Assembly: GCA_002189035.1 (NCBI GenBank)
Contig: CM007991.1
Location: 2,542,001-2,606,000, forward strand
DNA: 64,000 nucleotides
Origin: Utricularia gibba
Lineage: Eukaryota > Plantae > Magnoliophyta
Reading direction: 5' to 3'
Shown here: piece by piece, positions 1 through 64,000 of the stretch
Layout of the letters: each line of letters begins with the position of its first letter
Position numbering within the stretch: the stretch's first letter is position 1
Made by a program: the position numbers and the translations under genes
Notes under the pieces: model-generated
The model's database searches: none
Told to the model about the DNA's origin: nothing
The model's input: the letters and a program-made list of their open reading frames with translations, nothing else

Positions 1-147
1 AGCACCAGCAAAGAGGGAAAGATACTGTTTGCGAGTTCAGCAAAAGCAGCATGGAAAAATGGGGATCCAACAAAACAGAAACGAAGACCGAAGTCCATTC
101 CATCGAAAACAGCAAGTTAAAGAAAGTTCAAGTATGAAGGCAACACT

Positions 148-1372
<1,225 letters not shown>

Positions 1373-1373
1373 C

Positions 1374-1429
1374 TAGGGTTTCTTTATCTTCTGAGTCCCG
1401 AATGGGCCTTTTGCTGTCCAAAATGGGCC
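1374..1429 (-). promoter_or_regulatory. Telo-box (AAACCCTA on minus strand) plus two site II (TGGGCC) elements upstream of RPL13A
   Basis: tagggttt at 1374-1381, tgggcc at 1403-1408 and 1424-1429. This motif pair is typical of plant ribosomal protein promoters. Confidence 0.65.
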
Positions 1430-1878
1430 TACTCAACTCTCTATGCCGCACTCTGGGCGTCGCCCAGTTTGTTTAATAGGCCCAGGCTCGTTAAGAGTTC
1501 CTTTTCTTTTCTCTGCACTACAAACAAGACCCAGTTTTCTGGAAAAGGTTACATAGATGGAGATTCGAATTCTCAACTGTATCACCTTCATCATTATCAA
1601 GACCAATAGGCGATTAGTTTCGGCGGATCAACTAGGTGTTGAAGAAGGTGGCGGTGGGATTCTGGAGAAGGTGGGAATTTTGAATGTGCAGACTGCAACG
1701 CCGTCGTTTGGTTGAAATTATGGTTTGTTTTCGTTTATGCTACTGCCTACAGCGGTACTCCTAGTAGATGGATTGAAAATTCGAATCAGAATTGAAAAAA
1801 GTTCAGTAGAAATCGCTTAAAAGCTTCATTGGTGGGCAAAGATGATGACACAAGGTTCAATTCAAGCGCAATCGATAT

Positions 1879-4406
1879 TCAAGTTGTTGCAGGGAGGAAG
1901 CCGTGTTTCAGAGCAGCTTCCCATATCTTCTTGTGATCGAAAATGGCGTCTCCGCATTCGTTAACGTTCCATTCCTCGAGGGCGTGAACAATCCCCGCCA
2001 CCCTCCACGCGCTCATCATTTTTCTCGGCAGCCAGTTCTGAAAAAAATGGATTCTTGGATTGGGCTTGGGGAAAAAGTCAATAGAATTGCATTATCAATT
2101 ATCACCTCACAGGAATGCAGATTCTTGAGAGAGGGCGGCGCAATCATGGAGGGTGTGTAGCTGTAAACAGCGTCTGTACGTTCTTTCTTTGGTGGGAAAT
2201 GAGAATAGCAGATGAAAGTGGTTCCTTCTGGTGCTTTTAGTTGCTCCTCTTTTGTGAGTCCTGCTCCAACAAGCCATACCTGAAATATTGGCAGCTTATT
2301 TATAATGTGTTTTTACTGTATAGACTCAGGAAGGGGAACATGCTTTCTGGGTAAAGGAGCCTTTGGAGGTGAGTAGGCATTCTTTGGAGGGAAACTTCAC
2401 TGCAAGTTTAGACCTTTCGTTCTCATATATGGTTGCTACCTGAGGAGAGGGCAATGATTTTGTTATTGTCAAAAAGAAAATATTATGAAGATTGGATTTT
2501 GTGTAAGCATAAAGGTTTGTGTAGGAGGAATAGACCCGAATCCCCTGGCCCAGTAATGCAGAAACGATGGCATATGCAGTTTTGCAGAGGCTTCCCCTGA
2601 GAAGAACTTCAGTTGTATCATTTGGAATGGTGTTTAGTAACACTGCAACTGCCATACTGCTTCCATCGACTAGCTTCATCCGAAGTTTAGGGTATCTTTG
2701 GATGAAGAGTTCTCCATTTCCGTTCATGTCACCCTGTGATTTTAAGATTTTAGATTCCCATTCTTTCATATGTGACACTGGTTCATGATGATACACCAAC
2801 GCAGATGAAGGGAAAGAAGATGCTTACCTTGTTTAGCAGGCCTAGACTTAACACCTTGACTCCTCGGGCATCAGCTTTGAGTATTGCTTCTTCAATCATC
2901 AGGTTGATTGCCTTTTCATGCCGTTTGAGTGAATACTATATGGACAACAATTGATTAATTGATTGCTCTCTAGCAAAAAGTGAAGGAATTCAACTCCTCT
3001 GTCTGTGTCACCTGCATGGTGTACCGTGGGATGGCCCAAGTCTGCATCTTGAGTTTGTCCAAAAAGTTCCTCTCCACGACAAAACACTTCCCCCGATGGA
3101 ATTCAGGATCATTGACCATTGCAGGATTGGCCTGATAAGCTTTAGGTACCATTTAGAGCCCTGAGGCTTGGAGGCGAAAGAGGCCAATCCGATGTCAAGG
3201 TGGAAGACTGATTCTGGTGTGGTAAGATGCGTCAAATATACGACATCAGGACAATCTTCAGGCCTTTTCAGTGACTGCACATACAGCTCATTGCTCGACT
3301 TGTCGACAGTTCCATGAATGTAATCATACAAGGGCATGAACAAAGAGTAGTTGGTCCGGAATTGAGTGTGATGCAGAGAGTGAAACCTTTTGGCAAATAG
3401 ACACACCATCAAGCCAAGTGATTTTGAGTGAAAATGCAAGGTTTGAAGGTGGGATTACTCACGAGGGCGTATACATCAAGTATTTCATAGGTGGGAAGAT
3501 GGAAAATGCCCAATTTGGAACCAGCTCAAAGTTGCAGTGACCCAAGTTGTTCATGATGTCTACGTAGGTGATGTAGCCGAAGATAGAAGCCATGGAAGCC
3601 GTTCCCATGAGTCCAACTGTGACCATAGGGAACCCGAACAGCAAGAAGTAGGCCAGATGCTCTGCAAAAGGATGTATGACGGCTGCAAATGCCACTAGCA
3701 GCAGTCAGTAAAACGTGGAGACGAGTAAAAGAAAATAATGCATAGAGAAACAAGAGTGGTTTACAGGTTATGGGCTCTGTGACTACGGAAGAGTGGTGGT
3801 GGGAGTGGTATCTTGAATAGAGAAAGTGATGATGTAGAGCCCTGTGAAGCCAATAGTAAAGATACTCCACAGGCCCCGCGTGGAGCAGTGCAACCATGAC
3901 AACCCCCTCTGTTCGCCATGCCGGCAGAAAAGAAACTATCTTGATCACATTGTTGAAAAAGTAGAGAAGAATCCCATTCAGCAGAATCTGGTCATCCCAG
4001 TTGCTCTCCCTATCAACCTGCTCAAACTCGATGCTCCGGTCGACGATCCGGGTCTTCCCGGTGGCGGTCCGGTACCTGGAATAGGATATCCATATCTGGT
4101 TATGCAATGCTCTGAAGAGCAGAAATGGGATTATCAGCATGTTGGTGTAGTCTCTCTCTTGCTTCTCTTTTGTTGCTAGGATATGAATGCTCTGTAGGGC
4201 ACATGGCGCCAGTATCAGATACTGCAAACGGAAAACAACAGAAACAAATTATTCTGCTTTCTGCTATCCCACCACCTTCCTCTTCACATTCTGAAGCTCA
4301 TCAACTTCACAGCTTTCAAGAAAACTGGAGAAGTTTATCATCATACCTTGAAACCTCCGAGCTTCTTCCATGGCCAGTCGGTCAGAATTCCTGGTCTGGA
4401 AGCCAT
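1879..4406 (-). CDS. CER1: CER1-like very-long-chain alkane-forming enzyme, copy A; apparent 1-nt frameshift at 3090-3094
   Basis: MASRPGILTDWPW start; His motifs LHRALHHHFLYSRYHSHHH and FHSLHHTQF; WAX2-type C-terminus DGSSMAVAV...NWLPRKMMSAWRVAGIVHALE...KHGF; stop at 1879-1881. Confidence 0.9.
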
Positions 4407-4910
4407 CTTTGCTGCACACCTCCTCTTCTTAGTGCAGCAGTGCCTTCAGATGCGCACCTAGTTATAGGAGCTGCCAAGGATACTAGTGAGTAATCTTACT
4501 CAAATAATTCACAATTTGACTTAAAAGAGTGGTGTCCTTTAAAGCCTGCAGGTATTTCAGATTAGAGTCCATAGTGTGCATGTGAACTGCGAACTTGCAG
4601 TTCACTGATTCAATGGAGGCAATAATTGCTATGATTCTAGACTCTTAAAAGAGCGAGGACCCCGAAGCAGCAGCACCCACCCAATTGTACCAAATCGTGA
4701 CAGTGTTGTAATTCTCTGTCAAGTGTCAAGATACGCTTTCATGTGGGGGTGATGACAATTAAGAAGAATTTAATGGTGATTAGTGTTTTTTAACCACATG
4801 ACAAGATCTTGAAGTACATCGCCATGATGAGTAGTAATGATAAACATATGTGCCACCAAGGTTGGCTTTTCATTGTAGTAATGGCATTCATACAGAGAGC
4901 TTCGCATTGT

Positions 4911-7650
4911 TCAAGGGACGCTTGATTCATCAGACAGAGGACGGAATCCATGTTTGAGACAAGCTTCCCATGTTTGAGTGACTTGGAGGATGTTGTCGCC
5001 GCATTCGTCGGCGTTCCATTCCTCGGCGGCGTGCAGTATCCCGGCAATGCGTGAGGCGCTCATCGCCCTCCTCGGCAGCCAATTCTGTCACCAGCCCCAC
5101 GAAGCGAAATTGTTTAATTATGCATGATGGCGATACAGCAGGAAGTGGTTGATGAGTTAACCAACCTCGCAAGAATCCAAGTTCTGTAGATGCTTGGGAG
5201 CTAGCATTGCTGGTGTGGTTCTGTAGGTGCAGTCCTTGCGGATTCTATCGGGAGGGATTTGAGACAATGGAATGAAAGTGGTTCCTTTTGGGGCCCTGAG
5301 TTGTTCGTCGTCTGTCAAGCCATCGCCCACCAACCAAATCTGCAGCAAGACAACACAACCAATAAAAAGAAGGTTGTTCAAGTTGGTTACACTGACTGAA
5401 CTTTACCTTTGGAAGTGGAACTTGGCTTTCATGGAGGAGCACGAGCTTGCCTTGGCTCTCCTTGTCATCACCCATCTTTTCTCTGATCTTCTCGTACTCA
5501 TCCTTGTGCAGAGTGAACACGCTGATTCCTCCTCTGCACAAGGCTAAAGCAACTGCATAAGCCAGCTTAGTGACATTTCCCCTAAGAAGCACTTGAGTTG
5601 TCTCCTTCGGAATGGTGTTAAGCACGACCGCAACAGCCAAGCTACTCCCATCCACCACTTTCACCTTCAACTTCGGGTGCTTCCTCACAAAAATCTCCCC
5701 ATTTTTGTTCAGCTCTTGCCCCTGGATCACAAGCATTCCGAAGACATACATGTACACAAATTCTCCAACCAAAAAAAGGTATTTCTCTGGGAAGCAAACA
5801 AGTATCTTGCCTGGTTGAGCAACCCCAAGCTCACAACCTTGGCACCCTTCTCCTCTGCGCTAAGTATGGCGTCTTCTATCGCACTGTTGATCGCCTCCGT
5901 CTGCCATTGCATTTGGTACTGCAACCAACGCGAACTCGGTAACTCTCTCGGTTACTAAAACCAACCGTCTTTCGGGAGTCCGAGCGTACCTGAATGGCGT
6001 ATTTGGGCAGGCACCATGTTTGCAACTTGAGCTTCTCGAACACATTCCTCTCCAACACAAAGCTACTCCCGTGCAACAGATTCTTCACAGTGGACCATAG
6101 CGTCAGTGGCCACACCAAGGTCAAGTACCACCTGGGCACGTAGGGTTGCGCGGCGAGGTGAGCAAACCCTATGCGGAGATGATAGATCGATCCCGGCGTC
6201 GTCAAGTGTGTGAGATGAACGACGTCGCATCGCTCGTCTTCCCTAAGGAGGGACTTCTCGTAGAGGGTGTCGGAGGACTTGTCCACGGTGCCATAGACGT
6301 AATCGTAGAGCGGCATGAAGAGACAGTAGTTCGTCCGGAACTGCGTATGGTGCAGCGAGTGGTACCTGTGTTGTCACATGCAAATGCAGCACAGTACGAT
6401 CAGTAGTCTTCGAAAACGCTCAAAAAACATCACTTCACCATTTCCCACAATGCTCTCACAGGCAATCCGTAGCGGTGTCTTAACGCAATGAAAGACAGGT
6501 TGTACGTCATCATATTACACAGTGACAGAGATCAGTTCAGTTCTTATTTGTTAATCAAATCATCAATGGCTAATATCGTGGGGTGCCTGGTTTCAGAATG
6601 ATGGTGAACATGTGTTCCCTTTCCGTTTTCCCGATTACTGGGTGTTGAGGTTACTTACGAGGGAGTATACATCAGATACTTGAGAGGAGGGAAGATGGAG
6701 AAGATGGACTTGGGAACGTGCTCGAAGTTGCAGTGCCCCATATTGTTCATGAAGTCGACGAACGTAATGTAGAGAGCTACAGACGCTATGGAATTCACTC
6801 CGCAGAGAGCAGTCCCCAGAATGGGGATCGCAAACAGAGCATAGTAAGCAATATGCTCCGCAAATGGGTGGATCACGGCTGCTCACACAACCCAACAGTG
6901 TTAAGATAAACCCCAGCAACGGATCTTGAATCGGAAAAGGAAAGAAATGAGGGAATTAGTACGTACAGGTGATGGGTTCTGTGACGACGGACGAGTGGTG
7001 GTGGGAGTGGTAGCGGGAGTAGAGAAAATGGTGGTGGAGAGCTCTGTGGAGCCAGTAGTAGAGAAACTCTACAGGCCCCGCATGGATAACAAACGTCCAT
7101 ATGACGCCGTCGGTTCTCCACCACGGCAGATTCCGGGTGCCGGCAACGTAGTGCTGCCCGATGTATAGCAGAAGGCCGTTCAGTATGATCTGGTCGTCCC
7201 TGCAGCGAAACCCCACAACAACAACACAATCAACAAAAAAAAAAAACAATCATCTTCACTGCATTCATACTGTGTAGCTTTAGCTTCACCAGTTAGCTTC
7301 GCGGTCGACTTGGTCGAACTCGATCGGCTTATCGACGATCCGGTTCGACCCTTTCGCGGTCCGGTACCGGGAGAGCGAAATCCAGACGAGGTTGTGAAGG
7401 GCTCGGGAGAGAATCAACGGGAGAATGAGGAAGTTAGATAGGTCCCTCTGGCCATCGGTGCCCCCAGTCACGAACCGGTACGTCGAATGAAACGCGAACG
7501 GTGCCAGCACAGCGTACTGCAAAAACAAACACGACGCCGCACTAGGTTTAAAATCCAAGCAAAAGAAGCAAGACGAAGAAGACGAAGAACCTTGTAGCTG
7601 CCGAGCCACGTCCAAGGCCATTCTGTAAGAATGCCGGGATTTGAAGCCAT
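4911..7650 (-). CDS. CER1: CER1-like very-long-chain alkane-forming enzyme, copy B (appears intact)
   Basis: MASNPGILTEWPW start; same His clusters (LHRALHHH, YHSHHH, YHSLHH); C-terminal NWLPRRAMSASRIAGILHAAEEW...KHGFRPL; stop at 4911-4913. Confidence 0.93.
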
Positions 7651-8833
7651 CCTTGCTTCCACGACCTATTCCCAGCTTCCGGACTCCATATATATAGAGA
7701 GAAGAAAAAGAAACCAGAGAAAAAAAAAAAAAAGCATTTAATGTATCCTCCGGGCGTCTGTGCAACGCTCCGGGAAAATAACCTTTCATCTAGCAACTCG
7801 CGCTTTTCAGTAAACATTTGCATTAGTTTTCAGGATCCAACGGTCGGGCATCGATCATCCCAATGTCCGCCGTGGAACGGGGTTTCACGGCGCTGTAAGA
7901 TTTCCCACCGGGAAGTCTGTTGTGGCAAAGGAAATCGAGGACAGGATGCATTGAATGGCCACGTGGAAGGTATAAAACCAAGTGACAATGGACCGCGTCA
8001 CGTGGCTCCTCCAAATCCAAGTAGAGTAAGCAACAGATAATATCAGGATTGGGTATGATTCTAATTTTATTTGATCTTTTTTATTTTATATATTCGAAAC
8101 GAATAATATGATCAAATTACTACAACATTTGCTACGTATCGTTTATAAGTTGGATAACAAAATAAAAAAGTAATATTAACATTCTAAAAAATAAATCATT
8201 TTACTCCAAGGGTGATGCTGTCTCCCTCTCCAGTTTCCTCAGTTTGAAAACTGGAAAAAAGTTTAAGAGGAGGATGACGACCAGACATCTGAGGTACGTG
8301 AATGCAAGTGATAAGGCACATTGAAGGCATGCCCGTTTCTGGGCTTCAGCATTTATTCTATTCTGTGGAGTCCCATCCACCCCACGACACCCATGTGACG
8401 ACGACGGAGCCTCGGAAGCTTATCAACAGTACGAGGTTGGGGACAGGGTGAGAGCGATCGAGTTGGAGCCTCTGTCTCTGCCTCCGCTTCTCTCCTTTCC
8501 TTTGTCGTTTAGAGGCAGTTGTGTAAGTACGCCCTTCATTTATTCGGCCGCGGCCACGACGTCGACGTCGCATGAGAGGGTTCAATGAATGAACTATCCG
8601 AGCGACCGGGTAATAAAAGCTGGGGCGCTGCACCAGATTCTCTTATCAGGATGAATGATGATTACAGCATAATTTTGATGTGGATTTTGGACCCACGTTG
8701 TGTTCTTGAGCTGGGAGTTTGGACGGATTCGGTCGGTTTGGGGCCGAGCTGCTTCGTTGTGGGCTGTAGGAGGAGGGTGAACAGGTAGCTATTTCTGAAA
8801 CCAGGAGGCCCAGGATGAGTTGCGTTGCCCTCC

Positions 8834-10000
8834 ATGGAGCGGACGGCTCCACAAATTCGGAAGGACGCAGTGAACAACCGTTGGGTGATCTTCTCCCCCG
8901 GGAGAGCCAAGCGGCCCTCTGATTTCAAGTCAAAGGCGGATGCCAAGGCGGGATCGAAACCTCAGAGAGAGTGCGCCTTTTGCGCCGGTCATGAGCACGA
9001 GTGCGCGCCGGAGATATTCAGGTATCCGCCGGACTCTTCTTCGGATTGGCGGATTCGGGTGATCCAGAACCTCTTCCCTGCGGTTTCCCGCGATGTGGAT
9101 CCCGCTATCGCTGATTCATGCGGTGGACGTGTCACTGCCACCGGATTCGGGTTTCACGATGTTGTAATCGAATCCCCGACACACCAAATTCACCTCTCGG
9201 ATCTTCCTCCTGCTCAGGTCGCGGAGGTGCTGATAGCTTACAAGAACCGGATCCTGCAAATTCACGCCCTAGATTCCATTTACTATGTTCAGGTGCGGTT
9301 TTTTCGTTTGAACCTCATAATACTCCGGCGGTTCTTTTGCAGTTGCAAGGCGTTTGCCAATGCTGGTTTTTTTGGCTGTAGGTTTTCAAGAACCATGGTG
9401 CCTCAGCTGGCGCATCCATGAGCCATTCACATAGTCAAATAATGGCTCTCCCGGTTGTCCCCCCTACAGTCTCCGCTAGAACTCAGTGCATGAAAGAGTA
9501 CTTTGAGCAAACGGGGAAATGCGCCATCTGTGAAGCAACACAGGATGATTTAGTTGTGGACAAATCAAGCCATTTCATTTCGATGGTGCCATATGCGGCA
9601 ATGTTTCCCTTCGAGATCTGGATAATCCCACGTTGCCACTCCTCTCATTTCCATGAGCTTGACGATGATAAGGTAACTAATATGAATTGATTTACTTCCT
9701 AGAACAAGAAGGTGAAGCCTTTGCTGCATGATTTCTCAGGCGTTGGATTTGGGAAGTCTCTTGAAGCGCACACTTGTCAAGATTTCGTTGCAGTTGGATG
9801 ATCCTCCTTACAACCTCATGATCCACACTGCTCCATTCCGCACAGACCCTGAACGTTTGAAGTCCATCCACTGGTATATTCAGCTCGTTCCCCAGCTAAC
9901 GACCACGGGAGGCTTCGAGATGGGATCAGGATGCTTTATCAACCCTGTTTTCCCTGAGGAAGCAGCCAAAGTTTTGAGACAGGTCACTATTCCAAATTAA
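8834..10000 (+). CDS. GalT-family nucleotidyltransferase, ADP-glucose phosphorylase type (At5g18200-like); 3 exons 8834-9292, 9382-9672, 9740-10000
   Basis: IRKDAVNNRWVIFSPGRAKRP, CAFCAG, GFGFHDVVIESP, FKNHGASAGASMSHSHSQ (HxHxQ catalytic motif), GGFEMGSGCFINPVFPE. Confidence 0.92.
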
Positions 10001-10294
10001 AGGTCGAGTCTTTGGTCTGAGAGGGAGATACCTCCTCGGTTATCTGAATAATTGTTGCATCGTGCTTCAGCATGGTATCCTAGTTGTCGCACCGCTGTGT
10101 GTTATTCTGACAAATTCTGGTTTGATCGTGCCATCATTTAGAACATTTAATGCTATTCAGGAATAGTCTTTGATTCACAAAATTGATCAGTTCCAAGAAA
10201 CAGAATTGTGTGTGCATCTGTGATGCCAGAAAGTACTTATTTTGCAGAGGAAAACCCAAGATCCTGTTTTTTTCTTTTTTGTGGTCTTTTCCAG

Positions 10295-12466
10295 TTAGCA
10301 ACTGCCGTAGGAAGGTGCAGGCAAGAATGGAAATGGTGCAACAGACGCGTACGCTACTGGAGGCCGGACCTCCTTTGTGGGGGGCCTTCTGACGACAATA
10401 CTGTACTCGTCGTCCTCGGCCTGTGGGTACGATAAAGCAGTGGTTTCTTCCAACTCTTGATCATCAGGAAGACGATGAAGCAGGAGGCCACCCATGAACA
10501 CCGGAAGGTACAAAAGGCTGGAATGGAACATTCTTCGAGCACTTTTAGAGCTTCTGTTTACAAGGAATGCTGCCGCCGTTGAGCTGATGGCAAGAGCCAA
10601 GAACGATGACTCCGCACAGAACCAACCTGAAGTTAACCCCCCTGCAAACATTTTTCAGTGATTCAGTCCATCCGTAATGCAATAAAAGGAAATACAGAAA
10701 ACAAAGTATGTTGTTCATTGGAGTAACTCACAATCATACGCAAGGTATCCCAATGGGAGAAGATAAATACAGTTCCTCAAAGCTACCATGGCCGTTCTAT
10801 TACCAGTGGGATCTCCAAGAGAAAACATCTTGAACCTGAAGTTGGGAAGCAATAGGAGTCACAAAAATCATATGCTCCCATCTGTCTAACGAGCAAAACG
10901 TTACACACGTACCCGCCCTTCGCATAATCTTCACGGCAAAGGTATGCAAGGGCCATAAAATGAGGTATCTGCCAAAAATATAGGGCAGCAGGGAGTATCA
11001 TTCCATTTACTGAGATATCACCAGAAGCAGCTGCCCACCTTGACAATACGTATGCAAGTGAGTTAGTCCAGTTTGACCAATAGGTTGTGCATTGAAAGTA
11101 CAGTGGATATGCATTTCAAGAATAAAAAGCTCCACTCATCACACAATCAACAGGCTACAATATTTTGTACGTGAAGCAATACCAAGATACTGTGCACGCA
11201 GCCAGAATGAAGCAAACACATTTTAAGGAAAGAGCACCCTGGACTAAGTGTTCCCATACACATACACAGCTTGGAGAATTTACCCGAGGGCAGGAGGAAT
11301 GGCGCCAACAACAGCTCCAACCCAAGTATTTACGGGATGTATTTGCTTCAGAGGAGTATAAACAAATGCGTAAAGGACAAGATTGGAGGCTGCAAGGCCG
11401 GCTGCCAGCATATTAGTCTGCAACCACCTTGCCAAAAACATTGCAATATCAATCTCTTCTGCAAAGCAGAAAACATCAGCAAAGATCTCACTGAAAACAG
11501 CGTAATGATAACCAACCTGGGAAGCTAACAAAGCAGTTCCAGCGAGACCAACCGAAGATGCCCAAGTAACTGCTTGCGGTATGCTAATACGGCCAGAAGG
11601 CAGTGGTCTGTTCTTGGTTCTATTCATCTTAGCATCATTTTTAACCTCGAAGACCTGAGGTAAGACATGGGACTCATAAGCTCTAAGTAACGAATCTAAC
11701 ATGAGTTATTCAAATAGAAAAACAACTTGGATCACGACTGCAAAAAGGTGATTAATAAACATAAACAAAGTTTTCTTTTTTATACCCTATGAACCATTCC
11801 CAGTAATAATTACATTAACAAAAAATAAATGAGCAGAAGACAAGCTAACTATTGAAAGAGGGAGAAATGAAAGATTAAACACCTGGTTTAGAGAGTTGGC
11901 AGACGCGGCAACCATCATGGTACCCGCACATGTACAACAAAGGCCGAGGTAATCAATTGAACTGCCACTACCCAGGATATATCCAGTTCCCGAAGTAGCA
12001 ACAACAAGGATGCTGGCAAAGAAAAATACCTAAAGACATTAAGATTTATCCTATAAAAATGCAACTGAAAACTGAATTGGACAAAGAAAATTCACAAAAT
12101 GATGAATGTGTGCCAGAATGAATAAAAAAACCGAACCGAACTCATAAGGAAATTATAGTATTCCTCAGGAGTGAGTGAAAAATGAAACCTTAAGCGGGCC
12201 TTAGAAAGCTCCCAAAAGCATCGACCATAGTGCTTGGCTATCGCCATCGTTCCCATAGCACTGAAACCCCCCGAAACTTCGAAGGCTAACGACGGCGCCT
12301 CTGTACTCCCATACATAGCTCCAGCCCCAGATTTCGTAGAGCTCACCGGACCTCCGGTCGAGGCGGTAGAATAGGGCCGAGAAAATCGACCGAGGAGAAT
12401 AAGGGAACGGCCATTATTGCTACCGGAGACTTTGGATGAGAGGCGCAAGTAATTTCTTACCCACAT
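10295..12466 (-). CDS. COX10: Protoheme IX farnesyltransferase (heme O synthase), mitochondrial
   Basis: Transit-like N-terminus MWVRNYLRLSS; YGRCFWELSKARL; DAKMNRTKNRPLPSGRI; LYAFVYTPLKQIHPVNTWVGAVVGAIPP; LYFWQIPHFMALAY; ARRMFHSSLLYLP. Confidence 0.94.
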
Positions 12467-12583
12467 CGCCGCACCGGGATCAAGAAATTGACCGGAAATC
12501 GGGGGTCTGGAACCAGATTGATACAGAGTTGAAGAAGAAGCCGTGGTGTGGCCAAGTTGGACTCGTAAATCAGCGAATTTATG

Positions 12584-12682
12584 TGGGCCCGCCCAATGAG
12601 AATTTGTGCCAAGCCCAGGCCCAAAATAGTTGTTTTCAAAGAGAGAGTTACGAACTCGTATTCCAATTCTAACCCAAGCCAC
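12584..12682. promoter_or_regulatory. Site II (TGGGCY) cluster in the 360-bp divergent COX10/CAT9 promoter
   Basis: tgggcc 12584, agccca 12612, ggccca 12618 and agccca 12677 lie between the two start codons. Site II elements are common in nuclear genes for respiratory-chain components. Confidence 0.55.
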
Positions 12683-12825
12683 CAAACACGGAACTGCACT
12701 CACCATTCCACTGCCACTTAAATTTCTGTAGATTATGATGGAGAAGAGAACTCGGAGTCATTGAGACTTCAAGGAATCTTGGCCGTTGGATTTTTTAGCT
12801 GAGTTAAACAGGGTGATCAGGGAAG

Positions 12826-15503
12826 ATGGCAGTCGAGGGTACTCCCTTCTCTCGGTTCTGTTTCGCAGCACGGAGGACCAAGCCGATTCATCCGACGTCG
12901 GATTTCGATGGAGGCCTTATTCGCCGTTTGGGCCTATTTGATCTCATTCTAATAGGCATCGGCGCCTCTATCGGTGCTGGGATATTCGTCGTCACAGGAA
13001 CTGTCGCGCGTGATGCTGGACCTGGTTAGCAGCTCCAATACCACTCCTTCTTTTAATGATTCAGCTGCATTAGCCACTGTTTACATCATCCCAGTTAATA
13101 ACTGTGGTTGCTTTGATATAAATTGAATGTCTTGGCCAGTGATTTTTGTGACGCGCTTCTTGGAAAATCTTTTGGCGGAACTAATGATGTTGATGTGAAA
13201 CCATTGTAGAGAAAGGTGTTTATTTGAACTTGTTTTGTTTCTCTTCCATGGTGCAGGAGTAACGGTCAGCTTCATCATCGCTGGAATATCTTGTGTGCTG
13301 AATGCGCTTTGTTATGCAGAACTTTCTTCTCGATTTCCTGCTGTTGTAGGGGGTGCTTACTTGTACACATACTCAGCCTTCAATGAGCTCACAGCCTTTT
13401 TAGTTTTCGCACAGCTCATGTTTGATTACCACATTGGGGCTGCAAGTATAGCACGTAGTTTAGCGAGCTATTTGGTTTCGATTCTGGAAATGATTCCATC
13501 CCTCCATGATAACATTCCGAATTGGGTGGGGCATGGTGAAGAAGTTATGGGAGCATTATCTATCAATGCCTTAGCTCCACTGATCCTCATTTTGTTGACT
13601 ATTATTTTATGCTGGGGAGTTGGTGTGTCTTCAGCCATTAATTCAATCATGACGGCAACAAAGGTTGTCTTTTATTCTTTTCAATGTTTTTGTCATGAGT
13701 CTGTTACTGGTGGGGATCCCTCTGCATCTTATGTGAATTGCACAAATTTAAATATTTTTTTGTGTATTATATTCGACAAAAACACTTACTTTTAACCCAA
13801 AAAGATAGTATACCACTGATATTCATTTGGCTCTCTTGTTTTGCCAGGGTCCTTCCTTTAGATATTAGTGTGTGAGTTTTATGGTGTCTTAAATGCTGCA
13901 TCTGCAACCTGTTTTACCGACACTATGTCTAACAAATAGGCTCCTTCTGCAGGTTCTGATTGTTATATTTGTTATTATTGCTGGAACCTTAAAGGTTGAT
14001 ACCGCAAATTGGACACCTTTCGCTCCAAATGGTTTTAAGTCAATATTAACAGGAGCAACAGTGGTTTTCTTTGCATATGTAGGATTCGATGCAGTTGCTA
14101 ATTCTGCAGAGGAGTCCAAGAAGCCCCAGGTGCGGTTCACTTAACAGTTTTGTATCATCTGAAGTACTGCTTTTAGCTAGCGTCCGTTTATACCTGCAAC
14201 TTTCTGTGGTGATTCAGGTTGATTTACCCTTGGGCGTAATGGCTAGCCTCCTGGTTTGTGCTGCATTATATATTGCCGTCTGCCTGGTTATCACAGGAAT
14301 GGTACCTTACCAACAGCTTGGTGAAGAAGCACCTCTGGCTGAAGCTTTCACCGCCAACGGCATGAAGTATGTTTCAATATTGATCAGCATAGGTGCTGTT
14401 GCTGGACTTACAACAACGCTCCTAGTGGGGCTCTACGTTCAGGTTAATTTCGTTTATCAGATCTAGAGAATACTTTGTCTGAACGTGCAGTCCCTAATTT
14501 TCCTGTGGTAGCAGTCTCGGCTATACTTTGGACTTGGGAGAGATGGCTTGCTTCCATCCATATTCTCCAAAATACACCCAATTCGACACACCCCAGTGCA
14601 TTCACAAATTTGGGTAGGCCTTATTGCTGGCATAATGGCTTGCCTTCTCAATGTCCATGTCCTCTCACATATCCTATCAGTTGGATCTTTGGTATGCTTT
14701 TTTCTGCTTCCCACTTTCCCAAAATTGCATTTCTCTGTTTTAATCATTTGAAGGGTGTAACTAATGGCTGCTCTATGAATTCATGCTTCAGACAGGTTAC
14801 TCAGTTGTTTCCGCTTGCGTCGTAGTCCTGCGGTGGAATGATGCAACACAAGGTCATGGATCCAATGCAAAACAATCTCATAGAGGCGAGGGCATCATTT
14901 ACCTAGTAGCAGTTGCAGTCTGCGGCTTTGCTGCCGGAGCAATCTTCCGTTTTAGCACCAAATACATTTTCATGATCGCACCTGGCATTGCGGCAATCGG
15001 TTTCATCACAGCCCTTTCCTTGCGGCAGGTTAACATCACCCATCCATGGCCCTGTTTTCATGCACACACATGATCATCCTCTACAATTTCACTTCATTCC
15101 GAATTCATGTCACAGGCTTACAATGATCCACCGGGCTTCTCTTGCCCCGGAGTCCCAGTCATTCCAGCTCTCAGCATCTTTGTCAACATATTTCTATTCG
15201 CTCAGGTGTGTGCCGTGTAGCTCAGATGAATAAGATGCAGAAACTTGTAACTCAGTACGTGTGTTTTGATGCAGCTCCACCACGAAGCGTGGGTGAGATT
15301 TGTAGTCCTGAGCATTGTTAGCCTTGGGATCTATGCCTTCTACGGGCAGTTCCACGCCAACGCAGTGAGTAGCAGAAACGTTTACTGCATCTGAATCTTC
15401 TTCCTTTTTCTGGATGTTTAATGAATGCTGTGCTCTTCGTTTCCAGGCTTCTGCTGACGCTGAGAACACTTATTCATCATCTGGAAGGTCTCTTCTCGAT
15501 TGA
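12826..15503 (+). CDS. CAT9: Cationic amino acid transporter, CAT9-like; 3' end ambiguous (stop at 15394 unspliced or 15503 spliced)
   Basis: LIRRLGLFDLILIGIGASIGAGIFVVTGTVARDAGPG, CYAELSSRFP, AYVGFDAVANSAEESKKPQ, LHHEAWVRF, YGQFHA. Confidence 0.9.
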
Positions 15504-15766
15504 AACTCTGGTCTTGTTTGTTAATATTTGATTTAAGAATAAAAAGATAATTAAAGAGTATTGTATATTAAACATTTATGTACAAATTTAAATTATTTTT
15601 ATAAGAATAAAAATTTGGTATGCAAATTTGTCAATGACTCCGACCCGGAAGCGGTGGGTGATCCGAATAGGTGTGGGGGTTAGGGTAAATGCGTACCCCC
15701 AAATTTGGAGGCACTTTCCCCTTCTTCGGATGCCAAATTCGAGGGTGTGTGTTGTCGCGAGATAGT

Positions 15767-16564
15767 ATGGACGACGCGATGATACAGTTCGAGAGAGGGC
15801 TGATTGAGGTTGAAATTGAGGCGGAAAAACTTCTGCTGGCACGGCAAGAGGTAGTGATTGATTGAATATGATGCTAGATGGACTGTGTTTGATGGTAAGA
15901 TTTTATTCCTTCGGCGTATTTTGATGGCAGCTGGTTGAAATTGATAGATCGAGGAACGGGAACAGAGAAGCTTTAACCGCGTTGAGAAAGAGGGCGAGAA
16001 CTACAAAAACAAGTGTGCCTTCGCCATTTGAATCGATAATGAGGGGTACTGATAGACAGCTTGTCCAAGAGGTCTGCAAAACCTGCGGTGATCATGATTT
16101 CAGGGAGAGTACGATGTTAATGTTTCCTGGAACGGATTTATTCATGAGCATGCCGTTTCATGCTGCCCATACGATTTTAGAGAAAGGTGGGGTGCTCCTT
16201 GCTGTTGCGATTCTCTTTCGTAGTGATTTTTTTTTTCATACACCTCGGTTGTTGATGGGGATAAATTGTCGAAAGATCATGAGCGCTTGGATTTCGACAC
16301 GAAGAAACTGCAGAGTTTTGTGAAAGAGAAGTCTTTTGTTATTTCGGAAAGTGGTGCTCTTGCTGACAAGATCAGTCCTGGCGTGCTTAGATCCTTGGTG
16401 ACGCTAACTGATAGAGAAAAGTATGTCTTTTTCATTGTTTCCTTCTTGAAGTGTATTTTTGGTGGCTATATGTGATCCCTCTCTCCTTGTCTTTAATCGA
16501 GCCTGAATATTAACATTTCGCCACAATTGCTCATTTCTCCAGGACAACGGAGAAGGGTCGATGA
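15767..16564 (+). CDS. PDRG1: p53 and DNA damage-regulated protein 1 homolog (prefoldin-like)
   Basis: Spliced MDDAMIQFERGLIEVEIEAEKLLLARQE/LVEIDRSRNGNREALTALRKRARTTKTSVPSPF...MPFHAAHTILEK/DHERLDFDTKKLQSFVKEK; resembles the plant PDRG1 family as recalled. Confidence 0.8.
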
Positions 16565-17323
16565 ATTATGTTGTCTATTCAGAGTGCGCCAGTATGTTTC
16601 TGTTTTTGCTTCCTGTAAACCTTCATTTTTTTTTAATGTGTGATAGGGCTGGTTTCAAAACCATCTCTTGCAGAGTTTGTTTACGCCTCAACTTTCTTCT
16701 TTCTTGTTTATTAGAGTACAACATTTGAATGCTATTCAAACTTCCTCCAGCAAATGTTATTTCTGATTTCTCGTTTATGGCATCCTCTTGCTCGTATCAT
16801 GGCAGATTACTGTTCTTGATCTACAAGCTTGGTTTTACATGAAAATGGTCAATTTGGGAACAGAGTATGACTGAATTGGTTGCTCTACGTAGATAGTTAG
16901 CTATCAGTAGCAACAAAGCTATGATCTTGGGACGTTGGTACTGGAAGTCTGGAACTTTGTAATTTAGACGAGTTGTTGGTACATTTTGTCTTTCCAAAGT
17001 GTCATTCGATAATTTGTTTGTCAGTATGTTTCTGAACCATCTGTCTTTGCGAACTCCACCATGAATGAAATTTTCTTTGCCAACTCTGTTTTTGGTGGTC
17101 TCTGTCAGGTATTCCTAGAAACTCATCTTTCATTGAGATGAAATCAACATTTTTAATTTCGTGTAAGTGGGCAACATGATCATATAATCTGGTAAATACG
17201 GAATACATGTAGACATGATTGCAATTCTTGATAAATGAGACCTTATGGATATATCGCTTGATTGGGATGTGTTGCAGAAACATGGGAAATCAAGTCAAGG
17301 TAGCCCAAAGATGCCATTGAAGA

Positions 17324-18529
17324 TCACATTTCTGGGTGAGTAAGGCTCCTAAGGAGAATCCCTTCAAATGTGATTCCCGGTCCAAAGGCCAAAGCCAGAC
17401 CCCATTCTTCCCCACGGTCCTTTTTCTTCAGCTCATCCCTCATGTATTCCATCACATAGAATATTGTGTTGCTGCTCACGTTTCCAAAATCCATCAGTGC
17501 GCGTCGGCTGCAGTCCAGTTTCATGCTTTCAAGTTTGAGTTTGCTCTCCAACCGTTTCAAGATTGCCGGTCCACCAGGATGTACAGCCCAGAAGAGCTCA
17601 TTGTATTCCTTCAAACCAGCCCTTTTCATTAGCTTTTTGCAGAATTCTTCTATGTTGTCCTCAATCTTCTGAGGCAAATCCCCCCAGAGTGAAGTATATA
17701 CCCTCTTCAGAAAGGCAACCGTTGATGACACCACTTGTATCAGGCAAGAACTGCTGGATTGCATAGTTGAGCTCCATGAATGGAGATTCCTTCCCCGGTA
17801 TGGGATCAGTGCCGATAACTGCTGCAGCTGCACCATCACCGAACAGCGCAGCTCCAACCAGATCATAGGGCCGAGCATTGTTCGGAGGTCGAAACCCTAG
17901 AATCGTCGTCTCAGAGGTGGTGAGCAACACCCGGCTTCCAGGGTTGTTTTCAGCTATGTCTTTGGCAACCCGGAGCCCTGTCACACCTCCATAGCAACCA
18001 AGAAAGTAGAGCATCACACGGCTAACGTCATTCCTGAGGCCAAGCTGTGCAGCCAGGTACAGATCCCCACCGGGAAGACGTATCTCGCTTGATGAAACAT
18101 AGACTATGTGTGTTATGTCTGACGCAGGTCTCCCCCATTCCTTCAGACAGGCCAAGCTTGCTTCTTTCGCCATGTCTAACACAGCCGAATTCGCTATCTC
18201 CAGCCTTTGCTTGATGGAGGGAGCGCCCTCTGTGGCCAGCTCGGGGTACTGATCCAGAATCTCCCTCGACATCACAGTGTATCTGGTCCTCACGGTAGTC
18301 GTTTTGCCTGAAAACAACCATGAACAGGATCAGAATCTTGTAATGCAACTCGCAGCAAGTGCAAAGGCAACTCACAGAGACGCTCCAGTTTCTCCTTGAT
18401 GGCTGCATCCTCGCATTTCGTATCGCGAATGAAGCCCTCAACCAGGCACTCTTGCGGCACAACTTGGCTCGGGAAGGCCTTCCCAATAGCGAGAACCGTC
18501 GCCTTTCCCGGAGTAGCAGAGCGAGACAT
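17324..18529 (-). CDS. PKSA: Anther-type type III polyketide synthase (PKSA/LAP6-like, sporopollenin pathway); apparent frameshift at 17680-17685
   Basis: GKATVLAIGKAFPSQVVPQ; catalytic Cys in FLGCYGG; WAVHPGGPAIL; GNVSSNT; LAFGPGITFEG; single conserved intron at the first Cys. Confidence 0.92.
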
Positions 18530-18996
18530 CCTCACTGGTGGCGTGTTATGCAGTTTAAAGGGAAGGTCTGGCTCTGGAAGAAGACGTATGCCCTGTTGGG
18601 AGGATGGGGATTTAAATAGGAAGACAGCGCCATTGTTGGAGACAGTTTGGTTCTAATGGAGACCAGCGTGACAGATTAAGAAACTATTTCCTTCTACTTC
18701 ACTCGCCCCTGGCGTGACAACCTCGGAACGGGGAGGCAACCTTTTCGTTTCTTTGACCTCGTGTTGGTTGTCTGAAATACAGAAATGAATATGGAAGATA
18801 AAACGAGAAAGGAAGTGGTGACATGTGACCCAAGTTTGGTTCATTCTTCAAAATGCAGCCACCTTACCCACGGAGGAGTATATGTGCATCATCATTCAAT
18901 GCCTAACTTCAAACCCAGAGTATCTCTTGCTTTCCATCTCAACAACAACTCTTATCTTCTCCTCCGACCACCACCTCGTTTCAGACGTGCTCGGAT

Positions 18997-19967
18997 ATGC
19001 ATTTTCTATGTGTTCTGCTACTTCTTGCACCGTTACCCTTTTCCGCTGCTCATGCAGCAGCTCTCTCTGCATGCCATGGCTGTGCATCTTGGGACCGTAA
19101 AGGTGGGGTATCAGAGTTCCAGCTTAAGAAGTACTTTCAAAGATTCGGGTATTTGCCTCGTAACGATTCGATCGACGCCGCCGCTTTCTTTGATCGTGAG
19201 TTGCGATCCGCAGTTAAAATGTACCAGAAAAACCATGGTCTTACTGTCAATGGAGTGCTCGATTCGCAGACGTTGTCGGAGATATCCTCTCCGCGATGTG
19301 GCGTGCCCGACGTCTCCAAGAGATACGCATACTTCAAGGGTAAGCCTCGGTGGAGAAGGAATATTCCGATGACGCTAACATACGCCTTCTCCCGAAGAAC
19401 ATGATCGCGTCGTTATCGCGTCATCAACTCCGGGGCGCCTTCCGTCGCGCCTTTAGCCACTGGGAGGCCGTGATCCCCGTTGAATTTGTGGAATCCGGCG
19501 ACTACGGAGCCGCTGATATCAAAATCGGGTTCTATTTTGGTGACCATGGAGATGGGGAAGAATTCGACGGCGTGTTAGGGGTGCTAGCCCACGCTTTCTC
19601 GCCGGAGAGCGGGAGGTTTCATCTGGACGCGGCGGAGACGTGGTCGGTGAACATCGAGGAAGCGACCACAGAGACGGCGATCGATTTGGAATCGGTGGCG
19701 ACGCACGAGATCGGGCACCTGCTGGGGCTGGCGCACAGCGATGTCAAAACCGCGGTCATGTACCCGAACTTGAAACCCAGAGAAAGGAAGGTGACGTTAA
19801 CGAGTGATGATGTCAGCGGAGTTCAGGCTTTGTACGGCACCAATCCTAAGTTCGGCTTCGGAGACTTGTCGGAATCCGATGTCTTCTCCGGCGTTGGTTC
19901 AAACCAGAGGTTTGGCGCCAACCAATTTACTGCTCTTATCTTTTTTATACTTTGGTTTTTATCATAA
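18997..19967 (+). CDS. Plant matrix metalloproteinase (M10A), intronless; apparent 1-nt frameshift at 19391-19393
   Basis: Signal peptide; LKKYFQRFGY; cysteine switch PRCGVPD; zinc motif HEIGHLLGLAH; Met-turn AVMYP; hydrophobic C-terminus (GPI-like). Confidence 0.92.
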
Positions 19968-20180
19968 TTAAAACTAATTGTACAGATACCAATTAATCAC
20001 ATAACACAATTAATTAAGATATAACTTACAATTTAATAATTAAAAATAATTAACTGATATTAAATTTAGATCATATAGGGGTAGAACTGTAAAATAACAA
20101 CTCTCCGTAGGCAATAGGACATAGAGGATGATTTTATTGGGAAATGGGATCCATGTGTTGTTGGTTGGATAAGTTGGAAA

Positions 20181-21059
20181 ATGGCGTGCCTTCTCATTCC
20201 CGCTGCTGGGAACTTCCCGCTTCGGAATCGGAGATTCGTTCGCTCCGCCGTCACGGATGAATCGTTCGCTGCTTCCGTTGAGGCCAAGAGCCGCCTTCTC
20301 AGCCTCATATCGGACGAGGACCGCGGCCTCAAAACCCAATCCAATCAGCGAAAACTCTCGGAAATAATCGGCGCAATCGATTCGTTGGCAGCCATCGGCC
20401 GCGACGCAGTCACCACCGATGAGTCTCTCACGGCGACGTGGCGTATGCTCTGGACGACAGAAAAGGAACAACTCTTCATCTTAAAGAACGCGTCGGTTTT
20501 CGGAACGGTTGCGGGGACGTGCTTCAGGTGATTGATGTGAAGAATAAGACTCTCAACAATGTAATCACTTTTCCTCCCGATGGAGCGTTTTTCGTTCGAT
20601 CGGAAATCGAGGTCGCTTCTACTCAGAGAGTCAATTTCAAGTAAGTTGTGCTATTAGCAAAATTCTTCGCAATTAGGGTTGCCTACGTACTGGGAGATGA
20701 ATATTGCAAATGATGCTGGTTTTCTAAACCCTTAAGACTGATGTCGACTCTGTTCCGCAGATTTACGAGTGCTGTGCTACGGGGCAAGGGTTGGGAATTT
20801 CCTCTTCCACCATTTGGTCAGGGATGGTATGTGAACAGGCATCATTCTCCCCTGCTAAAACCTCTACTCCAGAATCATGTTCAATGATTCCAGGGCTTTG
20901 AAGTTTGGAAACACGCTTGCTACGTCTCTTACAATAACTGATATTGCTCTGGGTTGCAGGTTCGAGTCGGTGTACATAGATGATGAGATCCGAGTAGTGA
21001 AGGACATCAGACAGGACTACCTGATAGTTGAGCGTGCTCCTTATTCCTGGAAAGAATAG
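20181..21059 (+). CDS. FBN9: Plastid fibrillin/PAP family protein, FBN9-like; apparent 1-nt frameshift at 20513-20516
   Basis: LLSLISDEDRGLKTQ, LTATWRMLWTTEKEQLFI, GDVLQVIDV...NNVITFPPDG, FESVYIDDEIRVVKDIRQDYLIVERAPYSW. Confidence 0.88.
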
Positions 21060-21478
21060 AAGCTCTTCGACTGAAGAAGATGCATTCATTGATGTGGCTC
21101 GCTCATTTCTTCTCAAGCATACGTCTGCTAAATCAAGACAGTCACAGACAAGAAGAAAGGAATGCTGGCCCAGAATGGCAGTGGTGGTAATAGGGTATTA
21201 CAGCAACCTTAATCTGGGATGAGATGCATCATCAGCTCAGGTCTTTTACAAGGTCCGATTGTCTTGTAAGGTACGGGCTCCAGTGTTCACCATAAAGCCT
21301 ATTCGGTTCCACCAGTTTACATCCTAAGGGCATCTCTGGCAGGCGACTGCCAAGTGTGTGTGTGAAAGTGAATAAACAAAACAAGAAGAAGAGAAAGATG
21401 CTGAGGAATAAAGAGGGCAGGAGAACAAATTGTTGGGCGGGGGCGCCTTTAGAACAAAGAATCCAGGAATCCTGCGAA

Positions 21479-22545
21479 ATGCTTTCTCCGATCAACCTCC
21501 TCCATCTCTTCTTCCCTATCCTTCTTCTCCACATCTCCACAGCCGGTGGCTATGTATTCGTCTACTCCGGTTGCTCGGAAGACAAATACCAACCAAACAC
21601 ACCTTACGAAGCCAACCTCAACTCCCTTCTGTCTTCCCTCCTTGCCTCCTCTTCTCGATCTCTGTACAACGCTTTGGCCGTCGGAAACGGCACTGACTCA
21701 GCCGCCTTCGGGTTATTTCAGTGCCGGAGTGATCTAAGGTTATATGGCTGCTCCACATGTGTAGCGGCCTTGATCAATCAGCTACAGCTTCTGTGTGCCT
21801 ACAACGACGGCGCCTCTCTTCAGCTGGACGGATGCTTCTTCCGGTACGAGAACATCGACTTCATTGGGAAACTCGACACCGGTTTAAGGTACAACAAGTG
21901 CAGCGCCACTGCGAGTAACCAGGCGGAGTTCCTGCAGAGGAGGGATGAGGTCTTTTGCTCTCTCGTTGTTTTTGTTTTTTTTTAACCATATAACACGCAA
22001 CATACTATTTTCACCTGCACCAGCCACTTCAACGTAGAAGATCAAAATTCCTCTGGTTTACTGCTTCTAAATTTACCACTGGGTCTGGACTAGGTGTTTG
22101 CTGATCTGTTAGCTGCTGATGGATTTCGGATCAGCGCGGCAGGGACCGTGCAGGCGTACGGGCAATGTCTGGGGGATTTAGCTGCGGCGGATTGTAGTTC
22201 TTGTCTGGCGGAGGGAGTGGATCAGGTGAAGAGCCTTTGTGGATCGGCGGCGGCAGGAGATGTGTACTTGGCCCAGTGTTACGTGAGGTATTGGGAATCA
22301 GGGCACTATAACACACCCATTTCAGGCGCACCTTCTTATGACGATGGAATGGGGAAAACAGTGGCTATAATCATCGGAGTTGTCGCCGGCGCCGCCATTC
22401 TTGTGGTACTTCTAGCCGTCTGCAAGAAAGCTCTCCGTGAGTTCCGATATCCTCTTTTCTTTTTCCACCACAACTGTTTCTGCCACTCCAAGCTCGTTGG
22501 GTTCACACAATCTTGCTCACTAAATGAACCGGCTTTACAGGTTAA
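21479..22545 (+). CDS. PDLP8: Plasmodesmata-located protein (two DUF26 domains + TM), PDLP8-like; last micro-exon ambiguous (stop 22545 or 23026)
   Basis: Signal peptide; VYSGCSEDKY; two C-X8-C-X2-C motifs (CRSDLRLYGCSTC, CLGDLAAADCSSC); CYVRYW; TM GKTVAIIIGVVAGAAILVVLL. Confidence 0.88.
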
Positions 22546-23027
22546 AATGGTGGAAATGGAGATGCACGCAACTTGCCGACTCCTTTCTTTGTATCACCTC
22601 CATTTCCGAAGAACACAGATTATTACCTTTTTTTTTAAAGAAAAAACAGATGCAGTCCTAACTAAATCTAACCACAAGCCAACGCTTCCAAGTTTGGCAT
22701 GGGACAATCTCAAGGTCTCAGATTTGAATTCCTTTTGGTGTATTACAGAAGAGCTGTATTTTTATGGAACATCATACAGCTCAGAGACACAGGAAAATAC
22801 AAAACTACTCACTTAACAGATGGGCACGGGAACAACAAATCAATAGATTGTATTCTACAACATGCAAATCTCACAGTCACAGCAGATTGTTTTCAGCAGC
22901 GTGACATCATTTTCTACTGCGTTCAATCGTGTTGACATCAAACCAATCACCAGAAAACTTAAACCTTTTCTTCTTCAGTGTATTTATAATTTAACTGATG
23001 TTACCTGTGCAGGCAGGGGGAGCTAAG

Positions 23028-24795
23028 CTATACATGGGATTCCAGTTCAGGATTTGAAGGATAATCCAGGCCTTGAAGAGCAGGAATCCGTCTCAAATCT
23101 TCTGCAGAGTAGGCGGGGATAAACCAATACCTCTTATCTAACCCAAACACCTATTACAAAACGAACTGCTGTCTCAGAGATGACAGAAGAAGATAGCCCC
23201 AAGCAGGCTTGGAGTTAGGATGCTATTTTCCTTACCTGCTCAAAGTTTCTTCTTTTCCCGAGATCATAACGCCATTTTGGGGTACTCCTCTTCTCATAAG
23301 CCTACCCATCCAGCCCACAAGGACATCAAAAAAACTCCACAGCACCAAATTATGGAGAAAACATTGAGAAGAGCGAAGATGAATTTTTTTTTCTTTGAAT
23401 TCTCTTTCTTCTGATGTTATTGCGATTCGATGCAGCTAATCAACAAAAACAGAGAAGTGTAATCATACCTCGATGGTTGTGGTATTGGCAGCAACCAGTG
23501 ACATATGCATGATCAGAAATCCCATTACGCTCAAAGCAAATGCCAGGTCCAGGACTGAAAATACAGAGTCCAGTGAACAAAAGGAGGGAAAAGGTAGATC
23601 TGGAAAAAGCCTTACCAAATGCAAGAAAAGTAGTTGCCAGCGTCCCCGGAGTCCCAGGAATCTCCTCATCGCTAAAGAATGCAATGAAACGAGGCAGCAA
23701 TGCTAATGTAACAAGAGTTGTTTCAAGGAATGTGTAGAACTGCAAAGTATAAAATAAGAAATTTAGTAGCAGAATCGTTCATTAACTGCATGATTTTAGA
23801 AGTACGCCAATAATTTGTAAAGGAAAAAGGACAATGCTACTTCAAAGCATGCAATTCAGAAACACGCCTAATCTTTAAGGAGCCGCTACATCATACCAGG
23901 AAGAGAAGGAAATATTTGTAGTTCAGCGCCCCAACACAGTTTACTACCCAGACACAGTGATGATCCATCTTCAGTACGCACCTTCCACCTAATTAAAAAA
24001 AAAATCAGATTCTACCACTCCTATAGAAGATGAAGACACCATATACGAAGACCTTGATATAAATAAGAAGCACTCACAAACAGAACAATGATGGCAACGG
24101 GGTGGTTTCAACTGGTTGCATTTTCGACAATGGCGGATTTTGCCATTCTCTGAGTTCAGAGGGAACTCGGATCCAGTCAGTCCTTCACTCTCCCCGCTTT
24201 CTATGTCTACATCTGGGCGCCAGTTTGGAGGCACACTACCAGGGTCCGTGAATACGACTGAAAAGTAGCACCATAGCAGCATTCCCAACTGCGAAAATGC
24301 ATAATTCCTGAACACTCGGGCCAATTACTTGATAAAGTCATGGTCATTTTGGAAGCCCCTATTGCTGATGTGCAAACAGCGATCATGTACTCTAAAGTGT
24401 TAACATTCACATGTTTTACAGCTAACTACTGAAGAGGCCATAATCATTTTGAAGCTAGTTAAGGCATGACCCAATGCAGGCTAGTCAACTATATATCAGA
24501 AAATACCAAAAGTGAAAAAGAAACAGTAGAAGCCAACTTCCAACGCATAAACAACCAGAAAATTGAATCTTTTCGTCGAAATTACCAGGAAATGAAACAA
24601 GATCAAAACGAGGAGAGCTATGAGAGTATCGACGCCGCCCTCTGCAAGCGCAGGACCATAATTGGTGATCACTACCGCATAATAGGAAATACCGACGACC
24701 CCGAGCACCAAGAGGACCATGATGGAGCCGAGACCCCGGAGGGCGGTGCAAAACCTGAACACATTCCATGCCATAGCCGCTCCAGATCTGTGCAT
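23028..24795 (-). CDS. PAT14: DHHC protein S-acyltransferase, PAT14-like
   Basis: [24 protein letters not shown]; [37 protein letters not shown]; NTTTIE; YWFIPAYS; stop at 23028-23030. Confidence 0.93.
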
Positions 24796-25102
24796 TATGC
24801 TGCCCTCAATCAACGGAACAATCGAGGAATCCGAAGGTGGAATTAGGGTTTATGGATTCTAGCCGCGCAGTATGCCGAATCCATCCATACCCAAAAGTCG
24901 CATCAGAATGAAACCGGACTAGACTTCAAACTTCAACATCCTCATCCTTCATCAAATTCATCAAATCAAATTACAGTTACCGTAAGTTAGTTGACTGACT
25001 TCGCCGTTAAAAAACTTCTTTTATTTTCAACACATTTACAGCACTGTAATTTCTCGGCGTGAGGGATCCTCAAAGCAGAACACCGAACACAGCTCTAGCG
25101 CC

Positions 25103-25325
25103 ATGGCTCAGGCAGCATAACCTCAAGAACAGCAGCATAATGCTACCTTGGGCATATGTCGGTGGGATCAGGGATCACCATCTTTTATGATCCGTGGATG
25201 CTCCAACGATCTTCTCAAGACGAGACGCTCAGCAAATCGAGAACGAGGAGAACAAAACGGGGACGAGAAAATCAGATCCTCAGCTTCTGCTGAAACTTCT
25301 GGAGTGGTAGGGAAAGCTGAAGCAG
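25103..25325 (+). pseudogene. Possible decayed GRF (QLQ+WRC) gene relic
   Basis: Ordered patches over shifting frames: QEQQHNA, HMSVG, HHLL, DAQ..RRT, G-EKIRSS, K..E, (G)KL-EA, loosely matching QLQ and WRC consensus. Weak by-eye similarity. Confidence 0.3.
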
Positions 25326-25601
25326 GCGTAGGTTCCTGTCTCCTAGAAGCGCTTCTGCCTCACGAAGGTGAAATGGAAAAGCAATTAATTTAAACATGTG
25401 ATTGTAACTAAATATTAATTAATTTTCAACCATATTTAATAATGAAGGAACACCATATACATGCTCATGTGTAAGCACAAGTGCAGTGCTTGTGTGAAAA
25501 TACAAGTGTTTATGCAACAACAGAATGAATATTCACAGCAGCACCAGAAGACACAGCGCGGTGCGGCCAAGACGTCTGTCTGTCTGTTCTGTACCATGGA
25601 G

Positions 25602-28467
<2,866 letters not shown>

Positions 28468-29025
28468 TCCTGCAAGAAATGAATCATCGGATCATTCACA
28501 GCATATTGGGGAGAATGACGAAAGGGGAAAAAACATCTTACCACCGATTCAGACAATTTCCTAGCATTCTGTTCTTAGACGCGGAATTTATAACCCCTTT
28601 TTCTCCCTCGAGCAAACTACCGACTGTTTTTTCCCCCGAATGTGTTCACTCTGTCAAAACTGCGAATCCAAACTCCGTTCTCCTCACGTTTTAGAGGGAA
28701 GTACAGGCCTTGATCGTCAAACCGGCAATCACCGTCAGCTACGCCTGAGTTGACCAAATCGTCAAGGGTCGAGTGAATATAATTATTTTAAATTATCGAC
28801 ATATAATTTTACATATCAAAAGGTATTATTTATTTATGAAGCGTTTGACTCAAAAAGTCACGTGTTGGCAAAAAAACAGAAGACAGGTAGCCCAGAGGAA
28901 GAAGACGACGATTGGCCGTAACTAAACAACACTGTAGACAGACAGTACACGACGCCTCTCCCATGCCTCAAATGTGCGCTCCGCGCATTTACCCCCACTC
29001 CCTCATCCACAAGCTCGTAGCTGCA

Positions 29026-30584
29026 ATGCCGCGCCCTCCTTCTGCTACTGCTCCCCGGATGCGGCCGTTCACGGGCCTCCGCCAAATCCCATTATTCTTC
29101 CTCATCCTCACTTTGGGCGTGTTTTTCGTCTCGTTGCTTCTGTCTCTCGCTTTTTACCTCTGGCTCATTCGCAGAAGAACTGAGCTCACGGATCTGAAAT
29201 CCCCTTTTCCTGTTCTTCCACAAAGATTCTCTTTTTCAGCTCTCAGGCGCGCAACCGATTCATTTTCTGCTTCTAAACTTCTTGGCCAAGGTGGGTTCGG
29301 GTCAGTTTACAGAGGGGTTCTGGAATCGGGCCAAGAAATCGCGGTGAAGGTGATGAACGAAGGTTCTGTTGAAGGGGAACGTGAGTTTCGCAACGAGCTC
29401 TCGGTTGCGTCTAGTATAGATACCGTGTTTTGCCCGCACATTGTTCGCTTGCTTGGATCTTCATCACACAACAGAAAACAGCGGAAGAAGAGAAAGATAG
29501 CGATTGTTTACGAGCATATGCATAATGGGAGTTTACAGGATGCCCTGTTTGAACGGAAATGTCCTGAATTGATGAATTGGGACAAGAGGTTTGCAATTAT
29601 AACATCTGTTGCAAAGGGTCTCTTTTATCTGCATAACTGCTGCATTCCGCCGGTTATCCATGGAGATATCAAGCCCTCGAACATATTACTGGATCGCGAC
29701 TTTGAAGCTAAAATTGCTGATTTTGGCTTAGCGCAGATACTCACCGGGTCAGAGGAGGATAAGACTGAGATCAATAGGTCGAGAGTGGAGAACAAAGAAA
29801 GTTGTTTTCTGCAGAAGGAGAGTAGTGTTTCTGAGGAAAAATGGAAGCAAGAAAATGTAAATGTAGATGAAATTGGTAAAGTAAAGGAAACGGATAAGTA
29901 CAAGGGTTTGAATGCGCAGAAACAGAGCAGCAGCAGCAAGAAGCCAAGAGAATGGTGGAAAGAAGAGTTCTGTGATGAGTTATCAAGAAAAAAGAACGAC
30001 GAGTCTCTCAAGGACAATAATGAAGAATGTAAGCGGAAGAGCTGGAGCCGAGGCCGGAGGAGCATCGACCGTTGGCTGGAAAGTAAAAGAAAAAGCAGCC
30101 AAGAGGAGGCTGATGGCAATGAGTGCACTACTAGCATTGCAACGGCCCGAGGAACGGTATGCTACATTGCTCCTGAATTCAGCTGCGGTGGTCCAGCAAC
30201 AGACAAGTGCGATGTTTACAACTTCGGAGTTCTCGTTCTGGTAGTGGTCTCAGGGAGAAGACCATTGCAAGTAACAGGAGGATTAGGCTCAGCGGCGATG
30301 TCCGAATTCGAGAAAGCAAATCTGATCTCATGGTCTAAGCAGCTTGCAAGCAATGGGAGACTGTTGAATCTGACGGATCCGCAGATTGAGTTGTTGAAAC
30401 GAGACGAGGCAGTCTTATGCCTCACAATAGCACTTCTTTGCTTGCAAAGGTCGCCGGAGAAACGGCCCACAATGAAGGAGATCGTGGGGATGCTTGGTGG
30501 GAAGTCGGAGCCCCCCAGCTTCCTCTAGAGTTCTCGCCATCGCCGCCGCCGGGATTCCCCTTCACGCACCGGCACCATCCATGA
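29026..30584 (+). CDS. Intronless receptor-like Ser/Thr kinase, At2g45590/At4g25390 family; apparent 1-nt frameshift at 30511-30516
   Basis: N-terminal TM; GQGGFGSVY; AVK; HGDIKPSN; DFG; RGTVCYIAPE; SGRRPLQV. The family tail EFSPSPPPGFPF lies in the next frame and ends at 30584. Confidence 0.9.
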
Positions 30585-30858
30585 AGCGTCCGTAAATGAT
30601 AAATCTCAACGTGTGTTTAATAGCTGGGCTTCTATTGGGCTATGTTGCAGGCCGTGAAGGCCCAATATAAAGCCCAATAAGTAACTGCGCCTCCATCCAG
30701 TTAGTGATTCTAATTTCACTATTATTAATAATATAAATTGGTATTTCAAATAATGCACAAAAATAAAATACTAAATTAGGTTAGACGGAAAACGAAATTC
30801 CAAGAGACGAAGATAAACAAGGTCTTCATGTTCAGAGCGAAAGTGTACAAAAAAGCTG

Positions 30859-32153
30859 CTAAAGCAGAGCATGGCGAACCCTCTCCTTCTCTTCCGTGAA
30901 TCCGACGAGCAAATCAATCTCGACTCCGGTGATTGCCACGGGGCAGTTGCCGTCGGCATCCTCGGCTCATCCTGCGGTTCCCCTTGCAGCTTTGTATCCG
31001 GCGCATGCAGCATGAACCAGTGTTATTCACATGACTGTGATGTATGAATAAGCTGGGGATAAACCAAGAGTTCTGTGTGTGTGTGTTCACCTTCTCACGC
31101 AATCTGGCGTTTTCAGCAGCTAGGGCTTTTTCCTGGATGTTTGAATGGTGTAAGTTGAAGATCACCAGTGCATGTAGACAATATGATAATGTATCTATCA
31201 TTGTGATGTAAACGAACCTCTGCTTTCAGGTGCTCCGTTTTCTGCTTCCGCAGTTGCATCTAACACCAGAAGGGGTTTAGCTAACACGATGATCCTTTCA
31301 TAAGCTTAACTATTTTAACACATCAAATGCATCTTTTTCTTTCCACCCAGTATACCTTTCTCTTACGAATCCTTCGCAGACTGCTCTCGAGCTGCTTTTC
31401 GATCTGATGCAGTTCTTCAGTAGTACATGTACCTATATTTTCCCCAAGTAGTTTCCTGGAGACAACAGAATACAATTTCCATAGCCTTTTGGATGATGCA
31501 AACCATGTAGCGTAGTGTAGTGCCTACCTTTCTGAGGTTTCGAGTTGCTGTATTTTTTGGATCAATCGCGTCGGATCAGGTTTTGGCTGCTGCACATAAA
31601 CCAGATGAAGCACAGAGTGGAGGAAGCAGCGAGCTTGACGAGATTAGAAGTACCTGGTGATCTATGCCTATCTGTGCCAGTGGATCCGCTGATCGCCTCA
31701 GCTTCTCATGCTTCTCGTAGCGATCAATCATCTCCAGCATGCTGAGAAAGCATCATCATAAGTAGTAAAAGCAATATAACTGTTCCATGTTCGCTTTGTG
31801 AAAACACCACATGTCATCATCTACTCTCTGCTTTCATTTGAGAAAAAAGACAATCAAACTGCACAGGGGATCTTGGCGTATGGGAAGTTCAGGCTACAGA
31901 GCGAAGTATACAATTGAAAAACGTTCAATACTCTGGGGATCAGAATACAGAGATGAACAATTTTCCGTTACCAGGAGCTGGAGAACTCGAAAAGCTTGCC
32001 CCCAGCAGAGAAGATGATGAGGGCGACTCGCGCGTCGCACAAAACTGAGAGCTCGAAAGCCTTCTTGAGGAGCCCGTTCCTTCTCTTGACGAAGGTAACT
32101 TGTCTGCTTGCAGTGTTCTCTATCAGCTTCATCTCCGTCTTTCTTCTCACCAT
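30859..32153 (-). CDS. MIKC MADS-box factor, SOC1/TM3 clade; last exon acceptor and frame uncertain
   Basis: [41 protein letters not shown]; K-box exons ([30 protein letters not shown]; [14 protein letters not shown]); SOC1-like terminal motif VEIDLLVG. Confidence 0.85.
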
Positions 32154-32425
32154 TTTTTCGCCCCAGAACCGCACGCAGAATCAGACGATTCTTGTTTTCA
32201 AGTAGGTACACCGAAGCTGGCGTTGTAGTTGAAGAACACAACACAATAAAAAGTTGTGAAAACGACAGTTTTTTTTATACAAAAATTATATTAACATTTT
32301 TACTTGTAATTATTAATTAAATAGACCGTACGAGACTGAAACCTTTGTAACCCCAAACCGGAGATAAATATTAATTAATAATGAGATAAGAATATTTACT
32401 GAACTAGAAATAAATAATTAACTTT

Positions 32426-32449
32426 TATTATTATTATTATTATTATTAC

Positions 32450-32486
<37 letters not shown>
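32426..32486. repeat. (ATT)n microsatellite, about 20 units, one interruption
   Basis: Directly visible tandem ATT/TAT run. Confidence 0.95.
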
Positions 32487-33578
32487 GTTATATAGCATTA
32501 GTTTCGGCCCTGTCGGAGGCCCTGTTTTGCTGACGTTTTTTGGGCTACCTGCGCGGTCCGGTGCCGGGTCTACAAAAAGATTCATTTTATTTTATTTTTT
32601 ATAGATATTTGTAAGTTTTATAATATAAAATCACTAATAAAATATTGTTCACCGAAACATACACCAAATAAAATTTCATAATAAAATTCTGAAATACCTT
32701 GTTAATTTTGTATGAGATATTTTTATAAAAAAATAGAATAAAAAAAGAAGGTTAGATGACCATGACTATGAATCCCTCGTTGAAACAATTCATACCTTTT
32801 TTTTATTCATTTAAATACTGTATTAAAAAAATAGAAGAAACTGCAACTAAAAAATCATACCCAATCTATTTTCTCACAACATGGAACTGCGGCGGTGGCC
32901 GGTTGTCAAAAATGCCATTTGTTGGGTATCCAGTTCCAATAATTGTGGTAATTATACGACTGGTCGCTATTTGTTTTTTTATTATTATTTTATTTGGAAA
33001 AGGACAGAGCATCATGCCTAGTAAATGCCATTCCGGACTCCATGAGCAATAATTATCCACGAATAATAATAAAAAAATAGAAAAAAAGAAACTACTCGAC
33101 TTCATTATTTCCATTTTTAAACATCGTATTATAATATAATTACGGAAAATGAGTAAAAAAAATGTCGAAAAGCAGTTGAATTAGTTTGTGGGACCCACGA
33201 GGTAACTGCATTTTGTTAAAATTTACGATCACGTGGTAGGGCGCGTTGCTCACATGGTCACCAGGTTTTTTTTTAATTGAATCTGGCACGAATTTCCTGT
33301 TTTTCGCGTGTAAAAAGAAATAAATAATTTCAACGAAATATCGTAATTGAGGTGCCGGAGGTTTTTCTTAGAATATTGAATAAAAAATAGTATTCCTCTG
33401 TGGTAAAACGACATTTGAATTATTTTATGAATATTATAATACTATATTCATTATTAAATTGTGGCTTCGTACTGAGGACAGCTAATCCCGTCATGGCATG
33501 CCTGCAGTGACGCAGCCCCAATATAAAAACACCCCAAATAGAAACAGTCAATGAGCTCCTATCTCTGTTTATACTGCT

Positions 33579-33622
33579 GGTTCCGGTTTCGGTTTCAAAT
33601 TTCGGAAAACCGAACCGGAACC
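33579..33622. repeat. Short AACCG-rich inverted repeat (possible MITE/hAT subterminal relic)
   Basis: ggttccggtttcggtttc and gaaaaccgaaccggaacc are near-perfect reverse complements around an 8-nt loop. No TSD or transposase seen. Confidence 0.4.
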
Positions 33623-34597
33623 AACAACCTCCATGCGGTCCGGATTCAAAACCTTGAGTCGAAGCTAATGAGTAAAATGATAATATTTTATGTTTTATTA
33701 TATAAATTAAATAAAAAAGATGGCATTTAAAATTTTTTAAACCTTTTTTATAATTTAAAAATAGTTACTGATAAAAAAAAAACATTATCGTCACTTGGTG
33801 AGAAAAAGGGCTGCTACTTGGGGCTTGGAACATATTCCTATTGGGGCGATGTGTGTCATGTGGCCCATGTTTGACTATTTAAGCTCAATAAGCAATGTGA
33901 GGATAATAGGTTTACATATGTTGTTCAAACCAAAGAAGAGTTGGAAGGCCCACTGTGCTGAATAGAAATACTAGTAGGCCCACTAACGTATGCTGGCAGC
34001 ATGAAAACGGAAGCTCAAGTTGGGCCCATTATATGTAACCTAAGCCCGCCTTCGGTCTTCAAAAGTTTCGGAACGTGAACTTGGGATTGAACTGCTGGCG
34101 GAATTTTCTGGCCATTTCTTGCCGCAGAAGAATCTGAAACTGTATGTATGATCTCTGCACCGTTGGTTTGTTTGTATTTTATTATTTTTCTACATCAGCT
34201 ACTGGCTTAGGGTTTCAATTTTTTTCTCTGCTTTTATAGTTTTTCAGGGATTACGTATTTTCATTTCGGAGAATTTGTCGAAGTTTTTTGTGTTTTCTTA
34301 TGTTTCTGGTCGTGGATCTCATAGATCTAGGATTCTTTGAGTTATTTTGCGTAGCGTTGCAACGAGAGGTGGTGTAGTTGCTTTGTCGTGGTAAGCCGTC
34401 AGATCTGTCAGGTTGAATGATTCTTTAGTTAATTTTTTGTTGGAGTAACGTTCAGCTTATATAGCATGCATTTCCTTTTTCTTTGTAAAAATATTTAAGG
34501 AAAGGGCAGGATTTTACATCGTCTATTTTCAGCTGGAATCATGCTCGTGGAAACCTGAAGATAAGGTTTGAATTATTTACTCGATTGTTTCAGGATC

Positions 34598-36845
34598 ATG
34601 AAGTCAATCTTTTGTGGGAATCTAGAATTTGACGCCCGTCAGTCTGACGTAGAACACCTGTTCAAAAGATATGGGAAGGTTGACAGGGTTGACATGAAAT
34701 CTGGTATATTTTCCCTTCGTGTTTGCTTAATCATATTTTCAAGTCGGTGCAATTAATATTTTTCTGAGCGGATCTTCCTTCTAGTAAATGCCTTTGTACT
34801 GAGTTTTTTAACTGCTATATTTTGTAACCAACCGGGAAATGTATCTTGCTCGTTGAAGGGTTTGGTGACTGGAATCAAACCATAGATTGCAACTTTTTTG
34901 TAACTAGCGTCAATCTTTGCATTCGTCTGGGAGTGCAGCGTTTTAATGCCACATGTCTCATTCTCGCTGTCTTGCCTGTGGACTATTGAGAGGCGTGGCC
35001 ATTTATTCGAGATTGAAAAAACATCAACTGCCGAAACTCAAGTATTTGGTATCCTGCACCTGAAGCCGATGCTTTGGGGATCAAGTTAATGAGTTAATTT
35101 TTGCATGCCTTGTCCGAGCATTGTCAATTGAGGCGGAGGTTCATGATAACATTTTCATTATTTATTTTCAATGGCTTTTCAATAAAGCCGCTGATTTTTA
35201 TCAAATGGATATTATCCATTTGAATATCTAGTAAAGTATTTGTACATGTTACTTCCCAGAGAATCACTTTTTATGAAGTCGGACCCCAAGGCTCAATAGT
35301 TTCTTTGGCGCAGGATACTTGGATATACCATGATCTTCCTCGATGGATGGTCCTCAGCATTTATTTTCTGGCATGTCCCCAAGATACATGTTCATGTGTT
35401 TGTTCGAAAGACCCAATATGATCTGCCATGGCCCCACCACCTCACAATTTCCTGAGACCATTGCCTTTTGCATTCCTCATGACTTTGCTCAGTCTTCAAT
35501 TTCCGACATGTTTCAACATAGATATCATGTTCATTCCGGATCCAGTGGCAGGTGTTGTGTTTCCTTCATATAGATTTTTCGTTACCCCTCGCTCATGTTG
35601 TGCAGGAATTTTGGGACATTGTAGCTTGACTAAACGTGGATACTAGGCCTTTATTGGAGAGATTTTAACAATATATATATATGTTCATATGCTAGCTTTT
35701 CACTTGATTGAATGTTCTATTTGACACGTCTGCAATGCAGGGTTTGCATTTGTTTACATGGAGGATGAGCGGGATGCTGACTATGCAATACGGAAACTTG
35801 ATAGGACAGAGTTTGGCAGGAAGGGGCGGAGGCTGCGTGTTGAGTGGACTAAGGTATGCGGATCTTAAAGCTTTGTTCATCACTTTCAAGACAATCGAGA
35901 TGATCCCTCTCTTCACACGCATATCTAGCTACTCTACGTTACATACAGCTTGAGCATTGTTGAGATTATTTTCCAGCAAGAGCGTGGCGGAAGGAGGCCT
36001 GATAGCTCAAGAAGATCTTCTGCATCCAGCGCAAAACCTTCCAAGACTTTGTTTGTCATTAACTTTGATCCTATTAATACAAGAACCAGGGACATTGAGA
36101 GGCACTTTGAACAGTATGGTAAAATTGCGAATGTCCGGATAAGGAGGAACTTTGCATTTGTTCAGTATGACCTGCAGGAAGATGCAACCCGTGCTCTAGA
36201 GGCCACCAACATGAGGTATGCTTTATTAAATTGTTTCTTATCTGAGAATCTTTTACACTTTGAAGCCAGATTTACTGGCGCTTCCTTTCTCAAGATCTCC
36301 CTTCACTCTGATGATATGATATCACTTTATGTTGTAGTAAGTTGATGGACCGGGTTATTTCTGTTGAGTACGCGATCCGAGACGATGAAGACAGGAGAAA
36401 TGGATACAGCCCTGACAGAAGAGGCCGCGATGGTTCACCTGATGCCCGAGGCTATGGCCGTGGTCGCTCCCCAAGTCCGTATCGCCGTGACAGGGGTAGC
36501 CCTGATTATGCTCGTGGGTCTGTTCCGAATCCACGTAATGATCACAGGGATAGCCCTGATTACGGCCGTGAACCCGTGCCAAACTCTAGGTCTGGACGCA
36601 GGGATAGCCCTGACTATGCCCGAGACGAAAGCCCTGTCGAGGAAAGATATGGCAGGTAACCACTGAAGTATCTCCCCCATACACTCACCCCTGCTGCACG
36701 TGTGGGTCACAAATGACCATTCATCTATCGAATAATCTGTTCTCTGATTTGCAGCCGCAGCCGCAGCCGCAGCCGTAGCCCCAGTCGCAGTCGCAGCCAT
36801 AGCCGAAGCCGCAGCAGGTCTCCTCCCCTTGACAACTCCCGCTAG
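34598..36845 (+). CDS. RS40: Plant RS-subfamily SR splicing factor with two RRMs, RS40/RS41-like
   Basis: [15 protein letters not shown]...[18 protein letters not shown]; [11 protein letters not shown]; NFAFVQY; repeated SPDY motifs; terminal RS tract; about 1 kb intron after the first coding exon. Confidence 0.9.
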
Positions 36846-37319
36846 AAGTTGTTAAAGGCGTTTGTCGCATTCTCTAGAAGTCAGCGTTAAGAAGACGTGT
36901 CTGTTGAACACCAGGTGGAAGTGAATTAGAATTGTATCAGTTGGTGACGCTTGATGCCCGAACAGCCCATGTACCGCCATTTCCTTTACCAAACCATGCA
37001 GCTCCATAAGCTTTGCTTGTCGCGGTTATGCAGCAAATTTTGAACCGGAAATCGAATCGGGCCGGTTCATAAAATCAATACGGTACTCCTCGCCGGTTGT
37101 ACGGTGGCTGCCTACCCCATTGATGACGAAAGTGAAACAGAAAAAGACCGCCGGCAGATTCTGCTGTGGTTCTGCGTGTTAGGAATTAAGGAGTATGCAC
37201 TCTCAAGCAATGAGCACTTCACTTCCTCAGCGCTTAACACCCCCGTACGCGCTTCCCTCAGTTTGGTGGATGAGATCATCGTCAAGTCCGTATTTTGAGT
37301 TAGTGGAAACAGCAGCAAC

Positions 37320-39952
37320 ATGGGTCTGTTGCATCTTCCATCCTCCAAGAACCGCCACTCGCGGCAACTCCGGTTACTGGACTTGGTTACCGCGGCCATC
37401 TTTGGCGGGGTTCTGATCTTCTTTCTTTTAATTTTCACCAAGTTGGGTGACTCATGGGCGGACGCGGGTCGGCGGACGCTGCTGCGCTCCGATCCGAGGC
37501 AGCGGTGGAAATTGGTTTCGGAGATATTAGTGGGCGGAAGGGTTCCGGATATCGATGTTTGCCCTGCGGAAATGGTGGATCATTTGCCTTGTGAGGATCC
37601 CACAATTAGTAGCCAGCTAAGTAGAGATATGAACTATTATAGGGAGAGGCATTGTCCCCCAAGTGAGGATAAACCGCTTTGCTTGATCCCACCTCCAGAA
37701 GGGTACCAGATTCCGGTGCAGTGGCCCGAAAGTTTACATAAGGTGATGAAATGCATTTTTTTCTTCTAACAGAGTCATCTATGATTCTGTTGAAGTCAAC
37801 ATTCTGTCTTGCATCTCCTATCCGCTAAATAACTCTCTGTGGTGAATTGTGTTTCGCGCAGCTGTTTTAAAGCGCGAATTTTTCTTCTAAAAGTTTGTGG
37901 CGGGGGTGCATCTGCTGGTTTTATTTTTTGGGAACCTTGAATTTATGTGTTTGTTGGGATGTTCATAGTAAATTTTCTGTTGCAGCTCTTATTTTCCCTA
38001 TTTTCAGCTTTTCTCACTAATCTGTTGTAGAACATTTGTTTTTGTCACATATTCTTTATCTGAGTTACTTTTGGTGGCAGATATGGCATGATAACATGCC
38101 TTACAACAAGATAGCCGATAGGAAAGGTCATCAAGGATGGATGAAAGAAAAAGGTTCTTTTTTCTTATTTCCGGGTGGTGGCACGATGTTCCCTGGTGGA
38201 GCGCTTCAATACATAGAAAAACTTAAGCAGTATATTCCAATTGCCGGAGGAACTTTGAGGACAGCTCTAGACATGGGATGTGGTGTAAGAATGCCTCTTT
38301 TAATCTTTTAGCTTTTTCTGATGATGAGAGATAGCTCTACACAATCTGAGTGGCTGCTCTTTCTGTAGGTCGCTAGTTTTGGTGGATACATGCTGAATGA
38401 AAAAATTTTAACTCTTTCATTTGCTCCAAGAGATTCTCACAAGGCGCAGATACAGTTTGCTCTTGAACGAGGAATACCAGCTTTTGTTGCCATGCTTGGC
38501 ACTCGTGCACTTCCTTTTCCTGCATACTCCTTCGATTTGGTGCATTGTTCTCGGTGTTTGATTCCATTCACTGCATACAGTAAGTCCTGGTCACTTTCAT
38601 GGATCATGTTCTTTAAAGTCGTCTAAACCTTGTTTCTAAGATGAAGTCTTTTTCATTTCTAGATTCAACGTACTTTCTAGAGGTTGACCGCTTGCTTCGT
38701 CCTGGAGGCTTCTTAGTCATATCTGGGCCTCCTGTGCAGTGGCCAAAACACGATAAGGAATGGTCTGATCTGCAGGCTGTGGCAAGATCATTGTGTTATG
38801 ATCTCATTGCTGTAGATGGAAACACAGCAATTTGGAAAAAGCCTGTTTCCGCTTCATGCATTGCTAATCAAAATGAACTTGGAATTGAATTTTGCGACGA
38901 ATCTGATGACCCTAACGTCGCTTGGTAAAATACTTTCCCACACTATTTTTTTGTGCAGTTTACAAGAGCTTCTTTCTTTTCTACTCTGGCTTGGTTCTTT
39001 TAAAGATCAAATCATATCGTTGCTTCATCTATGCATGAGAAGGAGAGGTTTAGAATGCATTCCCTTTCATTTGGCTGATTGGCATCAACGGTGTGAGTCT
39101 GCAGGTACACCAAGTTGAGAAAATGTGCCACCAGGACAAGTTCGGTTAAAGGAACATATGCTGTTGGTGCAATCCCCAAGTGGCCTGAGAGGTTGATGAC
39201 TGCTCCTTCTAGAGGAAGCTTGATAAAATTAGGAAACAAGGTGTTTGAAGAAGACAACAGGAGATGGAAGAGGAAGGTCGCTTACTACAAGAATTCACTC
39301 GACATAAAATTGGGAAGTTCATCAATTCGAAACGTCATGGATATGAACGCATTCTTTGGGGGCTTTGCAGCCGCACTAGGTTCTGATCCAGTTTGGGTTA
39401 TGAATGTTGTACCCCCTCACAAGCCTTCATCTCTTGACATAATCTTTGATCGTGGGCTTATTGGTGTTTACCATGACTGGTTAGTGAACAAGCCATTTAA
39501 CAGAAGCATCTTTCTACACATTGAACTCTCATGTCTCATTGATCCTTGGCTGATTCTTGACACAGGTGTGAGCCTTTTTCTACATATCCTCGTACGTATG
39601 ATCTAATACACGTATCCTCCATCGGATCACTTGGCAGTGATTCAGAGTCTAGGACAAACAGGTATAGCTGTAACTGGCACGACTTCATTCCATGAAGGCA
39701 TTGGTTACCAAGACAGCTAGCTCTGTCATTTGCAGGTGTAACCTGGTAGATTTAATGGTGGAAATGGACAGAATTTTGCGGCCTGGAGGAACGGTGATCA
39801 TCCGAGATGTGCCCTCCATCATCTTGAAAGTGGAGCGCATTGCTCGAGCGCTGCGATGGAAATCCTCTACACACAAGTCCGAAGCAGAACCATATGGGAT
39901 GGAGAAAATCCTTGTAGCAACCAAGATCTTGCGGAAGCTCCCTTCCTTGTGA
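37320..39952 (+). CDS. QUA3: Probable pectin methyltransferase PMT13/QUA3-like (DUF248)
   Basis: [16 protein letters not shown]; [21 protein letters not shown]; [15 protein letters not shown]; FDLVHCSRC; [17 protein letters not shown]; [10 protein letters not shown]. Confidence 0.92.
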
Positions 39953-41239
39953 GCCTCCTTGAAAGAGCTTCTTCAAGATGCTATCGCTAGGCAAGTGAAG
40001 GTTGAATACATTATATTATTCATGTAGCGCTACTATCTAGAATGAAACTATATTATTGTCGTGTCTGCAGCTCACTCATGTGATGCTTCTTTTGGAATGA
40101 AGGTGAACTGTACGCCTCCATGTTATTTTATGATAGAGAATGAATTTGTGGATGAGAAGAGAAGGGAAAGAGAACAAATCAACATCAGCCTGAGACTAGA
40201 CATGAAACTCATTTGTATGCCATGGAAGAAGATAAGGACTCATAAATGAGAACCAGCTTGCACATTACTCGAAAGGCTAGTGGTCCATACTCCATTTTCC
40301 CATTTCTAGATCTCACTACATTCTACCTACACCTCCTTGAATCATTTTCGGAGTTACAGTACTGAAGAACAAAACAAGCTTAGATCCATTGTTTCTTACC
40401 CCGGGTTGTCTTGTGTATTATGTCTAATTTTCTTTACTACATGAAAACTAGTGATGGGAAAGAAAAGGAAATTTCATTTTTATATGCCCTGGCTACGTGG
40501 AGATGGAAGTAACAGAGCATCTGAACAAGATGACAGAGCGAATCAACGGTCTCTAGCTTTCTTGTGTGGAGACTTGGGTGAAAAAGTCAACTTGTTCGGA
40601 AGTCACATGGGGAAAGTGAGAAAGCGGAGGATTTTCATGGGGGTGGAAAAAGAAGAGAGTTTTAGGTTGAAAACTTGAGACTTCACTGCACACAGCATCT
40701 GTATGTGTGGTGTGCGAAAATGTGGAGTCAAATCGTTCCTGCTTTTCTGTTTGGACGGATCCGCTGGCTTCCATGGCACCAGATGATATCATCGCCCCCT
40801 GTTTTTGTTGTCTTCCTCCCTCACTCTCTCTCCCCATCTTGATTCTCTTGTATTTCATCGGATTGAGTTGAACCTTTCCCGAGTCAATCATGCAGATACG
40901 AGGCGCAAAAAAGAGCTTTTTCCATCTTCTGGGCTCTCTTTTTCTCGTTGCCCCAATGCAAAAAGATTGTGCTTCTTAGCAGCCCTCTACTGGATTCTCT
41001 TCTTCAGTCATCGGATTTGGGACTGTGTGCAGCATTTCTGTTGTTGCTTATCTAATAGTTCATGGTTTTCTGTTTCTGCTTCTGCTGGTTTGCTGTATGA
41101 ATTATTGAACTTGAGGTGAGCTTTAATGGTGTCACTGAGTCAAAGTCACTGCAACTCTCACTTTTTGGAAGTCGTAGATTTGGTGGGCGAACATTAGAAG
41201 AAGAATTTAAGGCGTAGAGGAAAAAAGTGAAACAGTTTG

Positions 41240-44200
41240 ATGAATTTTGGGGATTTCGTCGATAGCATATCGTACAGCAGCAGCAGCAACTCCACTGCGC
41301 CACCGGCCGGAAGTATGCCTACCGGTGGAATGTCTCAGCCCCGCCTTGTTTTTCAGCCACTTTCCACCGCGCTCCATGTTCCCGGCCTCTCTCTTGCGCT
41401 TGTAAGTTTCACCTGCATATATATATCTTCTTCTAGAGTGCTCGTTTCGCTGCTGATTTGGGTGTGGTGTTTCAGCAGGATGCGGATTTCAGTGCGAGAG
41501 CTGGAGACGAGTATGAAATCAGTAATGCCGGTGGAAGAAACATTAGGGATGAGGAGAACGAGAGCAGATCCGCGAGTGAAAACATGGACGGCGTCTCCGG
41601 AGACGATCGAGACGGCATTTCCGACAAGTCACGGCGGAAGAAGAGATACCATCGCCACACGCCGCAGCAGATTCAGGAACTGGAAGCGTATGACTGTTTC
41701 CTGCAAGTTTTATCTCGATAAAAGAATCTCTTCTGATAGGGACTTTGTTACAGTGTCTTCAAGGAATGCCCTCATCCTGATGAGAAGCAAAGACTTGAGC
41801 TAAGCAAGAAGCTGTCCTTGGACACAAGGCAAGTGAAGTTTTGGTTTCAGAACAGAAGAACTCAGATGAAGGTATCGTTTTCAGTCATGCTTCCATTGAC
41901 TTGGGATCTCGCAAACGTTGGTTTTTTATTCTGTAATGGCTTCTTGGTCAACAGACACAGATAGAGCGCCATCAGAATTCACTTTTGAGACAGGAAAATG
42001 ACGAGCTCAGAGCAGAAAACATGTCCATAAGAGAGGCAATTGCTAATCCCATTTGCACAAACTGTGGAGGCGCAGCGATCATTGGCGAGATGTCTATGGA
42101 GGAGCAGCATCTCAGAATCCAAAACACAAGGCTTCGAAGCGAACTAGAGCGCGTTTGTTCCCTGGCCGGCAAGATTCTAAATCGTTCTCCAGCAAACTCA
42201 AGCTTAGAACTTAGTGGTGTTGCTTCAACTCTTCCTCTAATTCCATCTGAGCTCGGGCTCTTGAGCCAGTTGGTTACAAAGAAAGCAGCCATGAACATGG
42301 TCCCAATAGACAGATCTGTGGAAAAAACAGTCTACCTGGAACTTGCATTGGCGGCCATGGATGAATTCATGAAACTAGCACAAATTGATGAACCCCTCTG
42401 GACCAAAAGCTTGGAAAATGGCAGACAAGTTCTCTGCCATGAGCAGTATCTAAGGAGCTTTACTCCCTGTATTGGAATGAAGCATGATAGCTTCGTCTAC
42501 GAGGCCTCAAAGGAGACTGTTTCTGTTATCATTAGCGGATCAGCTCTCGTGGAGAGTCTAATGGATTCTGTATGCTTTCCTACAAACTGTCTCCATGGCC
42601 ACCGAATGGTAGAAATCAAAACTAACCCTTTGCATGTCGATTTGGCAGGACAAATGGAGAGATGTGTTTCCTGGCATAGTATCAAGAAACACAACTACAG
42701 AGGTGATCTGCAATGGCGCGGGAGGAACAAGAAACGGTGTTCTTCTTTTGGTAAGAATCAATCTGGTCTCCGCCTTTGGACATGTCGTTTCTTCTTTTTC
42801 ATTTCGCATGAAAACGTTTGGGGGTATGCCAGATGAACGCCACGTTCCAAGTGTTATCACCACTGGTACCAGTGAGAGAGGTCAACTTCCTTCGTTTCTG
42901 TAAGCAGCACGGCGAGGGAACCTGGGCCATTGTCGACGTCTCCGTTGACACCATCCAGGAGTCCCGTGGTGGCCCGTTGCTCCCCAACTCCCGGAGACTC
43001 CCCTCCGGCTGCCTCATCCAAGAAATGCCCAACAGCTACTCCAAGGTACCATTTAGAAGTTCCCACCTCAACTGTTAAATTTTTTTTCAACAATTTCTCA
43101 AAAAAAGAAACTTTTTTTGTCTATAAATTTTTTGTATCCTTGCAAGAATACTACAAATACCTGTCTTAATTCCTTGCCACATAAATGTGCTGTTGGTTGG
43201 TGCAGTGTCTTGAATGAGTTCGTTGCGATGCCTCTTAATTTTACTTGTTTTTAATACAAAAAGATCATGGTGACGAGTTGGGTTTTGATGGGGTATACAG
43301 GTGACATGGGTGGAACACTCGGAGTACGACGAAACCGTGATCCATCACCTCTACCGGCGCGTGATCGCCGCCAGCATCGGATTCGGAGCTCCACGATGGG
43401 CGGGGACGCTCCGCCGCCAATCTGAGTCTCTCACCATGTCCTCCGCCACCCCACCTACAGATCACACCGGTAATTTTTTTTTCCCCGACGAGTTTACAGT
43501 GTACTCTTTCCTATTGGATTTGACAGCAACGTGTGTTGCATTGTAGCAATAACAGCAGGAGGACGGAAGAGCATGTTGAAACTAGCGGAGAGAATGTCTA
43601 ACAGCTTTTGTGATGGCATCTGTGCTTCGTCGTCTCCAAAATGGAGCAAGCTGAAGATGGAGAATGTGGATAGTAACATTCAGGTGATGACCCGGAAGAG
43701 TGTAGAGGATCCCGGCGTACCCCCAGGGATCGTACTGAGCGCAGCCAGCTCCGTGTGGGTTCCGGTTGCGCCTCAGAGACTGTTCGATTTCCTGCGCAAC
43801 GAGCGTCTTAGAAGCGAGTGGGATATTCTCTCCAACGGCAGCCCCGTTCAAGAGATGGCCCGCATCGCCAAAGGGCAGCATCAGGGCAACTGCGTTTCCC
43901 TGCTTCGTGTCACTGTAAGACATGCATCACATTTGGTTGATCTTCTATTCATTACTTGACCCTCCGGTCGTGGTGGTTCTCCAGGCGGGTACTCCCAATT
44001 CGAACCAGAGCAGCATGCTGATTCTCCAGGAAACGCGAATCGATCCCGCGGAGTTTCTTGTCGTCTACGCGCCGGTTGACATCCCGGCGATGCACGTCGT
44101 GATGAACGGCGGAGATTCTGCGTACGTGGCGCTTCTCCCTTCCGGCTTCGCCATTCTGCCTGACGCGGGTACGGAGAAGCCCAACGGATCATTGCTCACA

Positions 44201-44329
44201 ATCGGGTTTCAGATTCTGATCAACAGCCAGCCGACGGCGACGCTGACGGTGGAATCCGTGCAGACCGTAAGCAATCTCATCTCGTGCACCGTCCAGAAAA
44301 TCAAGTCCGCCCTGCGCTCCGAAAACTGA
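41240..44329 (+). CDS. ANL2: Class IV HD-ZIP transcription factor, ANL2/HDG1-like
   Basis: GLSLAL; homeodomain [16 protein letters not shown]...[13 protein letters not shown]; zipper-loop-zipper CTNCGG; START domain; C-terminal [21 protein letters not shown]. Confidence 0.93.
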
Positions 44330-44366
44330 CTCAGGGCTTCCTTGAAAAAACATGTGTTGGTTTTGG

Positions 44367-44458
44367 GAGTCAAGAGCGAACCTCGCGGGAACGATCCTAC
44401 CGCGGTGGCCGGAGCTTGCCGCACAACCCTACGGCGGTGGTGGTTCGGGCATTGACTC
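44367..44458 (+). promoter_or_regulatory. Conserved HD-ZIP IV 3' UTR element with complementary partner (stem-loop)
   Basis: GGTGGTTCGGGCATTGACT at 44439-44457 matches the recalled family motif. GAGTCAA (44367) can pair with TTGACTC (44452), and CGAACC (44377) with GGTTCG (44442). Confidence 0.75.
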
Positions 44459-45343
44459 AAGTCCCGGTGTTGTGATGCAGATGTGTACGGTGGCGTTATG
44501 CATTCATATATACATTTTTAAAGACACGCAAGGAATATATTTATTATATGTTATCAATCATATATAATTTGTTTTTAAAAATTATTTCTCGAAAATTCAA
44601 TCTCTTAATTATTTCCCAAGAAAATAGAATCTAAATAGAATTTGAGGATAATAATATTTTGGATTATTTATTTTCGATTAAAATAAAACAGTGTATTTAT
44701 TGGGGTGGCACATGCACCACGTGCGCGGTTACAAAAATTATATGGTGGTTTAAAGGAGCGTGGCTTAATCATACATGGTTTAGCTGGATGGGGAAGATGG
44801 GGCCCACGGGGTGTGTATAAATAAATGATTAGGAAATCATTTCACGAGGAATTAAAATAAATAGTATTAATGTGGTGGTAAAAATGGTAAATAGGCGAGG
44901 GGTAGATTCCGGAATATTCGGGCCGTACTTGTACATGTGGAAGGGTAATTAGGTAATTGTTTGCAGGAATGGGCGACGAATCAACGGCTCAGGACGACTG
45001 TCTGACCGCCACTACCATTTCAATGGGGTCAGAGCTCAGAATCATGGATGATAGAGAGGGAAGGGAGGCAAGGTGTATTCGGGGATCAGGATCCCGTCAT
45101 TCATTTCATTCCTTAGTTTAGCTTTGACTGCAGCACCCCATTTCTCTTCTTCTTCTTCTCGTTCATTGGGTTGCGTGTGTTCCCCATTTGAACTGGACGC
45201 AGGGAAGAAGGAGAGACTTATCCATCCCTCCCCGACAGATCTCTCTTTTTCTCCCTGCTTTCCTTTTTTTTTGGGTTTTCGTTTTTTGTTTGGCTTAGAA
45301 AGAAGCTTTCCCGTTGGTTTACGTTTCTGGGCGCCGGTAAACG

Positions 45344-47695
<2,352 letters not shown>

Positions 47696-48213
47696 ACTTG
47701 CCAAGAGCAGCCTTCTGTAAATGCACATGGTTCCTCGAGTGAGACCATTTTCATTTAGAGATAACCACAAACTCCTTTGTCTTTTCATTTTTACCTGGTG
47801 GATGATGTGAGAGAAGAGATGGAATTATGAAGATCAAGGCTGTCAATAGGTTGAAAAATGTGATTCCTCTGCTGTTAGATTAGGAAACTGATTTTGTATG
47901 TTAAGCCGCTGAAGCTTTTCCCTGTGCCTGTACTGTATTATTATGAATCTTGTATAAGTATTTTGTTCATTCTGCTTTCAGTGGTGATCCCTAATTGAAC
48001 TAACTTCACATATCAGCCAGTAAAAGTGTTTGTACTTTTAGTGAAACCCAAGGCACAGCTTAAAATGTGGAAATCCAAATGTTACACTTGGTCAGATTTC
48101 AAGGTTTCACCGAAAAACTTTCATATTAACTAATAAATTGATGATACCAAACGGAGGTAAAGGTGACTGCAACAGATACACTCTCTGTATACTCCTTGTT
48201 CCCTAAAAATTCT

Positions 48214-49162
48214 TCAAGAGTTTTGCTCATCTTGAGAGTCCTCTTGTTCTGGTTTAGGCTCCTGAGGGTCTTGCTCAATGGCCTCAGTCGAAGCACTTTT
48301 CCTATGATTTGCACCCTCGAGAACATGCTGGTAGTTCCCCTTCTCCATGAACAGCTGCTGAAAATGAACTTTGCAGTACAAAATCCCATCAAGTGCAGCA
48401 TAGGATGAGTGCGTCAGAGGACATCCACCATGAGCACACTTGAAGCATGACTTGTGGTATGATTCCCCTTCCAGTATCACCTGGTTGTTTTGTTCCATCA
48501 AATAACATGAAGCGTAACCAGGTACACGTAAAGCTCATATTCTTTTAACAGATAACCTTCTCCAATGGGTAAACAGTTTTGTGGCATGCAGCGCATTTAT
48601 CTTGAGTTCCAGAGAACATGGCTGAGACCTTGCTTGGAGGGGCCTTGTTCTACACGTACAAAAACATCAACCAAAAAATCATTTTTCAGCCCATAATCAT
48701 TCTTGGCTTACCAGGGGATTTTCCTTTTCGTTCCTGTCTGCATGAACGTGAACATGAAGACGATGAGTGGGCATGGCAACAAGTCAAATAAATATTTGAC
48801 ATATATAGGGAAAAAACATCATACGTGTCTGGAAGTTCTTGCTGAAATTCCCTGATTCCTTGAACAGCTGCTCAAAATGAGGCTTGCAGTACAGAACTCC
48901 ATCCATGGATGAGTAGTTGCTCATCTACCACGCACACATCGAAACCAAAAAAATTAATCCTTTTCGACGACAGAGCAGGGGCGTATAGATTGTATTACAT
49001 GTTGAAGCAGGAAGATGAATTTACCACAAGGGTGCCTTTGCAATGGCTGCATTTGAAGCAGGATTTGTGGTAAGTCGCCCCATCAGCAGAAAGGAGATCA
49101 ACGAAGTAAACAGTCTTATCACACGCCTTGCATTTGTCCAGAGTTCCTGTGAAAGCAGACAT
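48214..49162 (-). CDS. PLIM2: Two-LIM-domain actin-binding protein, PLIM2-like
   Basis: MSAFTGTLDKCKACDKTVY...YHKSCFKCSHCKG; second LIM HKSCFKCAHGGC...YCKVHFQQLF; acidic tail. Confidence 0.92.
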
Positions 49163-49195
49163 GTTCTCTTAACCTTTTTTCTTTTTTTTTTTCCA

Positions 49196-49963
49196 ATGCG
49201 GGAGAGAAAACTGTTCCTTCAAGTCTGGCCCCAAGGATTAAGAACAATTTGTGGTGCTTCAGACAAAAACATGGGCCATCTCAACGTTAACCGCACAAGT
49301 GGCTGGAGAGGAGGCCGAAAGCTCTTACCAAAGATTGCTACAATATTTTTGTGTGGAGTCCGCAGAAGTAGGAGAGCAATGAGGCCAGGGGTGCGTGCTT
49401 TTTGGAATCCACCTCACCATCAAAATTTCCGTAATTAGAAGATAAAGATCCGAGAAGGATAGTATGATAAATTTGCTGTGAATTGCGCTGTCCCCAGGCA
49501 CACTGGTTCTTCTTCAATCTCCCTGCAATTATCTCCCCCCTGATATCAAACGGGGACTGATCACCCTGGACGAAGAAAAGCTCGTAATACAACTACTCCC
49601 AGGACGCGCAAATAAGGAGATACAGAATTTATCCCCTGCCAACCCATCAAAGCGGCACATGGCTCAATGGGAGACCCCGCTCGCTTGTTTGGAAGCCGAG
49701 GTGTGTTTGTCTACGGAATCTGCGGTTCTGTCAACTTCGGGGAAACCTGAAGGTGATTACTTTCTGCGTTTGTGGAACTCTGAAGTTGGGGAGACTCTAA
49801 AAGAAACGCGGGTGATCGGAAGAAGAAGAAAAAGAATTGTGGGTCTTGTTGAATTTCAACAGGGGTTGCTGAGAAGGATGAAAATGTAGACGTCGAAGAA
49901 TAATGGATCATCGGAGATGAGCTTGGAATTACTTGTCCATTTGAAGATGGCATGAGTTTCTTA
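49196..49963 (+). pseudogene. MYB17: Deletion-riddled relic of an R2R3-MYB subgroup 9 gene (MYB17/LMI2-like); clear core 49527-49889
   Basis: One stop-free frame from 49527 reads NYLPPDIKRGLITLDEEKLVIQL-LPGRANKEIQNL-SPANPSKRHMAQWETPLACLEAEVCLSTES...GDYFLRLWNSEVGE. Shifted-frame SSEMSLELL and EDGMSFL follow. Weak exon-1-like patches (KSGPK, WR..LPKIA) at 49196-49340. Confidence 0.8.
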
Positions 49964-50173
49964 GCCTCTTCTAGAGTTCCAATGCTGGTTTCTTCACTGG
50001 AGAAGAAAGCTCGGTGAAGGGTTTGAGAAAGAAAACCACCCAAAATAAAATAAATGGGCTTTATCGTATTTGGGCTCAAGAATGACGGAACTCTGCGCTT
50101 AGAGGCCCAGCCCATAGCTATTTTGTTCCCGGCACTCTGCCCGCGAATGAGCAAGTTATTGTCTTGTCCGTCC

Positions 50174-52454
50174 ATGGAGTCCGCGTGCGACGTTCTTCCG
50201 TCGTGGGGAGAGAAGGTTTCCTCAGCAGTTTTTTCAGTTTACCGGTCTCTTTCCAAGAAGGGGAAACCTCAAGGTCGTGAAGTCACTGTTCTAGCCGCTT
50301 TTCTGCTGTCCGATGCGTCCCAAGGTCGTGACCATTTTAGGCTGCTTTCTTGAATGCGTGTTTTCGTGATGAATTTTTCCTTTTCCGACTTCAGTGAACT
50401 TTTTTTTATAAATGGGAAATGTGTGCTAGAGTTAAGAGTGGTGGCGCTGGCGACGGGTACTAAGTGCATCGGCCGCTGGAAACGGAGCCCGATTGGGGAT
50501 GTTGTAAATGATTCGCATGCCGAAGTGATATCCAGAAGATCACTTATAAGGTTTCCTCTACGGTTTTGCAATTGATTCATTCATATGGTCTCTTGTGAAT
50601 GAATGGAATGAAATATGCTGATACGTTTTGTTTGGATTTACATGTTTTTCTACGACGAGATACGCCGCGCCGGAAAAAAGCATGAGCACAATCATGATGA
50701 AAAGCTTGTTTTGGAAAATGTTCAAATGAGGGATTCAATTTTCTGTAGGAGCTCAGATACAACTACGAAGGGAAAATTTAAGCTAAAACCTGGCTTGCGG
50801 TTGCATTTGTATATATCACAATTACCCTGTAGGTTTTTTGCATTGCACTGAAGTGGGCTTTTATTTTATCACTGGTTAAATTTTGGCTGTTCATCTTTAA
50901 TTGGTTCATTTGTTGTTGAATAGGCGGGGATGCATCATCCCGGTCGAAGATGTTCACCTGTGCGAGCAATACAGAAAATCCCACATCTGAATGTGCCGCT
51001 TCGGAATGCTGTGAACAGCAGGATGGTAATCTTTAGTTGTTTTGATCCAATGGCCACTGTTGGTTTTGTGGTTAATGAATGTTCTGCCAGGATTTTACGT
51101 TCAGCGTGCTAGGACAGTTCAGAGGAAGCCTGGACGAGGTGATACAACTTGGTCCGTTAGCTGCTCTGACAAAATAGCTCGGTGGAATGTTCTTGGAGTA
51201 CAAGGTTTGTTGTAGGTTTTCTGTTATGAGAACTTCACACTTAAGTTATTGACAATGATTCCTTGTGCATTTCAGTTGTTCTTTGTATCCGAATAAAAAT
51301 TTCTGTTCATGAATTACATATGAAGTTTTTTCAGTGGCTGTACTTAGACAGTGTTGCCTTTCATAGCATACTATTCAATGGATATTGTTTTTGTTACAGG
51401 AGCTTTGCTTTCCTGCTTTCTTGAGCCTGTTTATATTTCCTCCATTACTGTGGGCTTATCCCAGTTTGAATATGTAAATGATCTTGCCATCAAGAACCTT
51501 GAAAGATCCTTACACGAGCGAATTGCATTAATATCTGATGAAGTCATCAAGCCCTTCCATGTGAAGAAGGTAATAATGTTCGTCATCTGTTCATCATTCT
51601 ATACGGCAATAGTTCTATAGGCTGATCTCAGAATGTTGAAATTTTTAGCCACTCCTGCTGGTAGCTCCAGTACCGTCAAAGGAATTTCAACATTGCGAGA
51701 CAACTCTAGAAACCCTAACATGCGGGTACTTGTTGAGATTCATATTTGACATCTTGCCACAAATTCTCTTGGACAGTTTTTTAACTTGATGATGTTTTAT
51801 AAACTTATTACAGATATTCAATAGCATGGAATGCATGTGGTTTGCATGAAGTCGTTCTTGGAACCACAGGTAGAAAGCAGGGAACGTCTGCAAAAGGAGC
51901 TGCACGCCCAAGTACGGAGTCATCCTTGTGCAAGTAAGTTTAAAATTCTGAGATGCTGAATGTCTGTACCTAGCCTGCCTTCTATATACTCTGCCTCTCT
52001 TTCTGTCTCTCTCTGATATTCCTGTTTTCTATGCCTCTCTCAGTATGCCATGTGTGAACAGATTCTATGTGTATGCTGATTTCCTGCAGGAAGCGATTAT
52101 TGGAGCTACTGATATTGCTCAAGCAAGATCTTTCATTGGAAACCTGTACCAGGATGACATACAGAGATATCAAGGTATCCAGGGTTCTGTTACGTGCATA
52201 ACTATGAATTCCGTCTTATTGGGTCACAATTTCTCCGATGCAGTTAAAGCAACTTTTTTTTTTAATTCTTTTGAAACAAGTTAAGCAGTATTTTGATGGT
52301 GTATATGAGAACCTCGTGGAATAAGTGCTGTCTGTCGCAGGAACAAGCTGAAGGGTATAGTGCAGCTTCAAAGGTCTTTAAAGAAAGTCCGCACTTCTGT
52401 AACTGGATTGGAAAACCTCAAAATATGGAGTCCTTTTGCTATGAAGGATGTTAG
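50174..52454 (+). CDS. TAD1: tRNA-specific adenosine deaminase 1 (ADAT1/TAD1)
   Basis: [19 protein letters not shown]; ALATGTKC; [13 protein letters not shown]; PCGDAS; [16 protein letters not shown]; NWIGKP. Confidence 0.9.
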
Positions 52455-52856
52455 TTGGTTTCAATCTATTCATGATTTCTCATCCACACGCTCAGATAAA
52501 ACACTACCATCATGGTTCATCTAGAGACTGCATACATGATGCTGAAAACTCCATGCACGAAAAAATACCTTTGTGATTGAGAGTCGCATGCAACCATTAA
52601 CCCGTTGCATTTTTTTAGGTTCACTGTTACCAGATCGCCTAGTGAGATGATTGGGCAGGCATTTGATCCTCTGGTATATTCCTTCTAAACTCGTTCAATT
52701 TAATTGCTCAGCTTTTCAGCGTTCTTTGTGTTTATTGCTAGACTTTTTTGTGGGTTTTTGTGCATTTTATGGGACAGCAAGGGTTGACTATTCGCTTTTA
52801 ATAACTCCTCTGGCACTTCTCTCCATCTCCCCATTCCACCACTCACCTTACAACCA

Positions 52857-52875
52857 CCCCCCCCCCCCCCCCCCC
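52857..52875. repeat. Poly-C tract (19 nt) upstream of the glycosyltransferase start
   Basis: Directly visible; length unreliable if the assembly has homopolymer errors. Confidence 0.85.
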
Positions 52876-52934
52876 TTCTTCTCCAGGACCAAATCCTTGG
52901 CTCCGTTTGACCAGAAATCAGCTCAGAAGGAAGC

Positions 52935-55454
52935 ATGAGAGGGGGCGAGGAGAAGCTGATGAGAGTGTTCTGGATGCGGCCTGCCTATGAACAACGACAA
53001 TCGAGGATTCAGAAATGGTTGGGCGCAATGAAGAGTGGTGTATTGGGATCATACTCACCACTGGCTGCTGTTCTTGCTCTCTTGCTGATTCTCTTCCTCT
53101 GCACGGATGGATGGCGGATTCATCTTGTGAGTCCTCCTTTTGGTTTTCAAAGTCTTTTGGATAGCTCCTGCGTTGGGTCTACCGCCTGTCTGTTTTCTCT
53201 GATTCATTCAACATGCTCTCACCGCACCAACCAGAACAGAACCAGTCAGTCCCTCCTCGTACCATTCCGTTGTCCTGCCCTGCCCGTCGTGTACCTGGGA
53301 AAACTATTTTTAATGAAATTAAACATATGAGGAATTATTGAACTAGCCATTTGGATCTATGCATTATAATTTTATCCTAAGAGTTTATAGTTTAAGTTTA
53401 TATGAGCAAAATTATTGTTGTGACAACTACCTGAACATATATGACCCTAGCTGGGTTTTTTTTTTTTTTTAAATGTTGAATTAGATTCTGGGTAATCAAA
53501 TATTTTATGATTATTTTAATTGATTGGTATTTGGTGACTCATTATTTTTTTTTTAAATGTGAATGAATTAGATTCTGGGTAATCAAATATTCGATAATTA
53601 TTTTAATTGATTGGGTATTTGGTGACTCATTTGCTATTTTTTTTTAATTTTTTTATCCTTCTTCACAGGAGGCAAGCCACAGACTCCAAGTCATCCCGGG
53701 AACGGGACCCATTGCCCATGAAACCCCCTTGAACTGCGCCGCATGGAATCGCAACAGCACCTGTCCAAGGAACTACCCGCGAACTCGCGACTCAGCTTCC
53801 TCGGTGGCGGCTCCGATCTGTCCCGAATACTTTCGATGGATCCACGAAGATCTGAGGCACTGGAAGCCCACCGGGATCTCGAAAGAAATAGTGGACAAGG
53901 CGGCGGCCACGGCGCATTTTCGGCTGACTATTGTGGATGGAAACATTTACGTGGAGAAGTTCCGTGAGTCGATTCAGACACGGGCTTTGATCACGATTTG
54001 GGGGATTGTGCAGCTGTCGAGGCGGTACCCTGGGAAATTGCCTAATTTGGAATTGGTATTTGACTGTGGCGATCGACCTGTGATTCCGGCGAAGAACTTT
54101 CCGCCGGGATCTTCCGCGCCGCCGCTCTTCCGGTACTGTTCCGATTTGCGGAGCCTCGATATCGTCTTCCCTGATTGGTCCTTCTGGGGCTGGTACTGTA
54201 TTCTCTTAAAGCTCCATATTTTTTCTACAATTGCAAGTGAGCCACTTAACATTCTTATGGCGTAAAATCGAGATTATAAGGAATCCAGTGCTTTAGAATA
54301 AGCACGGTGACATTTCATTAAAATCCTTGCTGAACAAAATATGTGTTTTGGTGTCCAGGGCAGAGATAAACATTGAACCATGGAGACTCATCCTGAAAGA
54401 AATCAAGAAGGGCAACGAGAGAACGAAATGGGAGGACCGAGTGCCATATGCCTATTGGAGGGGGAATCCCAATGTCAGTCCATGGAGGGGTGATCTTATG
54501 AAGTGCAATGCTACTCCTCAATACGACTGGAATGCTCGTCTCTACGTTCAAGTTAGTTGATCCAGATCAATACAAGTTTCATTCATTTTTGCGGATTACA
54601 CAAGGTGCAGCCTTTTTGAATCCAGGATTGGCTTGAAGAGTCTCGTTCCGGTTTCAAGCAATCAAGTCTTGGCGAACAATGCACTCATAGGTCTGGAACT
54701 CCCATTCACAGGATTGATACACATTTATCACTGATGTTTACCATTATACCAATGTCGTCATGGGGGAAGGTTTTTCTAATATCATTTTGTTGTGCATGTG
54801 TTGCCACAGGTACAAGATTTATATTGAAGGATATGGTTGGTCTGTGAGTGAGAAGTACATTCTTGCTTGCGACTCTCCGACATTGTTGATGACTCCTCGT
54901 TGGCACGATTTCTTCATCAGAGCGTTGATGCCTCAGCGCCATTATTGGCCGGTTAGGGAGAATGACAAATGCAGGTCTCTGAAATTCGCTGTTGAATGGG
55001 GAAACAATCACACACAGAAGGTGAGTTTTGTTGTGATAATTGAATGATAAGATTAAGACTTTGAAAGTTAGTTTTGGTTTGTTGGTTTTAGGCCAAGGAA
55101 ATTGGGGAAGCAGGGAGCAGGTTCATCCATGAAGAACTTAGAATGGAGTACGTGTATGACTACATGTATCATCTGTTGAACGAGTACGCGAAGCTTTTGA
55201 AATACAAACCAATGATTCCCACGAAGGGTGCCCAGGTCTGTGCCGAATCTCTGGCTTGCTCAGCTGTTGGAACTCAGAGGAAGTTCATGGAGGAGTCGAT
55301 GGAGAAGTTGGCCAGCGATTTGCTTCCTTGCAAGATGCCTCCGCCTTTCGACCCCCAGGAACGTGTGGCTTTAATGAATGAAAGAATGGAAGCAACTAGA
55401 AAAGTGGAAGCATGGGAAAGCGAATACTGGGGAAACAAGAAAATGAGCCAGTAA
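52935..55454 (+). CDS. Glycosyltransferase family 90 / O-glucosyltransferase rumi-like (DTA2/DUF821)
   Basis: Type II TM; CPEYFRWIHEDLRHW; YPGKLPNLELVFDCGDRP; VFPDWSFWGW; YKIYIEGYGWSVSEKYILACDS; MEYVYDYMYHLLNEYAKL. Confidence 0.92.
53471..53631. repeat. Two-copy tandem duplication of about 85 nt in intron 1 of the glycosyltransferase
   Basis: gaattagattctgggtaatcaaatatt...ttattttaattgattgg...tatttggtgactcatt occurs at 53471-53543 and 53555-53631. Confidence 0.9.
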
Positions 55455-55689
55455 AAGCACTTTTGAGATCCACACAACACCTTGGTACATCGACAGTCGC
55501 AGTAAATGAATAAGAGAATACTTGGAATGTATCCAGGTTCCAGTAATCAAATCTCAATAACTTAGCTGATGAGGAACTTCAGAATGCTCCGGCTTTGAGG
55601 ATATCCCAGGCCCAGCTCATCTCACTCGGATCAGTTTCCTGGGGTTCGGCCTGAACCCCATCCAACTCTCTTGAACTTGCGCACAGCAT

Positions 55690-56349
55690 CTTGGTTCTCA
55701 CCTTTTCTGTGTCCGGTGACCCGAAATCAGCAAATCGCTCGAAATGTTCATTGGAAATTTACGTATAGTCCTGATCTCAGTAGTTCATTTTTCACAGGAT
55801 TCTTTCGATTTCTTGAATTTAAAGTTACCAAGCATTGAAGAAGATCCTACTCTTCTGGCAGCTGAAAACAACATATCAGTATTCATCATCGGTCATAGTA
55901 TTGGTGAGAATCATCATAGGTTTCAGCCCCTGTCCTTCAACAACCGCTGTGCTCACGTTTTCATAGATCAGTGAACTCTGTAATTCCTTCTAGTCTTCAG
56001 CCCCGAGAATGCGAGTTTGCGTTCATCCCTCGCGGCGATCCTGGATACCGCATTCGCCTACTACTTTTCATCGCACAAGCCGAGAGTAACAGCTCAAAAG
56101 TGAATGAAACTTTCACAAGAATGCCTCCACCCTTCCCACGAAAATCGTTAAGCTTCACGAAACACGACCAGAGGAATAGAACTTCGTGGCATCATGCGAG
56201 AGGGATGGGAAGGAGATGCTTCTCGCTACCACCACGTCCTTTTCTCCTCCTCGGAAGAGTCGATCTGGTTGGGAGGGTGAAAATTCAAAGCGGAAGAAGG
56301 CATTTTCCGAAGGGGGATGCACTTTTTTGGAGGGAAATCGAAGGTGCAT
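55690..56349 (-). pseudogene. Probable decayed thylakoid bestrophin-like chloride channel (VCCN) relic
   Basis: Ordered minus-strand patches: transit-like MHLRFPSKKVHP; RS/HLL; VVFREA*RF..EG; GS..ARDERKL; ILGA; ITEF; FSAA..VG..SML; TEKV. Stops and frameshifts throughout. Confidence 0.45.
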
Positions 56350-56566
56350 ATGTATCTTCCCGTGCAAGCTACAACAACCAGTTCGCGTCCTGAAGCTCAA
56401 CCCTATTTATGTTGGTAAAAAAAAAACGATATTTTCGAACTTTTTTGTCAAGTGTCTGATATTTTAATTAATTTTAAAACGTCGTTTAGGAAGAGTGGAA
56501 AACAAATACTCAGTTACCTTTCGCGGAGCTGTTCAAAGCAGATTGATTCGAAGTGAGGTTAATGAA

Positions 56567-58738
56567 ATGGCTAGTGGTGATCATGTTGCCACCGCTCTTC
56601 AAAAAGCTTCTTTGCCTGAGACTGAAGCGGAGACCGGGACCATGACTATCCCACAAGGTGCGCTGGCGTTTCGTTTCTATTTCTAATTTTTTTTTACTGC
56701 TAGAAGAGGGGAAAAAGGAACCGAGTCGAAAAATGATCTTTTTTTGACAGAGATTTACCCTGAGAAGATCCTCATGCAATCAGTGATGACGGAAATGTGA
56801 CTCCTTTTTTTTTAAAGATTCGTTTCCTGGGATATTTTGTATTTGCATGCTTAAGGATGAAATTGTTGACGTGTAGTTTCCTTTTTTGCGCCAAAGGAAA
56901 CACTTTCTTTGTGAGATGGCGTTTTCGAGTGTTGTGAAGCAACAAGCAGTAGGAATTGTACAGCATAGGGTCCGGGATGCTTCTGATGAGATCCGTTTCT
57001 ACTGTTTTTCTCTAGTAATTATTTAAGTTCGTTGTAATCTGGAGAGGTCGTTGAGAGCTGTGCTGATTTTATTGTACAGCATATGTATCTTGAATTGCTG
57101 ATCTGTGTTTTGGAGTGAGATGAGATGAAAGACTTATTTGCATAGAATTGCTGATCACCTTTCCATAGCGTATATTTGAAGTTTTACAGACGCATCTATT
57201 GAATGGGTCTAGGTGCAGCACCAGTCTTGATATTTGTCTCATGCCCTTTAATCAGTAACTTCAGCATATTTCTTTTTTGTAGGTTTCTCTGGTTTTCATT
57301 CCTGGGAAAAAAAATACCATCCGCTGTACTTTGCCTATTTTGGAGATAACACAAAAAGAGAAGCTGAGGTATCACTGCAATGTGAAGGTATTTTCACAAT
57401 ATTTCGCGCAAACACACCCGCGCACATTCACACACTTGTTTTTCCTACCATTATTTGAACAGACATCGTGTAGATGTCATCTGTTTTGCGTGAGAAGTCT
57501 TATGCTCGCGACACTTTGAGGTTCCATTAGGGCTGACTGATGCGGGGATTACTCAGAACGCTGGAAAGGGTTGTAAATTTGGGAACAAACGTAGATCAAA
57601 GGATAATGAAGTTGAATCCGAATGTGCCCTTGGTTCCAGAAGAGTGTCCCGAAGCAGCAGAGGAATTGGGGAATCGGGAAAAATGGACTCCAAAAAATTT
57701 GAGTTTCTCATTGAGTAAGAAGTGCCATGGTGGTACATTTCTTATTCCTAATCATTTATCATCCTTAATCATCTCTAAATGCTGTAGGAAACTGCAGGAG
57801 AGGTTTCCCAAAGAACAAACCAAGGACTTCGCTTTTTTTGATTCGCTATGGTTTTCCTTTTACATAAAGGGACGTCTTAAAGCAAAGGTTTTAGATTGGA
57901 TCAAGAAGAAAGACATATTTTCAAAGACATATGTTTTTGTTCCAATAGTAGTATGGTATAGCAAACATCGTCATTCCACTGCTTTATGAGTTTAGTTGTT
58001 TGGTGAAGGTTCCATCTAGCCTCAATTGTGTACATTGCCTTTTTACCAGGGGTCACTGGTCTCTTTTGATCCTTTGCAACTTTGGACTGAGGCAAAGTGC
58101 AAATAAGACAAATCGATGCATGTTGCTGTTAGATTCACTGCATAGTCCCAACCTGGAGCGGCTAAAATCTAGCATCAGAAGGTATTTTCTTCTGAACAAG
58201 TTTTTCCCATTTGTTTTATCCATGAATACTAGTAGCTTTCAAGTGTTAGGTAAACGCCAACACTCTATTCCTCGTGTACTTAACCTTCATACAGATTCAT
58301 ATTTGACATCTTCCAATCCGAAAACCGCAAGGATGAGCAGGATCACATCAGAAGAATCCCTCTTCTTGTTCCCAAGGTCACTGCCTGCACCTGCTTGTCT
58401 CCCGTGCCTTTCTTGCGTTCACTGTGTTGCAGCTCATGTAAACACACGATTTCAGGTACCACAGCAGAAAAGTAGTACGGAGTGTGGGATTTTTGTTCTC
58501 CACTACGTGAATCTGTTTTTGCAGAGCGCACCGGACACATTTACTTATGAAGGCTATCCTTACTTCGTGAGTTTCTTCTTCACATTCATCTCCCTTGTTA
58601 TAACAACACAGAATGGATGATTTGTTTCTGAGCATTCCCATTTTTTAGATGAAGCAGGACTGGTTCACGTACCACGAATTCGAATGCTTTGCACAAGATC
58701 TTAGAGCCTATGATCTGGAGTATGACCCTTCAACTTAA
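56567..58738 (+). CDS. Ulp1-family (C48) SUMO protease, ULP2-like; 5' exons tentative
   Basis: FAFFDSLWF; WIKKKDIFSKTYVFVPIV; catalytic His in HWSLLILC; LLLDSLH; Gln/Cys in VPQQKSSTECGIFVLHY; YFMKQDWF. Confidence 0.88.
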
Positions 58739-59200
58739 GGCCCTTGGCTCACTCTCGTGTATCCCATCGACAGCTAGAAAGTGGCTAAAGAATGTGTATT
58801 TTAAATAATACAAATCTTTTTTAGGAATATTTTATTATGTTTTAAGTTGAGTTTTTAATTATAAATTATTAAAATAAATATTTTCAACCGGGGGCCATTG
58901 CCGAGATAGGTATGGGTTGCTAAATTGGGCCAGTTTTCAGGATTGGATCTAAACCGCTTTCTAATTATTCCCGTCTTTTGGCCCTAAATATCTTCGGCAG
59001 GCAACCGAAATATACCGTCGTAATTTTTCCGTCTCTTACGCCGGCCGTTTTACTGCGACGGCGACAAGTTTTTTTGCTTAGCGGCAGGTGCGTGTTTCAC
59101 TTCGGCGGCGATACGTATTCATGTGGCTATCTGCTGTTGTGGAATTATCGTTTTGATTACGTTCCCACTGTTTTCCTGCTTTCATGGTTTAGTTGCAAAG

Positions 59201-61989
59201 ATGGAGAGTTTTGATGGACTGGAGTTGTATAAACATGATTTACAAGCTGTGACATCTCAAATTAAGAAGCAGGAGTCTCTGCTGAGACTCAAACGCAGGT
59301 AAGGCTCCCTCGTTTTGCCTAGTGTTTCTTTGTTTGAACCTAGTATTTGGTGATAGTGGATCCCTGCAATTTTTTATCAAGTATTTATGAAGCAAACTGG
59401 CAGGTGGTTGATGAATTTGCCCTTATCTGTGAATGAGCAACATGCGGTTGAGGAAATGCTTCCTGGTAACGATAAGTATGTAAGGATTTCTCTTGTCATA
59501 TGTAATGTGCATTACGCAAAAGTGAAGTTGGTCATGAAAACTGGCTAAGTGGATTCTTTTAGGAAGTTTATGGATGCAGTAATGGAAATGCCATCGCTTT
59601 GTACATTTAAAATATTTCATGAAACTACTTAAAGTATTTCCTGTAGTCAGTGTTTATTTATTTTTTTTCGAAACCTGTAGTAATCTACGTGTAATGGTAC
59701 TGTGTTTTGATGGTTGCCGGTTTCTTCATCCTTCTGCTTTGCAGGATGCTGCCGGAGTCATTTATCTGGAACGATGATGTGAGTATACTGTACAATTTCA
59801 TCTTTAATCCTTATGCAATTACAATACATGTGTAGTAATTACTTACTGTAAACTGTTACATGGAATCTCGTCTCCTTTGAGTTATACAATATCAGTGTGA
59901 GTCTCTACGAATCTCTAGATGCTCTTATATTTATGATTGTTTCATGCCTTCTTTATAAACCTTTTGCAGTTATGCTATGAAGATGTCCGAACATGCATTG
60001 AAAAGGCATTTAGAGTATATCATAATGAGAACCAACATGACATCCTTGAAGAGGATCTACAAACTTTAATATTGGGGAAGGGTTATCGAAATATATTCTC
60101 CTTGTTGGACAATATGAACAGTGAAAGTTTGTGTTCATTTCTTGAGCTACTGACTGGAGCGCCTTCCAACATTAAGGGCCTAACTGGAAAAACTAGGAAG
60201 ACAGTTAAGGAATTTCTGTCAAAACTTATTGCTGATGATAGCGATGTTTCCAGGGAGAAGGTGAAAAAACTACTTCAAATATTGAAGGATGAAAATAATT
60301 TAGAGGATATCCAGGTTTCGAATTTAGCTACATCTGTAGAATACCACGTTGCCACTCAGACTGTAATAAAGGTACTGAAAAAACTCAATCTCCGTGCTTT
60401 ACGTGCAATGAAAAGGAAGCTGCAAGGGGTTAAGGGGTACATCCCATCTTTGAATCCCCAAACTAGTGGGATGGCACGTAGTATGTTAGTTCGCCAAGTG
60501 AAAAATTTGCTTGTGAAGATGCAATCTGACATTGATAAAGTCAGTGAAAATAAAGAAAGATTGGCTGATGCATTTGGTGTTGCTAGCCTAGCTTTAAAGC
60601 TGATGAATCATCCTGGATTACATGAGTTCAGAAAAATCTCACCTGAAACTGAAGCATTTCAGACTGAGATCTTAAAGGTAATTGCTCTCCTCAATGAAAG
60701 AAATAGAATAAGTCTGGGAGAACTGCATCACGTGCAGCTTTTGCTTGATGCTAAGCCAGTACCCATTAGGAGGCTACGCAGTGCAGTTCGAAATTTATTG
60801 ACAGAATATCTTTTTGAGTGCAATTTTTTGTATGAAATTCCTAGTTATGTGAAGGACATTGTTGAGATTATTAACCGCTGTCAGATTCCCGTACGCCGAA
60901 AAAAGTCTGTGCTTCAACCTGGTCATTCTTGTCCAGATGCGATCAGGGATGTAATGCAGAAAGAGATCGAATGTGTTCTAACTGTCAGTGCACAAGCAAA
61001 TCAAGTCATCTTAGACTTGTTACCAGATCTTGAAGTTGATGCACAATTTGCTCTTGCATATATGGATGAATCTGAAGAGAGTGATGGTTTGTACACATCT
61101 GATGATGAAATAAATGGCAGTTTATGGCCATGTGAATCACACCCTGCTGATTCATTTGGTCAACCAGAGAGTATTGGCGACATGAACCCTTCAATTTTGT
61201 CTTCAAGGTCTTCGTGGAGAGTCGGAGTTGGCAATAATCCTCTTCCATCACGTAGTGAAAGGAGTTTAAATATGCCTCTTGAGCTCCCCTCGGTCTATGA
61301 ATTAAGTTCAGTTGAAGTGCGTGGTTCAGGCTTGTGCAAGGCACCAAGAGTAGCAAATGGGGCACACCCAACAGAGGGGATAAGATTGTCTGCCTCAGAA
61401 TTTCCCAAATTAAGTAATTTAGAAACAACATCTCTCCCTACGACCAAAGGCCAGGGTGACCCTATGGAACAGATAGATTTTACTCATGAGAAAGAGAGCA
61501 CTTCTAATCGGTACCTGGAGTTTCAACATGCATGCAACAGCACGAGTATGGTAGCATATAATTTTGTTGGTCTGGTTTTAGACAGACTAGCATATTCACA
61601 CGGCATAGAAATCTCGCAAAAAAATAGATTGTACCTAGGTGCTTCTGTGTCTCCAAATAATGAAGGTAAGGTATAACAAGCATTTGCTTTTCTCTTTTTC
61701 TCTTTTTTACGTTTTTATGAAAATCTGAAATAAGATAGATTTCAGGGTGAGACTAATATTTTTCTCTTTATCTGGGAAAATGTATCATATATTTATCCTG
61801 CCTATGAGTATTTTGTGAAGCAAGTGATAATGGATACCCCGTTGTTTGTTTCAGTTTTGCAAGGCTTTTCTCTTTGTTTTCTTTTTTTTTTTTCTATTTT
61901 ATCTTCACCTGATTTTGGATACAGGATTTCAGAATCCACCATCGGAATCAGCCTTGCAAGAAATCTGGAGAAGTTTGGCTCGTCAATGA
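59201..61989 (+). CDS. Uncharacterised plant-specific protein (At5g40520-like as recalled); 3' end tentative
   Basis: Spliced start MESFDGLELYKHDLQAV...LRLKRR/WL...MLPESFIWNDD/LCYEDV; long exon with LRAMKRKLQG, SPETEAFQTEILK, LRSAVRNLLTEYLFEC, EIECVLTVSAQ. Confidence 0.75.
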
Positions 61990-62508
61990 CACTCAACAGC
62001 CGAATGTGTGGCGAGGGTATGCTTTACACCCTACACCCAGTCATTTGACACAGGTTCGAGAGTTAGCTCTTGTGCAACCTAAGAACAGTGCATTTTATAG
62101 CTCTCGTCTAGCGGTCCATTATCTGATGATGTGTTTTCTTGAGTGGTGTCATAGCCATGGAATTGGATTATACAGAACATTGTTTAGTCTCACATCAACA
62201 TTCATCTGATATATTTGCATGATGTGTTTATGTGATGGAAAATGAAAAAAAAAAAAAAAAAAAAACCTCAGCTTCCTCTCAGTATGCTACATATGCAAAC
62301 AAAAATGAAAAGGGTACCCACCGAATCTTATATGTACAAGAAAAAGGATTTGACTATATAGCAACTACAACACTTGTTTTTGATCCACTAGGTTCCAACT
62401 CTCACCCACTGGGGAACAGAAGAAGCTTGTGAACTTCATCAGCATGATGCAGCGGCAGCCTCTTTATTCGAATCTACAAAGAATGGCAGATAGTGATTGA
62501 CATCGAGA

Positions 62509-64000
62509 TTATTGTGATTGATGATGTTGAAGGATGTCTTCAATCAGTTCATAGAGAACGGTTTCCTGTATCTCAAAACCGATAGCTTGAACATCTTGTT
62601 GGGAGTTGATCCACTTTCCAGATGTTGCTATGTCCCTCTGAAGAATCTGATCCAGAGAGTTGTTTGCTGTCATTTGCTGAAAGAGATGCCATTCCACTTG
62701 CCTCCATATCTCATTCACAAGATCCACACAAGTTGGTATTGGCAATGATGGCATGTTTGCCGTGCACCATCCAAAGTGAAGGCCACAGACACTCTTTAAA
62801 GCTTCATTTGCGGAGTCGAAGAGGAGCCTTTGATCATGGCTTGCTCGTTTTGAAAACACCTCAACTTCATCATACAGAGATGAGTCTAGAATCGGTTGTG
62901 ATGAGAGCCGCTTGAGATGAAAGTCATCCCAGTTCATTCCTGAACCAAGCAACACTGCCTCCACATACTCGAATGGAGATTCCTCATCCTCCAGTGATAT
63001 GGGTGTATAACTTGCTGCTCCTTCATCACTCTGCTCTTCAAAATTAATGAGCTGGGGTTCGACATCCCTAGCTGAGATCCGCAAAATGCTTCAGAAAAAA
63101 CATTCATGCTACTTTTCATGTCATAAAATCTTTGCAGATGGGGTAACCTGGCTCAGATACGATGCTTGCAGCATCATCCATGAACAAGGGCTGAAGAACA
63201 GATACAGGACTTGGCTGCTCTAGTTTGTCAATGCCATGGTCAGAATCTTCCATTTCCCTGCTTACGGCTGAGCTTGACATCGGTGAACAACACCCACCAT
63301 CTTCTTCACATGAGTCCTGCAGATACATATGGTACAGAATAGGACAGCAGAAAATGTCAATTCCAGGAGTTTGAAGCTTCCATGCGAATTACACTCAAGT
63401 CATCAAAGGAAAGGAAATCTCACTGATTTGGGGCAGGTTGAGGACTCTGAACACTGAGAGAATCCAATTTCGAAGCCAATTGCAGTGGTGCTGGCTTCTC
63501 CTATATCTGCACCTATCAAGCATCATTTTTTTAGTTTCCCCACCTCTAATATTCTAGACGTCTTGACAAGAATATCCAAAGAGTGGAGCATTTACCTTCT
63601 GAAACCATGTCTTCCTGGTAAGTGGACTGAGTGAAGTTGTTCTGGTCTTCACAGGAGATACTAGAATCCATTTCATTGATTTTTATTTTGTCAAAATCAG
63701 CATTAGCATCATTAATGGATGCCTCCCTACTCATGCTCACACTTTGACCCATTGAACTTGAATGATTCTCCTGGTCTTCTTGTGAATGCCAATTTTCAGA
63801 AATGCGATTTTGAGATAACCGTGCTCCATCACATCCTCCAGGACTGGTGCAATTGGGACTTGAGTCAACATGATCAGAAAGCATCATGCGTAAAGACTTC
63901 GGCGCCTGACTGGTCATTGGATTCGAGTTTTCATCCGCATTCACCAGCATGTCAGAGATATGCTTCTTAGCCTCGACATAGATTTTACACTTCCCTCGTC
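62509..64000 (-). CDS. TON1-recruiting motif (TRM/LONGIFOLIA-type, DUF4378) protein, 3' part; runs off the window
   Basis: EQPSPVSVLQPLF motif; EYVEAVLLGSG; LLFDSANEAL; C-terminal D(I)ATSGKW...IGFEIQETVLYELIEDI. Confidence 0.85.

Follow-up and report, generated by a model that had tools for sequence, protein, structure and literature searches.

A probable MYB17-clade pseudogene, eroded by deletions at its ancestral site and flanked by a PLIM2-type LIM gene and a TAD1-like gene

The window analyzed here (the whole stretch of 64,000 nt) harbors at 49526-49967, on the plus strand, a 442-bp relic of a MYB gene. We consider this relic, with a probability of roughly 90%, to be a non-processed pseudogene of the MYB17 clade (R2R3-MYB subgroup 9B), eroded by deletions in its ancestral slot between a divergent PLIM2-type LIM gene and a TAD1-like gene. 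The window is plant DNA with a G+C content of 43.7%. The features of the locus are as follows:

48214..49162, minus strand: LIM gene, intact and encoding two LIM domains, which runs from the ATG at 49162-49160 to the stop at 48214-48216 (two exon ORFs match Pfam LIM)
49163..49525, no strand: spacer of unique DNA with no detectable MYB homology; site where exon 1, intron 1 and the beginning of exon 2 (40 nt) would be expected
49526..49595, plus strand: relic block A, middle of exon 2 (end of R2 to first R3 helix), NYLPPDIKRGLITLDEEKLVIQL (nhmmer exon-2 profile, tblastn)
49596..49632, plus strand: relic block B, derived from exon 3, LPGRANKEIQNL, and directly continuous with block A (alignments, spacing, nhmmer exon-3 positions 22-58)
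49633..49641, plus strand: junction of the second deletion; about 93 nt missing (27-32 codons, WNTHLKKRL...MGIDPQTHEP...; exon-3 profile positions 59-160 absent)
49642..49805, plus strand: relic block C, subgroup-9 motif HMAQWET..ACLEAEVCLSTES and MYB17-type motif DYFLRLWNSEVGETLK (alignments, tblastn, nhmmer)
49806..49967, plus strand: relic block D, decayed variable C-terminal region (three-frame translations, alignment, nhmmer exon-3 match reaching 49967)
50174..51617, plus strand: TAD1/ADAT1-like gene for a tRNA adenosine deaminase, 5' part (three exon ORFs match Pfam A_deamin with E 1e-10 to 1e-13)

The spacer between the start codons of the two flanking genes (49163-50173) is 1011 bp long. 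The original prediction had a MYB ghost filling this PLIM2-TAD1 spacer; the relic that we detected covers 442 of the 1011 bp, or 44%. Its 5' edge is 364 bp away from the LIM ATG, and its 3' edge is approximately 206 bp before the probable TAD1 start codon (the ATG at 50174, assigned by reading the sequence). Thus, it comes nearer to the TAD1-like start than to the LIM start. The locus is compact, with three genes' worth of DNA in about 3.5 kb and a spacer of 1 kb. The LIM, TAD1, and MYB genes were compared exon by exon and not as joined spliced models. In this comparison, the LIM gene, which is PLIM2-type by synteny, shared 80-90% nucleotide identity with that of Genlisea aurea. Its exons 1-2 had 100% amino-acid identity to Genlisea, and the summed dN was 0.023 at a dS of ~1.6. 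Just past the 3' end of the LIM gene, exon-like ORFs resembling a GSK3/shaggy-type kinase were seen on the plus strand (46950-47750), and Pfam gave no match at E 0.01 for one 42-residue piece of them. Elsewhere in the window, a 538-codon single-exon ORF at 28912-30528 (+) reads like a receptor-like protein kinase.

The relic was recognized by its motifs and by similarity searches. A frame of 135 codons is open on the plus strand from 49482 to 49886 and encodes NYLPPDIKRG, EEKLVIQL, LPGRANKEIQNL, HMAQWET..ACLEAEVCLSTES, and DYFLRLWNSEVGE. The translation matched the original prediction, which had read NYL.PDIKRG, EEKLVIQL, LPGR..EI.NL, HMAQWE..EAE..LS.ES, and DYFLRLWNSEVGE in the frame from 49527 and had called the region a ghost of a MYB17/MIXTA-subgroup gene that the ORF list does not show as a MYB. 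Indeed, a word search of 5.8 billion proteins returned six matches, among which a Genlisea aurea MYB ranked first (E 3.2e-16), ahead of a Rehmannia R2R3-MYB and a Striga "myb domain protein 17." When the Genlisea protein was compared by tblastn to the whole window, a single HSP was obtained (49527-49805, E 2.3e-23). Furthermore, the 120 best relatives of the Rehmannia orthologue in a second word search came from across the eudicots and were mostly named MYB17 by their sources.

DNA profiles of the orthologous exons were built from Genlisea, Rehmannia, Striga, and two Logan contigs (L003 and L006). With nhmmer, the exon-2 profile matched only at 49526-49596 (positions 41-111 of 131, E 8.2e-10). 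Two segments matched the exon-3 profile, one at 49596-49632 covering positions 22-58 and the other at 49642-49967 covering positions 161-492 of 532, the latter with an E of 1.2e-26. The relic therefore consists of three collinear pieces, joined at 49595/49596 and at ~49632-49641. Its 3' end had been expected near 49963, in line with a C-terminal motif detected at 49905-49967. No Myb domain was found by Pfam at E<=10 in any open piece of the relic, and a PDB sequence search yielded a marginal WER match alone (E 0.004).

The subgroup-9 motif is located ~30 residues downstream of R3, and the clades of the subgroup were named by Brockington et al. 2013 (described in PMC10965086). In the relic, HMAQWET(PL)ACLEAEVCLSTES aligned with HMAQWE.ARLEAEARLS.ES of all matches, with two Arg-to-Cys changes and a 2-residue insertion. 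The MYB17-clade motif FLRLWNSEVGE was invariant across the alignment of the relic and its homologues. In a FastTree phylogeny of the retained columns, the relic was sister to the Genlisea MYB17-like protein (support 0.69); this tree had no subgroup 9A (MIXTA) outgroup, and the assignment to 9B versus 9A is by motif and source names. We conclude that, on the evidence of its sequence, the relic is homologous to MYB17-clade (subgroup 9B) R2R3-MYB genes, and that chance similarity is ruled out. Weak MYB17-like signals were also seen at 62129-62447 (+), with an E of 0.009 for the exon-1 DNA profile and of 0.2 for the C-terminal peptide. A second MYB17 fragment at 62.1-62.4 kb was rejected as chance, since seven full-length MYB17 proteins gave nothing consistent there.

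According to the literature, AtMYB17, also called LATE MERISTEM IDENTITY2 (LMI2), is At3g61250 and belongs to R2R3-MYB subgroup 9B. The relic shares with the MYB17/LMI2 clade the R2/R3 linker, the subgroup-9 motif downstream of R3, FLRLWNSEVGE, the C-terminal DSSES..LL..DMSFL, the expected position of intron 2, and a PLIM2-type LIM neighbor. It differs in that R2 is missing, R3 is fragmentary and has lost both remaining Trp and the recognition helix, exon 1 and a start codon are absent, and frameshifts and a stop are present. It is thus a descendant of the clade rather than a working member.

The two internal losses were evident from the spacing of conserved motifs. PDIKRG and LPGR are 33 residues apart in 33 of 33 homologues but only 19 in the relic. 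At 49595/49596, exactly 14 residues (HAILGNRWAAIASQ) are missing together with intron 2, which is 74 nt long in Genlisea. Similarly, the spacing between LPGR and HMAQWE is 47-52 residues in the homologues and 20 in the relic; this corresponds to a loss of 27-32 residues, or ~93 nt, at ~49632, beginning with WNTHLKK. The distance between HMAQWE and LWNSEVG is normal (38 residues, versus 36-43). These data bear out the two blocks that had been proposed as lost, namely about 14 residues plus intron 2 at 49596 and about 30 residues including WNTHLKK at 49632. Both the spacing and the profile gaps (the first 40 and last 20 nt of exon 2, and positions 1-21 and 59-160 of the exon-3 profile) agree with the view that tens of bases were lost, and not single bases by homopolymer errors. 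Since both internal losses are multiples of three, a long open frame survived.

Smaller lesions are found in the remainder of the relic. The subgroup-9 motif is interrupted by a 6-nt insertion at 49677-49682. In the variable region, the acidic run is read in another frame, and past 49805 the open frame is not the ancestral one; the latter stops at 49887-49889. In the C-terminal motif (SSE.ALELL / DMSFL), a 7-nt deletion after 49942 distributes the sequence between two frames, SSEMSLELL in frame 1 and EDGMSFL in frame 3. The sizeable changes are all deletions (at least 238 bp, at least ~116 bp, ~93 bp, and 7 bp), while the sole insertion is the one of 6 nt. Together, the four deletions removed at least 450 bp, and this was accompanied by roughly 6% point divergence.

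Both junctions were inspected for repeats. At deletion 1, two similar heptamers, CAAYTRC and CARCTNC, flank the lost segment in the orthologues, and each encodes QL. A QL/QL microhomology had been suggested for this junction; a similar QL repeat is indeed present on both sides, but the junction retains both Leu codons and is one codon out of register, so that no more than 1 nt of microhomology can be assigned with certainty. At deletion 2, QNLSPANPSKRHM of the relic corresponds to LNRLPSSPSTRHM in many Lamiales orthologues. An Asn codon is present on both sides, and therefore the breakpoint is ambiguous by a codon or two. Short imperfect direct repeats at the junctions are suggestive, as judged from the orthologues and not from the true ancestral sequence.

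The 5' part of the gene was not detected. An exon-1 DNA profile made from four orthologous exon 1 sequences found nothing in 49163-49480 at E<=100. With the exon-1 peptide profile, pieces of 49163-49480 ranked ~75th-135th among 2999 six-frame pieces of the window. By tblastn, 49262-49357 was matched with an E of 0.7-1.5, and this score came partly from reading through the expected position of intron 1. Thus, all three approaches performed no better than chance, and the weak exon-1 match that had been placed at 49196 was rejected. The 5' part of exon 2 at 49485-49525 was discarded too, because its gapless MAFFT alignment had only ~32% identity (counted by eye) and the nhmmer match starts at position 41. 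Comparison of 49163-49530 with the Genlisea LIM-MYB intergenic region revealed poly-T matches alone, a null result that says little given the saturation of silent sites. Within the window, the 363-bp segment that separates the relic from the LIM ATG occurs only once.

The retained blocks are ~71% identical to the orthologues at the nucleotide level and ~84% at the amino-acid level. So abrupt and full a loss of similarity as that at 49526 is not explicable by point decay, and we infer that the 5' part was deleted or replaced. The missing portion would comprise the promoter, exon 1, intron 1, and 40 nt of exon 2, that is, at least ~238 bp of the gene. The original prediction further held that, should the exon-1 match be real, only 33 bp would separate the relic from the LIM start, and that it would then have to serve as promoter or 5' UTR of the LIM gene. 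Detectable homology begins only at 49526, and such a role does not follow from a distance of 364 bp. The original description is accurate for the 3' two-thirds, but its exon-1 and promoter parts fail. The LIM 5' UTR and promoter are presumably contained in 49163..49525.

Several observations indicate that the relic has lost protein-level constraint. R2 is undetectable. R3 is devoid of HAILGNRWAAIASQ and WNTHLKK, and with them of two regularly spaced Trp positions and most of the recognition helix. What is left cannot form a MYB DNA-binding domain. From NYL onward, we counted 11 changes at columns that are >=95% conserved in 117 orthologues. They include R>P in NYLRPD, PF>LI in GPFT, TDN>ANK, K>Q, two R>C in the subgroup-9 motif, and FR>LK after GET. 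We also counted lineage-unique amino-acid changes in 74 unambiguously aligned codons, a unique change of the relic being one at which it differs while four orthologues agree. There were 12 such changes in the relic, 2 each in Genlisea and in Logan contig L006, and none in the others (12 versus 2, one-sided binomial p ~0.007). In the FastTree phylogeny, the terminal branch of the relic was 0.60 and thus 15 times longer than the family median of 0.039. Silent sites were saturated between all pairs, leaving dN/dS undefined. In summary, the relic carries disabling lesions at the ancestral locus and shows relaxed selective constraint.

The position of the relic is ancestral by comparison with Genlisea and Arabidopsis, in agreement with the MYB17/PLIM2 synteny originally proposed. 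On Genlisea aurea contig KE527931.1, a LIM gene (-) at 1051-2663 and a MYB17-like gene (+) starting at 5417 are arranged divergently, 2.7 kb apart. The Genlisea LIM/MYB pair may be the ortholog or an old paralog of the pair in the window (dS ~1.6). The introns of the Genlisea MYB17-like gene lie after LPKLAG and after GNR. At 6150-6975, this gene enters a long acidic GAA/GAC repeat, and the sequence is AT-rich after ~6286 up to the contig end. The C-terminal DSSES..LL..DMSFL motif of the Genlisea gene was not found on this contig, and the gene may have an extra intron or an insertion, or may itself be truncated.

AGI numbers follow chromosome order. In the literature, AtPLIM2c is At3g61230, AtPLIM2b is At1g01780, and AtTAD1 is At1g01760. 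By this order, Arabidopsis PLIM2c is two loci away from MYB17 (At3g61250), and PLIM2b is two loci away from TAD1. Thus, a PLIM2-type LIM gene accompanies the MYB17 clade both in Genlisea and in Arabidopsis. The window puts PLIM2, the MYB17 relic, and TAD1 side by side. Together with the AGI adjacency, this suggests an old PLIM2-MYB17-TAD1 block, in which two Arabidopsis microsyntenies are merged and from which genes were lost reciprocally. The Arabidopsis chromosome-1 region without MYB17 between TAD1 and PLIM2b looks like a parallel loss. For the MYB17 genes of Rehmannia and Striga, neither LIM nor TAD1 was found within 10 kb. In Logan contigs (L003:2441-2602, L004, and L005), a Remorin_C gene comes next after the intact MYB17 orthologue, in the opposite orientation. 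Arabidopsis has the same arrangement (At3g61260). No remorin trace was found in the window.

Could the relic still encode a short product? The 76-codon ATG ORF at 49659-49886, for example, might yield a dominant-negative "microProtein" without a DNA-binding domain. Both deletions are multiples of three, the frame is open over 135 codons, and the two subgroup motifs are the best-preserved parts. However, two invariant arginines of the subgroup-9 motif are now Cys and the 2-residue insertion splits it, a frameshift breaks the C-terminal motif, a stop interrupts the ancestral frame, and past 49805 the open frame is not the ancestral one. In addition, the promoter and the 5' exon are gone. In an exact look-up in the contig collection, three ORFs of the locus, including this one, were not on record. 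We consider a microProtein very unlikely. Given the in-frame deletions and the 135-codon frame, past or present synthesis of a truncated product nevertheless keeps a small probability.

The same look-up could be taken to mean that the gene is intact in the organism and that the missing blocks were collapsed or mis-joined during assembly, since the exact ORFs of the stretch were not found in independent assemblies. Yet a collapse does not account for the 11-12 substitutions at invariant sites or for the 6-nt insertion, the 7-nt frameshift, and the stop, and the deleted blocks are not repeats; an assembly artefact is hardly credible. The missing intron 2 and the partial exons also resemble a captured or processed fragment, moved in by a transposon (Pack-MULE or Helitron) or by retroposition instead of having decayed in place. 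But the loss of intron 2 is imprecise and includes 42 nt of flanking exon, so that it cannot be a splice product. Moreover, the neighbor and the divergent orientation are those of Genlisea, PLIM2 adjacency is also seen in Arabidopsis, neither terminal inverted repeats nor other copies were found, and no poly(A) tail is visible after 49967. Arrival of the fragment from elsewhere is, by these data, highly improbable.

Most probably, then, a MYB17-clade gene decayed in place, mainly by deletion. Its 5' end was truncated, with loss of the promoter, exon 1, intron 1, and the beginning of exon 2 (40 nt). Internally, at least ~116 bp with 14 codons and intron 2 were deleted, and a second deletion took ~93 bp. 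The 7-nt deletion broke the C-terminal motif. The remaining sequence has been evolving without constraint at the protein level. Most likely, the lost gene was a redundant duplicate and not the sole copy, and it was removed by fractionation in a compact Lamiales genome that is biased toward deletion and close to Genlisea.

The time of gene death was estimated roughly from the replacements. The relic has an excess of ~10 replacements over ~170 non-synonymous sites (~0.06 per site), whereas the silent divergence of the LIM gene from Genlisea is ~1.6, or ~0.8 per lineage. Therefore, free drift would have lasted about one-tenth or less of the time since the split from the Genlisea copy. In line with this, the retained blocks are still ~84% identical while the LIM silent sites are near saturation. 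As a rough estimate, the gene may have died fairly recently, in about the last tenth of the history of the lineage.

Fractionation by short deletions after polyploidy was described by Woodhouse et al. 2010 (PLoS Biol; PMC2893956). The relic has in common with it several exonic deletions of <200 bp in one gene, intact neighbors, and a syntenic site. It also shares short imperfect repeats at the junctions (CAAYTA / CAGCTC at deletion 1 and an Asn codon on both sides of deletion 2). It differs in that the junction of deletion 1 is one codon off the repeat register and in that the repeats were read from orthologues and not from a homeologue. Genome contraction in the Lentibulariaceae is known from the Genlisea aurea genome (Leushkin et al. 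2013; PMC3728226). Both the relic and the LIM gene are closest to Genlisea aurea, and with at least 450 bp deleted versus 6 bp inserted the relic fits such contraction. In Genlisea, by contrast, the LIM-MYB spacer is AT-rich and 2.7 kb long, and the MYB R2R3 domain is intact.

The 1-kb spacer has to accommodate the promoters of both neighbors. The relic lies within the usual reach of both promoters, nearer to that of TAD1, and is probably a passive part of the upstream regulatory DNA of both neighbors. We regard it as unlikely that the surviving MYB17 coding blocks were co-opted, as cis-regulatory DNA of the LIM/TAD1-like spacer or as a short motif-only protein. If true, co-option would explain why 442 bp persist in a genome that deletes dispensable DNA. 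As a deletion-eroded pseudogene, the relic would represent a clean snapshot of the dismantling of a gene in a compact genome, with both flanking genes intact. The MYB17 clade is linked to the identity of floral meristems and to the development of epidermis and cuticle. The loss of this subgroup-9B regulator would be notable if the plant lacks any other MYB17 copy.
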